Virus record (IMG/VR): IMGVR_UViG_3300032219_002227 | Coordinates: 1-64,000 of that record | DNA length: 64,000 nt | Source of the DNA: a virus | Lineage: Duplodnaviria > Caudoviricetes | Reading direction: 5' to 3' (one strand) | Notes under the pieces: generated by a model | Seen by the model: the letters and a program-made list of their open reading frames with translations, nothing else | The model's database searches: none | Told to the model about the DNA's origin: nothing | Shown: positions 1 to 64,000 of the stretch, piece after piece | How the letters are laid out: each line of letters opens with the position of its first letter | How positions within the stretch are numbered: the first letter of the stretch is position 1 | Position numbers and translations under genes: made by a program

Positions 1-2
1 TA

Positions 3-950
3 GACGGCCTCAATACATTTTTGAGGTCGTTTACTATGATTAACCATATGAATCCTGATGGACATCATATTGGTGGTCTAACAGGATTTCTTAAATCTAT
101 AGGATATGCTATACGCATGTCTGATCCTACTAAAGTGGTTATTGTATTTGATGGTGTTGGAGGTTCAAGTGCTAGAAAGAATTTATTTCCTGCCTATAAG
201 GCAAATCGTAATACTAGTCGTATGACTAATTACTCTATATTTTCATCTAAAGATGAAGAACAAGAGAGTATAAACAATCAGATATCAAGACTAATACAAT
301 ATCTACAATGCTTACCTGTTACTGTTATTAGTATTGATGGATTAGAGGCGGATGATATTATCGGCTATTTAGTTAGTAAATTTCAAAAACATGAGGAAAC
401 AGCTAGAGTAACTATTATGTCTGCTGATAAAGATTTCCTTCAATTAGTATCTCCTAAAGTGCATTGTTATTCTCCTACTAAAAAGAAAATATACACACCT
501 AAAGATGTGTTAGAAGAATTTGGTGTTAGTAGCAGTAATTTTCTTAACTACAAAATACTAATGGGAGACCAATCGGATAATATTCCTGGTATTAATGGTT
601 TAGGTCCTAAAAAACTAATTAAATTATTTCCTGAATTAGTAAGTGATACTAAAATAGAATTAGATGAAATAATTAGCTCATCAGCCGATAAAGTAGATGA
701 AAATAAATTATATCTAGCTGTTGTAGAAAGAAGACATCAACTATTAATTAATCAACAACTGATGTCTTTAAATGGAGATTTCTTATCACCAGAGAATAAA
801 CAACTAGTTAAAGAATTATTTATTAATTCTTATGAGTTAAATATACCTATATTTTTACAATTATATTCAAATGATAAGTTAGGAGAAAGTATTCCTAATA
901 CATCATCATGGCTCTTACAACTGTTTGGCTATCCAAATTCTTTCAAATAA
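3..950 (+). CDS. 5'-3' exonuclease / flap endonuclease (T4 RNase H, PolI N-terminal type); starts upstream of the window
   Basis: Frame is open from base 3 (DGLNTFLRS); motifs VFDG, YKANR, EADDIIG, SADKDFLQL, GDQSDNIPGINGLGPK. Confidence 0.92.
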   Translation, partial: DGLNTFLRSFTMINHMNPDGHHIGGLTGFLKSIGYAIRMSDPTKVVIVFDGVGGSSARKNLFPAYKANRNTSRMTNYSIFSSKDEEQESINNQISRLIQYLQCLPVTVISIDGLEADDIIGYLVSKFQKHEETARVTIMSADKDFLQLVSPKVHCYSPTKKKIYTPKDVLEEFGVSSSNFLNYKILMGDQSDNIPGINGLGPKKLIKLFPELVSDTKIELDEIISSSADKVDENKLYLAVVERRHQLLINQQLMSLNGDFLSPENKQLVKELFINSYELNIPIFLQLYSNDKLGESIPNTSSWLLQLFGYPNSFK

Positions 951-959
951 ATTTAAGTT

Positions 960-2336
960 ATGACAACATTAGGAAAATTAAATCAGTACGGGCCTGTATT
1001 TCAAGTAAAAGTACTAGGTGCTCTACTAACACAAAGACAATTTCTACTTAATATTGTTGATTCACTCGATTCAGAATACTTTGAATCATCAGCTAATAAA
1101 TGGGTTGTAGAATACATTCAAAAATACTTCTCAGAATACCATACAACACCAACAGTAGAAACAATGTCTATTGAGGTGAAGAAAATCGAAAACGAAGTAT
1201 TAAGAATATCAATCGTTGAAGCATTAAAAGAAGCATACAAATTATCTGATCAGAGTGATATTGAATGGGTTGAAGCCGAGTTTAGTTCATTTTGTCGTAA
1301 TCAACAAGTTAAAAAAGCAATTTTAAGTTCAGTTCAGTTACTTGAAATGAATGACTTTGATAGTATCCTCCAGCTAATCAGCAAAGCAGTAACTGCAGGT
1401 GAAGAAAAAACGGTAGGATTAGATTATAATATAGATATTGAAGCTAGATATCGTGAAGATGATCGTAGATGTATTCCGTTTCCGTGGCCTGTATTTAACG
1501 AAATGACACAAGGTGGTTATGGTAAAGGCGATCTAGTATTAATGTTTGGTAATCCTGGTGGTGGTAAATCATGGGCTATTACAGCAATGGGCGCTTATGC
1601 CGCAGCATTAGGATACAACGTAGTACATTATTCACTTGAATTAGGTGAAGGATATGTAGGTAAACGTTACGATGCTGTATTTTCTGGTATTGATGTTGAT
1701 AAATTACATTTACACCGTGCTGAGGTAGATGAAGTAGTGGGTAAAGTTAAGGGCAAAGTAATTATTAAAGAATATCCACCTAAGAGGGCATCATTTGACA
1801 CGATAGAGGCCCATTTGCAACAGTTAGAGCATCAAAATGACTTTAAACCTGATTTAATTATTATAGATTATCTAGACTATATGCGTACTCGCTCTAGAAA
1901 AGATCGTAAGGAAGAAATCGATGATGTTTATGTTGCTGCTAAAGCATTTGCTAAAGAAAGAAGTGTTCCTTTAGTATCACCATCACAAGCAAATAGAGGC
2001 GCTGCTAAGAACGATATTATCGAAGGTGATAATGCAGCTGGATCATATGAAAAAATAATGATTGGTGATATTATATTATCTTTAGCTCGTAAACGTAAAG
2101 ATAAAATAGAAGGAACTGGAAACTGGCATATAATGAAGAACAGATATGGAGCTGATGGAATGACTTTTAGATCTAGAATAAACACATCAAATGGATATAT
2201 TGATATAGATCAAAATCCAATAGACGATGAAGATATAGAAGTAAATAATAACAGTAAGCCAACAAATAATTTTTCAGATGTCGATGTTGAAGAAAGACAA
2301 ATGCTTCAAAAGAAATTCTTTAGGCTTGAAAATTAA
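960..2336 (+). CDS. DnaB-like replicative helicase (T4 gp41 type)
   Basis: Walker A GNPGGGKS, YSLEL, IIIDYLD, SQANR, KNRYG. Confidence 0.92.
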   Translation: MTTLGKLNQYGPVFQVKVLGALLTQRQFLLNIVDSLDSEYFESSANKWVVEYIQKYFSEYHTTPTVETMSIEVKKIENEVLRISIVEALKEAYKLSDQSDIEWVEAEFSSFCRNQQVKKAILSSVQLLEMNDFDSILQLISKAVTAGEEKTVGLDYNIDIEARYREDDRRCIPFPWPVFNEMTQGGYGKGDLVLMFGNPGGGKSWAITAMGAYAAALGYNVVHYSLELGEGYVGKRYDAVFSGIDVDKLHLHRAEVDEVVGKVKGKVIIKEYPPKRASFDTIEAHLQQLEHQNDFKPDLIIIDYLDYMRTRSRKDRKEEIDDVYVAAKAFAKERSVPLVSPSQANRGAAKNDIIEGDNAAGSYEKIMIGDIILSLARKRKDKIEGTGNWHIMKNRYGADGMTFRSRINTSNGYIDIDQNPIDDEDIEVNNNSKPTNNFSDVDVEERQMLQKKFFRLEN

Positions 2337-2350
2337 TCATAGTATATACT

Positions 2351-2358
2351 ATATTTAT
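2351..2358 (+). promoter_or_regulatory. Putative phage (late-type) promoter motif ATATTTAT, representative copy
   Basis: Same 8-mer in intergenic gaps at 12265, 20440, 26190, 52136, 52700, 56204, 57532, 59031, 60390, 63504, and on the - strand at 55149-55156 before the only - strand gene. Confidence 0.7.
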
Positions 2359-2377
2359 AACTACAACAATAAAAATT

Positions 2378-2638
2378 ATGGTAACGGTTAAACGATTTAC
2401 GGCTGCGTGGTGTGGTCCGTGTAGGCAACTTATTCCTATTTTCGAACAGATCCAAACATCATTTCCTAGTGTTGAATTTCAAATTATAGATGTAGATACA
2501 TCTCCTGAAGAAGTACAAGAACATTTTGTAACTAGTGTACCAACAATTATATTTTTTAAAGACGGAATGGCAAAACAACGTTTTACTGGATTACAATCAA
2601 AGTCTATGTATGTAGATACTATTAACTCACTTATTTAA
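2378..2638 (+). CDS. trxA: Thioredoxin
   Basis: WCGPC active site, SVPT cis-Pro loop; adjacent to RNR. Confidence 0.95.
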   Translation: MVTVKRFTAAWCGPCRQLIPIFEQIQTSFPSVEFQIIDVDTSPEEVQEHFVTSVPTIIFFKDGMAKQRFTGLQSKSMYVDTINSLI

Positions 2639-2651
2639 AAAAAAACAAAAA

Positions 2652-4502
2652 ATGGATGTAACGCAAAGTATTCTTAGCGAGATTACTACTTATATGAAGT
2701 ACGCTAAGTTTAGACCTGAATTGAGTAGAAGAGAAACATGGGAAGAACTAGTTACTCGAAATAAAGAAATGCATCAAGCTAAATTTCCACAATTAAAAGA
2801 TGAAATCGAAGAAACATATAAACTGGTATACGATAAAAAAGTATTGCCGTCAATGCGTAGCCTGCAATTCGCTGGTAAGCCCATTGAGCTTAATAATGCT
2901 CGTATATTTAATTGCTCTTTTCTTCCTCTTGATGACTGGCGTGCGTTCAGTGAAATAATGTTCTTACTACTTTCAGGTTGTGGAGTAGGATATAGTGTGC
3001 AAAAACATCATATTGAAAGTCTTCCTGAAATTAAAATACCAACTAAACACAAAAGATATTTAGTAGGTGATAGTATTGAAGGTTGGGCAGATGCTGTTAG
3101 AATGCTTTGTAAAGCATATTTTACAGGGGCTGCATTGCCTTTATTTGATTTTAGAGATATTAGAGCTAAAGGGGCTCAGTTAATTACTGTAGGTGGTAAA
3201 GCACCTGGTCCTGAACCACTAAAAGAATGTTTGTTTAATCTCCAAAAGGTATTTGAACGTAAGAAAAATGGAGATAAATTAACATCAGTAGAAGCTCATG
3301 ATATGGCCTGTCATATAGCAGATGCTGTATTATCAGGTGGTATTAGAAGAGCAGCACTTATTTCATTATTCAATCTTGATGATGAAGATATGTTAACGTG
3401 TAAGTTTGGTAATTGGTGGGAAGAAAACCCACAACGTGGTCGTGCTAATAATTCTGCCGTTGTATTACGTCATAAGATCACTGAAGAAGAATTCTTCAAA
3501 TTATGGAAAAAAATTGAATTAAGCGGCAGTGGTGAACCCGGTATTTACTTTAGCAATGACAAAGATTGGGGAACAAACCCATGTTGTGAGATTGCTTTAC
3601 GTTCTTTCCAATTCTGTAACTTATGTGAGGTAAACGTTTCAAATGTTGAGTCACAAGAAGACCTAAACGAACGTGTTAAAGCAGGAGCATTTATCGGTAC
3701 GCTACAAGCAGCATACACTAATTTCCATTATCTAAGAGATGTATGGCAGAAAACAACTGAAAAAGACGCTCTATTAGGTGTTGGAATGACAGGTATTGGA
3801 TCAGGAGCTATTTTAAAATATGATTTGAAAAAAGCAGCTGATTTAGCTAAAGAAGAAAACGCTCGTGTTGCCGAAGTAATTGGAGTTAATAAAGCAGCTC
3901 GCGTAACAACAGTTAAACCATCAGGTACTAGCTCATTAGTATTAGGTACATCATCTGGTATTCACGCTTGGCATAATGATTATTACATTCGCAGAATTAG
4001 AGTAGGTAAAAACGAAGCAATCTATAATTATCTTGCAGTTAATCATCCTGAATTAGTTGAAGATGATTTCTTCAAACCAACAATTCAAGCTGTAATTTCA
4101 GTACCACAAGTAGCACCAGAAGGTTCTATTTTAAGAACTGAAAACGTAATTGATATGCTTGAGCGTACTAAATTATTCAATCTTGAATGGGTAAGAAAAG
4201 GTCATCGTAAAGGAGCTAACACAAATAACGTATCAGCTACAGTGTCAATTCAAGAAAATGAATGGGAACAAGTAGGCAATTGGATGTGGGAAAATAGAGA
4301 AACATTTAACGGATTATCAGTATTGCCTTATTTTGGAGGTAGCTATACTCAAGCACCATTTGAAGATATTACTAAAGAACAATTTGAAGAAATGGCTCAA
4401 CACCTTCACTCGATTGATCTATCTAAGATAGTAGAATTTAGTGATGATACTGCTTTAATGGATCAAGCAGCGTGTGCTGGTGGTGCCTGTGAAATAGTAT
4501 AA
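2652..4502 (+). CDS. nrdJ: Class II (adenosylcobalamin-dependent) ribonucleotide reductase
   Basis: FNCSF, GTNPCCEI, TTVKPSGT, C-terminal CAGGAC redox pair; no beta-subunit gene nearby. Confidence 0.9.
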   Translation: MDVTQSILSEITTYMKYAKFRPELSRRETWEELVTRNKEMHQAKFPQLKDEIEETYKLVYDKKVLPSMRSLQFAGKPIELNNARIFNCSFLPLDDWRAFSEIMFLLLSGCGVGYSVQKHHIESLPEIKIPTKHKRYLVGDSIEGWADAVRMLCKAYFTGAALPLFDFRDIRAKGAQLITVGGKAPGPEPLKECLFNLQKVFERKKNGDKLTSVEAHDMACHIADAVLSGGIRRAALISLFNLDDEDMLTCKFGNWWEENPQRGRANNSAVVLRHKITEEEFFKLWKKIELSGSGEPGIYFSNDKDWGTNPCCEIALRSFQFCNLCEVNVSNVESQEDLNERVKAGAFIGTLQAAYTNFHYLRDVWQKTTEKDALLGVGMTGIGSGAILKYDLKKAADLAKEENARVAEVIGVNKAARVTTVKPSGTSSLVLGTSSGIHAWHNDYYIRRIRVGKNEAIYNYLAVNHPELVEDDFFKPTIQAVISVPQVAPEGSILRTENVIDMLERTKLFNLEWVRKGHRKGANTNNVSATVSIQENEWEQVGNWMWENRETFNGLSVLPYFGGSYTQAPFEDITKEQFEEMAQHLHSIDLSKIVEFSDDTALMDQAACAGGACEIV

Positions 4503-4513
4503 TACTTACATCT

Positions 4514-4900
4514 ATGATAAAGCTAATAGACTTATTAAAAGAAAATAATGATTTATCTCAAACAAAAATATTAGATGATAATGGTAATCCTTTAATTGTC
4601 TATCGCTCTCAAGAAGATGAAAGAAATCAAGGAATAGAAAGACAATCAGGGCATAGAGGAATTTACTTCTCAGCTAATAAAGAATCAACAAAGATATATG
4701 GTCCAATAACAAAAGAATATCATTTGAATATTAAAAATCCACTAATTCTAAAGGATACTGAATGGAATTTATCAGTATTACCTTCAAATTATTATGATTA
4801 TTTAATTAAACAAGGATACGATGGTGCTGTTTGGATTAGAAAAGGAGAAATGTATGAAATAATTGCTTTTTATCCTGAACAAGTAATTTCTGTGAAATAA
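4514..4900 (+). CDS. ADP-ribosyltransferase-fold protein (ART-PolyVal-like)
   Basis: DDNGNPLIVYR, GIYFS, LNIKNPL, GYDG, YEIIAFYPEQ pattern. Confidence 0.6.
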   Translation: MIKLIDLLKENNDLSQTKILDDNGNPLIVYRSQEDERNQGIERQSGHRGIYFSANKESTKIYGPITKEYHLNIKNPLILKDTEWNLSVLPSNYYDYLIKQGYDGAVWIRKGEMYEIIAFYPEQVISVK

Positions 4901-4906
4901 TATAAT

Positions 4907-5107
4907 ATGGCTGAATTTATAAAAGATGTCCATTATTATCTAGATGGAGATAGGGTAGTGTTTACAGAAAAATGGCTTCTTCGTAGAGGAGAATGCTGTG
5001 GAAATAAGTGTAGACACTGCCCTTATTTTCCTAAATACCAAAAAGGAAATGAGGAAGTGGCAAAAGAATTTAGTAATTTAATAAATAATTTAGAAGATGG
5101 AAACTGA
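4907..5107 (+). CDS. Small Cys-rich protein (DUF5522-like)
   Basis: VFTE..LLRRGECCGNKCRHCPY. Confidence 0.7.
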   Translation: MAEFIKDVHYYLDGDRVVFTEKWLLRRGECCGNKCRHCPYFPKYQKGNEEVAKEFSNLINNLEDGN

Positions 5108-5270
5108 TAAAATACATGAACGTGTTTTAGAGCTACAAAAAAATGTTGAAAAATCTTCACCTCAAGAACAAGTTAATATGTTAGGTGAATTATTTGATAT
5201 GGTATCTCAAATAGAACAAACTTTATCTGAAGTTAAATTAGATATAAATAAAATAAAAAATGAAGAATAG
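5097..5270 (+). CDS. Hypothetical 57-aa protein (not in ORF track)
   Basis: METDKIHERVLELQKNVEKSSPQEQVNMLGELFDMVSQIEQTLSEVKLDINKIKNEE fills the gap and overlaps both neighbours. Confidence 0.7.
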   Translation: METDKIHERVLELQKNVEKSSPQEQVNMLGELFDMVSQIEQTLSEVKLDINKIKNEE

Positions 5271-5466
5271 TTTTGAAGCATTAGGATTATTTATAGGTAC
5301 CATAGCAATTATTCTCGTCATTCTAGGCTACCCAGTTATGTTGTTATGGAATTGGTTAATGCCTGAGTTATTTGGATTACGCGAAATTACATTTTGGCAA
5401 GCAATTGGACTAAATATGTTATCTACTATATTATTTAGACCTTCAGTTAATATAAAAAAAGATTAA
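5260..5466 (+). CDS. Small membrane protein
   Basis: Two hydrophobic segments, LWNWLMP.LFGL..ITFWQA motif. Confidence 0.75.
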   Translation: MKNSFEALGLFIGTIAIILVILGYPVMLLWNWLMPELFGLREITFWQAIGLNMLSTILFRPSVNIKKD

Positions 5467-5467
5467 T

Positions 5468-5932
5468 ATGTTTCAATCAACTAAGTTATTTGATGGTTAT
5501 AGTTGTGTATTTCGTCAATGGAAAGCAGAAGGAACTCATTGTAGATTTCTTCATGGATATGGAGTATCATTTAGAGTATGGTTCAAAGGTGAACTTGATG
5601 AACGTAATTGGGTTTGGGATTTTGGAGGTATGAAACGTGCTAATGGCACTATCGACGGAATGAATCCTAAAGCATGGATGGATCATATGTTTGACCATAC
5701 TACAATTATTGCAGAAGATGATCCATTTATTAATGCTTTTAAACAAATGGAAGTAGCAGGCGTAGCACAAATTAGAATAATCCCAGCTGTGGGAGCAGAG
5801 CAATTTGCTAAGTATATCTTTGAAAAACTTAATACATTTATTCAAGAAGAAACAAGCAATAGAGTTAAGGTTGTGAGAGTAGAATTTATGGAACATTCTA
5901 AAAACACAGCTATCTATGAAGAAAAAAACTAA
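5468..5932 (+). CDS. queD: 6-carboxytetrahydropterin synthase (QueD/PTPS family)
   Basis: HCRFLHGY, WVWDFGGMK, FDHT, GAEQFAKYIF; clustered with queC/queE/folE. Confidence 0.85.
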   Translation: MFQSTKLFDGYSCVFRQWKAEGTHCRFLHGYGVSFRVWFKGELDERNWVWDFGGMKRANGTIDGMNPKAWMDHMFDHTTIIAEDDPFINAFKQMEVAGVAQIRIIPAVGAEQFAKYIFEKLNTFIQEETSNRVKVVRVEFMEHSKNTAIYEEKN

Positions 5933-6104
5933 AGAAACTGAAATAGAACTATCACCTCCTTACTATACGGAAGGACATTGGGATGATATTTTAGATGAAA
6001 TAGAGACTTTAGAAAAATTTCAACCATCAAGTAATATGGGAAGTTGGTGGAGGCAAATAAAATTAGATAAATTAAAAGCAAAATTAAAATATCGAAAAAA
6101 ATGA
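5916..6104 (+). CDS. Hypothetical protein
   Basis: ORF overlapping both neighbours. Confidence 0.6.
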   Translation: MKKKTKETEIELSPPYYTEGHWDDILDEIETLEKFQPSSNMGSWWRQIKLDKLKAKLKYRKK

Positions 6105-6913
6105 AAGTTTCACATGAACTTCCTCTTAGTTTAATGCAATATGCTTATGAGTGGAATGATTATGATTATTGTCTTCCTCATCTATTAGATAAGTCACAAC
6201 AATATAAATTGTTTTTTTCTAAAGCTAAAAAAGATGGACGATTCATTATTATGGATAATGGGTTATTTGAAGGAGTAGAACATACAATTGATGATTTGTT
6301 TTTAAAAATTGAACTATTACATCCTAATATATTCATTGTTCCTGATGCTTGGAATGACAGTATTACAACTATAAGAAGTGCTAAGCATTGGATGATTAAC
6401 TATGGTAAAAAATTAAAAGAATTGGATGTTAACTTAATGGCAGTATGTCAAGGTAATGATATAGGAGAATTAATTAGTACATATCAAACATTAGTTGACT
6501 TAGGTTATACTCATATTGCTTTCAACCATTCTAGTATTGCTTATCAAGATATGTTTAAAGATAAAGAATCATCTCTACCAGAAGATAAGCGAATATTAAA
6601 TTATCAAATGTTTGGTAGAATGGAGTTTATTAGGCAATTAGTTGAAAAAGAAACTATACATAAAAACTACTATCACCACTTATTAGGCTGCTCACTACCT
6701 CAGGAATTTATGGCTTATGGCGATTGGAAATTTATTAAATCAGTAGATACATCTAATCCAATTTTAGTTGGAGCTGAAGGAAATAGATATCAAGAAAATG
6801 GTTTAACTTATAAACCTAAAGATAAACTTGAGCATTATTTTGAAAAAGATTTGAGTGGTCAAAAAGAAGATATTATCTTCAATGTAAATAAATTTAAATC
6901 GTTTATTAAATAG
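6101..6913 (+). CDS. Divergent TGT/DpdA-like transglycosylase (candidate 7-deazaguanine DNA insertase)
   Basis: TGT-fold order of motifs: IMDNGLFE, VPD, VCQG, HHLLG, SVDTS; lies between queD and queC. Confidence 0.6.
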   Translation: MKVSHELPLSLMQYAYEWNDYDYCLPHLLDKSQQYKLFFSKAKKDGRFIIMDNGLFEGVEHTIDDLFLKIELLHPNIFIVPDAWNDSITTIRSAKHWMINYGKKLKELDVNLMAVCQGNDIGELISTYQTLVDLGYTHIAFNHSSIAYQDMFKDKESSLPEDKRILNYQMFGRMEFIRQLVEKETIHKNYYHHLLGCSLPQEFMAYGDWKFIKSVDTSNPILVGAEGNRYQENGLTYKPKDKLEHYFEKDLSGQKEDIIFNVNKFKSFIK

Positions 6914-6956
6914 GCTAAACGTTAAAATACCGTCTAAATTCTAATAATTATTTTAA

Positions 6957-7835
6957 ATGAAAAAACAAGCAGTATTATCACTGTCAGGTGGAATGGATTC
7001 ATCAACACTACTCCTCCACCTCCTAGCAAACGATTATGATGTAACAGCATTATCGTTTAACTACGGCCAAAAACACAAAGTAGAATTAGAGCAAGCACAA
7101 TCACTTGTTGCTTATGTAAATGAAAAGAATTGTGGTTGTGGTGGAAAAGCAATTTATGGTAACGTAAAGCATCAAATTATTAAATTAGATGGATTATCTC
7201 AATTACTCAATTCATCACTTGTTGAAGGTGGTGATGATGTTCCTGAAGGACATTATGAACAAAACAACATGAAAGAAACTGTTGTTCCTAATCGTAATAA
7301 AATCTTTAGTTCAATTATTCAAGCAGTAGCATTGTCTTTAGCAACTAAAGATTTAGGTGATGGACAATTAGAAAAAAGAGACGTCGCTATTGCAATGGGA
7401 ATTCACGCTGGTGATCATGCTATTTATCCTGATTGTAGACAAGAATTTAGAGATGCTGATTTTGAAGCATTTAAAGTAGGTAACTGGGATTCAGATTTAG
7501 TATCTTATTATACTCCATATCTTGAAATGAATAAATTTGATATTCTTAAAGACGGAGAATTGGCTTGTCAAAAACTTGGTCTTAACTTTGATGATATATA
7601 TAAACGTACTAATACAAGTTATAAACCAATTTTTATTAAATATAAATGGGCTGATATAGTAGTAGCAGGTACTTGGTACTCAGATTATAAATCAGCAGCA
7701 TCAGTAGAACGTATTGAAGCATTTATTAAATTAGGTCGTCCTGATCCTGTAGATTATGCTGATGAAACAGGTCCTGTATCTTGGGAAGTAGCTAAAGCCC
7801 ATGTAGAAAAAGTATTAGCAGAACATAATTCGTAA
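6957..7835 (+). CDS. queC: 7-cyano-7-deazaguanine synthase
   Basis: SLSGGMDS PP-loop, FNYGQKH, TVVPNRN, HAGDHAIYPDCR. Confidence 0.95.
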   Translation: MKKQAVLSLSGGMDSSTLLLHLLANDYDVTALSFNYGQKHKVELEQAQSLVAYVNEKNCGCGGKAIYGNVKHQIIKLDGLSQLLNSSLVEGGDDVPEGHYEQNNMKETVVPNRNKIFSSIIQAVALSLATKDLGDGQLEKRDVAIAMGIHAGDHAIYPDCRQEFRDADFEAFKVGNWDSDLVSYYTPYLEMNKFDILKDGELACQKLGLNFDDIYKRTNTSYKPIFIKYKWADIVVAGTWYSDYKSAASVERIEAFIKLGRPDPVDYADETGPVSWEVAKAHVEKVLAEHNS

Positions 7836-7852
7836 TCAATAATCAGTTATAT

Positions 7853-8089
7853 ATGAGTAATCAAACAAACGTTCGTGCAAATAACATGAACAAAACAGCA
7901 AAACTAGCCTTTTACAATGCTCGCAGACGTGATGGTGATACCACTCGCCTTGCAGAAGAAACCGGTTACACTACCCGTTTCATTAACTATGTAAAAGCTG
8001 GTGAGCGTAGTGTTAATGATACAATTGCTAATGCAATGTATAATTTATCACGTCGTCGTACTAAAACTAGTGAATTAGCTACTGCTTAA
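7853..8089 (+). CDS. Small basic protein, possibly HTH DNA-binding
   Basis: Arg-rich; RLAEETGYTTRFINYV resembles an HTH; followed by a terminator. Confidence 0.6.
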   Translation: MSNQTNVRANNMNKTAKLAFYNARRRDGDTTRLAEETGYTTRFINYVKAGERSVNDTIANAMYNLSRRRTKTSELATA

Positions 8090-8100
8090 TTCCCGAACCA

Positions 8101-8130
8101 AGACCTCTGCTTAATGCAGGGGTCTTTTTA
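8101..8130 (+). terminator. Intrinsic terminator
   Basis: AGACCTCTGC-TTAAT-GCAGGGGTCT followed by TTTT. Confidence 0.85.
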
Positions 8131-8140
8131 AATTTAATTT

Positions 8141-8392
8141 ATGAGTTATCCAATACAATTTATTTTAGTAATGTTAGCTATGATTATAGCTGATATATGC
8201 TGGACTTACTACTTTATCAAAGTAAATGAAAATAAAGCCATATCGGCTGGCATTTGGTCAGCTGCAATTATTGTAGTAAGTGCTTTTATTACTACTTCGT
8301 ATGTTGAAAATAAATCATTAGTACCAGCTGCTGTTATAGGTGCTTTTATAGGAACCGCAGGTACAGTATGGTATAAAAATAGAAAAAAATGA
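8141..8392 (+). CDS. Small 3-TM membrane protein
   Basis: Three hydrophobic helices, basic C-terminus. Confidence 0.75.
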   Translation: MSYPIQFILVMLAMIIADICWTYYFIKVNENKAISAGIWSAAIIVVSAFITTSYVENKSLVPAAVIGAFIGTAGTVWYKNRKK

Positions 8393-8514
8393 TTCATGAA
8401 ATACAACACATACTAGGACTGTGTGGTGAAAAGCATTTCAATATATTATCAGTAATGATAGATTGGCAAAATATTAGTCCTATATTTAACTATATAAAAA
8501 CATTATTTAAATGA
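8389..8514 (+). CDS. Hypothetical 41-aa protein (not in ORF track)
   Basis: MIHEIQHILGLCGEKHFNILSVMIDWQNISPIFNYIKTLFK with ATGA overlaps at both ends. Confidence 0.6.
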   Translation: MIHEIQHILGLCGEKHFNILSVMIDWQNISPIFNYIKTLFK

Positions 8515-9344
8515 GTAAAATAGATTCAAACAAATTATTAATAAGTTCTGACTTCTACTCTGTCCAAGGTGAGGGCATTTCATCTGGAGTGCCTTCTTAC
8601 TTTGTTCGTCTTGGTATTTGTAATTTGACTTGTGGTATGAGCCGTCAATTTGCAAATCAATTAATAAAAGATCAAAATCTAGAGGACGGAGAAATATTTG
8701 AAGGTGATTTAGTTAAAGAAGGTAAAGCAACTTGGACTTGTGATTCTACAAGCCAATGGTTGTGGAGAGGTGAAGATAAAGAATTCCAATATCTAATTGA
8801 TAGATGGAAAGAAGAAGGTATCTATGATGATATTTTAAATGGTAATATTCATATCATTTGGACTGGTGGTGAACCAACAATTAAAGGGCATCAAGAGGCA
8901 ATTGTTAATTTCTTTAAATATTGGTCAACAAAAGAGTCAAGTTTATCTGATGTTTATAATGAAATTGAAACTAATGGTACAATTGTAATTGATCCTGACT
9001 TATTTTGGACTTTACATCAAATCAATTGCTCACCTAAACTATCTAATTCAGGTTTGGATGCTAAACAGCGTATTAATGAAGCAGCTATTAAGCGTGTAAT
9101 GCAACATAAAAATTATCAATTTAAATTCGTAATCAGCAATGAAGAAGATATATTGGAACTTTTTAGGGACTTTGTCGTACCATTTAGCATACCTCTTAAG
9201 AATGTAGTTTGTATGCCTGGGTTAGATGATGTAGCTAACTTTGAAGAACGTACTCAATTCGTTCTTGAAATGGCTAAGAAATATAAATTTAGAGGATTGA
9301 CTCGTTTGCATATTGCAGCTTGGAATAAAACACTTAATGTGTAA
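8511..9344 (+). CDS. queE: 7-carboxy-7-deazaguanine synthase (radical SAM)
   Basis: FYSVQGEG, FVRLGICNLTC...CDS, TGGEP, IETNG, CSPK. Confidence 0.92.
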   Translation: MSKIDSNKLLISSDFYSVQGEGISSGVPSYFVRLGICNLTCGMSRQFANQLIKDQNLEDGEIFEGDLVKEGKATWTCDSTSQWLWRGEDKEFQYLIDRWKEEGIYDDILNGNIHIIWTGGEPTIKGHQEAIVNFFKYWSTKESSLSDVYNEIETNGTIVIDPDLFWTLHQINCSPKLSNSGLDAKQRINEAAIKRVMQHKNYQFKFVISNEEDILELFRDFVVPFSIPLKNVVCMPGLDDVANFEERTQFVLEMAKKYKFRGLTRLHIAAWNKTLNV

Positions 9345-9574
9345 TGAAAGAGTTAGATTTACACGGTTTATATCATCATCAAGTTAGAGATGAAGTTGAA
9401 AACTTTGTATTATTAAACGCTAAAGAATTACCTATTAGAATTATAATAGGTGGTTCAAATAAAATGAAAAATCTTACAGAAAACATTCTACATAAACACA
9501 AATTTGACTACTATATCCCAGCACATAATCCTGGAGAAATAATTGTCACATTTGATAAAGAATATAAAATATGA
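9344..9574 (+). CDS. Stand-alone Smr-domain protein
   Basis: ELDLHG, IRIIIG, NPG motifs. Confidence 0.7.
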   Translation: MKELDLHGLYHHQVRDEVENFVLLNAKELPIRIIIGGSNKMKNLTENILHKHKFDYYIPAHNPGEIIVTFDKEYKI

Positions 9575-9804
9575 CTAAAGATCTATGTATATCATGTGGT
9601 GTAGAAACACCTTACGATTTTGAAACTCACATTGATATGAGAATTGGTTATGTTGAGGGTATTGGTCAATTATGTTCCAAATGTTATAATCAAGGCAATA
9701 ATCACAATTATATTGCAGTACCTGAATCATTAATTGAAAATACTCCTAATGACCAAGAGTTGGGAGGCGAAGTAAGATCAATATATTGGGAATCGAAAAA
9801 ATAA
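9571..9804 (+). CDS. Hypothetical Zn-finger protein
   Basis: CISC...GYVEGIGQLCSKC. Confidence 0.7.
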   Translation: MTKDLCISCGVETPYDFETHIDMRIGYVEGIGQLCSKCYNQGNNHNYIAVPESLIENTPNDQELGGEVRSIYWESKK

Positions 9805-9808
9805 AAAT

Positions 9809-10441
9809 ATGGAATTATTAAAAAAATCAAACGGCAATTTGCCTCGTACAGAAGAGGAAATAGAATACATGATATTAAAAGCATCTGAAGCGTATGCTGA
9901 TTTCCTCAACGCAGTAGGCTTTGATTATAAAGCAGATAGACAAACAGTAGATACACCACGTCGTGTAGCTAAAGCATGGCTTAAAGACCTAATTGTAGGG
10001 TCAATTACAGATGAACCAAATATCACCGTATTTCCTAATGATGAAGGATACGATGGATTAGTAATCCAATCAGGCATTCCTATTGTTAGTATGTGTGCAC
10101 ATCATAATTTAGCATTTACTGGGTTTGCAACTGTAGCATATGTTCCTGCTGAAAACGTTATTGGTTTATCTAAACTAAATCGTATTGTTGAATGGTTCTC
10201 TCGTAGACCACAAATGCAAGAATCATTAACAACACAAATTCACGATTATGTTGCTGATAAAATGCAATGTAATTCAGTAGCAGTTAGTATTGCTTGTAAG
10301 CATACCTGTTGCTCACATAGAGGTATTAAGCACGGTTCTGTAATGACTACAAATAAATTTAGTGGTGTATTTATGGAAAAGGATAATCTAATTCGTGAAG
10401 AATTCCTTCACGCAATTGAAGTAAACGGTACTAAATTCTAA
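9809..10441 (+). CDS. folE: GTP cyclohydrolase I
   Basis: DTPRRVAK, SMCAHH, GLSKLNRIV, RRPQMQE, HTCCSHRG. Confidence 0.95.
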   Translation: MELLKKSNGNLPRTEEEIEYMILKASEAYADFLNAVGFDYKADRQTVDTPRRVAKAWLKDLIVGSITDEPNITVFPNDEGYDGLVIQSGIPIVSMCAHHNLAFTGFATVAYVPAENVIGLSKLNRIVEWFSRRPQMQESLTTQIHDYVADKMQCNSVAVSIACKHTCCSHRGIKHGSVMTTNKFSGVFMEKDNLIREEFLHAIEVNGTKF

Positions 10442-10443
10442 TA

Positions 10444-10857
10444 ATGGAAAAAATATACTTAAGCTGGGATGAGATTGAAAATGCTGTTGAAAATTTAGCT
10501 TGCCAAATTAAAAACAGTGATAAGAAGATAGGTTCAATAAATGGTCTTGCACGCGGTGGTCTTATCCCAGCAGTAATCTTATCCCATAAATTGGGAATAC
10601 CATTTATGAATGAAGATAATGATAGTGAAGGATATGTTTTAGTTGTAGATGATATATGTGATACTGGAGAAACATTAAAATTTTATAGTAACTATGAATA
10701 TATCTTAACAGCAACTATTCATCATAAACAAACAGCAATGATTGAACCTGATTTTTATTATGACTTAGTACCTGAAGATGAATGGATAGTATACCCCTGG
10801 GAACAAAAAGATTCAAAAACAATTCAAGATTATAAAGATGCAACTAAAGGAGAGTAA
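10444..10857 (+). CDS. Purine phosphoribosyltransferase (Gpt-like, type I)
   Basis: ARGGLIPA, VLVVDDICDTGETL, WIVYPWE. Confidence 0.9.
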   Translation: MEKIYLSWDEIENAVENLACQIKNSDKKIGSINGLARGGLIPAVILSHKLGIPFMNEDNDSEGYVLVVDDICDTGETLKFYSNYEYILTATIHHKQTAMIEPDFYYDLVPEDEWIVYPWEQKDSKTIQDYKDATKGE

Positions 10858-10999
10858 AACAAATTGGCATTTTAGAATTAGTCTACTTAAATCCGGTCTT
10901 AGAATATTAGCTGGTTTAGCTCTAATACTATCAGATATAACATTATCTGGTATTTTATTTGTAGGAGCCGAATTATTTGGAATTGTAGAAGAACTTTAA
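10838..10999 (+). CDS. 53-aa membrane protein (not in ORF track)
   Basis: MQLKESKTNWHFRISLLKSGLRILAGLALILSDITLSGILFVGAELFGIVEEL fills the gap. Confidence 0.7.
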   Translation: MQLKESKTNWHFRISLLKSGLRILAGLALILSDITLSGILFVGAELFGIVEEL

Positions 11000-11000
11000 T

Positions 11001-11699
11001 ATGAAAGTATTTATTCCTCTTATATGTTATAACCATACCTGTAATACAGAATGGATGATGTCTATTCTTAAATTTACTATTTCAGCTAGAGAAACAGGAC
11101 TAAATTGTACATTTTATCCTATATTCTTTGAAAGCTTAGTATCACGAGCTAGAAATGCAGCTGTTGCTCATTTTCTTGCTGATAAAGAAAGTACCCATCT
11201 ATTGTTTATTGATTCAGATATCATATTTGAACCAGAAGATGTATATAGACTACTTCAAGCAGATAAAGACGTTATAGCAGGAATGTATCCTAAAAAATAT
11301 ATTGTATGGGATAGATTAAAGAAAAATTCTAACGCTGAACGAGTTGATTTTCCTATTGGAAATAAAACCAGAGTAACAGATGATAATTATATTGAATCTA
11401 ATTACTTACCAACAGGTTTCTTAATGACTAAACGTGAAGCTATCCAAAAACTAATAAATACCCATCCAGAATTAAAATATAAAAACGATATAGATGGATA
11501 TATGAGTGCTGGAGATAATTTCTATAATTTATTTCAAGTAGGTATTAGAAACGGAATATATGAAAGTGAAGATTGGGGTTTCTGTTCATTATGGAAAGAA
11601 ACAGGTGGTCAAGTATTAATTCATCCTGATATTAATTTAAAGCATGTGGGGTGGCACAATTATGAAGGTAATTTAATAAATTATTTATTTAAAAAATAA
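11001..11699 (+). CDS. GT-A fold glycosyltransferase
   Basis: SLVSRARN, LFIDSDI (DxD), TGFLM, SEDWGFC, HVG. Confidence 0.8.
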   Translation: MKVFIPLICYNHTCNTEWMMSILKFTISARETGLNCTFYPIFFESLVSRARNAAVAHFLADKESTHLLFIDSDIIFEPEDVYRLLQADKDVIAGMYPKKYIVWDRLKKNSNAERVDFPIGNKTRVTDDNYIESNYLPTGFLMTKREAIQKLINTHPELKYKNDIDGYMSAGDNFYNLFQVGIRNGIYESEDWGFCSLWKETGGQVLIHPDINLKHVGWHNYEGNLINYLFKK

Positions 11700-11702
11700 A
11701 AT

Positions 11703-12239
11703 ATGTTAAACGCACAACAAATTATAGACGAAGGATTACTCAAATTAGAGTACACTAAAGGTAAACCAGCACAGGTTGGTTATGATTTATCACTCAAAGC
11801 AGTACAGAAAGTAGGTACTAGTATGTCTAATAATCCTTACAATGTATCTAAAGATGGTAAAATAGGTAAAATACTTAAAGATAAAACTGAATTAACTATT
11901 TATATTCCTATTGAAACTATCAATTTAGATGGTGTAGAAGGATGGTTATTATATAAAGGTGTATATGATATTACATTTAATGAAGGATGTAAACTCCCAG
12001 ATAATAGAGTAGCATTTATTAAACAGCGCTCATCTCTTTATAGAAACGGAGCTATAATTAATAGTCCTGTATTCGATCCTGGATTTGAAACAGATAATAT
12101 GGGTACTTTACTTTATGTTCATGAAACAATATTCATTGAAAAAGATGCTCGTGTAGCACAAATTTATTTTCATGAATGTAATGGAGCTGAATTATATAAT
12201 GGACAGTGGCAAAACGATAAACAAAGAAATTCACTATAA
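11703..12239 (+). CDS. dCTP deaminase / dUTPase-family protein
   Basis: GYDLSL, QRSSLYRNG, FDPGF, ARVAQIYF. Confidence 0.85.
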   Translation: MLNAQQIIDEGLLKLEYTKGKPAQVGYDLSLKAVQKVGTSMSNNPYNVSKDGKIGKILKDKTELTIYIPIETINLDGVEGWLLYKGVYDITFNEGCKLPDNRVAFIKQRSSLYRNGAIINSPVFDPGFETDNMGTLLYVHETIFIEKDARVAQIYFHECNGAELYNGQWQNDKQRNSL

Positions 12240-12293
12240 TAACTAAACCAATCCCAGAACATGTATATTTATATGTAGTAAACATATATTTCA

Positions 12294-14498
12294 ATGGGAT
12301 TAATACTGCGTACTACTGCCACTCCTAATGCAGGGACTACAACTTCTGTTAAAGGTTCACCACTTACATTCGCTGAAGGAGATGGTAACTTTGCCTATCT
12401 ACTGACTAATATGTCAGGTAGTAATATATCCATTTCTGGTTCTACTACAATAGCAGGATCATTAACTTTTGCTAATATATCATCTGGTGTTACTGAGAAT
12501 AGAGTTGTAGTTGTTGATACTAATGGTCTCTTTAAATATAGAACTGATGTAAGTTTACAAGGTGCAACAGGAGCTCAAGGTGCTACTGGAGCAGGAACTC
12601 AAGGAGCAACAGGCGCTCAAGGTACAACAGGTGCAGGTACGCAAGGTGCAACTGGAGCCCAAGGTGCTGCTGGAACTGGTACTCAAGGTGCTACTGGTGC
12701 TCAAGGAGCAGCAGGAGCTGGTACTCAAGGCGCTACTGGTGCAAACGGAGCTCAAGGAGCAACAGGAGCTCAAGGCACAACAGGTGCCGGAACTCAAGGA
12801 GCAACAGGTGCTCAAGGCGCTACTGGCACGGGAACCCAAGGCGCAACTGGGGCACAAGGCACAACAGGTGCCGGAACTCAAGGAGCAACAGGTGCAAACG
12901 GCGCTCAAGGAGCCACTGGTACTCAAGGCGCTACTGGCGCCGGTACTCAAGGTACTACTGGTGCACAAGGAGCAGCAGGTACAAACGGAGCTCAAGGTAC
13001 TACTGGTGCTCAAGGCGCTACTGGCGCCGGTACTCAAGGTACTACTGGTGCACAAGGAGCAGCAGGTACAAACGGAGCTCAAGGTACTACTGGTGCTCAA
13101 GGTGCAACAGGTGCTGGAACTCAAGGCGCAACCGGCGCTCAAGGTGCTACTGGTACGCAAGGTGCAACTGGTGCAACAGGTACAGGAACTCAAGGCGCAA
13201 CAGGCGCTCAAGGTGCAACTGGTGCACAAGGTGCAACTGGTGCACAAGGTGCAACAGGAACTCAAGGTGCTACTGGTGCTCAAGGTACTGCTGGAACAAA
13301 CGGAGCTCAAGGTGCTACTGGCGCTCAAGGCACTGCTGGAACAACGGGCGCTCAAGGCGCAACAGGCACAACAGGTGCCCAAGGTACAACTGGTACAACA
13401 GGTACTCAAGGCACAACTGGTACTACCGGAGCTCAAGGCACAACAGGCACAACCGGAGCTCAAGGCACAACTGGTGCTACCGGAGCTCAAGGTACAACTG
13501 GTACAACAGGTACTCAAGGCACAACTGGTACTACCGGAGCTCAAGGTACAACTGGAACAACTGGAACTCAAGGTGCTCAAGGCGCTAATGGTGCTCAAGG
13601 CACTGCTGGAACAAATGGAACTCAAGGTGCTCAAGGCGCTCAAGGTACAACAGGTGCAACAGGTACAGGTACTCAAGGCGCTCAAGGAGCTCAAGGTACA
13701 ACAGGTGCAACAGGTACAGGTACTCAAGGCGCTCAAGGCGCTCAAGGTACAACAGGTGCAACAGGTACAGGTACTCAAGGCGCTCAAGGCGCTCAAGGCG
13801 CTCAAGGTGCAACAGGTGCTGGTGGATCTGCTGGTACATCTTTTACCTGGTTAGGAGCTTGGTCATCAGGACCTACTTATACTCCTAATCAAGTTGTTGA
13901 ATATCAAGGTAGCTCTTGGATTTCTATCTTAGCTAATTCTTCTACACCACCTCCTGGTCAACCTACATATTGGTCATTAATGGCAAGTCAAGGAACTCAA
14001 GGCGCAACAGGTACAGGTACTCAAGGTGCTCAAGGAACTACTGGTACAACTGGAGCAAATGCTGGTATAACATCATATACTAATCCTGGTAATAATAGAG
14101 TTCTAACTTCAGTAGATGCAAATACTATCAATGCTGAAGCTAATCTTACATTTGATAGTGGTACTAATATATTAAATGTAAATGGAAGTATTACAGCTAC
14201 CGGAGATATAACAGCATATTTTACTTCAGATATAAGACATAAAAATAATATCCAACCTATTGAAAATGCATTAGATAAAGTTAAAAAAATAAGTGGTGTT
14301 ATATGGGAATGGAATCAAGAAACAACTGATGAAGTAACAAAAACACTTCCTAATACAGGTCTTATAGCACAAGAAGTACAAGAAATATTACCAGAAGTAG
14401 TTATTGAAAGACAAGATGGGTATCTAGCTATAGATTATTCTAAAATGTTAGGTTTAATAGTTGAAGCTATAAAAGAATTAGATAAAAAGATTTCCTAA
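12294..14498 (+). CDS. Collagen-like fibre protein with C-terminal intramolecular chaperone (peptidase S74-like)
   Basis: Long G-X-Y tract ([12 protein letters not shown]); [10 protein letters not shown]...GLIAQEVQ...AIDYSKM...VEAIKEL. Confidence 0.88.
12556..13820 (+). repeat. Collagen-coding tandem repeats
   Basis: Exact 87-bp duplication (units start at 12922 and 13009); about three 51-bp units near 13637-13790. Confidence 0.9.
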
Positions 14499-14500
14499 AT

Positions 14501-14523
14501 CAAAATAAAGGTATTATATTTAA
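14501..14523 (+). promoter_or_regulatory. Putative host-sigma-type promoter (CAAAA...TATATTTA)
   Basis: Same CAAAA-to-TATATTTA spacing as the copies near 16757 and 59661. Confidence 0.55.
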
Positions 14524-14526
14524 AAA

Positions 14527-16188
14527 ATGGTTATAAATAATTTAACAAAACATATTATAAATAGTGGGGGAAGTATTATTCCCCTACTTATTCCTTCTAA
14601 CAATACTAATGGTACCGGATTAATGAACCCCTCTATATATGTAGATGATAATAAATTAATCTTAAATCTTCGTCATGTAAATTATACTTTATACCATTGT
14701 GAAGGAGAACAATTATTTAATAATAGATTTGGCCCTTTAGTCTATTTAAACCCAGAAAATGATGTTAAACTAAGAACAACAAACTGGTATTGTATATTAG
14801 ACAGTAATTTAAATATTAATTCCTATTTTAAAATTAATACTTCTAAACTAGATATAGAACCAGTTTGGGAATTTATAGGATTAGAAGATGGAAGATTAGT
14901 AAGATGGGATGGGAAATTATATCTATGTGGAGTAAGAAGAGATGTAAAAACTAATGGAGAAGGAAGAATGGAATTATCTGAATTAGAAATACATAAAAAT
15001 ACAGTTAAAGAAGCAAAAAGACATAGAATAGAACCACCAAACAATCCTAATTCATATTGTGAAAAAAACTGGATGCCTGTTATAGACATGCCTTTTCATT
15101 TTATAAAATGGTCAAATCCAACAGAATTAGTAAAAGTAAATATAGAAGATAACACATCCGAAACAATAATATTAAAAGATGGAGTAGGTCCTCATTTAAA
15201 TTTAAGAGGCGGATCTCAGATCATCCCTTATGGTGATTATAGAATTTGTATTATTCATGAAGTAGATTTATGGAAAAATAAACTACAACAAAAAGACGCT
15301 AAATACACTCATCGATTAATAATGTGGGATAAAGAATGGAATATAAAACATATTTCAGACTCTTTTAGTTTTATGGATGGTGAAATTGAATTCTGTTGTG
15401 GCTTAGCTGAATATCAAGGTGATTTGCTTATTACTTTTGGATTTCAAGACAATGCTGCTTACATATTAAAAATTCAAAAAGAAAAATTTATTAATATGTT
15501 AAGTTTTAATTGGGGTAATTTAGATAGTAATAACATTAGTATAATTAATGATGAAATATTTAATAAAAACATATATGAAAAACATGTGAAAGTTAAAGAA
15601 GGAGATGTAGTATTAGATGTTGGTAGTAATGTTGGTGCTTTTACCGTTTCTATTCTAAATAAAAATCCATTAAAAGTATACTGTGTAGAACCTTCAAACA
15701 CACTAATGGATGTTATAAAACAAAACACACAAAATAAATGTGTCTATATTAATAAAGCTATTAGTGATAAAACATCAATAGAAACTATACAAGAAGGAAT
15801 ACATATCTATTGTAATGAAGGTGATAAATATGAAACAATTACTTTTAAACAATTAATAGAAGAAAATCAAATAGATAAGATTGATTTTCTAAAAATAGAT
15901 TGTGAAGGAGGTGAATATGATATTTTTACTGAGGAAAATAAAGAATGGATATTAAATAATGTAAAACATATTGCTGGAGAATTACATTTATGGGGTACTA
16001 TTGATAGTGTTAATAGATTTAAAATATTTAGAGACACTTACTTAACAAACCATAAAAACTACTATATTTTAAATGCGCATACTGAAGAAAATATAACAGA
16101 TAAAATATTCAACAATGAATTTATCCAAAATTATTCAGATACAAACACACACAGCGCTCAATTTTTATTTTATATGACAAATAATTAA
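14527..16188 (+). CDS. Fusion of a beta-propeller glycosidase/phosphorylase-like domain and an FkbM methyltransferase
   Basis: N-terminal MNPSI, GLEDGRL, CEKNWMP, LRGGS, IEFCCGL; C-terminal VLDVGSNVG, VEP, FLKIDCEGGEY. Confidence 0.75.
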   Translation: MVINNLTKHIINSGGSIIPLLIPSNNTNGTGLMNPSIYVDDNKLILNLRHVNYTLYHCEGEQLFNNRFGPLVYLNPENDVKLRTTNWYCILDSNLNINSYFKINTSKLDIEPVWEFIGLEDGRLVRWDGKLYLCGVRRDVKTNGEGRMELSELEIHKNTVKEAKRHRIEPPNNPNSYCEKNWMPVIDMPFHFIKWSNPTELVKVNIEDNTSETIILKDGVGPHLNLRGGSQIIPYGDYRICIIHEVDLWKNKLQQKDAKYTHRLIMWDKEWNIKHISDSFSFMDGEIEFCCGLAEYQGDLLITFGFQDNAAYILKIQKEKFINMLSFNWGNLDSNNISIINDEIFNKNIYEKHVKVKEGDVVLDVGSNVGAFTVSILNKNPLKVYCVEPSNTLMDVIKQNTQNKCVYINKAISDKTSIETIQEGIHIYCNEGDKYETITFKQLIEENQIDKIDFLKIDCEGGEYDIFTEENKEWILNNVKHIAGELHLWGTIDSVNRFKIFRDTYLTNHKNYYILNAHTEENITDKIFNNEFIQNYSDTNTHSAQFLFYMTNN

Positions 16189-16189
16189 A

Positions 16190-16744
16190 ATGGAAATAAT
16201 AGATTTATTAAAAATATACATTCAAGATCCAAAAGACAGTAATATTAATTTTGAACTTGGTCGTAAATATGAAGATATAGGACAAACAGCTGCTGCTGCT
16301 GGTTATTATCTTAGAAGTGTTGAATTTGGATATGATAATAATAAGATTTATGAAGCATTATTAAGAATAGCTTTATGTTTTGAAAAACAAGGTAATAGAG
16401 TATTTACATTAAAAGGTATATTATTACGAGCTATCTCATTACTTCCAAAACGTCCAGAAGCATATTTTCTACTCAGTAGAGTGTATGAGCGAAATAAAGA
16501 CTGGCAGGAAAGTTATACAATATCTGTTATAGGACATACACTAGCAACAGATGAACCTAATACTATTACAGATGTAGAGTATCCAAACAAATGGGTATTT
16601 TTATTTGAACAAGCAGTAGCAGGATGGTGGATTGGTTTACATGATGAATCAATACGCTTATTTAAAACACTATTTATGGATTATAAACTCACACCGTTAT
16701 ATAGAACAGCAGTAATGAATAATCTTAATAATCTAGATAATTAA
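16190..16744 (+). CDS. TPR-repeat protein
   Basis: FELGRKYE...AAGYY, AISLLPKRPEAYFLLSR. Confidence 0.75.
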   Translation: MEIIDLLKIYIQDPKDSNINFELGRKYEDIGQTAAAAGYYLRSVEFGYDNNKIYEALLRIALCFEKQGNRVFTLKGILLRAISLLPKRPEAYFLLSRVYERNKDWQESYTISVIGHTLATDEPNTITDVEYPNKWVFLFEQAVAGWWIGLHDESIRLFKTLFMDYKLTPLYRTAVMNNLNNLDN

Positions 16745-16746
16745 CA

Positions 16747-16778
16747 TTTGGTCGGTCAAAATTTAAAGGTTATATTTA
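16747..16778 (+). promoter_or_regulatory. Bacteroidota sigma-type promoter TTTG-N20-TATATTTA
   Basis: TTTGG at 16747 and TATATTTA at 16771, matching the -33/-7 architecture; similar copies at 21089, 43113, 59652, 61213. Confidence 0.7.
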
Positions 16779-16784
16779 ATAGTT

Positions 16785-19361
16785 ATGTATCAAGCAATCT
16801 ACTACGACGGGAAACCGAACTACAAATTTCATTTACGCGACGATAAAAAAGGATGGAGTGAATTTACTTACACTATTCCTCGTTATCAAATAGACAGCAA
16901 TGGTACTGTTCCTACTCTAGATGGTAAACTAGCAAAAACAGTTACTAAATACGAGTGGAATGATAACCATTTGTACGAATCAGATATTGATCGTCTAACA
17001 GCAGTATTAATTGATAAATACAAAGATAGTGATGATACTCCTGAATGGCAAAATATAATCTACTTTGATATTGAGTGTGAAATTGGTGGGGCATTAACAG
17101 CCGAATATATTAAATCAGCACCAATGAAAATTACTTCAATTTCATTGTATGATGCTACATCTAAAGTATATTATTGTCTTATTCTAGATGAGAAAAAACA
17201 ACTACAAACTATAAAGGAAGAAAATAGACAAGTAGTACCTTGTAGTAGTGAAGAGGAATTACTATCACTATTTCTTGAATTATGGGAATCTGTTGATCCA
17301 ACTATTATCACAGGATGGAATAGTGGTTTCTTTGATGTGCCTTATCTTTATTATAGATTATGTAATGTATTAGGTAAAGACGAGGCTGCTCGTTTATCTC
17401 CACTTCGTAAATTTAAGTTTACTGAATGGGATACAGCTCAACCGATTGAAATAGGAGGTATTAATCATCTTGATTATTTACTATTATATAAAAAATATAA
17501 TCCTAAAAATGAACCATCTTATAAACTAAATGATATAGGAACTAAGTATGTTAATTTAGGTAAGGTAGAATATGAAGGTAATTTGGATAGACTATTTAGA
17601 GAAGATCCAAATAAATTTATTGAATATAATCTTCGCGACGTTGAAATTATTATTGAATTAGAAAAGAAATTCAAATTCATTGAATTAACAGTTGCTATTT
17701 GTCATCTATGTCATGTGCCTTATGAACAAATATATTTAGCAACTATGTTAAACGATGGTGCTATTTTAACTTATCTAAAACGAAAAGGAATAGTATCATC
17801 AAATAAACCAACCACTACTAATCCAGTACTTAAAGAAGTACATGAAGAATATGCTGGTGGTTATCTTAAAGATCCGGTTCCTGGATTATATGAGTGGGTT
17901 ATTGATTTGGATTTTACTTCACTATATCCCTCAATTATTAGATCACTTAATATTGGTATTGAAACATTTGTAGGTCGTATTGTAAATAGAGATAAATACG
18001 ATAATAATTGGTCTCTATATGATCTAAAACAAATGAATCCTAATGAAGTAATTACAATTGAAAAATTAACTGAAAAACGTACTACTCAACAGGCGCAAGT
18101 AAAAGTAGGAACATTAATTGCTATAATTGAAGAAAATAATTGGACTATATCTGCTTCTGGAGCTATGTTTAGAACAGACAAAGCATCTGTAGTATGTGAA
18201 GTATTAACTGATTGGTTTAATAAACGGGTTGAGTATAAAAATCTGATGAAAAAAGCATATAAATCAGGTGATGCTGCTAAAGGTGAGTTTTATAATCGTA
18301 GACAACACGCTTATAAGATTAAATTAAATGACGTTTATGGTTGTTATGCTGTAAATGGTTGGCGTTATACTGACGGCCATAAAATGATATCTAAGGCAAT
18401 TACATTAACTGGTCAACGTGTAACTCAAGAATCAATTAAATTTGTTAATGAATGGATGAATAAACAACTAGATACTAAAGATAAAGATTACGTTGTAACA
18501 TCAGATACTGATTCATTATTTATCCAATGTAAAGATCTAGTATTACAACGCTACCCAGAAACTAAAACTAAAGATGAATACATTAAAGCAGTATTAGAAA
18601 TTGCTACTGAGATACAAAAAGCAGCAAACGATAATATTGACAGTGCGGTTAGAGAATATCTTAATGTAGGTAAACATGATCACTACTTTGAATTAAAACA
18701 AGAGGTAATTATTGAAAGAGGATACTTTGCAGGTAAACGTCGTTATGCAATGTACATTGTAAATAAAGAAGGTGTTACTGTTGATGAATTAGATATGAAA
18801 GGATTAGATTTGATGAAATCAAATATGACTCCAATGTACTCTAAATTTGGAGAGAAATTAATCCAAGACATCATGTTTGGTAAACCCAAACCCGAAATTG
18901 ACCAGCAAATAATTGACTTCAAAAAGTATGTTAAAACAATGCCTATTGAAGAGGTAGCTAAACCAACAGGAGTAAAAAACGTAGAATCATATATTGAACG
19001 TACTCCTAAAGCAGGTGAAATATTTAGCTCATTAAAATTAAAATGTCCTATTAATGCTAAAGCAGCAATCTATTATAATGACTTACTTAAATTTAAAAAA
19101 GCCCATAAACAATTTCCATTATTTACTGCGGGTGATAAAATGAAATACATTCAACTTAAAACAAATCCATATAACATTGATGTAATAGGATTTACAGGTA
19201 ATGATCCTGACTTTATTGTTAAGTTAATTGATGAATTTGCTGATAGAGAAGAGGGATTCGAATCAGCATTGTTAAATAAACTAAAAGGTATTTATGAGGA
19301 TTTAGGATGGAATTTCCCCTCATTAAATGATAAGGTAAATAAATTTTTTAAATTCATATAA
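16785..19361 (+). CDS. Family B DNA polymerase
   Basis: FDIECE exo I, GWNSGFFDVPY, DFTSLYPS, KIKLNDVYG, SDTDS, KRRY. Confidence 0.97.
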   Translation: MYQAIYYDGKPNYKFHLRDDKKGWSEFTYTIPRYQIDSNGTVPTLDGKLAKTVTKYEWNDNHLYESDIDRLTAVLIDKYKDSDDTPEWQNIIYFDIECEIGGALTAEYIKSAPMKITSISLYDATSKVYYCLILDEKKQLQTIKEENRQVVPCSSEEELLSLFLELWESVDPTIITGWNSGFFDVPYLYYRLCNVLGKDEAARLSPLRKFKFTEWDTAQPIEIGGINHLDYLLLYKKYNPKNEPSYKLNDIGTKYVNLGKVEYEGNLDRLFREDPNKFIEYNLRDVEIIIELEKKFKFIELTVAICHLCHVPYEQIYLATMLNDGAILTYLKRKGIVSSNKPTTTNPVLKEVHEEYAGGYLKDPVPGLYEWVIDLDFTSLYPSIIRSLNIGIETFVGRIVNRDKYDNNWSLYDLKQMNPNEVITIEKLTEKRTTQQAQVKVGTLIAIIEENNWTISASGAMFRTDKASVVCEVLTDWFNKRVEYKNLMKKAYKSGDAAKGEFYNRRQHAYKIKLNDVYGCYAVNGWRYTDGHKMISKAITLTGQRVTQESIKFVNEWMNKQLDTKDKDYVVTSDTDSLFIQCKDLVLQRYPETKTKDEYIKAVLEIATEIQKAANDNIDSAVREYLNVGKHDHYFELKQEVIIERGYFAGKRRYAMYIVNKEGVTVDELDMKGLDLMKSNMTPMYSKFGEKLIQDIMFGKPKPEIDQQIIDFKKYVKTMPIEEVAKPTGVKNVESYIERTPKAGEIFSSLKLKCPINAKAAIYYNDLLKFKKAHKQFPLFTAGDKMKYIQLKTNPYNIDVIGFTGNDPDFIVKLIDEFADREEGFESALLNKLKGIYEDLGWNFPSLNDKVNKFFKFI

Positions 19362-19699
19362 TGAATATATTTAAAGGTTTTATATTTGGTTTAATAGCTC
19401 AAATACTTACATTTATTCAATTACAAGGACAAATGAAGTATGATTTTTTAAAAAATAATTTGTGGTTTACAGCATTCCTAGGAGTACCAATCTCACTACT
19501 ATTTATGTTTTCAGTTCGTAGCCTAGTAACAGCATATAATGGTGAAATGTGGCCATCACGTTTAATAGGATTTGGAATTGGAGTAATAGTATTTGCTCTC
19601 ATGTCTCATTATATGTTTAAAGAACCTATAACTCCTAAAACACTTACTTGTTTAGGCTTAGCTTCTATCATACTTTTAATACAACTTATTTGGAAATAA
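19361..19699 (+). CDS. 4-TM membrane protein (DMT/SMR-like)
   Basis: Four hydrophobic helices, FKEPIT loop. Confidence 0.6.
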   Translation: MNIFKGFIFGLIAQILTFIQLQGQMKYDFLKNNLWFTAFLGVPISLLFMFSVRSLVTAYNGEMWPSRLIGFGIGVIVFALMSHYMFKEPITPKTLTCLGLASIILLIQLIWK

Positions 19700-19700
19700 T

Positions 19701-20432
19701 ATGGAAAAACAACTATTAACATCAGTGATCGAAAAGTATTACTTAGGTGGAATACACGAGAAGGTAAAATGGACAATTAAAGACAAGAAAATAACAATCC
19801 TATTTACATCTACAACTAAAGATCTAGCAGGATCGATCGAAGCAGATGGATTTGATTTGGATGATTGCGTTATAGGAGTATACGATACAAATAAATTACT
19901 CAAATTAATTAATATTACTAATCAATTTGTTCAATTAGGTGTTGAAACTAAAAATGGAACAGCAACTAAACTATCAATTGCTGATAATGAGTATGATTTA
20001 GTTTATCATCTTGCTGATTTAAGAATGATGTCTACCGAAACAATGGTACTAGATGAATCACAAATTGATTTTAATTATTCATTCACTATCGATTCTGACT
20101 TTATAGAACGATACAATAAGGCTAAAAAAGCATTAGGTAGTGATGAGGTAAGAATACAAGCATTATTTAATGAAGAAGGTGATAAAGGCATCTACTTCAC
20201 ATTAGGTGGTAAAACATCACATGATGATAAAATTAGCTTTCAATCTACCGATTCTGTATTTAGTGTTCCATCTAGTGAATATCAATTCAATGCTAATTAT
20301 TTACTAGAAATATTTACAGAAAATAAAGGAGCAGATGGAACAGGTAAATTTGATGAGAATGGAATATTAAAGTTAGAGTTTATAGATGAGAGAAATATTA
20401 AAAGCTTATATTATCTCCCACCTAAGAACTAA
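19701..20432 (+). CDS. Putative DNA sliding clamp
   Basis: 243 aa, acidic, beta-rich; near PolB and clamp loader. Confidence 0.6.
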   Translation: MEKQLLTSVIEKYYLGGIHEKVKWTIKDKKITILFTSTTKDLAGSIEADGFDLDDCVIGVYDTNKLLKLINITNQFVQLGVETKNGTATKLSIADNEYDLVYHLADLRMMSTETMVLDESQIDFNYSFTIDSDFIERYNKAKKALGSDEVRIQALFNEEGDKGIYFTLGGKTSHDDKISFQSTDSVFSVPSSEYQFNANYLLEIFTENKGADGTGKFDENGILKLEFIDERNIKSLYYLPPKN

Positions 20433-20451
20433 TCCGTATATATTTATTACC

Positions 20452-21118
20452 GAAGATACATGACAGGTCTTCACCTATTAATTAACCGCATACCTTAGGG
20501 ATGCACAAATAAAAATAAAATGAGTAAAACTACAGACGTGTTCGTAGTAACGAATGCAAACAGCACATTAACAGGCGGACTTACCTTAACAGGAGGCGCT
20601 TATAGTACAAACACTTATAACACAGGAGGTTATATTACTAATAGCCTCGTTAATTACCCCACTTATAATGACTTTTGGAAATTTGATGAAGAATTTGATC
20701 TTCTTTGGAAATCATTCTTCTCAAATGAAGGCTACAGACCAATCAAAGAAAAAGTAGCAGGCGTACCTTGCGACATCCAAGAAACAGATAATGGTCTACG
20801 TATTGAACTCGCAGCAGTAGGCCTTGAAAAATCAGATATTGATATTATTGTTGATTCAGAAACACTTCGTGTTGCTTATCGTAAGAATGATAAGGAAGAG
20901 GAAGCAGATAAGAATGAGTACAGATATCTATTACGCTCAATTAAAAAATCAAGTTTTGATCTTGCTTGGAAAATTTCAAGCAAATATGAATTAGCTAAAT
21001 TAGAAGCTAAATTAGAAAAAGGATTATTAACTTTGGATATTCCATTTGCAAAGGAAAATAAACCAACAAAGGTTACGATTAAATAAGTTTTGAAAACCGA
21101 AGACCTGTCATTATCTTC
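20452..21118. repeat. Inverted repeat pair enclosing hsp20
   Basis: GAAGATACATGACAGGTCTTC (20452-20472) and GAAGACCTGTCATTATCTTC (21099-21118): 20 bp plus one bulged C. Confidence 0.9.
20520..21086 (+). CDS. Small heat-shock protein (Hsp20)
   Basis: DIQET, ELAAVGLEKSDIDI, AKLEKGLLTLDIP, C-terminal VTI. Confidence 0.9.
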   Translation: MSKTTDVFVVTNANSTLTGGLTLTGGAYSTNTYNTGGYITNSLVNYPTYNDFWKFDEEFDLLWKSFFSNEGYRPIKEKVAGVPCDIQETDNGLRIELAAVGLEKSDIDIIVDSETLRVAYRKNDKEEEADKNEYRYLLRSIKKSSFDLAWKISSKYELAKLEAKLEKGLLTLDIPFAKENKPTKVTIK

Positions 21119-21123
21119 ATTTT

Positions 21124-21315
21124 ATGGAAACATTAGTTATACAAAAAGAAGCAAACTGGGATAGGATTGCTTATTTGAAACTAGTAAATGATAAAGTAGT
21201 ATTTGATGATTCATGGGAAGAATATGGTCCTGTTGAATTTGATTTATCAATATTAGAAGAAGCAATTTTAAAACATAAACAAAAAATAGAAAATGAAAAT
21301 AAAACCACTGCATAA
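21124..21315 (+). CDS. Hypothetical protein
   Basis: ORF directly after a promoter-like element. Confidence 0.65.
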   Translation: METLVIQKEANWDRIAYLKLVNDKVVFDDSWEEYGPVEFDLSILEEAILKHKQKIENENKTTA

Positions 21316-21583
21316 TCACATTGTGATTAAACAACAAGACGAGACAGAAACAATGTATGGAAACATTGTAGTACCTGATATGGGTAAAGAAAAACCACTT
21401 ATGGGTGAAGTAGTAGCTGTAGGACCTGGAATGTATACAATTACAGGAACTTGGATTGATACTAATGTTCGAAAGGGTGAAATTGTAGTATTCCCAGCTT
21501 TTGGAGGAACTAAAATGACTGTTGAAGGTGAAGAATACATTGTAATGAAAGAACAAGATTTGTTAGCAATTTTAGAAAAATAA
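21293..21583 (+). CDS. groES: Co-chaperonin GroES
   Basis: MKIKPL, GEVVAVGPG, EQDLLAIL. Confidence 0.95.
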   Translation: MKIKPLHNHIVIKQQDETETMYGNIVVPDMGKEKPLMGEVVAVGPGMYTITGTWIDTNVRKGEIVVFPAFGGTKMTVEGEEYIVMKEQDLLAILEK

Positions 21584-21586
21584 TAT

Positions 21587-23197
21587 ATGAGTAAAATAAT
21601 TAAATTTGATCGCGACGCAAAAGAAAAACTACAGACCGGTATTAAAAAAGTACACGATGCTGTAACGGTTACAATGGGTCCTTTTGGACGTAATGTATTA
21701 ATTGAAAAAGAACATGGACAAGTAGCCTCAACTAAAGATGGTGTTACTGTTGCTAAAACCATTACATTGGAAGATCCAATCGAAAATATGGGTGCAACTG
21801 TAATTAAACAAGCAGCATCTAAAACAGTTGACCAAGCAGGTGATGGTACAACTACATCTACATTGTTGGCTTATAGTATTGCTAATCAAGCACTTGAATT
21901 GACTTCAAAACCATCAGTTAATGTTACTCAAGTAAAATATGGTATTGAAGCTGCTGTTAGGAATATTGTTAGTGAACTTAAATCAATGTCTGTAGACATT
22001 ACTGATGAAAAGCAAATCAAACAAATTGCTACACTCTCAGCTAATGGTGACGGAGAAATTGGAGAATTAGTAGCTACAGCTATCGATAAAGTAGGCAGAG
22101 ATGGTATTGTAACAGTAGAAGAATCACGTTCAGGTGAAACATCACTTGAAGTAGTAGAAGGTCTTCAATTTGACCGCGGTTACAAATCACCTTATATGGT
22201 GACCGATAACAATACAATGCAAGCAGTACTTACAGATGCTTCTATTTTGTTATATGATGGTAGAATTAGCACTATAAAAGATCTATTACCTATACTTGAA
22301 CGTATCTCCTCAGACAATAAATCATTATTGATTGTAGCTGAAGATATTGATGGAGAAGCACTTTCAACACTCATTGTAAATAAAATGAGAGGTATCTTAA
22401 AAGTAGTAGCTGTTAAAGCACCTGATTTTGGAGATCGTAGAACACTTATTCTTGAAGATATTGCTATTGTAACAGGCGGTACTGTAATTTCACCACAAAA
22501 AGGAATGAAATTAGATAAGTTTAATATGTCTTGGTTAGGTACTGCTAGAACTGTTACGGTAGGCAAAGATACAACTACGATCGTTGATGGTAAAGGCGAA
22601 ACTGAAAAAATTGATGCTCGTATTAATGAATTAAAAGCTCAAATTGATACTAATAATTCACCATATGAAGTAGAACGTTTACAAGATCGTTTAGCTAAGA
22701 TTGTAGGTGGTGTAGCTATTATTAATGTTGGTGGTGGTACTGAAGTTGAAATGAAAGAAAGAAAAGATCGTATTGATGATGCACTCCAAGCAACTAAAGC
22801 TGCACTTGAAGAAGGTATTGTACCTGGTGCTGGTATGGCTTTATTTAATGCTAGAAATGCTATTAATAATAGAGATAATAGTGATTCTGGATTAGGTGGT
22901 CAAATTGTATTTAAAGCATGTTCAACTCCACTTAATAAAATTTTAACTAATGCTGGTGAAGATTATTACGAATGGGTTTCAATTCTAAAAGATAGAAATG
23001 CTGTTCCTGATATTGTAGGAGACAGAACAGTAGATGCTTTCAAATCAGGTATTATCGATCCAACTAAAGTAGTACGTTGTGCACTTGAAAATGCAGCTGC
23101 AGCCGCCACTACATTATTGATGACAGAATGTGTTATTTATAATAAACAAGAAGATAAGAAAAAAGAAGAGATTGATATGGCAGGATTTGGAATGTAA
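21587..23197 (+). CDS. groEL: Chaperonin GroEL
   Basis: TMGPFGRNV, TKDGVTVAK, AGDGTTT, FDRGY, KAPDFGDRR, GIIDPTKVVR. Confidence 0.97.
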   Translation: MSKIIKFDRDAKEKLQTGIKKVHDAVTVTMGPFGRNVLIEKEHGQVASTKDGVTVAKTITLEDPIENMGATVIKQAASKTVDQAGDGTTTSTLLAYSIANQALELTSKPSVNVTQVKYGIEAAVRNIVSELKSMSVDITDEKQIKQIATLSANGDGEIGELVATAIDKVGRDGIVTVEESRSGETSLEVVEGLQFDRGYKSPYMVTDNNTMQAVLTDASILLYDGRISTIKDLLPILERISSDNKSLLIVAEDIDGEALSTLIVNKMRGILKVVAVKAPDFGDRRTLILEDIAIVTGGTVISPQKGMKLDKFNMSWLGTARTVTVGKDTTTIVDGKGETEKIDARINELKAQIDTNNSPYEVERLQDRLAKIVGGVAIINVGGGTEVEMKERKDRIDDALQATKAALEEGIVPGAGMALFNARNAINNRDNSDSGLGGQIVFKACSTPLNKILTNAGEDYYEWVSILKDRNAVPDIVGDRTVDAFKSGIIDPTKVVRCALENAAAAATTLLMTECVIYNKQEDKKKEEIDMAGFGM

Positions 23198-23217
23198 ATT
23201 TAAGAAAATAATAAGTT

Positions 23218-24138
23218 ATGAAGCAACATTCGCTTTGGATTGAAAAATATAGATCTCAAACATTAGAACAATACGTCGGAAATGATGCGGTTAAAAACCG
23301 CATCTCCGACTGTATTAGTAAAAATGATATACCACATTTTATCTTTACAGGTACTGCAGGTACAGGTAAAACAACTATTGCAAAGCTATTAGTTAAAAAT
23401 CTTAGTTGCGATTATCTTTATATTAATGCTAGTGATGAAAATGGTATTGATATTATTAGGGATAAAGTAAAAACATTTGCTTCTACATCATCATTTAAAC
23501 CACTTAAAGTAATTATATTAGATGAAGCAGATTTCTTAACACACGCCGCTCAAGCTGCACTTCGAAATATAATTGAGGAATATTCAATTAGTACTCGTTT
23601 TATTTTGACTTGTAACTATATTGAACGTTTAATTGAACCACTCCAATCACGTTGTGAAATTCATATTCTAAAACCACCAACTAAAGGTGATGTTGCAAGA
23701 CATATTTGCACTAATATTCTTGATGTTGAAGAAATCAAATACAATATTCAAGATGTTGCTTTACTTATTAAAGAATACTATCCTGATATTCGCTCAGTTA
23801 TTAAGTATTTGCAAGCCGGAATAGTAGAAGGTGAATATAAATGGATAGCTCTTAATACTACTTGGACTAAACAATTAGTAGAAATACTTAAAAAACGAGA
23901 TAAAGATGCTTGGTATCAAGTACGCCAATTAGTAGCTGATAGTCAAGTAGATGATTTTCAAATAGCTTATAGTTATATGTTTGAAGTATTATCTGAATTT
24001 AGCCATGGAAATGACGCCCAAATATCAGTTATATTAGATGAATATAGTTGGAGAGCAAATGTAATACCAGATAAAGAAATTAATTTTGCCGCTGCAATAT
24101 CTAGAATATTAGAAACAAATAAAAAACAAGTAATATGA
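23218..24138 (+). CDS. Clamp loader AAA+ subunit (RFC / T4 gp44-like)
   Basis: WIEKYR, GTAGTGKTT, INASDE, ILDEAD, LQSRC. Confidence 0.93.
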   Translation: MKQHSLWIEKYRSQTLEQYVGNDAVKNRISDCISKNDIPHFIFTGTAGTGKTTIAKLLVKNLSCDYLYINASDENGIDIIRDKVKTFASTSSFKPLKVIILDEADFLTHAAQAALRNIIEEYSISTRFILTCNYIERLIEPLQSRCEIHILKPPTKGDVARHICTNILDVEEIKYNIQDVALLIKEYYPDIRSVIKYLQAGIVEGEYKWIALNTTWTKQLVEILKKRDKDAWYQVRQLVADSQVDDFQIAYSYMFEVLSEFSHGNDAQISVILDEYSWRANVIPDKEINFAAAISRILETNKKQVI

Positions 24139-24368
24139 GTCAAGAACAAATGAATTTAAATATCACATTAGACAAAACTACAGCAGCTGAATGTGACCAA
24201 TGTAAAAATGAAGTATTCATTGAAGGAGTAATGCTCCGTAAAGCATCTCGTTTTATCACCGGTACTGCTCAAGATGCAGTAATTCCAATTCCTGTATTTA
24301 CCTGTAGTAAATGCGGTTATGTAAATGAAGAATTTCTTCCGTCACAATTAAGAAAACAAGCTGAGTAA
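24135..24368 (+). CDS. Zn-ribbon protein
   Basis: CDQC...CSKCG. Confidence 0.7.
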   Translation: MSQEQMNLNITLDKTTAAECDQCKNEVFIEGVMLRKASRFITGTAQDAVIPIPVFTCSKCGYVNEEFLPSQLRKQAE

Positions 24369-24607
24369 TGTTTTTTAAAAAATATAAAATGACTATAGAA
24401 CATTTAAAGCAAGAAAATGATGCTCTTAAAGCTCAAATGGTAGGATTATCTAATAATCTTAGAATAACAGAAGAAAAGTTAAAAATGTATGAGATGCAAG
24501 TAGACCAACTACATAAACAAAATTTAAATTTAGTAGGTGAAGTAAAGCATCTTAATATGAAAATGTCTACTAACAGTAATAATCAAAACGATTCAAGATA
24601 TTATTAA
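24368..24607 (+). CDS. Coiled-coil hypothetical protein
   Basis: Heptad pattern, coupled stop/start. Confidence 0.65.
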   Translation: MFFKKYKMTIEHLKQENDALKAQMVGLSNNLRITEEKLKMYEMQVDQLHKQNLNLVGEVKHLNMKMSTNSNNQNDSRYY

Positions 24608-24978
24608 TGAATATATTTGATCATTTAAAAAATATTACTACAACAAAAGGTCCATACTTAGGTGATGAAGGTTGGAGCAACTGGATGATTAATCGTTATC
24701 TAAGTATGGATCCTGATTATTGTGACGTAGTTAATATAGTGCAAAAGAATACATTTATAATGAAGGGAGAGTATTTATATAATCTATATAAAGATCTTAT
24801 TCCTAAACAATATAAATTTCTTAAATACATTAAAGCTAAGAATAAAAAAGAATATAAAACTGATCAAGTAGAAGCAGTAGCTATTTATTTTGAAATTAGC
24901 AAATATGAAGCTAAAGAATACATTGATATGCTTCCTAAAGAAGAATTAGAAAATATATTAAATCAAATCAATGGGTAA
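24607..24978 (+). CDS. Clamp loader small subunit (T4 gp62-like)
   Basis: WMINRYLS...YFEIS..EAKEY pattern; near gp44-like gene. Confidence 0.65.
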   Translation: MNIFDHLKNITTTKGPYLGDEGWSNWMINRYLSMDPDYCDVVNIVQKNTFIMKGEYLYNLYKDLIPKQYKFLKYIKAKNKKEYKTDQVEAVAIYFEISKYEAKEYIDMLPKEELENILNQING

Positions 24979-25261
24979 GTATATAGACAGCTCAAAAGCA
25001 TATAGAGAATATTTAGTTGAAATGGAAAGACAACAAGAAGATACTCCTAAATTAGATTCAATTGTTACTTCAATTATAGGACAATTTAGAAGTCGTGCTG
25101 TTAAAGGTAAAGAAAAATATGGTGTTGATTTAGATCGTAATGATTTATCTTTATTAGAATGGATTGAGCATGCAAAACAAGAACATATGGATGCTATTTT
25201 ATACTTAGAAAAAATTAAACAAGAATTAATAATAAGTGGCAGCCAAGAAAAAATTATTTGA
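24971..25261 (+). CDS. All-alpha protein, possible MazG-like nucleotide hydrolase
   Basis: KGKEKYG..LDRNDL...WIEHAKQEHMDAILY. Confidence 0.45.
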   Translation: MGKYIDSSKAYREYLVEMERQQEDTPKLDSIVTSIIGQFRSRAVKGKEKYGVDLDRNDLSLLEWIEHAKQEHMDAILYLEKIKQELIISGSQEKII

Positions 25262-26183
25262 GATTGAATTAAAAATCAAAAATACTCAGTTACCAGAAAT
25301 AAATTATCAATTTTCTCGTAGTGTATCTTATTCTCAATATTCACTTTGGGCTTCATGTCCTCATAAGTGGTATCTTACTTATGTTGAGAATAAACAACCA
25401 TACCAAGCTAGTATTCATACTGTGTTTGGAACAGCATTCCATGAAACACTTCAATCATACATTACAACAATGTATAAGGAAAGTGGAGCGGCTGCTGATA
25501 AAATGGATCTTGAATCATTATTTCAAGAGCGATTTAGAGAAGTATATGCTAACGAATATAAAGCAGCAGGCGCTCACTTTACTGATGCTGAGCAAATGAG
25601 TGAATTTTTTGATGATGGTATTGATATATTAAGGTGGATTAAAGCAAGGAGAAATAAAATATTCACTATTCGTAGAATGAAGTTGTTGGGTATTGAATTA
25701 CCTTTACTCCTAAAAGTAGCAAATAACATCTATTACAAAGCATTTATCGATTTTGCTTTATATGATGAAGATCTAAATAAAGTTTACATATATGATATCA
25801 AAACATCAACACGCGGATGGGGCGACAGTGAGAAAAGAGACGATCAAAAAACTGCTCAAGTCTTACTATACAAAGAGTATTTCGCAAAGCAATTTGGATG
25901 GGATGTTGAACAAATCGAAGTCGAATTCTTCATTGTTAAGCGCAAGATCTATAAAGAAGCTGAATATCCAATTCCCAGGGTTCAATCCTTTAAGCCCGCT
26001 AGTGGAAAAACCAAACGAAGACAAACAATAGATAATTTTCAAGATTTTATTAAAGATTGTTTTGATGAGTTTGGTAAGCCGCATATAAAATCATATCTTA
26101 AAAATGTAGGTGAAAAATCATGTAAATGGTGTCCTTACAATAATAGTCAAGATCTTTGTGATAAAGTTACATTTTCTATATAG
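25236..26183 (+). CDS. PD-(D/E)XK nuclease (RecB/Cas4-like)
   Basis: SYSQ..CP, GTAFH, FIDF...YDIKT, C-terminal CKWCPY...C. Confidence 0.85.
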   Translation: MAAKKKLFEIELKIKNTQLPEINYQFSRSVSYSQYSLWASCPHKWYLTYVENKQPYQASIHTVFGTAFHETLQSYITTMYKESGAAADKMDLESLFQERFREVYANEYKAAGAHFTDAEQMSEFFDDGIDILRWIKARRNKIFTIRRMKLLGIELPLLLKVANNIYYKAFIDFALYDEDLNKVYIYDIKTSTRGWGDSEKRDDQKTAQVLLYKEYFAKQFGWDVEQIEVEFFIVKRKIYKEAEYPIPRVQSFKPASGKTKRRQTIDNFQDFIKDCFDEFGKPHIKSYLKNVGEKSCKWCPYNNSQDLCDKVTFSI

Positions 26184-26212
26184 ACGTATATATTTATATC
26201 AAATATATTATT

Positions 26213-26407
26213 ATGGGAAACAAAATGCAATTAACAAGTGTAAAAATCCCTGAAGATTTATTTGAGCAATTTAAAATTGCTTGTGTTAAATATAAATTTA
26301 GTGTTCAAAAATTAACAGAACGTTCAATGTATCTTTATTTAACAGATGATGAATTCAGAAAACAATTACACAATCAATTAGACACACAATTTACAGGAAG
26401 TATTTAA
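26213..26407 (+). CDS. Ribbon-helix-helix DNA-binding protein
   Basis: LTSVKIPEDLFEQFK; first gene of the glycan locus. Confidence 0.6.
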   Translation: MGNKMQLTSVKIPEDLFEQFKIACVKYKFSVQKLTERSMYLYLTDDEFRKQLHNQLDTQFTGSI

Positions 26408-26417
26408 AATTAGTTAC

Positions 26418-27878
26418 ATGAAAGAAGGTTATATTCCTCAAGCACAACGTAAAAAAATATTGTTACTATGCGATGATATTAGAATGACAAGTGGTATTTC
26501 TACTATGGCTCGTGAGATTGTAATAGGAACATCTCATCATCTTAATTGGGTAAATTTAGGAGGAGCTATTCAGCATCCGGACAAGGGTAAACGTTTTGAT
26601 CTTAATGCTGATACTAATAAATTAAACGGTATTGAAGATGCATTTGTTTATCTTTACCCTACTGACGGATACGGAACTCCAGAATTAGTCAAACAGATAA
26701 TAGACATTGAAAAACCAGATGCTATTATGTTCTTTACTGATCCTAGATATTGGACTTGGTTATTTCAAATTGAACATGAATTAAGAAAAAAATTACCTTT
26801 TATTTATCTTAATATTTGGGATGATTTGCCTTATCCAATGTATAATAAATCATTTTATGAATCATGTGATGCTTTATTTGCTATTTCTAAACAAACTGAA
26901 AACATTAATAAATGTGTATTAGGTTTAGATTTAGCAAAAGAAAAAATTATCAAATATGTTCCTCATGGTATAAATGAAGATGTATTTTTTCCTATTGATT
27001 CATTCCATACTGAATATTTAGCTTTACAAGATTTCAAAAATAAAATGTATAATGGAAAAGAATATAAATTCAATCTATTATACAATGCTAGAAATATTCG
27101 TCGCAAATCAGTTCCTGATTTGATGTTAGCATGGAAAATATTCATTGATGGATTAACAGAAGAACAAGCTAAAGAATGTGTATTTACTCTTCACACTCAA
27201 CCTATTGATGAAAATGGAACTGATCTTTATGCTGTGCAGCAGATGCTATTTGGTAATAATAAAAAGTATAATATAACATTCTCCACAGGTAGATATCCTG
27301 CCAACGTGATGAATTTACTTTATAATACAGCAGATATTACTGCTTTAATTAGTAGTAATGAAGGTTGGGGATTATCACTTACAGAAGCAATGATGTGTGG
27401 TAAGCCAATTATAGGTACAGTAACGGGTGGTATGCAAGATCAGATGAGATTTGAAGATGAAAATGGCAAATGGATTGAATTCACTGAAGAATTTGGCTCT
27501 AACCATAGAGGTAAATATAAAAAATCCGGCAAATGGGCCTATCCAGTATTTCCAAGCAATATTAGCTTGATTGGTTCTGTTCCTACTCCTTACATTTACG
27601 ATGATAGAGTTGATCCACATGATATAGCTAAACAAATTAGAGCTGCTTATGATACAAAAGTAAATGATTTTGATTTATATCAAGAACAATGTAAAGCAGC
27701 TCGCGAATGGGTTGTATCAGACGAATCAATGATGTCTGCAAAACAGATGTGTAAGAATGTTATTGACGGTATTAATGAAACCTTTGAAAAATGGGAACCA
27801 AGATATAACTTTGAATTCATACACGTAGAACCACTTGAACAACCTAAACATTTTGTAAAATTTCCTATAGCACAATAA
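26418..27878 (+). CDS. GT-B (GT4-like) glycosyltransferase
   Basis: VPHGI, RNIRRK, EGWGLSLTEAMMCGKP. Confidence 0.9.
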   Translation: MKEGYIPQAQRKKILLLCDDIRMTSGISTMAREIVIGTSHHLNWVNLGGAIQHPDKGKRFDLNADTNKLNGIEDAFVYLYPTDGYGTPELVKQIIDIEKPDAIMFFTDPRYWTWLFQIEHELRKKLPFIYLNIWDDLPYPMYNKSFYESCDALFAISKQTENINKCVLGLDLAKEKIIKYVPHGINEDVFFPIDSFHTEYLALQDFKNKMYNGKEYKFNLLYNARNIRRKSVPDLMLAWKIFIDGLTEEQAKECVFTLHTQPIDENGTDLYAVQQMLFGNNKKYNITFSTGRYPANVMNLLYNTADITALISSNEGWGLSLTEAMMCGKPIIGTVTGGMQDQMRFEDENGKWIEFTEEFGSNHRGKYKKSGKWAYPVFPSNISLIGSVPTPYIYDDRVDPHDIAKQIRAAYDTKVNDFDLYQEQCKAAREWVVSDESMMSAKQMCKNVIDGINETFEKWEPRYNFEFIHVEPLEQPKHFVKFPIAQ

Positions 27879-27879
27879 T

Positions 27880-29178
27880 ATGAAACCACTAGTTTTTATA
27901 AGCTGCCCAATCGATACATTTTCCGGTTATGGAGCTAGATCAAGAGATATTGCCTTATCTATTATAAAATCAAATAAATATAATGTTAAAATACTTCCTC
28001 AACGTTGGGGTAATACACCATTTGGTTTTTTAGATTCAAATAATCCCGATCATAAATTATTAATAGATTCAATTTGGCCTCAACCTCAACTTCCTAAACA
28101 ACCAGATTGTTGGATCCAAATTACTGTACCAAATGAATTCCAACCAGTAGGTAAATTCAACATCGGTATTACAGCTGGTATTGAAACTACATTATGTGCT
28201 CCACAATGGATTGATGGTGTTAATAAAATGGATTTGACATTAACATCATCTGAACATGCTAAAAAAGTATTTGAAGCTAGCACGTTCGAGGAAAAAAACA
28301 ATCAGACTGGACAAATAATGCGTAATATCAAATTAGAAAAACTAGTTGAAGTATTATTTGAAGGTGTTAATACAAACATTTATCAAAAATTAGATGCAGT
28401 AAACGACAGTGAAGTTTGGGATATTGTAAATGATATAAAAGAAGAATTTAATTATTTGTTTGTAGGTCATTGGTTACAAGGTGAAGTAGGACAAGATAGA
28501 AAAGATGTTGGTATGTTAGTTAAAACATTCCTTGAAACATTCAAAGATAAAAAACAACAACCTGGATTAATTCTTAAAGCATCTTCAGGTACTTACTCTA
28601 TTATGGATAGGGATAGTGTATTAGATAAAATCAGAAATATTCAACAATCAATAGAAGGAAAATTACCAAACATTTATTTAATACATGGTGAATTAAGTGA
28701 TGAAGAAATAAATGAATTATATAATCATCCAAAAGTAAAAGCACACGTTTCGTTTACTAAAGGTGAAGGATATGGAAGACCACTTATTGAAGCCTCAATC
28801 AGCCAAAAACCAGTAATTGCTCCAAACTATAGTGGACATTTAGATTTTTTACACCCAGAAATGTCAGTTCTTATTCCGGGTGAAATTAAACAAATTCATC
28901 CATCTTCTGTAGTACAAGATATGTTACTACCAGAAAGTGGTTGGTTTACAGTTGATTATGAAAAAGCATCTAATATACTTGAAGATGTTTATAAAAATTA
29001 TAAAAAGTATACTGACGGAGCTAAAAAACAAGCTTATCGTTCACGTACTGAATTTAATTTAGATAAAATGGCTGAAAAAATTGTTTCAATTTTGGATAAT
29101 AAAATACCAAAACCAATTGAACTTAAACTTCCTCAACTAAAGAAAATTGAATTACCTAAACTTAAAAAGGTAGACTAA
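27880..29178 (+). CDS. GT-B (GT4-like) glycosyltransferase
   Basis: SGYG, DRK, KGEGYGRPLIEA. Confidence 0.88.
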   Translation: MKPLVFISCPIDTFSGYGARSRDIALSIIKSNKYNVKILPQRWGNTPFGFLDSNNPDHKLLIDSIWPQPQLPKQPDCWIQITVPNEFQPVGKFNIGITAGIETTLCAPQWIDGVNKMDLTLTSSEHAKKVFEASTFEEKNNQTGQIMRNIKLEKLVEVLFEGVNTNIYQKLDAVNDSEVWDIVNDIKEEFNYLFVGHWLQGEVGQDRKDVGMLVKTFLETFKDKKQQPGLILKASSGTYSIMDRDSVLDKIRNIQQSIEGKLPNIYLIHGELSDEEINELYNHPKVKAHVSFTKGEGYGRPLIEASISQKPVIAPNYSGHLDFLHPEMSVLIPGEIKQIHPSSVVQDMLLPESGWFTVDYEKASNILEDVYKNYKKYTDGAKKQAYRSRTEFNLDKMAEKIVSILDNKIPKPIELKLPQLKKIELPKLKKVD

Positions 29179-29573
29179 TGAAAGAATCACTTGGAACTTG
29201 TCCTAAATGTAATGGTAACGCTTGCCACGAAGCATCAAATGAAAAATTCACTGTATGGAGTTGTTTTGGGTGTGGATTTACAGCCAATACTACTACAGTA
29301 GATGAAAATCTAGAGAATATTGAAGGAGTAATGCCTCAACTTTATATTGATTTAAAATTTAAAGATGATAAAGGATATAATTGGTATCCATCAACAGTAA
29401 TTTTAGATGATAAAGCAATGGTATTTGCTGATGGTAAATCAACTGAAGATTGGAAATGGGCCGGTATTCAATCTAAAGATGGAAAAGCAGATATGTCAAC
29501 TATAAAACATTTTGAAGAAAAAGAATTTATAGAAGCTTTAGATTACATAGATTTCTTTACTAAACAAAAATAA
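29178..29573 (+). CDS. Zn-ribbon hypothetical protein
   Basis: CPKC...CFGCG. Confidence 0.7.
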   Translation: MKESLGTCPKCNGNACHEASNEKFTVWSCFGCGFTANTTTVDENLENIEGVMPQLYIDLKFKDDKGYNWYPSTVILDDKAMVFADGKSTEDWKWAGIQSKDGKADMSTIKHFEEKEFIEALDYIDFFTKQK

Positions 29574-29577
29574 TGTT

Positions 29578-30189
29578 ATGCCTTCAATTAGTTATGCAAT
29601 CACAGCTTGTAATGAACATGTTGAATTAGAACGTTTATTGGATCATTTAAACGATTGGGTTAGAGAAGGAATTGATGAAATTGTAGTCCAATTAGATACT
29701 ACTGCTACTGAAGAAGTAAAACAAGTAATATTTAAATATCCTGATCTAATTGTTACTGCATTTCCACTTGCAGGTGACTTTGCTCAGTTTAAAAACAATC
29801 TAAAAAACTACTGTACTAAAGATTATATCTTTCAGATAGATGCTGATGAGAATCTCTCCCAAAACCTAATACTTCATCTTCCAGAAATACTAGAACTTAA
29901 TCCTGAAATTGAATTATTTGCTGTTCCTAGAATTAATACAGTAAAAGGGTTAACTTCAGAACATATTAATAAATGGGGGTGGTATATTAATGAAAAAGGT
30001 TGGATTAATTATCCTGATTATCAAACACGTATACTTAAAAATATACCTGAAATAAAATGGATAAATAAAGTTCATGAGCGTTTAGTTGGTGCTAAAAATG
30101 GATCTCATTTACCTGAAGGATATGATTTGATTCATCCTAAAACAATAGAAAGACAAGAAAAACAAAACCAATTTTATAATACGTTATGA
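29578..30189 (+). CDS. GT2 glycosyltransferase
   Basis: ITACNE, QIDADE, PDYQTR, VHE. Confidence 0.88.
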   Translation: MPSISYAITACNEHVELERLLDHLNDWVREGIDEIVVQLDTTATEEVKQVIFKYPDLIVTAFPLAGDFAQFKNNLKNYCTKDYIFQIDADENLSQNLILHLPEILELNPEIELFAVPRINTVKGLTSEHINKWGWYINEKGWINYPDYQTRILKNIPEIKWINKVHERLVGAKNGSHLPEGYDLIHPKTIERQEKQNQFYNTL

Positions 30190-30590
30190 GCGACAGAAAG
30201 TATCTCCCAACATTAAGTGAACTAATCGACAGATTAAGTATTACACAATTGAAAGAAGTGTTTATTGTAGAACACAAAGCAGAATACGCAGCTGAAATAG
30301 CAGATATAGTGCATGATATTCAGCTACATCTAAATGAGAGTAAAGAACCTATTACTGCTGAAACAATTAGAGCAATTGTAGTATTATCCCAAATGAACTT
30401 ACATATTTGGCATAATGAATCAAACGTTAGATCAGGTAAATCAGGTCCAAATGCATTAGCATTAACTCATGGATTAAATGGTATTCGCAATACTGCTAAA
30501 AACCAAATTCAAGAGGTAATGGGTGGGCGTAAAGACTATAAAATTGACTGCTTAGCAGCTGACTTTAAAGATTGGGAAATATCATGGTAA
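30186..30590 (+). CDS. Helical hypothetical protein (DUF4254-like)
   Basis: ELIDRLSI..LK, N..IWH.E, N..RN. Confidence 0.55.
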   Translation: MSDRKYLPTLSELIDRLSITQLKEVFIVEHKAEYAAEIADIVHDIQLHLNESKEPITAETIRAIVVLSQMNLHIWHNESNVRSGKSGPNALALTHGLNGIRNTAKNQIQEVMGGRKDYKIDCLAADFKDWEISW

Positions 30591-30988
30591 AGAAAGTATG
30601 GGTAAATGGTTCATTTGACATTCTTCATTTAGGTCATGTTCGACTACTTGAATATGCTGCTTTATTTGGTAGTATTCGAGTTGGAATTGATACTGATGAA
30701 AGAATTAAAGAAAAAAAAGGAAAAGATAGACCATATAATACTTTGAAAGATAGAGTAGAATTCTTATATTCAATAAAGTATGTTGATTCTGTTGTTACAT
30801 TTAGTAGTAATGAAGAATTAGTTAATAGTATTAGAGAATATAACCCAGACCTAATGGTTATAGGAGATGATTACAGTTATCATTCTATAATTGGAATTGA
30901 ACATATTCCTGAAGTTAAATTCTTTGAAAAAATACCTGGTAAATCAACAACTAAAATTTTAAGTTATGGAAAAACCAATAGTTTGTGA
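30572..30988 (+). CDS. Nucleotidyltransferase (HldE/RfaE domain II, TagD-like)
   Basis: GSFDILHLGH, KGKDRP, GDDY, STT. Confidence 0.88.
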   Translation: MGNIMVKKVWVNGSFDILHLGHVRLLEYAALFGSIRVGIDTDERIKEKKGKDRPYNTLKDRVEFLYSIKYVDSVVTFSSNEELVNSIREYNPDLMVIGDDYSYHSIIGIEHIPEVKFFEKIPGKSTTKILSYGKTNSL

Positions 30989-31337
30989 GGGGTGTAAAGT
31001 ACCTAAAGGTTGGGGTGAAGAACTAATTATTGAAAATAATGAATTATATTGTGGTAAACTCCTCATATTCAAAGCAGGATGCAAATTTAGTATGCATTAC
31101 CATATGATTAAAGATGAAACATGGTATGTTGATAAAGGCGAATTTACATACAGATGGATTGATACTAAAACTGCAGATACAATAGAACAACATCTTAAAC
31201 CAGGCGATATAGTAAGACAAAGACCCGGACAACCACATCAATTAATTGCTTTAACTGATGGTGTTATATTTGAAGTATCAACTACTCACTTTGATTCTGA
31301 CTCATATCGTGTTTGGAAGGGAGATTCACAAAAATAA
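30966..31337 (+). CDS. Cupin (sugar isomerase-like)
   Basis: KGWG, SMHYH..KDETW, PH, EVST. Confidence 0.8.
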   Translation: MEKPIVCEGCKVPKGWGEELIIENNELYCGKLLIFKAGCKFSMHYHMIKDETWYVDKGEFTYRWIDTKTADTIEQHLKPGDIVRQRPGQPHQLIALTDGVIFEVSTTHFDSDSYRVWKGDSQK

Positions 31338-32272
31338 AATATATGAAAAAAATATTAATTATAGGAGGAAACGGTTATGTAGGTAGTCGTCTATATAAAG
31401 ACCACTCAGCAGAATACGATATAATTTCTGTCGATAATTGTTGGTTTGATAATCCTATCATTCCTACAATTCAAGAAGATTTTAATGATTTAACAGAAGA
31501 CTTCTTAAATAAATTTGATGTTGTTATTTTATTAGCAGGCCATTCAAGTGTTAAAATGTGTGAAGGACCTCTATTAGGAGCTTATGATAACAATATTAGA
31601 AATTTTGTTAAATTAGCATCTAAACTTAAACCTCATCAAAAATTCATATATGCTAGCTCATCTAGTGTTTATGGTAATGCCGGAGAGTTAGTAGTAGATG
31701 AAACATATAATGGTTTTGTTCCTCATAATCACTATGATATTACAAAACACGTTATTGATCTTTATGCTCCTAAATTCGATACTCAGTATTATGGTTTAAG
31801 ATTTGGTACAGTTAATGGTTATTCTCCTATTGTTAGAAACGATGTTATGATTAATTCAATGACATATAATGCTATTAGAGATGGAGAAATAAAACTATAT
31901 ATTAAAGATATTCTTAGACCAATTCTTGGTATAGGTGATTTAAGTAGAGCCATTAAATGTATTATCGATATAGAAAACGATTATAGAGGAATATATAATT
32001 TAGCTTCATTTAATAGCACAGCTGGAGAAATTGCTTACGGCGTTAGTAAAATTGCAAATAAACCGGTTATTGAGTATGAAACTGATCCAACAAATATAGT
32101 TAATTCTAAATTACAAACTAAAAGTTATAATTTTTCTATTGATTGTTCTAAATTTAAAAATACTTTTAATTTTGAATTTAAAGAAACAATAGAAAGTATT
32201 ACAAAAGGATTAGTAGATAATTTTAATAATATAATTTTTACATCAAGAAATCAATTTAAAGATTATGAATAG
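31313..32272 (+). CDS. NAD-dependent epimerase/dehydratase
   Basis: GGNGYVG, ASSSSVYG, YxxxK. Confidence 0.9.
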   Translation: MEGRFTKIKYMKKILIIGGNGYVGSRLYKDHSAEYDIISVDNCWFDNPIIPTIQEDFNDLTEDFLNKFDVVILLAGHSSVKMCEGPLLGAYDNNIRNFVKLASKLKPHQKFIYASSSSVYGNAGELVVDETYNGFVPHNHYDITKHVIDLYAPKFDTQYYGLRFGTVNGYSPIVRNDVMINSMTYNAIRDGEIKLYIKDILRPILGIGDLSRAIKCIIDIENDYRGIYNLASFNSTAGEIAYGVSKIANKPVIEYETDPTNIVNSKLQTKSYNFSIDCSKFKNTFNFEFKETIESITKGLVDNFNNIIFTSRNQFKDYE

Positions 32273-33503
32273 TGAATTTCAAGTATCATACATTGAAAAC
32301 AAAAAATGTTTTTGTTGTGGTAATAATAATTTAAAAACAATATTAGATTTAGGAAATCAACCATTAGCAAATGATTATCATAGTAATTTAACATTACAGG
32401 AAGAATATCCATTAAGATTAAATTTATGTGATAAATGTTTTCATTTACAGTTAAGTCATACAGTTAACCCAGATTTAATGTTTAAACATTATCTGTATGT
32501 AAGTGGTACAACACAAACATTGAGAGATTATTTTGATATGTTTGCTAAAAAAACATTAGAATATAATCCTAAAGCTAAAAATATATTAGATATTGCTTCT
32601 AATGATGGAACTCAACTCGATTCTTATAAAAAACTAGGATTAACTACCTACGGTATCGATCCGGCTGAGAATTTATATGATGATGCTGTAGCTAAAGGTC
32701 ATAATGTTATATGTGATTACTTTAATATGGGTAATATTGATAGATTTAATGATACTAAATTTGATATTATTACTGCTCAAAATGTATTTGCTCATAATAA
32801 GTACACAGTTGATTTTCTTAGATCATGTAATGCTGTAATGAATGATGAATCAGTATTGTTTATACAAACATCACAAGCAAATATGGTGTTAAATAATGAA
32901 TTCGATACTATATATCATGAGCATTTATCTTTCTTTAATACTAAATCAATGAAAACATTAGTTGAAAGATGTGGTTTAGTATTGAGTGATGTATTTAAAA
33001 CAGATATACATGGTACTAGTTATGTATTTGTAATTACTAAAAAAGATTTAGGTAGAACTGGAGTACAAGAAATGTTAGAATTTGAACAAAAGAATGGTTT
33101 ATATGATGTTTTAACATATCCTCAATATGCTTTAAAATGTTACAAAGCAACTCATGATTTAAAGAATAAATTACAGGAGCTTAAAAACGAAGGATATATT
33201 TTAGTTGGATATGGAGCTGCTGCTAAAGGTAATACATTACTTAATTTTGGAAAAATTGAATTGGATGTCATTATAGATGATAACCCATTAAAACAAAATC
33301 TATACACCCCAGGAATAAATATTCCTATTCAAAGCTCTGAATACTTGGTAAATTCACTTTCATTAGTTGAAGGCAAAGTAGCTTTTATACCTTTAGCTTG
33401 GAACTTTTATACTGAGATTAAATCACGTATTAAAGCAAAAAGAGATAATCCAAACGATCTATTTATTAAATATTTTCCAACACTAGAAGTAAATGAAGGT
33501 TAA
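32265..33503 (+). CDS. NDP-sugar C-methyltransferase (TylCIII-like)
   Basis: N-terminal Zn CxxC, DIASNDG, FDTIYHEH, GYGAAAKGNTLL, LAWNF. Confidence 0.88.
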   Translation: MNSEFQVSYIENKKCFCCGNNNLKTILDLGNQPLANDYHSNLTLQEEYPLRLNLCDKCFHLQLSHTVNPDLMFKHYLYVSGTTQTLRDYFDMFAKKTLEYNPKAKNILDIASNDGTQLDSYKKLGLTTYGIDPAENLYDDAVAKGHNVICDYFNMGNIDRFNDTKFDIITAQNVFAHNKYTVDFLRSCNAVMNDESVLFIQTSQANMVLNNEFDTIYHEHLSFFNTKSMKTLVERCGLVLSDVFKTDIHGTSYVFVITKKDLGRTGVQEMLEFEQKNGLYDVLTYPQYALKCYKATHDLKNKLQELKNEGYILVGYGAAAKGNTLLNFGKIELDVIIDDNPLKQNLYTPGINIPIQSSEYLVNSLSLVEGKVAFIPLAWNFYTEIKSRIKAKRDNPNDLFIKYFPTLEVNEG

Positions 33504-34407
33504 AATATCATATCATATAATGCCGTATGAAATAGACTATGCTCTACTATCATACATGCAATTAAAAAAATCAAGATACCATATCCCAGATAATATAGAT
33601 ATTGAGATAGATACTATAATGAATTGTTCTAATTATCTAATTGACTGGGATAAAACAATATTGCCTAAACAATTCTTTATTCAAAAATTTAATGATTTAA
33701 ATGTATTGCTTAAAGACTATACTGTTAATCCTAAAATATATGAAGGAGATGAGTGTTATGGTCTTTTAGATATACAACGTGAATCATATTGTGGAGCAGA
33801 TTATTATATTAATATCACTCCTGATATGTACTTTAGTGAACATCTACTAGCTCTAATGCTAGAGTCTACCAAACTAATCAAAAACAAATACTATGTAGTT
33901 ACTCCAGAAATTCATAAAATGTGGGATAATACCTGGGATGAAATTACTAATCAGAGGTATATGGATGTACCTTATGCAGAATGGAATAATACAGATGTAT
34001 TTGAGATTAGGCATAATATGAAAATGGATAACGATGATATTAGATTGGAACCAACACAACGTAGTAAATGGGCTTGGTGGTTAGATTTATATAACAGAGC
34101 ATTTTATGAAGATTTTGCTCCTGTTCAAGATGATTGGTATGGATATGGTCCTTGGGATTGGTGGTCGCTTATGTTAACAGAATATGCTAAAGCAAGAGGT
34201 GCTGATTTCCAAGAATATGTTTTAAGAGGTCAAACTATATTTGAATATCCAATTGGTTCTTTAAAAGGAAAAGGATTCGTTTCTTATCATAAAGATTTTA
34301 TGCACATGAGAGGAAACGCCCCACAACAAAGGCAGCGATTTGAATCTAATATGCAATTATATTTAGAAAGAGGAATTAAACATTTACAACAAAAAGGAAT
34401 AATATGA
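33493..34407 (+). CDS. Hypothetical protein, possibly GT-A-like
   Basis: ITPDMYF, GYGPWD; glycan-locus context. Confidence 0.5.
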   Translation: MKVKISYHIMPYEIDYALLSYMQLKKSRYHIPDNIDIEIDTIMNCSNYLIDWDKTILPKQFFIQKFNDLNVLLKDYTVNPKIYEGDECYGLLDIQRESYCGADYYINITPDMYFSEHLLALMLESTKLIKNKYYVVTPEIHKMWDNTWDEITNQRYMDVPYAEWNNTDVFEIRHNMKMDNDDIRLEPTQRSKWAWWLDLYNRAFYEDFAPVQDDWYGYGPWDWWSLMLTEYAKARGADFQEYVLRGQTIFEYPIGSLKGKGFVSYHKDFMHMRGNAPQQRQRFESNMQLYLERGIKHLQQKGII

Positions 34408-34748
34408 ATTATAAAGAACAACGTCCCTGGGGGGAATTTGAAAATTTACTAGATAGTGATCTCTGCAAAGTAAAACAAATCATTATTAAACCAGGACAAG
34501 CTCCTAGCTATCAATATCATTTTAAAAGAAGTGAAATATGGGTTGTAGTTCAAGGAATTGGAGAATTAAAACTAAATGATAATATGATTCCTGTAGAAAA
34601 GGGATACGTATTTTACATTGAAAAAGAAGCAAAACATCAAGTAAAAAATACAGGTACTGAAGATCTTATTTTTATTGAAATTCAACTTGGTGAATATTTT
34701 GGCGAAGATGATATCGTACGTTTAGAAGATAATTATGGGAGACTATAA
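34404..34748 (+). CDS. Cupin (type II phosphomannose isomerase C-terminal-like)
   Basis: RPWG, SYQYH..RSE.W, IEIQLGEYFGEDDIVRLED.YGR. Confidence 0.88.
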   Translation: MNYKEQRPWGEFENLLDSDLCKVKQIIIKPGQAPSYQYHFKRSEIWVVVQGIGELKLNDNMIPVEKGYVFYIEKEAKHQVKNTGTEDLIFIEIQLGEYFGEDDIVRLEDNYGRL

Positions 34749-36294
34749 AGTATTAATAACAACAAGCGGATTAGGAAGTAGATTAGGTAACTTAACTGAC
34801 TATACTAATAAGGCTTTAATAAGAGTAGCAGATAAACCTGCTATTTCTTATATTATAGAATCATATCCATCTGATATTGAATTTGTAATAACATTAGGTC
34901 ATTTTGGATCTCATGTAAAGCAATTTTTAGAATTAGCATATCCAAATCATAAATTCACCTTTGTAGAAATAGATAAATATAAAGGTGAAGGTAGTAGTCT
35001 AGGTTATTCTATACTACAATGTAAACACAAAATCAATTGTCCTTTTATATTCCATGCCTCAGATACAATTGTAAAAGATTTTAAAACACCAAATTTAAAC
35101 ACTAACTGGGTAGCAGGTAATTATAAAGAAGATTCATCTCAATATAGAACTCTTAATCTTAGTGATGGTAAACTAATTAAAATAAATGAAAAAGGAGAAT
35201 TGGGACATTATTTTTCATACATTGGACTAGCAGGTATAAAAGATTTTGAATTATTCTTTTACAATTTAGAAAAATTAGTATATGGTGATTATAAAGATAT
35301 TTCTGATGTACATGCTATAAATAATATGTTATCTGAAGTGGATTTTTATTATAAAGAAGTTAATTATGGTAAATGGTTTGATATAGGAAATACTTCTGAA
35401 TTAGTTAAAACTAGAAAGAAATTTAGTTCAAGTATAGATGTTTTAGATAAGAAAGATGAATCAATATTTTTCTTTGATGATTTTGTAATTAAATTTTTCT
35501 ATGACAAAAATATTAGTAAAAATAGAGTTATACGAGCTAATAATTTAAAAGGATTAGTTCCTGAGATTATAGGTTCAACTGAAAATTTTTACAAATATAA
35601 AAAAGCAGAAGGTAAATTATTTTCTAAATCTGTAAATAGAAATAAGTTTATAAATTTTCTAGATTGGGCTCAAAATAATCTTTGGATTAATAAAGAAGAT
35701 ACTGATTTTAAATCTAAATGTTACGACTTCTATATTACTAAAACTAAAAAACGCATCCAACAATATCTAAATAACACCCCAGATAAAGCAGAGTATATAA
35801 ATGGAGAAAAAATTCCATCATTAGATGAAATGTTAAACCAAATAGATATTGACTGGTTATGCAATGGTCTTCCATCTCAGTTTCATGGTGATTTTATTTT
35901 GGACAATATAATAGAAACAAAAGACGGATTTAAATTAATAGATTGGAGACAAGATTTTGCAGGTGATTTAGAAGTAGGAGATGTTTATTATGATTTAGCT
36001 AAATTAAATCATAATCTAGCTATTAATCATGATATAGTAAATAAGAATTTATTTAATCATTCAAAGAAGGATTGTTATATTTTAATAAACAGTAAATTAA
36101 ATGAATGTAAAGGAGTATTATATAATTTTATACAAGAAAATGGATATGATCTTGTAAAAGTAAAAATTCTTACATCTATTATCTGGATTAATATGGCTCC
36201 CTTACATGAATACCCATTTAATGACTTTTTATTCAGCTTTGGAAAATACAATTTACATAAAAATTTAAAATTATGGAACCAAAATACTTTATAG
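34735..36294 (+). CDS. Nucleotidyltransferase fused to an APH/choline-kinase-like domain
   Basis: SGLGSRL...NKAL; WFDIG; HGDFILDNI, LIDWR, YYDLAKL. Confidence 0.85.
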   Translation: MGDYKVLITTSGLGSRLGNLTDYTNKALIRVADKPAISYIIESYPSDIEFVITLGHFGSHVKQFLELAYPNHKFTFVEIDKYKGEGSSLGYSILQCKHKINCPFIFHASDTIVKDFKTPNLNTNWVAGNYKEDSSQYRTLNLSDGKLIKINEKGELGHYFSYIGLAGIKDFELFFYNLEKLVYGDYKDISDVHAINNMLSEVDFYYKEVNYGKWFDIGNTSELVKTRKKFSSSIDVLDKKDESIFFFDDFVIKFFYDKNISKNRVIRANNLKGLVPEIIGSTENFYKYKKAEGKLFSKSVNRNKFINFLDWAQNNLWINKEDTDFKSKCYDFYITKTKKRIQQYLNNTPDKAEYINGEKIPSLDEMLNQIDIDWLCNGLPSQFHGDFILDNIIETKDGFKLIDWRQDFAGDLEVGDVYYDLAKLNHNLAINHDIVNKNLFNHSKKDCYILINSKLNECKGVLYNFIQENGYDLVKVKILTSIIWINMAPLHEYPFNDFLFSFGKYNLHKNLKLWNQNTL

Positions 36295-37232
36295 GTCCGA
36301 TGTCTAAAAACATTGTTGATGCTATAGTTGATTTTTGTGAAGAAACCAATCACAAAATAGGATTAATCCCCTCTCGCCGCCAAGTAGAATGGAATGGAGG
36401 GTATGTAAACAACTGGACTACAGAAGAATTCAGCAAATATAGTAATCTTATTAAACAAAGAGATCATTCAGGTCCAGGACAAGGTACTTATGATGATAAT
36501 GGTTATGAATCACTTAAATATGATTGCCAATATCTAGATCTCATTCATATAGATCCTTGGAAAAAATATCCATTATTTATTTCTGGATTACAAGAAACAA
36601 TTAAAATGATTAAGTTTTGTTATGAATTAAATCCAAACATTCAATATGAAGTAGGAACTGAAGAAGCTATTAGAAGGTTTGAACCATATGAATTAGCAGA
36701 TTTAATGCATCAATTACAATATCAATTATTACCTGAAGTATATAAACAAATAAAATATCTAGTAATACAATCCGGTACATCTTTAAAAGGAATTAATCAA
36801 ACTGGAACATATGATTCAAATAGATTGAATGATATGATAGGTGTTTGTAAACAATTTAATGTTTTATCTAAAGAACATAATGGTGATTATATACCTGTAT
36901 CAACTATAAAAGAAAAATTTAATTTAGGTTTAGATGCAATTAATATAGCACCTGAGTTTGGAGTTATAGAAACTCAAACTTATCTTAATAATACAGTAGA
37001 CGATAAATTATTTGATCGTTTTTGGCAAATATGTTATGATTCTAGAAAATGGGAAAAATGGGTTAATCCCGGATTTGATCCTTACTTAAATAAAAAAGAA
37101 TTAATTAAAATATGTGGTCATTATGTTTTATCTTATCCTGAATTTATAAATGATATTAAATCTCATTTCTTGGATATAGATGAACAAGTAAAAACTAATG
37201 TAAAAAATAAATTAAATCAACTATATGAATAA
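36273..37232 (+). CDS. TIM-barrel protein, GatZ/KbaZ / class II aldolase-like
   Basis: RDHSGP, IHIDP, YEVGTEE, KEHNGDY, INIAPEFG. Confidence 0.6.
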   Translation: MEPKYFIGPMSKNIVDAIVDFCEETNHKIGLIPSRRQVEWNGGYVNNWTTEEFSKYSNLIKQRDHSGPGQGTYDDNGYESLKYDCQYLDLIHIDPWKKYPLFISGLQETIKMIKFCYELNPNIQYEVGTEEAIRRFEPYELADLMHQLQYQLLPEVYKQIKYLVIQSGTSLKGINQTGTYDSNRLNDMIGVCKQFNVLSKEHNGDYIPVSTIKEKFNLGLDAINIAPEFGVIETQTYLNNTVDDKLFDRFWQICYDSRKWEKWVNPGFDPYLNKKELIKICGHYVLSYPEFINDIKSHFLDIDEQVKTNVKNKLNQLYE

Positions 37233-38373
37233 GCTTCCCTGTATAAATAGAGATAAAAGTGTTATCACTCAACTAGATAACCTTGAACATCTCTATACAT
37301 TCCCTAATTTTCCAGTGTTTTTTGGATGTACAAACGAACCAGAAGAAAAAGATATGCATGCTGACATGATTTGGAAAATAGATCCTGTTACAGGAATTAT
37401 TCAGCTTTCTGAATTAGTTCCACTTGATATTTTATATATGGAACAGCATGTTGATGCTACAGGTCCTACTTGGGATAGATTTAATAATGCTTTTGCTGAT
37501 TATGTAGTAAAAAATAGAAAAGGAAATATACTTGAAATAGGTGGCGGTAGTGGAAAATTAGCTAAAATAGTATTAAGTAAAGAAAATAATATTACTTATA
37601 CTGTAATTGAACCAAATCCGTTATTTGAAGAAACAGATAATTTAAAAGTATTAAAAGGTTTCTTTTCAAAAGAATTTAAAAATCAATTTGATGAAAACAA
37701 TACAGTAATGTTTTCTCAAGTTTTTGAACACGCGTACGAACCAGAAGAATTCCTAAATGAAATTAGTGAATTTCTTCCAATTGGAGGAACATTAGTATTT
37801 GCTTATCCTAATTTAGAACATTGGTTTAAAAGTAAATTTACTAATACTATTAATTTTGAACATACTATGCTTTTAACTGATTATTATGTAGATTATTTTC
37901 TTGCAAAAACTGGATTTGAAATTATTGAAAAAATAGACTATGAAAAACATAGTCATTTCTATACAGTTAGAAAAGTACAAGATAAATCAAATACAAAAAA
38001 TCCAATTTTATATAGTAGATATCATCATTATAAACAGTTATTTAAAGAATATATAGAATATTATCAAAATTTAGTTCAACAAATTAATGAACAAATACAA
38101 AATACTGATTCTGATGTATTCTTATTTGGTGGACATATTTTCTCACAATATTTAATTGGTTTTGGTTTAGATACATCTCGTATTACTTGTATACTAGATA
38201 ATAGTCCTCTTAAACAAGGAAAAAGACTTTATGGCTCTAATTTAAAAGTTGAAAGTTCTAAAATCTTATCTAATTATGATAAACCATTAGTTATTCTTAA
38301 AGCAGGATTATATAATGAAGAAATTATTAACGACATTCATAGTAATATAAATCCTAATACTTTATTTGTATGA
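37225..38373 (+). CDS. SAM-dependent methyltransferase (C-methyltransferase-like)
   Basis: LEIGGGSG, VFEH, NFEH, ILDNSPLKQGKRLYG. Confidence 0.82.
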   Translation: MNKLPCINRDKSVITQLDNLEHLYTFPNFPVFFGCTNEPEEKDMHADMIWKIDPVTGIIQLSELVPLDILYMEQHVDATGPTWDRFNNAFADYVVKNRKGNILEIGGGSGKLAKIVLSKENNITYTVIEPNPLFEETDNLKVLKGFFSKEFKNQFDENNTVMFSQVFEHAYEPEEFLNEISEFLPIGGTLVFAYPNLEHWFKSKFTNTINFEHTMLLTDYYVDYFLAKTGFEIIEKIDYEKHSHFYTVRKVQDKSNTKNPILYSRYHHYKQLFKEYIEYYQNLVQQINEQIQNTDSDVFLFGGHIFSQYLIGFGLDTSRITCILDNSPLKQGKRLYGSNLKVESSKILSNYDKPLVILKAGLYNEEIINDIHSNINPNTLFV

Positions 38374-38732
38374 TAGAAATTAGACCAAAAACAATTTTTT
38401 GTGACATTGATGGAACTTTAGTTAAACATGATCCTCCATCTTTAACTTCTAAACCTGACTATAAAATGGAGGTATTAGAAGGGACTATTGAAAAACTACT
38501 TGAATGGGATAAAAAAGGGTATAATATTATCTTAACTACAGGCCGAAAAGAAAGTTTAAGAACAGTTACTGAAAAACAATTATCTGAAGCTGGTATATTT
38601 TACAATTGTCTCCTAATGGGAATTGGAGGTGGAGCTCGTTATCTAATTAATGATAAAAAACCAGAAGGAACAGAAGCAGCATTTGTTTATAATATTGTTA
38701 GAAATAAAGGAATAAAAGATTTAGATATATAA
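38370..38732 (+). CDS. HAD-family phosphatase
   Basis: CDIDGTL, TTGR, INDK. Confidence 0.85.
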   Translation: MIEIRPKTIFCDIDGTLVKHDPPSLTSKPDYKMEVLEGTIEKLLEWDKKGYNIILTTGRKESLRTVTEKQLSEAGIFYNCLLMGIGGGARYLINDKKPEGTEAAFVYNIVRNKGIKDLDI

Positions 38733-38734
38733 CC

Positions 38735-39946
38735 ATGGTTTTAGTATTTAATATATACATAACAGATCAATCATCAAATGGAGGAACGTGGGCTCAATCT
38801 GGGACTAGACAAGATAGAGGAAATCTTCCTAATTATAATAAATTAGATATCTTAAAATATTGCCTATCTAGTTTAGCTGTAGCTTATCCTTGGAAAAGAG
38901 CTATTATTAATGCTGAACTAGATGGTCCTTATAAGACAGAACAAAATTTAAAAGAATTAGAAGAGTATGTTAAAAATGAATTTAAAAATACAGATTTAAT
39001 ATATTCTCCAAAAAGAAATATCCATCAAGGAGATTGGGTTAATACATATGAATTAATAAATGATGATTTAATTTTATTTCAATGTAACCATGATCATATA
39101 TTCATAGATAGCTCTACAGATTATATCCAGCAATTAGCCTCATTATACAATAAGTATCCTAATAATTTCTATATTGCTCTTTCACATCTTCCAGAACATT
39201 TAAGAATGTCAAAATGTGGATACATTGATATATCTCGTGGAGAAACAACTCCAAATTCTCCTTGGATAGATGTAAAAGTAGAAGATAACCATATTTGTAT
39301 AACTAGAGAAAGTTTTGATAGTATGGCTATAATGTCAAAACAAGTATATGAAAATTGGTTTTTAGATGGATATTGGGATAATCTTAAATTTCCACCTAAT
39401 ACTTTTAAAACAGGAAAAGTTGAATTAGGTAGAGCTGAAGGAGCAGGAGTTATTGGATTAGGAGAAATAAAAAGGTATCTTCATCTTCCTATTTTAAATT
39501 TAAATCATATAGTTCCTTTCCGAGAATTATTTAGACATTTTGATGGATATTTTCACCAATTTATTTCCACTAATCAATGTCCTGCTTTGGATATACCAGT
39601 TGGATTTTTTGAAAATGATATTAAAATAAGATATGGATATGATGATTATAAAGAAGGATGGATAAATATTAATCCAAAAAATTCAAATTATTATGCTCAT
39701 GATATCACAGGGGCTGATTACAAATTTACATTACATGATCTGCCTTTAGTTTGGAAATCCAAAATATCTACTATAGATTCAAACTCACAAATAGATGAAG
39801 AAGAAATGATTCAATATAGACTAAAATCAGTTCTAGAAATGATCTATAATAGTCAATATTATAATCCATATATTGATGAAGAACTTCAAAATAAAGTATT
39901 AGAACATTATTTATTTTCTTATCCAAATTATAAATTATCAAAATGA
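38735..39946 (+). CDS. Hypothetical protein, possibly GT-A-like
   Basis: CNHDHIF, RHFDGY; glycan-locus context. Confidence 0.5.
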   Translation: MVLVFNIYITDQSSNGGTWAQSGTRQDRGNLPNYNKLDILKYCLSSLAVAYPWKRAIINAELDGPYKTEQNLKELEEYVKNEFKNTDLIYSPKRNIHQGDWVNTYELINDDLILFQCNHDHIFIDSSTDYIQQLASLYNKYPNNFYIALSHLPEHLRMSKCGYIDISRGETTPNSPWIDVKVEDNHICITRESFDSMAIMSKQVYENWFLDGYWDNLKFPPNTFKTGKVELGRAEGAGVIGLGEIKRYLHLPILNLNHIVPFRELFRHFDGYFHQFISTNQCPALDIPVGFFENDIKIRYGYDDYKEGWININPKNSNYYAHDITGADYKFTLHDLPLVWKSKISTIDSNSQIDEEEMIQYRLKSVLEMIYNSQYYNPYIDEELQNKVLEHYLFSYPNYKLSK

Positions 39947-40860
39947 AAAAAATAACAATCAAAGACATAGAAGATGTTGTTGGTTTTAGTATTAGTAATG
40001 ATTGTAAAAAATTAATTGAATCTTTTGATTTAACTTACAGAGAATTAACTAAAGAAGAACGTGATAGTGTTATTTTAAATATAATCAATGTAGTAAATGA
40101 TGATATCGAATATGCTGGAAAACATAGGTTAGAAAAATGGGAGAAGGGATGGTATGAAAATTTTGAATTACTTAAACAAACTAAAGATGTTAACAGTTTA
40201 ATTCCTAAATATTTTAATAAACATAATATTGCTCGTTGGAAAGGAGATTTTATTAAATGTGAAACAGAATATTTTGATTATAAATTACATATTATCTTAG
40301 TTGATGCTATTCTACATCATTATGTAGGGACCAATTATAATAATCTATATGAATTTGGTTGTGGTCCTGCTTATCATCTATTACGTTTTGGAAATTTTAA
40401 TTCTGATATTAACTTAGTAGGATTAGATTGGGCTGTTGCTTCACAAAATATTATAAAAGAAATTAATGAATTAGGAATTAATAATAAAATTACCGGATAT
40501 AATTTTGACTATTTTAAACCTGATCATAACATTGAAATTGCTCCTAACTCAGCAATATTTACTTGTGCCTCATTAGAACAAATAGGAGACAATTATAAAG
40601 ATTTTGTAGATTATCTTATAGCTAAAAAACCAGAAGTATGTATTCACTTTGAACCCTCTTCTGAATTGTTAGATAAAGATAGTTTAGTAGATAAGCTTTC
40701 AATATTATATTTTAATAAGAGAAAATATCTTAATGGATATCTTACTTATTTAAAAAGTTTAGAAGAACAAGGAATCATTGAAGTATTTAGTCAAAGACTA
40801 TATGGTGGTTCTTATTTTATTGAAGGATATCCTTTAATCATTTGGAAAATAAAAAAATAA
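39943..40860 (+). CDS. Class I SAM methyltransferase
   Basis: YEFGCG, GLDW, SLEQ, HFEP. Confidence 0.78.
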   Translation: MKKITIKDIEDVVGFSISNDCKKLIESFDLTYRELTKEERDSVILNIINVVNDDIEYAGKHRLEKWEKGWYENFELLKQTKDVNSLIPKYFNKHNIARWKGDFIKCETEYFDYKLHIILVDAILHHYVGTNYNNLYEFGCGPAYHLLRFGNFNSDINLVGLDWAVASQNIIKEINELGINNKITGYNFDYFKPDHNIEIAPNSAIFTCASLEQIGDNYKDFVDYLIAKKPEVCIHFEPSSELLDKDSLVDKLSILYFNKRKYLNGYLTYLKSLEEQGIIEVFSQRLYGGSYFIEGYPLIIWKIKK

Positions 40861-40864
40861 TAAT

Positions 40865-41746
40865 ATGAATAATTTAATTGAAACAAGAAAAAAAGTATAT
40901 GAAAGTTTTCCTAAAGAAAATTTAAGCGCAGATTCCTCTGGTATTGTGTTGTTTTATGACATTAACGATAATGATTATAAAGCATTAACTAAGGCAACTC
41001 AAAACTTTCTATGTAAATCTTTATCATTAGTACATGGAAGAGAATTTGTATGGACTGATACTTTTTTAGAAGATCATGATGATTTAATTCAAGAGTTACC
41101 TAATAAAACTCCTAATGGTGTTGTTAATCCTAAAAAAGAAACAATAAATGAATTTATTGAAATTCAAAAAGCAGTAAATAATATTTTTAAAAATTTAGGT
41201 GTATATAAACATATTAAAAAATTAGCTATTCCTAATATTAGGTATAAAAGCACTAAAGAACCAGAAGGAGCTAAAAATCGTCCTTATTACACAAGTAAAA
41301 TACATTCTGATGCTTGGGTAGGTCATAAAGGTGATTCAATTTTTCTAATTGGTGTTTTAGGTGATATTGATAATAATACAGTAGAATTTAATGAACCTAT
41401 TGGAGCTCATGATAATTATCTTCATAAAGCTGAAAGTTTTGATGAGGGAAACACTAGATATGAATCACTTAAATATTTAGGTTTACTAACAAAACAAAAA
41501 TTAGGTGTTATGGATCATGCATGTGCTCATAGAACTCTAGTAAAAGAAAATAGTAAACCTCGCGTATCTTTAGATATTGCTGTATTAGTTGATAGTGAAT
41601 ATTCTCATGCTAATGATGAAGGATTTGATGAAAAAGCATATGCATATTACAATACAGATGTTATTAAATCTATTGGTATTACTATGAATTATCAAGTTGA
41701 TGAATCAATCTTTAATTCAACAACTACTAAAATTACAGTTTCCTAA
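40865..41746 (+). CDS. Putative 2OG-Fe(II) oxygenase-fold protein
   Basis: HSD...HRT...RVSLD facial-triad pattern. Confidence 0.6.
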   Translation: MNNLIETRKKVYESFPKENLSADSSGIVLFYDINDNDYKALTKATQNFLCKSLSLVHGREFVWTDTFLEDHDDLIQELPNKTPNGVVNPKKETINEFIEIQKAVNNIFKNLGVYKHIKKLAIPNIRYKSTKEPEGAKNRPYYTSKIHSDAWVGHKGDSIFLIGVLGDIDNNTVEFNEPIGAHDNYLHKAESFDEGNTRYESLKYLGLLTKQKLGVMDHACAHRTLVKENSKPRVSLDIAVLVDSEYSHANDEGFDEKAYAYYNTDVIKSIGITMNYQVDESIFNSTTTKITVS

Positions 41747-42639
41747 TGCTAAAAATATTCTCTAATTTTAGAAATCCAGATACTGATCCTTTATTTGAAT
41801 ATATTAGAGGAAAATATAATGATAAACCTATCACTATATTTTATGAAAAATTTCCTAATTCAAAAGAAGAATTAGAAATAAACCCTTATAATTTTCTTAT
41901 TCTATTAGAACCAAATGAATTTTTTGGACTACATAGCGCAGCTATATCAAATCAACATTTATTTACTGGGATTATTGCTTGGAGTGATCTAATCCATCAG
42001 AATTGTTTTAATGCTATTAAATTTAATTTTAATGGTAGAGTATTAGATAAGGATTTTTGTAATGAAATAGAAAATATAGAAAAAATATTTGAAGTATCTT
42101 TTCTATGTGGAGATAAAAATTTAGTAGAAGGACATAAATTAAGACATAAGGTACATGAATTAGAATCTCAAATATTAATACCTAAAAAATGGTATTATGT
42201 TTTGGATGATTATGATTTAACTACTAATACACGTCCTGGTTATTCTGATTATACTAAGGATTTATCCCATATTCCTAAAGGGGTAGATATAATTGGATAT
42301 GGAAAACGAGTATTATTTAAAGAATCTATGTTCAATATTGTTATAGAAAATGTTAAACATACTAATTGGTATAATAAAATTGGAGATAACTTTTTATCTA
42401 AGACAGTTCCTATCTATTGGGGTTGCCCTAATATTGAAGATTTTGGATATGATAAAAGAGGTATTATAATGTTTGAAAATGAAAAAGAACTATTATCAAT
42501 CATAAACTCACTTACTCCAGAAAAATATAAGGAAATGAAACCTTATATAGATTATAATTATGAGGTAGCTAAGTTAGATGATTTAGAAGATAGAATAAGT
42601 GAAATCTTTGATAGCTTCACCCAACTAAATAACCTATGA
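41746..42639 (+). CDS. GT10 (alpha-1,3-fucosyltransferase-like) glycosyltransferase
   Basis: FNIVIEN...KIGDNF..KTVPIYWGCPN. Confidence 0.78.
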   Translation: MLKIFSNFRNPDTDPLFEYIRGKYNDKPITIFYEKFPNSKEELEINPYNFLILLEPNEFFGLHSAAISNQHLFTGIIAWSDLIHQNCFNAIKFNFNGRVLDKDFCNEIENIEKIFEVSFLCGDKNLVEGHKLRHKVHELESQILIPKKWYYVLDDYDLTTNTRPGYSDYTKDLSHIPKGVDIIGYGKRVLFKESMFNIVIENVKHTNWYNKIGDNFLSKTVPIYWGCPNIEDFGYDKRGIIMFENEKELLSIINSLTPEKYKEMKPYIDYNYEVAKLDDLEDRISEIFDSFTQLNNL

Positions 42640-43112
42640 TACTCCCAGAAGTAAAAATATACCAACCTGATTCATTTGAAGATTATAGAGGAGAATTATA
42701 TACTTTATTTAAACAGGAAGAGCATGAATTAGTTTTTAACCATGATAAAGTATCTGTTTCAAGACAAAATGTGTTAAGAGGAATGCATGGTGATTCTAAA
42801 TCATGGAAATTAATTACCTGTTTAAGTGGTGTTGTATATTTAGTTGTTATAGATAATAGACCTGAATCTTTAAATTATTTAAAATGGGATAGTATAGTAT
42901 TAAGTGAAACTAATAGAAAGCAAGTATTAGTACCTCCTATGTTTGCTAATGGTCATTTAGTATTAAGTTCCCAAGCTACATTCTTTTATAAATGGTCCTA
43001 TCTAGGAGATTATCCAGATGTTAAAGATCAATTTACATTAAAATGGAATGATCCTAAAATTAATATACATTGGCCTATAGACAATCCTATATTATCAAAT
43101 CGAGATAAATGA
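42636..43112 (+). CDS. RmlC-family NDP-4-keto-sugar 3,5-epimerase
   Basis: FEDYRG, VLRGMHG, VPPMFANGH, WNDP...WP. Confidence 0.9.
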   Translation: MILPEVKIYQPDSFEDYRGELYTLFKQEEHELVFNHDKVSVSRQNVLRGMHGDSKSWKLITCLSGVVYLVVIDNRPESLNYLKWDSIVLSETNRKQVLVPPMFANGHLVLSSQATFFYKWSYLGDYPDVKDQFTLKWNDPKINIHWPIDNPILSNRDK

Positions 43113-43158
43113 TTTGGATATTTAAAATAATTTAATTATATTCATAAAAATAAAACAA

Positions 43159-43701
43159 ATGGCAAAAGCACTTATCATTACATGGGAAAAATTTCAAGAT
43201 CATGAATTGATCTACCCATATTATAGTTTAAAAGAAGCAGGTTACGAAGTAACACTAATGGCTAATAAACAAGGTAAAATTTGGGGTTCGTTAGGTACTC
43301 ATATGCTTTGTGATGTTGAAACTTCAATATTTGAAGATGAAATAATAAGACAACAATATTTAAATGAGTATGAAATTCTACTCGTACCGGGAGGTGTAAA
43401 AGCGCTTGAGAAAGTAAGACAAGAAAAAGGTGTACTTAAATTTATTCAAGAATGGAATACAGCAGATAAAACTATATTTTCTGTTTGTAATGGAGCCCAA
43501 TTGCTTATTTCAGCTAAAATTTTGAAAGGCAGAACACTTTCAGGATATTATTCAATTGACGTTGATATTGAAAACGCAGGCGCTACTTACGACAGAGGAC
43601 CAGTAGTAGTAGATAGAAATATTATTTCTTGTCCACATTATGATTTTATGGGTGATTGGATGAGAACAGCATATCAAGTACATAATGAGAGAAAAAAATG
43701 A
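43159..43701 (+). CDS. DJ-1/PfpI family protein
   Basis: FQDHE, VPGG, SVCNG nucleophile elbow. Confidence 0.88.
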   Translation: MAKALIITWEKFQDHELIYPYYSLKEAGYEVTLMANKQGKIWGSLGTHMLCDVETSIFEDEIIRQQYLNEYEILLVPGGVKALEKVRQEKGVLKFIQEWNTADKTIFSVCNGAQLLISAKILKGRTLSGYYSIDVDIENAGATYDRGPVVVDRNIISCPHYDFMGDWMRTAYQVHNERKK

Positions 43702-44378
43702 GTAACTACAGTAATAATATAGTTAAAAAACCATGGGGTTATGAATACCTAGCATATCAAAATAAAGATGTTGCTTTATGGTTATTATATATTAAACATG
43801 GTCATCGTACTTCTTTACACTGCCATCCTAATAAAACAACAGGGTTAGTATTATTAAAAGGAAAAGCAGAAGTATCTTTTTTAAATAGTAGTACTATACT
43901 TAATTCTACTGATAAAATAATGATTCGAAAAGGATTATTCCATTCTACAGAAGCATTAAGTGAAGATGGAATATTTTTGTTTGAAATAGAAACCCCAGTA
44001 GATAAACAAGACTTAGTTAGATTTAAAGATAGCTACGGTAGAGAAGGTAAACCATATGAAGATGAAACTTTTGAAATACCTAAAGCAGAAGATTGTTTAT
44101 GGATTTACGAACCTAAAAATGGTGAAACTAAAGATTATATATTTGTTGATTGCTTACTTGATGTAAAAAATATTACTAATATAGAGGACTTTGATAAAAT
44201 TGAAGACTCATTAAATATAATGTTTTTAAAAGGAGGTATATTGGCCGAATATGGTCAAAAAGTAGCTGGACCTGGGGATGTAGTTATATCAAGTACTATT
44301 AAACAACTTACTAAAGTATTCTCTAAATTAGACCCAGATACTATAATAATGATTTTTAAAAAGGAAAATAATGTCTAA
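43698..44378 (+). CDS. Cupin-domain protein
   Basis: KPWG, SLHCH, FHST, DLVRFKDSYGR. Confidence 0.78.
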   Translation: MSNYSNNIVKKPWGYEYLAYQNKDVALWLLYIKHGHRTSLHCHPNKTTGLVLLKGKAEVSFLNSSTILNSTDKIMIRKGLFHSTEALSEDGIFLFEIETPVDKQDLVRFKDSYGREGKPYEDETFEIPKAEDCLWIYEPKNGETKDYIFVDCLLDVKNITNIEDFDKIEDSLNIMFLKGGILAEYGQKVAGPGDVVISSTIKQLTKVFSKLDPDTIIMIFKKENNV

Positions 44379-44757
44379 TTTTTACCCACCTGGATTTAAA
44401 ACTGAAAAAAAAGTAGTAGCAATTGATTTTGATGGTGTAATACATGATGCTTATAAAGGATGGGGTGATGGTACTTGTTATGGAGATCCACTACCTGGAG
44501 CTTTAGAAGCAATAAAGAAATTAGCCGAGAATTATGATATTGTTATCTTTACTGCTAAAGCAAAGCCAGATCGCCCATTAGTAAATAATAAAACTGGTTC
44601 TATGTTAGTTAGAGAATGGTTTATTAAATATGGTGTAGTAGATTATATAAAGGGTATTACTAGTGAAAAACCAAGAGCTGAACTATATATTGACGATAAT
44701 GGTTATCGTTTTGAAAATTGGAATGATACTTTAAAATTTATAGAAAATGAATTATAG
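44371..44757 (+). CDS. HAD-family hydrolase
   Basis: IDFDGVI, FTA, KP, YIDD. Confidence 0.85.
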   Translation: MSNFYPPGFKTEKKVVAIDFDGVIHDAYKGWGDGTCYGDPLPGALEAIKKLAENYDIVIFTAKAKPDRPLVNNKTGSMLVREWFIKYGVVDYIKGITSEKPRAELYIDDNGYRFENWNDTLKFIENEL

Positions 44758-45574
44758 ATTAAATGCATTTAAAAAAGCATCATTTTGTAGACACTTTGAA
44801 AATGCTGTATATAAAAATGCTCAAAATAAAAATATAAAACTTCCAATCTACCTATCAGCAGGACAAGAATATATCCCCGCTAGTATAGCTACTGTTTTAG
44901 AAGAACAAGGAATTGAACCTAATATCTTTATTCAACATAGAGGTCACTCAACATATCTTTCATTTGGAGCAGATCCCGTTGCATTAGTAAATGAGTTACT
45001 AGGTAGAAAAACAGGATGTGCAGGTGGAATGGGAGGATCTGCTTCTATTCATTCATATGAAAAAAATATATTTGGTCATGATGGGTTAATGGGTAGTCAA
45101 GTTCCTATAGCAGTAGGACATTGTTATGCTACTCGTAAACCAACTATTGTAGTAATGGGAGATGCATCAGCAGAAGAAGATTATGTATTAGGTGCTATGG
45201 GTTGGGCATCAACTAAAAACTTACCTATATTATTTGTAGTTGAAGATAATAATTTATCTATCTTAACTGAAAAGAAAGTTAGACGTAATTGGGAAATGGA
45301 TGATGTAGCTAAAGCATTTAAAATGAGAGGTTTTAATATTGAAGATAATCCTGAAATAATTAAAGAACACCTTAAAGATGTATTTAATGGCCCTATGCTT
45401 TTAAATATCAATACAAATAGAAAATATTGGCACTCAGGCGCAGGACAAGATGGAAATAATTTTGATCGTTATGAAAAAGAATTAAATCTACTTGGTGAAG
45501 AAGCAATTCAAATTGATTTAGAAAATAAACAATCTATAGAAAAGTTATGGCAATTACAGTTAGAGAAACAATAA
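44747..45574 (+). CDS. TPP-dependent enzyme, E1-alpha-like
   Basis: SAGQE, HRGH, GMGGS, GDASAEE...EDNN. Confidence 0.88.
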   Translation: MNYRLNAFKKASFCRHFENAVYKNAQNKNIKLPIYLSAGQEYIPASIATVLEEQGIEPNIFIQHRGHSTYLSFGADPVALVNELLGRKTGCAGGMGGSASIHSYEKNIFGHDGLMGSQVPIAVGHCYATRKPTIVVMGDASAEEDYVLGAMGWASTKNLPILFVVEDNNLSILTEKKVRRNWEMDDVAKAFKMRGFNIEDNPEIIKEHLKDVFNGPMLLNINTNRKYWHSGAGQDGNNFDRYEKELNLLGEEAIQIDLENKQSIEKLWQLQLEKQ

Positions 45575-46461
45575 AAAATATTACTTATAAACATCTTACT
45601 GAAGGTAGAGGTAAATGTTATGGACAATGTCTTACTGCTGTAGGTTGGGTAGGTGGAACTTTACCTGAACTATATGAAGAAGATGGTATGGTTGAATTAT
45701 CTATGGCTGATGTAGCTGGAGGTTCAATAGTAACAGGTGTAGCCTTATCTGGTGAAAGAGCAATTTATGTTGTTCGATATCAAGGATTTCAATGGTACAA
45801 TGCAGTATCAGTTGTTAACTATGCTGCAAAATCAAAAGAATTATGGAATCGTCCATGTCCTATATTTGTAAGGAGTATAGCAATGGAAGGTGGAATTGGC
45901 CCTGTAGCTGGATCTTCTCATCATTCATTAGTACATCGTATGCCTGGAATTAAAGTATTAGCCCCTATGACTCCAGAAGAATATCAACTATCATATGATC
46001 TATATATGGCCGATAATGATCCATATTATATTTCAGAGCATAGAAAATCATATGATAATACAGAAGAATTGTGTGATGTAGTTGATAAAGAGGAAGTTGA
46101 TTTTACTATATTTCCTATTTCAATTACACGTTTTGAAATGAAAAAACTAATTGAATTGGCTAATCAAGAAGGAATTAAATTAAATATACTTCATCAATTA
46201 TGGCTTAAACCATTCCATGTATTAGATTATTGGACATCAGCTTTAAAAAATTCTAAGTATGGTGGATTAGTAACAGATGATGATTACGTTGAAGGTGTAG
46301 CTAGTAGTATAGCTAATCAATTAACTGTATCTACTGGTAAAGTAGTTCATACATTAGGTTTAGAACCAAGGACAGCAGGATTCCACCCATCAGTAGATAA
46401 TTTACCTCCAACAGCTGAAAAAATATTAGAAAAATTAAAACAAATAAAAAATGAGCTTTAA
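45547..46461 (+). CDS. TPP-dependent enzyme, E1-beta/transketolase-like
   Basis: Adjacent to the alpha subunit; VNYAAK, MPGIKVLAP, EHR. Confidence 0.82.
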   Translation: MAITVRETIKNITYKHLTEGRGKCYGQCLTAVGWVGGTLPELYEEDGMVELSMADVAGGSIVTGVALSGERAIYVVRYQGFQWYNAVSVVNYAAKSKELWNRPCPIFVRSIAMEGGIGPVAGSSHHSLVHRMPGIKVLAPMTPEEYQLSYDLYMADNDPYYISEHRKSYDNTEELCDVVDKEEVDFTIFPISITRFEMKKLIELANQEGIKLNILHQLWLKPFHVLDYWTSALKNSKYGGLVTDDDYVEGVASSIANQLTVSTGKVVHTLGLEPRTAGFHPSVDNLPPTAEKILEKLKQIKNEL

Positions 46462-47614
46462 TTGGCCTTTAATTAATGACAATATTACTCAACAAGATAG
46501 AGAAGTATTGGCCGATTTCTGTTTAAACGGAAAACGTTTTACTAACGGAGAGAAAGTAAAAGAATTTGAAAAAGTATGGTCTGAATGGCTTGGAGTTAAA
46601 CATTCAGTAATGGTTAATTCAGGTGCCTCTGCTAATTTCATTTCAATTGCAATGGTAAAAGAACTAAAAGGTATAGGTGAAGTAATTGTACCCCCAATCG
46701 GATGGGTTTCAGATATATCTTCAGTAGTACAATTAGGAATGAAACCAGTATTTGTAGACATTGATATAAATAATTTCAATATCACAGCCGAAAATATTAA
46801 AGCAGCTATTACTAAAGATACTAAAGCAATTGTATTAGTCCATACTTTAGGATTTAATGGTATGACTGATGAAATTGTTAAGATAGCAAAAGAAAATAAC
46901 CTTATATTAATTGAAGACTGTTGTGAAGCACACGGTGCTACATTTGGAGATAAAAAAGTAGGATCAATTGGTGATATTAGTTTATTTTCATTTTATTTTG
47001 GACATCATATTACTACAATCGAAGGTGGTACAGTATGTGTTAACGATAATAAATTATATGACTTAGCTAAGCTATTCCGTTCACATGGTATGACTAGAGA
47101 AGCCTCATCTGAATTACAAGAACAATATAAACTATCAAATCCAGAATTAAATCCATTATTTACATTTGCTGTAGCTGGATTTAATATGAGATCAACTGAA
47201 TTAAATGCTGTGTTAGGATTAGAACAAATGAAACGTTTAGATTATAATATTGAATGCCGTAGAAATAATCTTAATACTTGGTTACAACATCTCGATTCAT
47301 CTAAATTTATTACTTCATTCAATACAGAAGGTAATAGTAACTTTGCTTTACCACTTGTAATGCAAAATGTTATTAAAAATAAACTAAAAGATGTTTGTAA
47401 TATATTAACTGAAAATGGAGTTGAATATAGAGTAGGAACAGCAGGTGGAGGAAATCAAGCTCGTCAACCATATTTAGAAAAATTTTCATATAAAATATTT
47501 GGAATCCTAAATAAAGCTAATTATATTCATGAAAACGCTCTCTATATAGGCAATCATCCAGAATTAACAGAAGAGCAAATTACTGATCTTTGTAAAAAAT
47601 TAAATAATGTTTAA
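46451..47614 (+). CDS. PLP-dependent NDP-4-keto-6-deoxysugar 3-dehydratase (ColD/RfbH type)
   Basis: VNSGASAN, EDCCEAHG, SFYFGHHITTIEGG (His at the usual Schiff-base Lys position). Confidence 0.82.
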   Translation: MSFNWPLINDNITQQDREVLADFCLNGKRFTNGEKVKEFEKVWSEWLGVKHSVMVNSGASANFISIAMVKELKGIGEVIVPPIGWVSDISSVVQLGMKPVFVDIDINNFNITAENIKAAITKDTKAIVLVHTLGFNGMTDEIVKIAKENNLILIEDCCEAHGATFGDKKVGSIGDISLFSFYFGHHITTIEGGTVCVNDNKLYDLAKLFRSHGMTREASSELQEQYKLSNPELNPLFTFAVAGFNMRSTELNAVLGLEQMKRLDYNIECRRNNLNTWLQHLDSSKFITSFNTEGNSNFALPLVMQNVIKNKLKDVCNILTENGVEYRVGTAGGGNQARQPYLEKFSYKIFGILNKANYIHENALYIGNHPELTEEQITDLCKKLNNV

Positions 47615-48572
47615 AGACCAAAAAGTATTAGTTACTGGTGGAAGTGGAATGATTGGGCGTCAATTAGTAAATTTATTAATTGATAGAGGAGCTACAGTAT
47701 ATGTAGCTGATCTTAATGAACCTCTTAATATGCCTTCTGAAATCATATTTAAAAAAGTTGATTTAAGAGACTTTAGTGATTGTAAAAGAATATGTGAAGG
47801 AATGGATTATGTGTTTAATCTAGTTGGTATTAAAGCTTCACCTAAAGTAACATTAGAACAACCATTTGATATTATGGGTCCAATGCTTCAATTTAATACT
47901 AATATGATTGAAGCAGCACTAACAACACCAAGCATAAAATGGTTTCTATATACAAGTACAGTTGGTGTTTATACTCCAGCTGAAGTATTTTATGAAGATG
48001 ATGTTTGGAATGGTTTTCCATCTCGAAATGACTGGTATGGAGGTTGGGCTAAAAGAATGGGTGAATTGCAGTGTGAAGCTTATGAAAAACAATATGGTGA
48101 AGGAAAATGTTCCATTATCAGACCAGCTAACGTTTATGGACCATATGATAATTTCGATCCTAAAAATTCAATGGTAGTACCTTCATTAATTAGAAAAGCA
48201 GCTGAAAACGATATTATTGAAGTTTGGGGTGATGGTTCATCAATTAGAGATTTTGTTCACGCTAAAGATGTAGCAAATGGAATGTTGTTTGCTGTTGAAA
48301 ATAAAATAACTAAACCACTTAATATTGGTAGTGGAAATGGAGTAACAATTAAAGAATTAGCAGAAATAGTAGCTGAATACTTTAATAAACCAATTAAATG
48401 GTTAACTGACAAACCTTCAGGAGATGCTAAACGTATCTTCAGTATGGAAAGAGCATATTCATATGGATTTAAAAATGAAGTATCACTTAAAGACGGAGTA
48501 ATAGATGCTATTGAATGGTTTTTAAAAAATAAAAATATAGTAGATAAAAGATTTAATATTTTAAATAAATAA
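47607..48572 (+). CDS. NDP-sugar epimerase/reductase (GDP-fucose synthase-like)
   Basis: TGGSGMIG, YGGWAK, RPANVYGP, VWGDGS..RDF. Confidence 0.85.
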   Translation: MFKDQKVLVTGGSGMIGRQLVNLLIDRGATVYVADLNEPLNMPSEIIFKKVDLRDFSDCKRICEGMDYVFNLVGIKASPKVTLEQPFDIMGPMLQFNTNMIEAALTTPSIKWFLYTSTVGVYTPAEVFYEDDVWNGFPSRNDWYGGWAKRMGELQCEAYEKQYGEGKCSIIRPANVYGPYDNFDPKNSMVVPSLIRKAAENDIIEVWGDGSSIRDFVHAKDVANGMLFAVENKITKPLNIGSGNGVTIKELAEIVAEYFNKPIKWLTDKPSGDAKRIFSMERAYSYGFKNEVSLKDGVIDAIEWFLKNKNIVDKRFNILNK

Positions 48573-48574
48573 AA

Positions 48575-49534
48575 ATGGGATTTTATACTGGTAAAAATGT
48601 ATTAGTAACAGGAGCTGCAGGTATTACAGGACACGCAGCTGTTAAAAGACTATTAGCTGAAGGAGCTAATGTTAGAGCAACTGTTTATAATAATAGAGAG
48701 TTAGGTATAGAACCTAATTCAAATCTTGAAGTAGTTAAATGCGATCTTATGAAACATGAAGATTGTATGAGTGTATTACAAGGTATTGATGTTGTATTTA
48801 ACTTTGTAGCTTTTATTAGAGGAGCTAAAGGACAAACAGAATACGGAAACGCTTTAGATTTAGTAAGAAACAATCTATTTACTTCAATTAATATGATTGA
48901 TGCTGCTGTTAGAAGTAAAACTCCACTATTTGGATTTATTGGCAGCTCTACTATGTACCCAGATGTTTCTCATCCAGTAAATGAAGATGAAGCATATGAT
49001 TCTGAACCTCATAAATTATACAGAGGTGTAGGTTGGATGAAACGTTATGTTGAACAAGTAATTCGTTATTATCAAGATATCTCAGAAACTAAATTTGGAG
49101 TTGTTCGTACAACAGCAATTTACGGTCCACACGATGCATTCAACGAAAACGGACATGCTATTCCTCAATTGATTCTAAAAGCAGATGCTGGTATGAATCC
49201 ATTTGAAGTATGGGGTGATGGAACTCAAACACGTGATTTTATTTATGTAGATGATGTAGTTGATGCTGTTATGACTGTAGTTGAAAAAGCACCTACAGGA
49301 AGACCATATAATGCTTCTACAGGTAAAGGAACAACTGTAACTGAATTAGTAGAAACAATTACTGATGTTTATGGCTATAAACCAGAATTTAATTATGATA
49401 TAACTAAACCAACAATGATTCCAGTACGTTTAGTAGATGTATCAAGAATTAAAAATGAAGTAGGTTGGGAAGCAAAAACATCGTTAAAAGAAGGATTAGA
49501 GAAAACAATTGAATGGTATAAAAATAATAAATAA
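48575..49534 (+). CDS. NDP-sugar epimerase/reductase
   Basis: TGAAGITG, GSSTMYP, YGPHD, VWGDGTQTRDFIY. Confidence 0.85.
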   Translation: MGFYTGKNVLVTGAAGITGHAAVKRLLAEGANVRATVYNNRELGIEPNSNLEVVKCDLMKHEDCMSVLQGIDVVFNFVAFIRGAKGQTEYGNALDLVRNNLFTSINMIDAAVRSKTPLFGFIGSSTMYPDVSHPVNEDEAYDSEPHKLYRGVGWMKRYVEQVIRYYQDISETKFGVVRTTAIYGPHDAFNENGHAIPQLILKADAGMNPFEVWGDGTQTRDFIYVDDVVDAVMTVVEKAPTGRPYNASTGKGTTVTELVETITDVYGYKPEFNYDITKPTMIPVRLVDVSRIKNEVGWEAKTSLKEGLEKTIEWYKNNK

Positions 49535-50544
49535 TGGTTAATGCTTTTATTACCGGTATTACAGGAATGGTAGGATCACATTTAGCTGATTACTTATTAG
49601 CTAATACTGATTGGAAAATATATGGTTTAACTCGATGGAATGACTCATTAGAAAATATTGAGCATCTATCATCTGAAATCAATAATAAAGAACGTATTGA
49701 ATTAGTATATGGTGATTTAAATGATTTAGCTTCATTATTAGCAGCTGTAAATAAATCAAAACCAAACTACGTATTTCACTTAGCAGCACAATCATATCCA
49801 CAAACATCATTTGACTCACCTGTTGAAACACTTCAAACTAATATTTTAGGAACTACTAACCTACTAGAAGCATTAAGACATTCAGAATATAAAAATGCTG
49901 TAATTCACGTTTGCGCTTCAAGTGAAGTATTTGGACGTGTACCTAAAGAAAAATTACCAATTAATGAAGAATGTTCATTCCACCCAGCATCACCCTATGC
50001 AATATCTAAGGTTGGAACTGATCTAGTAGGTCGTTACTATGCTGAAGCATATGATATGACTATTATGACTACACGTATGTTTACGCATACTGGTCCTAGA
50101 CGTGGTGATGTATTTTCAGAATCAACATTTGCTAAACAAATAGCAATGATTGAAGTTGGATTACAAGAACCAAAAATATATGTTGGTAATTTAAAGTCAT
50201 TAAGAACATATGCTGATGTTAGAGATGCTGTTAAAGCATATTATATGCTTGTAACTGTTAATCCTAAAGCAGGTGAGTATTATAATATTGGAGGTACTTA
50301 TACTTGCGAAATTGGAGATATGCTTAATTTTTTAATTAGCCAATCAACAGTACCTAATATTGAAATTGTAACTGATCTAGAGCGTTTAAGACCAATTGAT
50401 GCTGATTTACAAATACCCGATACAACTAAATTTCAAGAACATACAGGGTGGAAACCAGAAATTTCATTTGATAAAACAATGAAAGATCTTTTAGAGTATT
50501 GGAGAAGTAAAGTAAAATCAGGTCGTAAATTTCTAAGACGATGA
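49534..50544 (+). CDS. GDP-sugar 4,6-dehydratase (GMD family; resembles the DmhA/WcbK heptose subfamily)
   Basis: TGITGMVG, HLAAQSYP, SSEVFG, SPYAISK, THTGPRR, RLRPIDAD. Confidence 0.88.
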   Translation: MVNAFITGITGMVGSHLADYLLANTDWKIYGLTRWNDSLENIEHLSSEINNKERIELVYGDLNDLASLLAAVNKSKPNYVFHLAAQSYPQTSFDSPVETLQTNILGTTNLLEALRHSEYKNAVIHVCASSEVFGRVPKEKLPINEECSFHPASPYAISKVGTDLVGRYYAEAYDMTIMTTRMFTHTGPRRGDVFSESTFAKQIAMIEVGLQEPKIYVGNLKSLRTYADVRDAVKAYYMLVTVNPKAGEYYNIGGTYTCEIGDMLNFLISQSTVPNIEIVTDLERLRPIDADLQIPDTTKFQEHTGWKPEISFDKTMKDLLEYWRSKVKSGRKFLRR

Positions 50545-51278
50545 AAATATTAGTTATAGGTGATAGCTGTACTGATATATTCAGATACGGTAAAGTAGAA
50601 AGACTCGCTCCGGAAGCACCAGTACCTGTTATTATTCCCGAAAGAGAAGAATCAACACCGGGTATGGCAGGAAATGTAGTTAGAAATTTAGAAGTATTAG
50701 GTGCGGATGTTACTTTTATTACTAATACAACTAGTATTAGAAAAGTTAGATATGTTTGTTCTAAATATAATCATATACTATTAAGGGTAGATGAAAATGA
50801 TAAATGTGAAAATATAAATGATCAGGTATCAGGAAATATATATTGGAGTGATTTTGATGCAGTTGTAATTAGTGATTATAATAAAGGATTTCTAGATGAA
50901 TTAGATATAAAATATATTTCAGAACAACATCCATTAATATTTTTAGATACTAAAAAAATACTAGGAAAATGGGCTCATGAAATTAATTGTATTAAAATTA
51001 ATTATCAAGAATATCTAAATAATCGTTCAATATTAGAATATGATTCTAATTTAAAAGATAAGACAATAGTAACAAGAGGTAAATATGGATGTGATTTTAG
51101 AGGAGTAAATTATCCAACTAAAGAAGTTCCTGTAAAAGATGTTTCTGGAGCAGGAGATACATTTTTAGCTGGTTTAGTAGTAGAGTACCTCAAAACAAAG
51201 GATTATGAAAAAGCAATTGCATTTGCTCAAGAATGCACAACAATAGTAGTTCAAAAATCAGGAGTATCAACAATATAA
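50541..51278 (+). CDS. PfkB sugar kinase (HldE/RfaE domain I-like)
   Basis: RLAPEAPVPV, GMAGNV, SDYNKG, DVSGAGDTF. Confidence 0.9.
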   Translation: MKILVIGDSCTDIFRYGKVERLAPEAPVPVIIPEREESTPGMAGNVVRNLEVLGADVTFITNTTSIRKVRYVCSKYNHILLRVDENDKCENINDQVSGNIYWSDFDAVVISDYNKGFLDELDIKYISEQHPLIFLDTKKILGKWAHEINCIKINYQEYLNNRSILEYDSNLKDKTIVTRGKYGCDFRGVNYPTKEVPVKDVSGAGDTFLAGLVVEYLKTKDYEKAIAFAQECTTIVVQKSGVSTI

Positions 51279-51279
51279 T

Positions 51280-52134
51280 ATGGAAACAAAAGCAGTAGTA
51301 TTAGGTTGCCGAAATGATGGCTATAAAGAAGATGAAAGAGTAGTAGCGTGTCTTAATTCAATGGTAGATACGTTTGATGAGGTATGGTTCTGTGATTGGA
51401 ACTCACCTGCCAAAAATGGTCCACTATTATGGAAATTAAAAGATCAAATTTTTAAAACAGGTAAGATTAAACATTTTGTTATTGATGAAAATGCAGCTAA
51501 AATACTTACAAATCACAATGATAAAGTAAGTCCATACGCTTTTATATTAGCTCAAAATCTAATGATTAGAAGATGTAATACAGATTGGATTACAAGTACA
51601 GCAATGGATATTGTAGCTCCAAGTAAAGAAAATTTAGATGTTTTTATTTCTAAAGCTAACAAAAATACATTCTATTCAGTTTCAAGACGTGATGTAGAAT
51701 ATTCAGAATTAGAAAATAGAAATTTCGATTGGAAATTATTTAGGAGCGAAATGGACGCTATAAGTGAACCTAGAATATTCCCAGCTAGAGTATGTCCTAA
51801 TGATGATTATAGTTTAATTAATTGCTGTGGTGATTTTCAAACAGCACATAGAGATGTATGGCATAAAATTAAAGGATTTGAAGAAAAAATGCTGTACGCT
51901 TGTTTTGGAGATACAAATGTTCAAAAGAAAGCAGTATTAAATGGGTTTAATTTAGAAGCATATTTTGATCTTCCATTATATCATTTGTCTCATAAAGGAA
52001 TGGGGAACGATGGTTCATCACCTTCAAAACAATATTATAATGATGTATGGGATTGGGTAGAATGGTTTAATGAATCACAAAATAATGAAAATTGGGGTTT
52101 TTCTAATATAGAAATAGAACATGAAATTTGGTAA
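51280..52134 (+). CDS. GT-A-like protein
   Basis: RNDGY, DWNS, GDFQ, GFEE. Confidence 0.6.
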   Translation: METKAVVLGCRNDGYKEDERVVACLNSMVDTFDEVWFCDWNSPAKNGPLLWKLKDQIFKTGKIKHFVIDENAAKILTNHNDKVSPYAFILAQNLMIRRCNTDWITSTAMDIVAPSKENLDVFISKANKNTFYSVSRRDVEYSELENRNFDWKLFRSEMDAISEPRIFPARVCPNDDYSLINCCGDFQTAHRDVWHKIKGFEEKMLYACFGDTNVQKKAVLNGFNLEAYFDLPLYHLSHKGMGNDGSSPSKQYYNDVWDWVEWFNESQNNENWGFSNIEIEHEIW

Positions 52135-52160
52135 TATATTTATAGAAGAATATATAATGT

Positions 52161-52700
52161 ATGCCAAAATTACGTCGACTTAAAGCAGATCCACTTAATA
52201 GAATCATCACAGTAGGATATATCGATGCAGATTCAATCAACGATATCATCCAACTTATATATGAAATTAACGAAGAAGACGTTAAAAAAACGCAAGTAGA
52301 ACCGATAAAATTAATAATTAATTCACCTGGCGGAGAAGTATATAGCGGTTTAGCTTTAATTGATGTAATTGATAATTCATTAACCCCTATATATACAGTA
52401 TGTCATGGTGCTGCAATGTCGATGGGATTAATAGTATACGCTGCTGGACATAGTAGAATAGCAAGTAAATACGCTACATTTATGTATCATGAATCGCATT
52501 ATGAAATAAATGGAAAAGTAACTACTCATAAACAAGAAATAAAAGAAACAAATCGTACTGAAAAAATATGTGATGACTATTTACTTTCTAAAACAAAACT
52601 TACTCTAGCTGTATTAAAAAAAGTTAAAAGTAAACAGGAAGAATGGTATTTTGATGTAAATACTGCTAAAAAATATGGACTAGTAGACGAAATTATTTAA
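52161..52700 (+). CDS. clpP: ClpP-family protease
   Basis: INSPGG, AMSMG (Ser), FMYH (His), AKKYGLVDEI. Confidence 0.88.
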   Translation: MPKLRRLKADPLNRIITVGYIDADSINDIIQLIYEINEEDVKKTQVEPIKLIINSPGGEVYSGLALIDVIDNSLTPIYTVCHGAAMSMGLIVYAAGHSRIASKYATFMYHESHYEINGKVTTHKQEIKETNRTEKICDDYLLSKTKLTLAVLKKVKSKQEEWYFDVNTAKKYGLVDEII

Positions 52701-52722
52701 TATTTATATACAAATACACACA

Positions 52723-53028
52723 ATGGCTGAAGAAATAAAATCAAAACTTAAAGTAGACGTTAATCATAACCCAACTAAAAAGGGTATTAAAGTACAATTT
52801 AAACTACCTCAAGCACTTGAAGGTGAAGCTAAAGCAGACGCTACTCGAAAATTACAGTCTAAATTAACACAGGGATTATCACAATATGGGTTAACAGTGA
52901 ATCAAGATACAGATGTACCTTATCCAGATGTAATTGGATTTTTAATTCCAATTGCCGATCTTAGATCACTTATATTAAATTCTATTACACCTAAGTCAGC
53001 AGACAGTGAAAATAATGCCCCAGTATAA
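52723..53028 (+). CDS. Hypothetical protein
   Basis: ORF after an ATATTTAT motif. Confidence 0.7.
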   Translation: MAEEIKSKLKVDVNHNPTKKGIKVQFKLPQALEGEAKADATRKLQSKLTQGLSQYGLTVNQDTDVPYPDVIGFLIPIADLRSLILNSITPKSADSENNAPV

Positions 53029-53030
53029 AC

Positions 53031-53330
53031 ATGAGACGAAAAATACCTACATTTAGAGTAAATTTAGGCCCTGAAACTTCATATGATATGTTAACTGAAG
53101 TACCAGAAGTAGTTCAGATAGTATTAGATGAAACTGTGTTTGCAATCAAAGAAGGTATAGCTAAAAAGAAAAAATCAATTCCTCTATTTGCAGTAGCTAA
53201 TTCAGAGTATTTCATTGAACTGAAAAAAGATCAATGGAAAACATCATTAGAAAAAGCACTTGAATATTATGTTGAAAAGGAAGAATATGATAGATGTATT
53301 GAATGTAGAGACTTAATTAATAAACTTTAA
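53031..53330 (+). CDS. Protein with C-terminal UVR (UvrB/C)-like motif
   Basis: YVEKEEYDRCIECRDLI. Confidence 0.65.
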   Translation: MRRKIPTFRVNLGPETSYDMLTEVPEVVQIVLDETVFAIKEGIAKKKKSIPLFAVANSEYFIELKKDQWKTSLEKALEYYVEKEEYDRCIECRDLINKL

Positions 53331-53333
53331 GTT

Positions 53334-53753
53334 ATGGAAGAGCATACTCAAGGAATAAAGACATCAATTGAAAATATAATTGGGTCTGATACAATACTTA
53401 AGCGTAAGAAGAAAACTGAAGACGATATTAATAAGGAATCATTTGAAAAAATAATTCTAACAATGGAAGAAGTACAAGTTAGATCAACTTTACTTCATTC
53501 TGATTTTAAATTAGATTTATTTAATTATGAAGAAAAATTCTATGAAGTTATAGATAGATTATTTACTATGCATTTTGGAAGAGAAGCATCTGAAATAATT
53601 TTCTTTTATATCTATGAAAGAATTAATCCAGACGGAACAATAAATCAATTAGCAGATCAGGATGGACATCCAATTCCTCTTGAATCCCCTTCTGATTTAT
53701 GGATTTTAGCTAACCATTTAAAAGAAAAAAACAATAAAGGTAAGAAAAAATAG
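53334..53753 (+). CDS. Hypothetical protein
   Basis: ORF within the operon. Confidence 0.7.
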   Translation: MEEHTQGIKTSIENIIGSDTILKRKKKTEDDINKESFEKIILTMEEVQVRSTLLHSDFKLDLFNYEEKFYEVIDRLFTMHFGREASEIIFFYIYERINPDGTINQLADQDGHPIPLESPSDLWILANHLKEKNNKGKKK

Positions 53754-53755
53754 TT

Positions 53756-54358
53756 ATGCCTGCTTCTAAAACATACAGTCGAGAAGATATTCTTCGAGCG
53801 ATGCGCTTTACTAAATCAAACCGTGCTGCAGCTCGTTATTTAGGCTGTTCATATCAACATTATAGAGTATTTGCTAAATTATTTAGAGTAGATGAGAGTG
53901 ATTATAATTCACCTACTCTACTTGAAGCTCATAAAAATCAAAGTGGTAAAGGAATACCTAAATTTCTACCTAATAAACGTAAAGAACCAAATGTCAAACT
54001 AATATTTGAAACTGGTACTGGATGGGAATCCTTTACACCTGAGAAGATAAAAGCAAGAGGTGTAGCTGAAGGTTATTTAAAAGAACAATGTTATCATTGT
54101 GGTTTTACCGAACGTAGAGTAACTGATTATAAAATACCCTTACTACTAAACTTTAAAGATGGTAACCGTAATAATTATCTTGTTGATAATCTTGAGTTAC
54201 TGTGTTACAACGATTATTTTCTACTTGTTGCTGACCCACTCACACCAGATCAAGTCCGTCATATCGAAGATAATACAACAGTTAAAGCAGTATCTCACGA
54301 TTGGGACTTAGATGAAGCTCATCTTGAAAATATGAAAGCATTAGGCTTGTTGGATTAG
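53756..54358 (+). CDS. HTH plus degenerate HNH-fold protein
   Basis: AAARYLGCSY; CYHCG...LNFKDGNRNN...NLELLCYND. Confidence 0.65.
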   Translation: MPASKTYSREDILRAMRFTKSNRAAARYLGCSYQHYRVFAKLFRVDESDYNSPTLLEAHKNQSGKGIPKFLPNKRKEPNVKLIFETGTGWESFTPEKIKARGVAEGYLKEQCYHCGFTERRVTDYKIPLLLNFKDGNRNNYLVDNLELLCYNDYFLLVADPLTPDQVRHIEDNTTVKAVSHDWDLDEAHLENMKALGLLD

Positions 54359-54396
54359 GCAAAATAAGATTGTATATTCAATTATAAATTTAAAAT

Positions 54397-54684
54397 ATGC
54401 GTTACGAATTAGCTAAACAATTTTCTGAGTTTAAAATTCCGGATGAAATAAAACAAGCTGCTAAAGCAGGAGTTCAATTGATTGGTTCTCTTAACTTCAC
54501 TAAGATGATGATGTTTGCAAATGAAGTTCAACTAACCAATGATGATATTGATTATTTTATGAATATGAGACCACAACGTCAAGAAGATGAATCATATGAA
54601 GATATGAAAGTAAGAGGTAAACTCTCAAAAGCACTTCTCAAATACAGACCACACCTATACGATTATTCAGTTTATACAAAATAA
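54397..54684 (+). CDS. Hypothetical protein
   Basis: ORF after a promoter-like element at 54355-54380. Confidence 0.7.
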   Translation: MRYELAKQFSEFKIPDEIKQAAKAGVQLIGSLNFTKMMMFANEVQLTNDDIDYFMNMRPQRQEDESYEDMKVRGKLSKALLKYRPHLYDYSVYTK

Positions 54685-54689
54685 AAAAC

Positions 54690-54896
54690 ATGGCACAATT
54701 TTTTCAAGTTAAAGTTCAATTTACCTTTGAAGACGATAAAGGTAAAGTAAAAAAATCAAATGTATTGTATCTTGTAGATGCACAATCAGTTACTGAAGCA
54801 GAAGCAAGAATGGTACAGCATTTAAATGATGTTGGAGAACAAGCATTTGAAGTAAAAGCAGCAGCTGAATCACCAATTATTGAAGTGATTAGATAA
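54690..54896 (+). CDS. DUF4494-like protein
   Basis: G.VKK...YLVDAQSVTEAEAR. Confidence 0.72.
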   Translation: MAQFFQVKVQFTFEDDKGKVKKSNVLYLVDAQSVTEAEARMVQHLNDVGEQAFEVKAAAESPIIEVIR

Positions 54897-54928
54897 AAGA
54901 AGGGATTGGTAGAAACCAATCCCTGTTT
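54895..54928. terminator. Terminator hairpin between convergent genes
   Basis: AGGGATTGGT-AGAA-ACCAATCCCT (54901-54924), A-rich left flank and GTTT right flank. Confidence 0.85.
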
Positions 54929-54946
54929 AAAATAAAAAAAACTAAA

Positions 54947-55111
54947 TTAAGCTTTCTTCTTGGAAAAGATAGACCATGCAGCACCAACTAAAGTCATTAC
55001 ACCACCAATAACCTCTGCAGAGAGATTTTCATCAATTAAACCTTTAGTTACGATAATACCACCAATAAAGGTTAAAGCATGTCTAACAAGTCCTAATACT
55101 TGATCTTTCAT
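54947..55111 (-). CDS. 54-aa 2-TM holin-like protein (not in ORF track)
   Basis: MKDQVLGLVRHALTFIGGIIVTKGLIDENLSAEVIGGVMTLVGAAWSIFSKKKA; own promoter motif and terminator. Confidence 0.8.
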   Translation of the reverse strand: MKDQVLGLVRHALTFIGGIIVTKGLIDENLSAEVIGGVMTLVGAAWSIFSKKKA

Positions 55112-55201
55112 AATAAATTGTTTTTAGTTAAAAATAATTAGATCACATATAAATATTAAGAAAAATTAGGAGAATGCAAAAAAATATAATATATTTAAAA
55201 T

Positions 55202-55399
55202 ATGATATTAACAATATATATTATTTCGGTTATTTACTGTGTATACAAGATGTATACTTTATATAGAAAAAACAATAACCCCTTATATTCATCTCCAGGG
55301 TTAGACACTTTAGCTATTATAGTTATGGCTCCGGTACTAATGGCTGTAGATGTATCTATGACTTGGATTAGATTGTATAAAGAAAGAAAACAACAGTAA
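55202..55399 (+). CDS. Small membrane protein
   Basis: Two hydrophobic stretches; promoter-like element at 55166-55197. Confidence 0.7.
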   Translation: MILTIYIISVIYCVYKMYTLYRKNNNPLYSSPGLDTLAIIVMAPVLMAVDVSMTWIRLYKERKQQ

Positions 55400-55400
55400 T

Positions 55401-55559
55401 TGTCAGGTGGTGAAAAGTGTGCACACACTGGTATACACACCCACTCGTCTCGTGGGCGCTGAAAACGAAACAGGTATTTAGGTATGGGTTGACCACAAAG
55501 CCGGCTTAATTTGCCAAATACTAAATCGCAGCGTGAAGGTTCGACTCCTTCCCTGACAG
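55401..55559 (+). ncRNA. tRNA-like RNA with expanded D-loop, non-canonical anticodon loop and 78-nt variable arm
   Basis: Acceptor TGTCAGG/CCTGACA; T-arm GAAGG-TTCGACT-CCTTC; stem CCCAC-TCGTCTC-GTGGG. Confidence 0.8.
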
Positions 55560-55561
55560 CC

Positions 55562-55800
55562 TGAACACAGTGAAGTCTAAAAAATTAGTCCGCAGGCCAC
55601 GGGATCGAAAACTCAGGAATGCCTCTTAACAATGCACAAATCTCCTCTAAATCGTTAGTTAGCGGTGTAAAGTAACTCCACTGGAGAATAGAGTTACAAA
55701 TAAGGTTGATTGGGATAGGGTTGCAGGGTAATGCCTGACCTGATAGGATAGTAACGCCAATCATAAAAGCAGATGTCCACGCACCCATCTTCTGCTTTCC
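55562..55800 (+). ncRNA. Putative structured ncRNA of unknown class
   Basis: GC-rich, no convincing ORF; stems GTAACTC/GAGTTAC, TGATTGG/CCAATCA, AAAGCAG/CTGCTTT. Confidence 0.5.
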
Positions 55801-55805
55801 TAAAT

Positions 55806-55892
55806 GCCCTTGTGGTGGAATAGGTAGACACGCAGGACTTAAAATCCTGTTCGCTGAAAAAGCGAGTGCGGGTTCGATTCCCGCTGGGGGCA
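55806..55892 (+). tRNA. tRNA-Leu (anticodon TAA), CCA not encoded
   Basis: CAGGA-CTTAAAA-TCCTG anticodon arm, long variable arm, GCGGG-TTCGATT-CCCGC. Confidence 0.95.
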
Positions 55893-55893
55893 C

Positions 55894-56205
55894 ATTAGTT
55901 ACTGTTCTTTGACATATAAGGAGAAACAAATTATGGAAACACTATCATTCATTTTAGGGATAGCGTTTGTGGTGGTTATTGCTATTGCAGTAGTTGCTGT
56001 TTACGCTTTCGTTAGGGTAAATAAAGTAAAAGAATATTTAGAAAGTACAGAAAGGCACTTTAGTCATGAAATAAGTAATGTTTATCAAGAAATGGCAAGT
56101 CGTACTGATGATATTACTCGTTCAATGGACTCACGTTTTGATAAATTAGAAAATAAATTAACAAATAACAAATAAAAAATAAATAAGTCAAAGACAGTAA
56201 CTAAT
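55894..56205. repeat. Inverted repeat pair enclosing a small membrane-protein gene
   Basis: ATTAGTTACTGTTCTTTGAC (55894-55913) and GTCAAAGACAGTAACTAAT (56187-56205): 19 bp plus one bulged T. Confidence 0.9.
55933..56175 (+). CDS. Single-TM plus coiled-coil protein (ATG at 55933 preferred over TTG at 55909)
   Basis: METLSFILGIAFVVVIAIAVVAVYAF...; AAGGAG at 55918-55923. Confidence 0.78.
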   Translation: METLSFILGIAFVVVIAIAVVAVYAFVRVNKVKEYLESTERHFSHEISNVYQEMASRTDDITRSMDSRFDKLENKLTNNK

Positions 56206-56215
56206 ATTTATATAT

Positions 56216-56539
56216 ATGGCATGTCATTATTTAAATTTAAAAAATGCAGACGAATTCTACATGAAAATGAGGAATAGAGACGCTGACATTATTTTAAAAA
56301 TGGCTAAATGTGTATTAAGTGCATTTAAAAGAGGTAAAGATCAAATTGATATATTTGATATTACCTTCAAAAATATGGATCAACTTACATTTACTATTGA
56401 TAAATCTCAATATAAAGAGTTACTTAGTAATTGTATGAAGGATTTAATTGAAATGGAGGAATATGAATTGTGTGCTGAAATAAAGAAGATTTTGGAGGGT
56501 AAGAAAAGAAGTCGTAAATTAAAAGATAAAGTTCTTTAA
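56216..56539 (+). CDS. Protein with C-terminal UVR-like motif (paralogue of 53031..53330)
   Basis: LIEMEEYELCAEIKKIL. Confidence 0.65.
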   Translation: MACHYLNLKNADEFYMKMRNRDADIILKMAKCVLSAFKRGKDQIDIFDITFKNMDQLTFTIDKSQYKELLSNCMKDLIEMEEYELCAEIKKILEGKKRSRKLKDKVL

Positions 56540-56544
56540 CATAT

Positions 56545-56929
56545 GGGGATAACCGGTATCGATCCGGATGTAGAGGTAATACTACATGCAGGCATTTGAG
56601 TATACTGCCTTAGAAGATACTAAACAATAAACGCTGAAGAATTATCTTCATTCACTTTCGAAGATGCAATGTCTTTCGTTGGTGCTGATTACGCAGTAGC
56701 TGCCTAATCAAACACGGGTAAGTAACCTAGGAACAGAACTACTTTGAGTATTCACGATCGACTCATTAAATAAGGACTGTGGATTAGTTTCTTGATGTCA
56801 TAAATCAAGTGGTGGAAACGACCATAACGGTCAGCCCTACTGATCAGATTCGTTCAGATCTAAGCATGTGAGACGTTAGTATTATTGTCTCTTTCGGAGA
56901 CGTGGGTTCGAATCCCACTATCTCCACCA
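56545..56929 (+). ncRNA. ssrA: tmRNA
   Basis: GGGGATA/TATCTCC-ACCA acceptor with G3.U70; GTGGG-TTCGAAT-CCCAC T-arm; tag frame 56633-56707 AEELSSFTFEDAMSFVGADYAVAA*. Confidence 0.95.
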
Positions 56930-56946
56930 AAACAAAATGTGGCCGA

Positions 56947-57223
56947 ATAAATTCTTGAGAGGGATTAAGGCACTGGCTAGATAGCTGAAAAGCTATTGAG
57001 TTGGGTTTCACAGACAGATGAGTTAAAACCACCAACATTAAGGGTAGAATGCGCAACCCGAAAGTGCTCTGGATACGCCGAAGATAAATCATGACGATCT
57101 CCGCAGGCGTTGTTAGTAATCAATCTAACTAGTCTTAACACTTAGACTGATCATCTTTGTGGACTATGGGTGAAAAGGGGTCTGTCCAAGGATTATGGGT
57201 AATCGTTACTCCCATCAATTTAT
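56947..57223 (+). ncRNA. Putative ~277-nt structured ncRNA of unknown class
   Basis: GC-rich multi-hairpin region closed by ATAAATT/AATTTAT, between tmRNA and a terminator. Confidence 0.6.
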
Positions 57224-57253
57224 AGGCAACCAGAAATGGTTGCCTTTTTTTTT
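57224..57253 (+). terminator. Intrinsic terminator
   Basis: AGGCAACCA-GAAA-TGGTTGCCT plus T-run. Confidence 0.92.
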
Positions 57254-57303
57254 ATTTTGGGCAAAATATTTTATTATATTTAAATAAATAAATTAATTAA
57301 ATT

Positions 57304-57519
57304 ATGAAAAAGATTATGGTAATTGCTGCTAGTATGTTTTTGGCCTCTTGCGGCGGGTCATCTGAAAGTCCAGTATCTACTGATTCAACTGTAGTAGATT
57401 CTATTACAGTTTTAATTGATTCAGTAGCAGTAGCTGATTCATCTGTTGGAGCTGCTCAAGGTAACGGTGACATTACAGGAGGAAGTGGTCAATCTCCTCA
57501 TGGAGTGCCTGTAAAATAA
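57304..57519 (+). CDS. Small lipoprotein
   Basis: MKK, hydrophobic core, LASC lipobox; S/T/D-rich body. Confidence 0.8.
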   Translation: MKKIMVIAASMFLASCGGSSESPVSTDSTVVDSITVLIDSVAVADSSVGAAQGNGDITGGSGQSPHGVPVK

Positions 57520-57553
57520 GTATGTTTTAACATATTTATAGCCGTAAAAATTC

Positions 57554-57586
57554 AAGGTTGTATATAGAAATATATGCAACCTTTTT
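57554..57586 (+). terminator. Terminator-like hairpin
   Basis: AAGGTTGTATATA-GAAA-TATATGCAACCTT-TTT. Confidence 0.75.
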
Positions 57587-57615
57587 CTATTTTTACTTCA
57601 TTAAAAATTAAAAGT

Positions 57616-57867
57616 ATGAAAAAATTCTTCAAATCACTATTCAGTGATGACAACAACATAAATGAAAAATCATTTATAGGCTTTTTAGCATTTATAATGA
57701 TGGTTGGATTTGCTATAGCCGACATAATTACAGGTACTTTAGGTAAAGAACTTATGGTTCAGGAATTTATATTTAATTCATTCTTATGGTTAACATTAGG
57801 ATGTTTTGGTATTGCTTCTGTTGACAAATACATTAATAAAAAAGATCAAGAATCTGAGGAGGTATAA
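57616..57867 (+). CDS. 2-TM holin-like membrane protein (start at 57616 preferred)
   Basis: MKKFFKSLFSDDNNINEKSFIGFLAF..., two TM helices; the upstream ATG lies inside the hairpin. Confidence 0.7.
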   Translation: MKKFFKSLFSDDNNINEKSFIGFLAFIMMVGFAIADIITGTLGKELMVQEFIFNSFLWLTLGCFGIASVDKYINKKDQESEEV

Positions 57868-57868
57868 C

Positions 57869-57979
57869 ATGGCACGAAAGCAATCAAAACCGAAACCAAT
57901 GAGATCAAGAAAAAGTGGTCTTAAAAAGAAAAAGTTAATTGAACAAAATATAAAAGTAATTAAAAATCTAGAAAATTAA
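57869..57979 (+). CDS. 36-aa highly basic peptide (not in ORF track)
   Basis: MARKQSKPKPMRSRKSGLKKKKLIEQNIKVIKNLEN fills the gap. Confidence 0.65.
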   Translation: MARKQSKPKPMRSRKSGLKKKKLIEQNIKVIKNLEN

Positions 57980-57983
57980 AAGT

Positions 57984-58256
57984 ATGAAAAATTTAGTAAG
58001 TAAATTATTGCCGTTAGTTGACAAGTTTAAAGGTAAAAAGCCAATCGTTTTAATTTTATCTGCTGTAGCAATTGCTGCTTGTATCTTTGCTGTTCAAAAA
58101 GGATACATTGCTGAAGGTTCTATTGATTTTGGAAGTATTATAGATCAAATTAATAATGCTTTCGCTGATAATACTATTATTGTACCTGCAGATAGCATTA
58201 TTTCTCCTGTAGATACTTTAGCTATTGAAATTGTTGATAGCGTAATAACTCAATAA
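57984..58256 (+). CDS. Single-TM protein with acidic tail
   Basis: IVLILSAVAIAACIFAV. Confidence 0.7.
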   Translation: MKNLVSKLLPLVDKFKGKKPIVLILSAVAIAACIFAVQKGYIAEGSIDFGSIIDQINNAFADNTIIVPADSIISPVDTLAIEIVDSVITQ

Positions 58257-59000
58257 ATGAAGAATCTATCTAAGGAAGAATTACTTAGTAGACTCGAAGC
58301 AATTAATAGAAGCAATGCTATTATCTATTTTGACCTTGATGGGTACATCTTAGGAGTAAATGCTATCTTTTTAAAAGCAATGGGATACGGAGATGAAGAA
58401 CACAAGCAACTCATCGGAAAACACCATAGTATATTTGTTACTTATGAATATTCAAAGTCTACTGAATACCAGGAATTTTGGAAAACATTAAGAAGTGGTA
58501 GATTCTTTGAAGGCGAGTTTGAAAGAAAGAAAGTAGATGGTAGCCCTATCTATTTACAAGCAACATATAATCCTATCTTTGATGAAAGCGGTACCATCAC
58601 TAAGGTAATGAAGATTGCTACTGACATCACAGAAACAGTAGTCAGTAAAAATAAGATAGATGCTCTTTCTAAAGACCTACAGGCTGAATTAGATAAATCA
58701 CAGCAATTAAAAAATGCAATTGAAGTAGAAAAAAACGCTGCTTTAAATGATTTGGATGTGTTGATGAAGAAAAGTCAATCTGAGTTAATTAAGACAATTG
58801 TAGTGGTTGCTTTGATAGTAATTGTAGGAGTAGGTGTTGTAACAACTATGTTATATTGGATGGCTATGATCACGGGTAAAGACACACAGATTATTGGCTC
58901 GACTTGGAGTAATATGTTTAGTGTATTATTGACAAATGCATTCTCAATAGTTGGAACAATTATGGGTATAAAATATGCCACTCAAGATAAACAAAAATAA
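58257..59000 (+). CDS. PAS/PAC domain, coiled coil and two C-terminal TM helices
   Basis: AINRSNAIIYFDLDG..L..N..FL..MGY...GKHHS...FWKTL..G...LQATYNPI...KIATDIT; TMs at about aa 180-203 and 220-237. Confidence 0.88.
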   Translation: MKNLSKEELLSRLEAINRSNAIIYFDLDGYILGVNAIFLKAMGYGDEEHKQLIGKHHSIFVTYEYSKSTEYQEFWKTLRSGRFFEGEFERKKVDGSPIYLQATYNPIFDESGTITKVMKIATDITETVVSKNKIDALSKDLQAELDKSQQLKNAIEVEKNAALNDLDVLMKKSQSELIKTIVVVALIVIVGVGVVTTMLYWMAMITGKDTQIIGSTWSNMFSVLLTNAFSIVGTIMGIKYATQDKQK

Positions 59001-59051
59001 AAATAAAAAAATAAATATTACTAAAAATTAATATTTATAACAAAATAAATT

Positions 59052-59651
59052 ATGGACATTAATAAATTAAAAGGACATATCCCAGACAGCGTTATAACAC
59101 AACTTCCAGACACAATTGCTAAATTTGAATTGAACACTCCGTTACGTTTAGCTCACTTCTTAGCTCAAGCAGGTCATGAATCTGGTGGATTTAAAGCAGT
59201 AAATGAAAACTTAAATTATGGTGCTAAAGGTTTGTTAGGTATATTTAAAAAATATTTTCCAACTCCTGAAAAAGCAGCTTTATATGAGCGCAAACCAGAA
59301 AAAATTGCTAATCTAGTTTATGGTGGTAGAATGGGTAATGGTCCTGAAGCATCAGGTGAAGGATATAAATTTCGCGGACGTGGATATATCCAGTTAACAG
59401 GTAAAGATAACTATAAAGCATTTGACGCTGTAGTATCTGAAGCTATTGTTGATAATCCAGATTTAGTTGCTACTAAATATCCATTGTTATCTGCTGCTTG
59501 GTTCTTCCATAAAAATGGATTACATAAAATTGCAGATAAAGGTGCTACTGATGCTATAGTAACAGAAGTTACAAAGCGTGTAAATGGTGGTACTATTGGT
59601 TTAGCTGACAGAATTAAACATTTTAAAGAATATTTTGCTTTGTTAAAATAA
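59052..59651 (+). CDS. GH19 endolysin
   Basis: RLAHFLAQAGHESGGF, ENLNY, FRGRGYIQLTGKDNY, VNGG. Confidence 0.93.
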   Translation: MDINKLKGHIPDSVITQLPDTIAKFELNTPLRLAHFLAQAGHESGGFKAVNENLNYGAKGLLGIFKKYFPTPEKAALYERKPEKIANLVYGGRMGNGPEASGEGYKFRGRGYIQLTGKDNYKAFDAVVSEAIVDNPDLVATKYPLLSAAWFFHKNGLHKIADKGATDAIVTEVTKRVNGGTIGLADRIKHFKEYFALLK

Positions 59652-59689
59652 TTTGAAAGTCAAAATAAAAGTTATATATTTAAAGAGTT

Positions 59690-60184
59690 ATGTGGAGAAT
59701 AAAACAATTTTTTAAAAGTATTAATAATCTAATAAGGTGGTTTCCCATTATCTGGAAAGACAGAGACTGGGATGACCACTTTATTTTTGAAATACTCAAA
59801 TTCAAACTTAAGAATCAAGCTAAGTATATTGGAAATAAAGATAGACATGTATCTGCTAAACGTGATGCTGAAAAAATGATGTTGTGTGTTCGTTTAATTG
59901 AAAAGGTACAGGATGAATATTATGGAACAGAATATTTTGATTATCATGAATCAAAATTAAATTTTATAGACAGCAAATCACATCCAGGAATGTATGAAAT
60001 GGAAGTAGATTATATTTCAGAACATTTTAATGATTATTTTAAAAAATACCCTCGTATTTATAACCAGGTTAAAACTGAAGATAGACATAAAACTGCATTT
60101 AATATAGCTAGAATAAATGAAGAACGAGCACATAAATTATTATTTAAAATATTAGAACAAAACATTAGAAGATGGTGGGATTAA
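59690..60184 (+). CDS. Hypothetical phage protein
   Basis: IWKDRDWD...WWD; preceded by a host-type promoter. Confidence 0.75.
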   Translation: MWRIKQFFKSINNLIRWFPIIWKDRDWDDHFIFEILKFKLKNQAKYIGNKDRHVSAKRDAEKMMLCVRLIEKVQDEYYGTEYFDYHESKLNFIDSKSHPGMYEMEVDYISEHFNDYFKKYPRIYNQVKTEDRHKTAFNIARINEERAHKLLFKILEQNIRRWWD

Positions 60185-60327
60185 TTATTTTAATTACTTT
60201 AACAGTACTATTATTAGGTTCATTAATTTGGTTATGGGTTGGTAGTATTGAGTATATGGCTAAAAACCACCCTGATTATAAGGGAGAAGATTTCTTTAAT
60301 GAAGAAGATAAAAATGAAATATTATGA
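60172..60327 (+). CDS. 51-aa single-TM protein (not in ORF track)
   Basis: MVGLIILITLTVLLLGSLIWLWVGSIEYMAKNHPDYKGEDFFNEEDKNEIL. Confidence 0.7.
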   Translation: MVGLIILITLTVLLLGSLIWLWVGSIEYMAKNHPDYKGEDFFNEEDKNEIL

Positions 60328-60413
60328 TAGTAAAAGTTCTAAGCACAGGGGTAAATTAGAACATGAAAGATATAAAGATAATTAATCTAATATTTATCTA
60401 AAAATACAAGTCT

Positions 60414-61220
60414 ATGTACTTACAAGCAGTCACTGTCTGTGTTAATTATTCCGATTTCCTAGCTCAAACCATCGCTCACAACAAACAGTTATTTGATCAT
60501 TGGATTATTGTTACAACACCTGAGGATGTAAAAACACAACGTTTGTGTCAACACCACAATGTTGAATGTTTAAAAACTAATCAGTTTACAGAACATGGAG
60601 ATCCTTTTAACAAAGCTAGAGGTATAAATGTAGCGTTGGATTATATGTCTAAACACGATTGGGTGTTGCACATTGATGCCGATATGTATTTACCTCCGCT
60701 TACTAGAGGTATATTAGAACGTATTTCACTTGATAAGAAAAATATCTACGGTATTGATAGAATGATGTGTCCTGATTTTGAATCATGGTTAAAGTATTTA
60801 ACTGATCCTGAACCAACTCATACAGGTTGGGTTTATATTCATGGTACTGCGTTTCCATTTGGTGTTCGTATTGGTGAGTATATGAGTGAAGGTTATGAAC
60901 CAATAGGATATTTTCAACTTTGGAATCCAAACGGCTCAGGAGTAAAACGTTATCCTGAAACACACGGTGCTGCTGATCGTACTGATGTACAGTTTGCTAA
61001 AAAATGGCCTCGTGTTAATCGTGTTTTGATACCTGAGATAATTGGTATTCATCTTGATAGTGAAAATGCTACTGTAGATGAAATGGGTAAAAATTGGAAT
61101 GGTAGAAAAACTAAAATGTTTGGTAGAGGTTATTCATTAGAAGAACCTAAGAAAAAACGATGTTGTTTTAATTTTAATAAATCAAAATCTCCAGATAAAC
61201 CTTGGTGGAAGGTTTGGTAA
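60414..61220 (+). CDS. GT2-like glycosyltransferase
   Basis: FNKARGIN, LHIDAD, GYFQLW. Confidence 0.78.
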   Translation: MYLQAVTVCVNYSDFLAQTIAHNKQLFDHWIIVTTPEDVKTQRLCQHHNVECLKTNQFTEHGDPFNKARGINVALDYMSKHDWVLHIDADMYLPPLTRGILERISLDKKNIYGIDRMMCPDFESWLKYLTDPEPTHTGWVYIHGTAFPFGVRIGEYMSEGYEPIGYFQLWNPNGSGVKRYPETHGAADRTDVQFAKKWPRVNRVLIPEIIGIHLDSENATVDEMGKNWNGRKTKMFGRGYSLEEPKKKRCCFNFNKSKSPDKPWWKVW

Positions 61221-61248
61221 TCCAAAACAATTAATTTAATTTTAGGTT

Positions 61249-61986
61249 ATGAAGACAATTGTATTGGGTGATACCCACGGACGTTCTAACTGGAAATTAG
61301 CAGTACATCAAGATAAACCTGATAGAGTTATCTTTATAGGTGACTACTTTGACTCATTTGAAATATCAGGTGTTGAGCAAATTGCTAACTTCAAAGAAAT
61401 TATCAAATATAAGGAAGATAACCCACAAGTTGAGGTTGTATTATTAATTGGTAATCATGATCACCATTACTTTCCCGAAATTGGTTATACTGGTACTAGT
61501 GGTTATCAATCCGGAATTGCACCTTCAATTAATCAAGTTATAGATGAAAATAGATATCATTTACAAATGGCTTATGGATTTGGAGAGTATTTATTCACTC
61601 ATGCTGGAGTAAGTCCTGTATTTATGGATCAGATATTTGGTGAAAATGATTGGAGTGTAGAAAATATAGTAGTAGATCTAAATGAAATGTTTAGATACAA
61701 ACCTAAAGCATTCGAGTTTAATGGTTTTGATGGTCACGGAGATAATACAACACAAACACCAATTTGGATTAGACCCAGGTCACTAATGAGTGCAAATAAG
61801 AAGCATTCTAAAGGAATAAAGAAACACTACATACAAATTGTAGGACATACACAGATGAGAAGACTAAGTGTAGAACTGTCTAAACAACTCACTGGTGGTA
61901 AATACTATTTTATTGATACAATGGAAACTACAGGAGAATACTTAATTATAGAAGACAATAAATTAAGAACGAATTCAGTAAAATAA
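61249..61986 (+). CDS. Calcineurin-like metallophosphoesterase
   Basis: GDTHG, GDYFD, GNHD, THAG, VGHT. Confidence 0.92.
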   Translation: MKTIVLGDTHGRSNWKLAVHQDKPDRVIFIGDYFDSFEISGVEQIANFKEIIKYKEDNPQVEVVLLIGNHDHHYFPEIGYTGTSGYQSGIAPSINQVIDENRYHLQMAYGFGEYLFTHAGVSPVFMDQIFGENDWSVENIVVDLNEMFRYKPKAFEFNGFDGHGDNTTQTPIWIRPRSLMSANKKHSKGIKKHYIQIVGHTQMRRLSVELSKQLTGGKYYFIDTMETTGEYLIIEDNKLRTNSVK

Positions 61987-61991
61987 ATGTT

Positions 61992-62597
61992 ATGAGTAAA
62001 TTAAAATATATACTACAAGATCTAAAATGGTTAAAGGTATTAAATAGCCCATTCAAACCATTTCGTGTTAGGTTTTATGCTGGTAAAACTAGAATAGGTA
62101 TTCCTTATTTTTATCCTAGAAAATGGGTTAAAGCTACTCCTGAATTAGCTAAAAAAGCAGCATTAAATACAATGCAATCTGAAAAGAGTTGGAATGAACG
62201 AAATCCTAATTATACTAGAAAAATAAAATCATACGAAGAGATATATCAAGAAAAACTAAAATATACATTCCCTGTTCCTCTTAAAGTTGGATTCAGTTAC
62301 TGTGGCTTAGGATGGAAAACAAAATGGACTGATACTGATTTTAGATATGAATGGGGTCCTGTACTATCATTTGTATTCTTTGGTTATCAAATAGCGTTGA
62401 TGGTAGGTCATAAACACAGCTCACATTATTGGGAAGCGTGGTTGTATTACGAATATGCCACAGATAAAACTAAATCTAAACGTGAACGAATAGAACAATG
62501 TAGAAAGGAATTTCCACAAACATGGACAGTATCTTCTATGGGCAAAGAAGAAATCGTAGATTACTATCAACTTATACTTAAAACTAAATATCTATGA
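61992..62597 (+). CDS. Hypothetical protein
   Basis: ORF within the operon. Confidence 0.72.
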   Translation: MSKLKYILQDLKWLKVLNSPFKPFRVRFYAGKTRIGIPYFYPRKWVKATPELAKKAALNTMQSEKSWNERNPNYTRKIKSYEEIYQEKLKYTFPVPLKVGFSYCGLGWKTKWTDTDFRYEWGPVLSFVFFGYQIALMVGHKHSSHYWEAWLYYEYATDKTKSKRERIEQCRKEFPQTWTVSSMGKEEIVDYYQLILKTKYL

Positions 62598-62905
62598 GAC
62601 ACGCAGAACGAAAAGCAAATAAAGAAAGACAATTTTTAAAGGAATTGATTGACAAAATGTTTGAATTTGCTGGCCATAATCTCAAATTTGAAGATGTTGA
62701 AGGTAGAAAAGATAACTGGTTCCAGCAATACACAATGACTGAAGCTCAAAATCAAGAGTGGAAAGAGTGGGGTGTGAAACATATTAAGAAGAAAAAACGC
62801 TATTATTCAAAAATAGCTGAGCGTGAAATGGCATTTCTTGACTTATATTGTGGATTAAAAATATCAGATTCTAAATATGGCAAAGAAGAAACAACCGAAG
62901 CGTGA
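62594..62905 (+). CDS. Hypothetical protein
   Basis: ATGA overlap. Confidence 0.72.
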   Translation: MRHAERKANKERQFLKELIDKMFEFAGHNLKFEDVEGRKDNWFQQYTMTEAQNQEWKEWGVKHIKKKKRYYSKIAEREMAFLDLYCGLKISDSKYGKEETTEA

Positions 62906-63080
62906 ATGGTTTATAGTAATGAACTCACAATTGGAATATTTTAGTGGAATGATGTATGGTGGTGAATTAGTATGGTGTAATGATTATAATGAAGCTAAAC
63001 CATTAGATAACGAACGTAAATTCCAAACATTGAAAAGTCTTTGTTATGGCGAAGAACTTATTTTAGATTATATTTCATGA
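62877..63080 (+). CDS. Hypothetical protein
   Basis: Overlapping ORF. Confidence 0.68.
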   Translation: MAKKKQPKREWFIVMNSQLEYFSGMMYGGELVWCNDYNEAKPLDNERKFQTLKSLCYGEELILDYIS

Positions 63081-63283
63081 GAACAGAACAAGAACGTTTA
63101 ATAAGTTATAGAGCAGCGTTTTTAGAGAAAGTTAAAAAATGGAAGTGGGAAGAGCCTGAAGAAAAAATTTGTAAAAAACGTGGTCGTAAAGTTAAAGTAA
63201 TAGATAAACGAATTGAATCTAAACCTCGATCAGAAGGTGAACGTAAAGTAGCACTTAAACAATCTAAATATAATTGGATATGA
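63077..63283 (+). CDS. Basic hypothetical protein (ATG at 63077 preferred)
   Basis: ATGA overlap, MRTEQERL... Confidence 0.62.
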   Translation: MRTEQERLISYRAAFLEKVKKWKWEEPEEKICKKRGRKVKVIDKRIESKPRSEGERKVALKQSKYNWI

Positions 63284-63501
63284 ATTCAGTACATGCTCTG
63301 CATTTTGACAAGTACAAAACAATTGATGGTACTTATTTTGGATTTGAAATTTTTGAAGAAATTTTTAAAGTAATCAATGAACGTGGTTATCAAAATAATG
63401 ATAATATGTTTAAAGCAGGAGTAGCTAGCTCAGAAGCAGCTGTTAGACGTTTGAGAGAAGAATACTATGAAGCTATATCTAAATCAATGATAGATATGTA
63501 G
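63274..63501 (+). CDS. Hypothetical protein
   Basis: ORF within the operon. Confidence 0.68.
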   Translation: MDMNSVHALHFDKYKTIDGTYFGFEIFEEIFKVINERGYQNNDNMFKAGVASSEAAVRRLREEYYEAISKSMIDM

Positions 63502-63515
63502 TGATATTTATAAGT

Positions 63516-64000
63516 ATGAAATACCTACTTACACTACTTATGCTTATTAGCATAGCGTTTGCTCAAGACACAATTACAATTGTACATAAAGCGTACAAGA
63601 CAACTTATAGTAAATCCAAAAACTACCCTGTTAAGGTAGAATGGTGGTTAACTAAAGCAATGGTAAGTTGTCCTACTAAAATAAAGCGAACAGATAATTT
63701 TGGACCTGATCCAAAACAAATAGCAAGTACCAACTTGCAGCAATATTATAATAACTCCGGTTACGATCGTGGTCATAATTTTCCTGCTGCAGATGGTGCT
63801 TGTGATGTTATTAGTATGACTGAGTCGTTTTATTTTTCAAATATGACTCCTCAAACACCTCAATTGAATAGGGGTGATTGGAAAATGGTTGAGGAATTAA
63901 CTCGTATAGAAGCACTACAAGATGATTCAGTACACGTTTGGGCTGGATCTGTAGGTGAAATAAAAAAAATAGGTAAAATGGCCATACCTAAACAATGCTG
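63516..64000 (+). CDS. Secreted DNA/RNA non-specific endonuclease (NucA/EndoG type), runs off the window
   Basis: Signal peptide MKYLLTLLMLISIAFA|Q; GYDRGH; SNMTPQTPQLNRGDW. Confidence 0.9.
   Translation, partial: MKYLLTLLMLISIAFAQDTITIVHKAYKTTYSKSKNYPVKVEWWLTKAMVSCPTKIKRTDNFGPDPKQIASTNLQQYYNNSGYDRGHNFPAADGACDVISMTESFYFSNMTPQTPQLNRGDWKMVEELTRIEALQDDSVHVWAGSVGEIKKIGKMAIPKQC

Follow-up and report, generated by a model that had tools for sequence, protein, structure and literature searches.

A cytoplasmic PAS sensor joined to a two-helix membrane hairpin beside a phage endolysin: a candidate regulator of lysis timing

The timing of lysis is a central fitness trait of phages. Holins evolve fast and are triggered by a drop in proton-motive force, and the class II holins and pinholins, such as S68 of phage 21, possess two transmembrane (TM) helices in an N-in/C-in topology. 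Lysis inhibition in the T-even phages is, to our knowledge, the only well-studied case of signal-dependent timing, and it senses superinfection from outside the cell. The CBASS and Pycsar effectors carry a cytoplasmic ligand-binding domain together with TM helices, and ligand binding leads to membrane disruption. The LytSR system is bacterial and acts by transcription through a DNA-binding regulator. For SpoIISA of Bacillus subtilis, the cytosolic domain is suggested to regulate assembly of a hole-forming multimer, and the protein could act as a holin (PMC3057836).

The locus compared here with these systems lies in a 64,000-nucleotide stretch of a tailed phage genome (the window; positions 1 to 64,000 of IMG/VR record IMGVR_UViG_3300032219_002227). 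One of its genes, here called PAS-2TM, encodes a PAS sensor fused to a membrane hairpin, and the features around it are listed in Table 1. The PAS-2TM protein is proposed to be an accessory, one-component, signal-gated regulator of lysis timing that would act in the membrane, a reading to which a probability of about 0.5 is given.

Table 1. Features of the PAS-2TM locus, with positions in the window and supporting evidence
Feature	Positions	Strand	Evidence
Phage_holin_10 (Pam3 gp28 family), 54 aa	54947..55111	-	Pfam PF23987 8e-19
Lipoprotein, 71 aa, lipobox LASC	57304..57519	+	Sequence; sub-threshold PG1828 lipoprotein match
up97, 83 aa (from second ATG), two TM helices, K/E-rich tail	57616..57867	+	Alignment A2
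Very basic 36-aa ORF between up97 and up90, GAGGAGG ribosome-binding site	57869..57979	+	Sequence
Replacement cassette (basic ORF, up90, PAS-2TM, GH19)	57870..59645	.	blastn vs relative G001
up90, 90-aa type-II membrane protein, one TM	57984..58256	+	ORF and sequence
PAS-2TM gene (PAS / coiled coil / two TM), 247 aa, P0121	58257..59000	+	ORF, Pfam PAS, AlphaFold2 model, dN/dS
PAS domain, residues 20-124, cytoplasmic sensor	58314..58628	+	Pfam PAS_9 4.5e-12
Unbroken helix, residues 125-206: signalling coiled coil (125-176) and TM1 (177-206)	58629..58874	+	DSSP on AlphaFold2 model
Loop end and TM2, residues 211-240	58887..58976	+	Nearly invariant family-wide
GH19-type endolysin, no signal peptide or SAR	59052..59651	+	phrog_181 1e-67; Pfam Glyco_hydro_19 1.8e-7

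Domain architecture and selection

Pfam analysis of the PAS-2TM product identified a complete PAS domain at residues 20-126 (PAS_9 4.5e-12, PAS_3 2.4e-11, PAS 6.5e-10), with matches exceeding the gathering score, and the PAS sensory box is the sole match in NCBIfam. The AlphaFold2 model (mean pLDDT 82.8) contains a PAS fold at residues 20-123, and two helices, a continuous one from 125 to 206 and another from 211 to 246, separated by a turn at 207-210. Hydropathy predicts two TM segments (177-206 and 211-240), and the protein ends in a tail of nine residues with a net charge of +2. The first-pass annotation, which was made from the sequence alone, had read the protein as a PAS domain, coiled coil, two TM helices and short tail with no kinase, MCP or GGDEF output domain, and both statements hold: the Pfam search found no kinase, MCPsignal, HAMP or GGDEF domain in the 247 aa. 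With the PAS domain in the cytoplasm, the TM helices are predicted to be N-in/C-in, and both cytoplasmic ends are flanked by basic residues. The model shows the cytoplasmic PAS domain joined to this predicted N-in/C-in membrane hairpin by a single unbroken helix.

Conservation differs between the two TM helices. In TM1 it is limited to one face (entropy 1.25 bits, conservation moment 0.32). TM2 has a mean entropy of 0.41 bits and no preferred face, and one of its arcs gathers the small and polar residues T226, N227, S230, G233, T234 and G237. Residues W217, T226, N227, F229, S230, I231, G233, T234 and G237 are invariant in an alignment of 40 family sequences (A1), some of which are only 35% identical overall. 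Since TM2 is invariant on all of its faces, it appears to be more than an anchor.

Most relatives of the protein are 368-381 aa in length, compared to 247 aa here, due to a second PAS domain rather than an N-terminal extension. This second domain, present in most homologues, was overlooked in the earlier reading, and the single PAS domain of the window's protein is a mosaic that draws on both PAS1 and PAS2 of the two-PAS relatives. The stop codon of up90 abuts the start of the PAS-2TM gene (TAAATG). Readthrough or recoding from up90, which lies in the same frame, across this single TAA was considered and rejected, as the homologues begin at the same MKNLSKEEL.

The solved structures nearest to the PAS domain are MmoS (3EWK, 3.5e-10), Aer (8DIK) and NifL (2GJ3), and the Foldseek matches of the model are flavin PAS/LOV domains, with a probability of 1.00 to NifL, MmoS and Aer. 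The PAS domain retains the Trp of this group's DMW motif as W75. The RHPDMP motif of Aer is aligned to TYEYSK and its N85 to an Arg, and the adduct-forming Cys of LOV domains is absent from the corresponding stretch, which reads GKHHSIFV. The suggestion that the protein is coupled to host redox or energy state is borne out insofar as the domain is closest to flavin-type redox sensors. Such sensing is plausible rather than established, as the domain does not retain the flavin-pocket motif of Aer, which also makes the assignment to flavin uncertain.

Resemblance of the PAS domain to those of Aer-type receptors, and the automatic JGI name of the homologues (methyl-accepting chemotaxis protein), would suit a functionless, decaying fragment of a captured host chemoreceptor, a possibility that the first-pass annotation had itself raised. 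That name rests on the PAS domain alone; neither an MCP signalling domain nor a HAMP domain, even as a remnant, was detected in the window's protein. The PAS domain, coiled coil and hairpin all have a dN/dS of approximately 0.07, with synonymous sites close to saturation; homologues are intact in their thousands, and the membrane module is found in phages only. The PAS-2TM gene is functional and under strong purifying selection, and the fragment explanation is effectively refuted.

The lysis cassette and its replacement in relatives

As first described, the PAS-2TM gene follows a run of small membrane genes, namely the lipoprotein, the two-TM up97 and the one-TM up90, and precedes a GH19 lysin that lacks a signal peptide. 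The lysin begins 51 nt downstream and contains no TM segment or hydrophobic N-terminal segment. The lipoprotein is a possible outer-membrane spanin component and is conserved beside up97 in relative G001. In several loci up90 is again found upstream of the sensor gene, and a 41-aa ORF (cluster c57) occupies the position of the basic 36-aa ORF in loci L014-L017. The protein up97 has no family in Pfam, PHROG, NCBIfam or PADLOC. It is class-II-holin-like, belongs to the core of the lineage and is a candidate holin by architecture alone. This gene, overlooked in the first reading, looks more like a classical holin than PAS-2TM does. Also overlooked was the Phage_holin_10 gene, an insertion that the window has and the closest relative lacks; window positions 54872-55201 have no counterpart in G001. 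Searches for PF11031 (T4 holin T) in the genome and for PF23987 (Phage_holin_10) in the relatives were both empty, each having had no working control. Matches to the T4 late-promoter motif TATAAATA number 21 where 22.6 are expected, so the motif shows no enrichment.

The PAS-2TM gene is absent from 7/7 complete or near-complete closest relatives (59-92% polymerase identity) in a search with positive controls of 4/4. Among the sensor-less complete relatives, the GH19 lysin is kept in four of five and up97 in all five. In the window, the gene is part of a 1.8-kb replacement cassette beside up97, of which the flanks (57256-57869 and 59646-60327) align to G001 by blastn, and the G001 interior at this site is 1.24 kb encoding spanin-like proteins instead. 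In the closest relatives the GH19 gene sits between baseplate genes; judged by gene order, the lysin has moved here from the baseplate module to the side of the sensor gene. Complete phages of 113.7 kb and 123.5 kb also carry the PAS-2TM gene and encode no detectable homologue of this phage's polymerase. By this distribution the gene is accessory and horizontally mobile. The surrounding island also contains a tRNA-Leu, a tmRNA and other variable small accessory genes.

These comparisons bear on the possibility that the PAS-2TM protein is itself a signal-gated holin, in which the hairpins would build the holes through which the signal-less GH19 lysin escapes. Its N-in/C-in two-TM topology, its short basic tail, its position just ahead of a cytoplasmic lysin and the relocation of that lysin to its side all agree with such a role. 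The small and polar face of TM2, with TM1 as an outer helix conserved on one face, also resembles two-TM channels, and a holin-like action has been proposed for SpoIISA, a membrane toxin whose GAF domain is cytoplasmic (PMC3057836). However, relatives with the same lysin are without the gene, therefore it is not an essential holin, and it coexists with recognised holin families and the core up97. At 247-381 aa, the family is far above the usual holin size (about 60-150 aa for class II), its near-invariant TM helix is unlike the fast-evolving holins, and the 247-aa protein has no holin-family match in Pfam, PHROG or NCBIfam. A weak phrog_1544 match (E 0.094) was disregarded. The claim that this gene provides the holin needed by the GH19 lysin is contradicted by its absence from the relatives and by the additional presence of Phage_holin_10 and up97, and a holin role for PAS-2TM is considered unlikely. 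The alternative in the same first proposal of a holin or antiholin fares better, as a regulator (antiholin, pro-holin or trigger) fits the data better than a holin proper. The gene is dispensable, since the closest relatives lyse without it, and this presence/absence polymorphism among close relatives is what is expected of an antiholin.

The membrane module, its inputs and its proposed action

When the C-terminal 118 aa were used as query in an exhaustive search, 98 cluster representatives with differing N-termini were returned. The family is unnamed and is defined here, with the window's protein as reference sequence, by a coiled coil followed by a C-terminal hairpin with invariant W217, T226, N227, F229-I231, G233, T234 and G237. 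The inputs joined to this module are PAS, PAS-PAS, GAF (2.5e-17), a second PAS type and a small "LEGNILK" N-terminal domain. A stand-alone receiver gene lies directly upstream in 5/5 members with the "LEGNILK" domain, and a histidine kinase precedes the receiver wherever the contig extends that far. Comparison of these sequences shows a hairpin module that would serve as common output for several phage-encoded inputs. Variants number in the thousands and are abundant in environmental metagenomes. In a tblastn search of 50,697 cultured-phage records, the whole protein returned PAS-level matches only and a PAS-less member returned none. In the ESM Atlas, every entry resembling the hairpin is a hypothetical cluster from viruses with a score of 0.89 or less, and these are regarded as leads only.

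PAS-less homologues of the module beside lysins, which the first-pass annotation had suggested looking for, do exist, and they are associated with lysis genes. In 26/36 distinct neighbourhoods the module has a lysin (GH19, GH24 or M15) within three genes, and in 31/36 within five genes, with 5/36 having no recognised lysin in that range. With a single lysin among 243 ORFs, 2.5% would be expected by chance; these statistics overstate independence because the 36 neighbourhoods are mutually related. The most constant neighbour of the sensor gene is up97, which is found within two genes of it in 20/36 neighbourhoods. It directly adjoins the module in the GAF-type locus L085 and the kinase-linked (TCS-type) locus L086, and each of the three input architectures has it as an immediate neighbour; lysins likewise lie near the GAF and kinase-linked versions. 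The lysis cassettes bearing the module belong to several phage lineages that are unrelated to one another, and also hold PF05105 holins and u-spanin-like proteins.

The lysis role suggested for the PAS-2TM gene rests on this neighbourhood, and a membrane effector unrelated to lysis must be weighed, which would act in superinfection exclusion, control of the host's membrane potential or ion balance while it is being taken over, or counter-defence from within a hypervariable island. The mobility of the gene, its presence in the 113.7-kb and 123.5-kb phages and the variable content of the island are compatible with this, and in some sub-lineages the module gene is found beside a 5'-3' exonuclease and other non-lysis genes. 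Against it stand the proximity of lysins of three families, the occurrence of both up97 and lysins near all three input architectures, the spanin-like genes that fill the same slot in the relative without the gene, and the lack of any match among 5027 defence models (PADLOC). A function apart from lysis is judged improbable.

As a lysis-timing regulator, the PAS-2TM protein would form a parallel coiled-coil oligomer in which the connecting helix would be twisted or displaced by a change of ligand or redox state in the PAS domain, as in PAS-kinase sensors. This movement would repack the TM hairpins, and the repacked hairpins would alter the firing time of the real holin, which may be the core up97 family and/or Phage_holin_10. 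The effect may be exerted by intramembrane contact with the holin, as an antiholin or pro-holin, or by an ion leak that lowers the proton-motive force. The outcome would be a moment of lysis tied to the internal state of the host. The hairpin is invariant while the adjacent recognised holin families vary (PF05105, PF23987 and two up97 subfamilies), which is awkward for an antiholin that binds a specific holin; a hairpin that acts on the membrane generically, or on a host target that is itself conserved, is a better fit. As a tentative extension, the invariant hairpin may work as a gated ion channel of small size, or phage "viroporin", which would set the holin clock by lowering the proton-motive force, with interchangeable inputs (flavin-type PAS, GAF or kinase-receiver relay). 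If so, a lytic phage would pick its burst time from host redox, energy or second-messenger state through a modular, horizontally traded "decision module", and the hairpin, if it is a gated pore, would offer biotechnology a natural lysis switch that is compact and controlled by a ligand.

This large uncultured phage probably tunes its lysis time to an intracellular signal, a kind of tuning undescribed for studied phages. The family would represent a second principle of signal-dependent timing, in which a cytoplasmic sensor is wired directly, or through a phage two-component relay, to a membrane module of the lysis cassette, and this module is abundant in environmental metagenomes and traded between unrelated phages. 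Whether phages read host physiology to time bursting can be tested with the 247-aa protein, the holin candidate and the lysin. No PAS-, GAF- or kinase-coupled phage lysis protein was found described, although literature coverage was incomplete and novelty is not proven.

Comparison with described systems

Holin T of T4 with its antiholins RI and RIII, and lysis inhibition in ICP1, involve accessory phage proteins that couple a sensed signal to the firing time of the holin (see PMC11413866, PMC7182436, PMC8385771), as is proposed here. Like the window's gene, these systems are encoded by T4-like or other large lytic phages. The periplasmic domain of RI senses a superinfection cue and RIII is small and cytoplasmic, whereas the sensor of PAS-2TM is cytoplasmic. 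In contrast to the window's protein, RI and RIII have no PAS, GAF, coiled coil or two-TM hairpin, and Pfam and PHROG searches identified no sequence similarity between PAS-2TM and the lysis-inhibition proteins.

With class II holins and pinholins, the protein shares its topology, a small and polar face of TM2 with GxxxG, a position adjacent to the lysin and a short charged tail. It differs from them in a size three to five times theirs, which includes 175 cytoplasmic residues of sensor and stalk, in being dispensable in the lineage, in having an invariant TM2 and in belonging to no holin family. SpoIISA has a sensor fold of the small-molecule type (GAF) attached to a TM module that damages the membrane (PMC3057836), a plan that recalls the window's family. 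It is a bacterial toxin-antitoxin component with a protein antitoxin, and its domains are in the opposite order (three N-terminal TM segments and a C-terminal GAF). The likeness is one of architecture, and homology is not claimed.

The CBASS and Pycsar effectors follow the same plan of sensor and TM helices, but serve host defence and are triggered by cyclic nucleotides, whereas the PAS-2TM gene is phage-encoded, lies in lysis cassettes and has no PADLOC match. Control of the holin-like LrgAB and CidAB proteins by LytSR (see PMC3507848) is signal transduction over holin-like proteins and recalls the kinase- and receiver-linked relatives of the module. Compared with LytSR, the phage receiver has no output domain, and the window's protein carries its sensor in direct fusion with the membrane module.

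In sequence and fold, the PAS-2TM protein is best matched by MmoS, NifL, Aer and the PAS/LOV-histidine kinases, including LOV-kinase chimeras (3EWK, 2GJ3, 8DIK, 4GCZ, 8A3U), in which the C-terminal strand of the PAS domain likewise leads into a long signalling helix. Unlike Aer, the window's PAS does not keep the flavin-pocket motif, and the LOV cysteine is also absent. A further difference lies in the output, which is a kinase or MCP domain in the sensors of the MmoS, NifL and Aer type and a TM hairpin in the window's protein.

Architecture of the PAS protein and its genomic context

The 247-aa protein encoded directly before the endolysin has a complete PAS domain spanning residues 20-126; a Pfam search detected neither a kinase domain nor an MCP, HAMP or GGDEF domain in it. 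An AlphaFold2 model calculated from a family alignment of 40 rows is confident (mean pLDDT 82.8) and predicts that the last PAS strand continues into one unbroken helix of 82 residues (125-206), from which a turn of four residues leads to a second helix (211-246). The two hydrophobic segments correspond to the end of the first helix and to the second helix. The modelled topology is N-in/C-in, given the cytoplasmic PAS domain and the basic residues at both cytoplasmic ends. The next gene begins 51 nt downstream and encodes a GH19-type endolysin (phrog_181, 1e-67) that lacks a hydrophobic N-terminus. The first-pass annotation had described a PAS domain, coiled coil and two transmembrane (TM) helices with no kinase, MCP or GGDEF output, followed by a signal-less GH19 lysin; Pfam, AlphaFold2 and PHROG analyses agree with every anatomical point.

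Thousands of metagenome homologues are about 75% identical to the protein, and most reach 368-381 aa owing to a tandem pair of PAS domains. One PAS domain is present in about 27 of 83 related loci and two in about 47. The single PAS domain of the window protein is a mosaic of the two units, with residues 1-60 and 101-120 being PAS1-like and residues 61-100 and 121-140 PAS2-like. Among proteins of solved structure, the FAD-binding MmoS (3.5e-10), Aer and NifL are nearest in sequence; Foldseek also matches short LOV proteins and LOV-kinase chimeras whose PAS domain is connected to the output through a long helix. In comparison with these solved sequences, the protein keeps neither the RHPDMP motif nor N85 of Aer, and it lacks a LOV cysteine. 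The best guess is that it senses a flavin or redox cue.

The window covers the opening 64 kb of a phage genome that is complete at 173,246 bp and has direct terminal repeats and a GC content of about 30%. Its T4-type DNA polymerase exhibits 35% identity to that of Microcystis phage Mel-JY01, followed by T4-like cyanophages. The genome also encodes a DnaB helicase, a ribonucleotide reductase, GroEL, ClpP, a tRNA-Leu, a tmRNA and a glycosyltransferase block that is unusually large for a phage. GroEL, compared with L088-L167, is nearest to FCB-group bacteria (Chitinophagaceae, Ignavibacteria; 50-53% identity), and the lipoprotein close to the lysis genes bears a weak likeness to a Porphyromonas lipoprotein family; these are weak hints of a Bacteroidota-type host. 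Both RNA genes are located within the variable island that holds the lysis genes, and the tRNA-Leu(taa) is 97% identical in the closest relative compared.

Features of the window discussed in the text
Feature	Position	Strand	Remarks
Collagen-like tail-fibre gene	12294-14498		Local GC peak of 48%
GroEL	21587-23197		
Glycosyltransferase and sugar-nucleotide enzyme block	26418-51278		About 25 kb; includes GDP-mannose 4,6-dehydratase and PfkB kinase
ClpP	52161-52700		
Phage_holin_10 gene	54947-55111	minus	Opposite to PAS gene; Pfam 8e-19
tRNA-Leu(taa)	55806-55893		
tmRNA	56545-56929		Tag peptide ends YAVAA
Lipoprotein	at 57304		
up97	57616-57867	plus	83 aa; two TM helices and K/E-rich tail
36-aa ORF	57869-57979		Extremely basic; strong ribosome-binding site; between up97 and up90
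up90	57984-58256	plus	90 aa; one TM helix
PAS gene	58257-59000	plus	247 aa
GH19 endolysin	59052-59651		

A conserved output module linked to lysis genes

When the last 118 residues were searched exhaustively with HMMER against 1.84 billion representatives, 98 clusters matched. This coiled-coil/2-TM module is C-terminal in every match, with varied N-termini: PAS and PAS-PAS, a PAS domain of a different type (P0133), a GAF domain (P0131, 2.5e-17) and, the most diverse, a "LEGNILK" domain of about 70 aa belonging to no known family. A stand-alone receiver gene (143-150 aa) lies immediately upstream of all five "LEGNILK" members, commonly with a 4-bp overlap, and wherever the contig reaches, the receiver is preceded by a histidine kinase, one of which has a PAS domain. 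Since the N-termini are swapped and 5/5 "LEGNILK" members follow a receiver, the module is a shared output of phage-encoded signalling, and the window protein is its one-component version with the input fused directly to it. The module appears confined to phages as far as can be seen, and none of Pfam, PHROGs, NCBIfam and PADLOC contains a match to it. In some family members (P0142, P0162 and P0126) the same hairpin is joined to other N-termini (a SOUL heme-binding fragment, a GT2 fragment, a C2H2 zinc finger), which may be extra input domains or assembly chimeras. On a 47-kb contig carrying P0189, a kinase-receiver-hairpin operon adjoins two large leucine-rich-repeat proteins.

Genes were called and clustered in 85 related loci. 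Recurrent neighbours of the module are GH19, a GH24 lysozyme (Pfam 3.6e-43), an M15 peptidase endolysin (1.6e-21), Phage_holin_4_1 proteins (1.7e-8 and 2.6e-6), up97, and proteins with a lipobox and C-terminal TM helix that by eye have u-spanin architecture. For 36 distinct neighbourhoods that extend four or more genes to both sides, there is a lysin within one gene in 10, two genes in 20, three genes in 26 and five genes in 31. The chance value for "within three" is 2.5% (one lysin among 243 ORFs); a formal P value makes the link look too strong because the neighbourhoods are interrelated, although their gene orders differ greatly. In the GAF version, up97 is the next gene downstream, and GH19 and a glucosaminidase follow after another 1.1 kb. 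One kinase-receiver version follows two amidase/peptidoglycan-binding genes and directly precedes an up97 gene. The C-terminal part taken alone, as the first-pass annotation had proposed, thus has lysis-linked homologues with other N-termini, with lysins or up97 near the PAS, GAF and kinase-receiver versions alike. A membrane function unrelated to lysis is improbable in our estimation. In a 211-kb relative, the PAS-PAS gene and the lysin are separated by a gene (L002, 7574-8269) for a 2-TM protein of 231 aa that weakly matches 4HB_MCP_1; it may be a second chemoreceptor-like sensor part of the cassette.

An alignment of 40 family members, some only 35% identical overall, shows L166, V182, Y200, W217, T226, N227, F229, S230, I231, G233, T234 and G237 to be invariant. 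In TM2 the column entropy averages 0.41 bits and no face is preferred, and its small or polar residues (T226, N227, S230, G233, T234, G237) are confined to about 120-140 degrees of the helical wheel; TM1 has 1.25 bits with conservation on one face only. This pattern, read from the alignment, is that predicted for an inner helix buried all round beside an outer one that faces the lipid, an arrangement seen in two-TM channels, and a passive anchor would not look like this. Typical holins diverge fast, in contrast to this near-invariant hairpin. The idea that the gene is a dead fragment, a decaying chemoreceptor remnant, is highly implausible: in comparisons with 13 homologues that have one PAS domain, dN/dS has a median of 0.067 (PAS 0.06, coiled coil 0.11, hairpin 0.07), with synonymous sites near saturation.

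An accessory cassette within the lysis island

Relatives were gathered using the polymerase as an independent marker, and nine records were searched for the module. It is absent from all seven that are 94-100% complete (polymerase identity 59-92%), and the same query matched 4/4 records known as carriers. The GH19 lysin is retained in four of five relatives tested (71-88% identity) and up97 in all five. The proposal that the PAS protein is the holin that GH19 needs is therefore not borne out, and that it is a holin proper is unlikely, as it departs from the features that define holins in three respects: its size, its lack of membership in a holin family and its dispensability. The class II holin appearance is, on sequence features, more classical in up97. 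The Phage_holin_10 gene, the only minus-strand gene of its region, lies in an insertion of ~330 bp (54872-55201) relative to the closest relative.

The flanks are conserved with the closest relative, the left comprising the lipoprotein and up97 and the right a 164-aa gene. Between them, positions 57870-59645 (the 36-aa ORF, up90, the PAS gene and GH19) replace 1.24 kb encoding a TM/coiled-coil protein and a lipobox/C-terminal-TM protein, both of which look spanin-like. Loci L014-L017 encode a 41-aa ORF at the position of the 36-aa ORF. In relatives GH19 is located between two baseplate genes; the lysin has been relocated or re-acquired beside the PAS gene, because that gap is empty in this genome (58 bp, 84634-84693). 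The PAS gene also occurs, up to 90% identical, in complete phages of 113.7 and 123.5 kb in which no homologue of this polymerase was detectable. Its absence from relatives and presence in these phages identify it as an accessory cassette traded between phage lineages, whereas the gene that stays constant in the lysis island is up97.

Proposed function and known systems

The protein is most readily taken as an accessory signal-gated lysis regulator, to which we assign a probability of about 0.5. A parallel coiled-coil oligomer would pass a conformational change in the PAS domain to the hairpins, which would then alter holin firing through holin contact or by dissipating the proton-motive force. 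Loss of proton-motive force triggers holins. That the hairpin stays invariant beside varied holin families slightly favours a generic action on the membrane or a conserved target, and the recurrent presence of up97 beside it points towards a partner.

No PAS-, GAF- or kinase-coupled lysis protein in phages was described in the literature searched, and the protein has no PADLOC match. Closest in working, by analogy, would be lysis inhibition by T4 RI/RIII and in ICP1, an antiholin-type timing input with no sequence, domain or sensed compartment in common with the PAS protein. Antiholins are defined by binding to the holin. CBASS and Pycsar have sensor-TM effectors, an architecture that the PAS protein recalls. 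In architecture it also resembles SpoIISA, a membrane toxin whose GAF domain is cytoplasmic and which was considered holin-like by its authors (PMC3057836). Lysis control that depends on a signal and membrane effectors gated by a sensor are each already known, and the PAS protein would join both.
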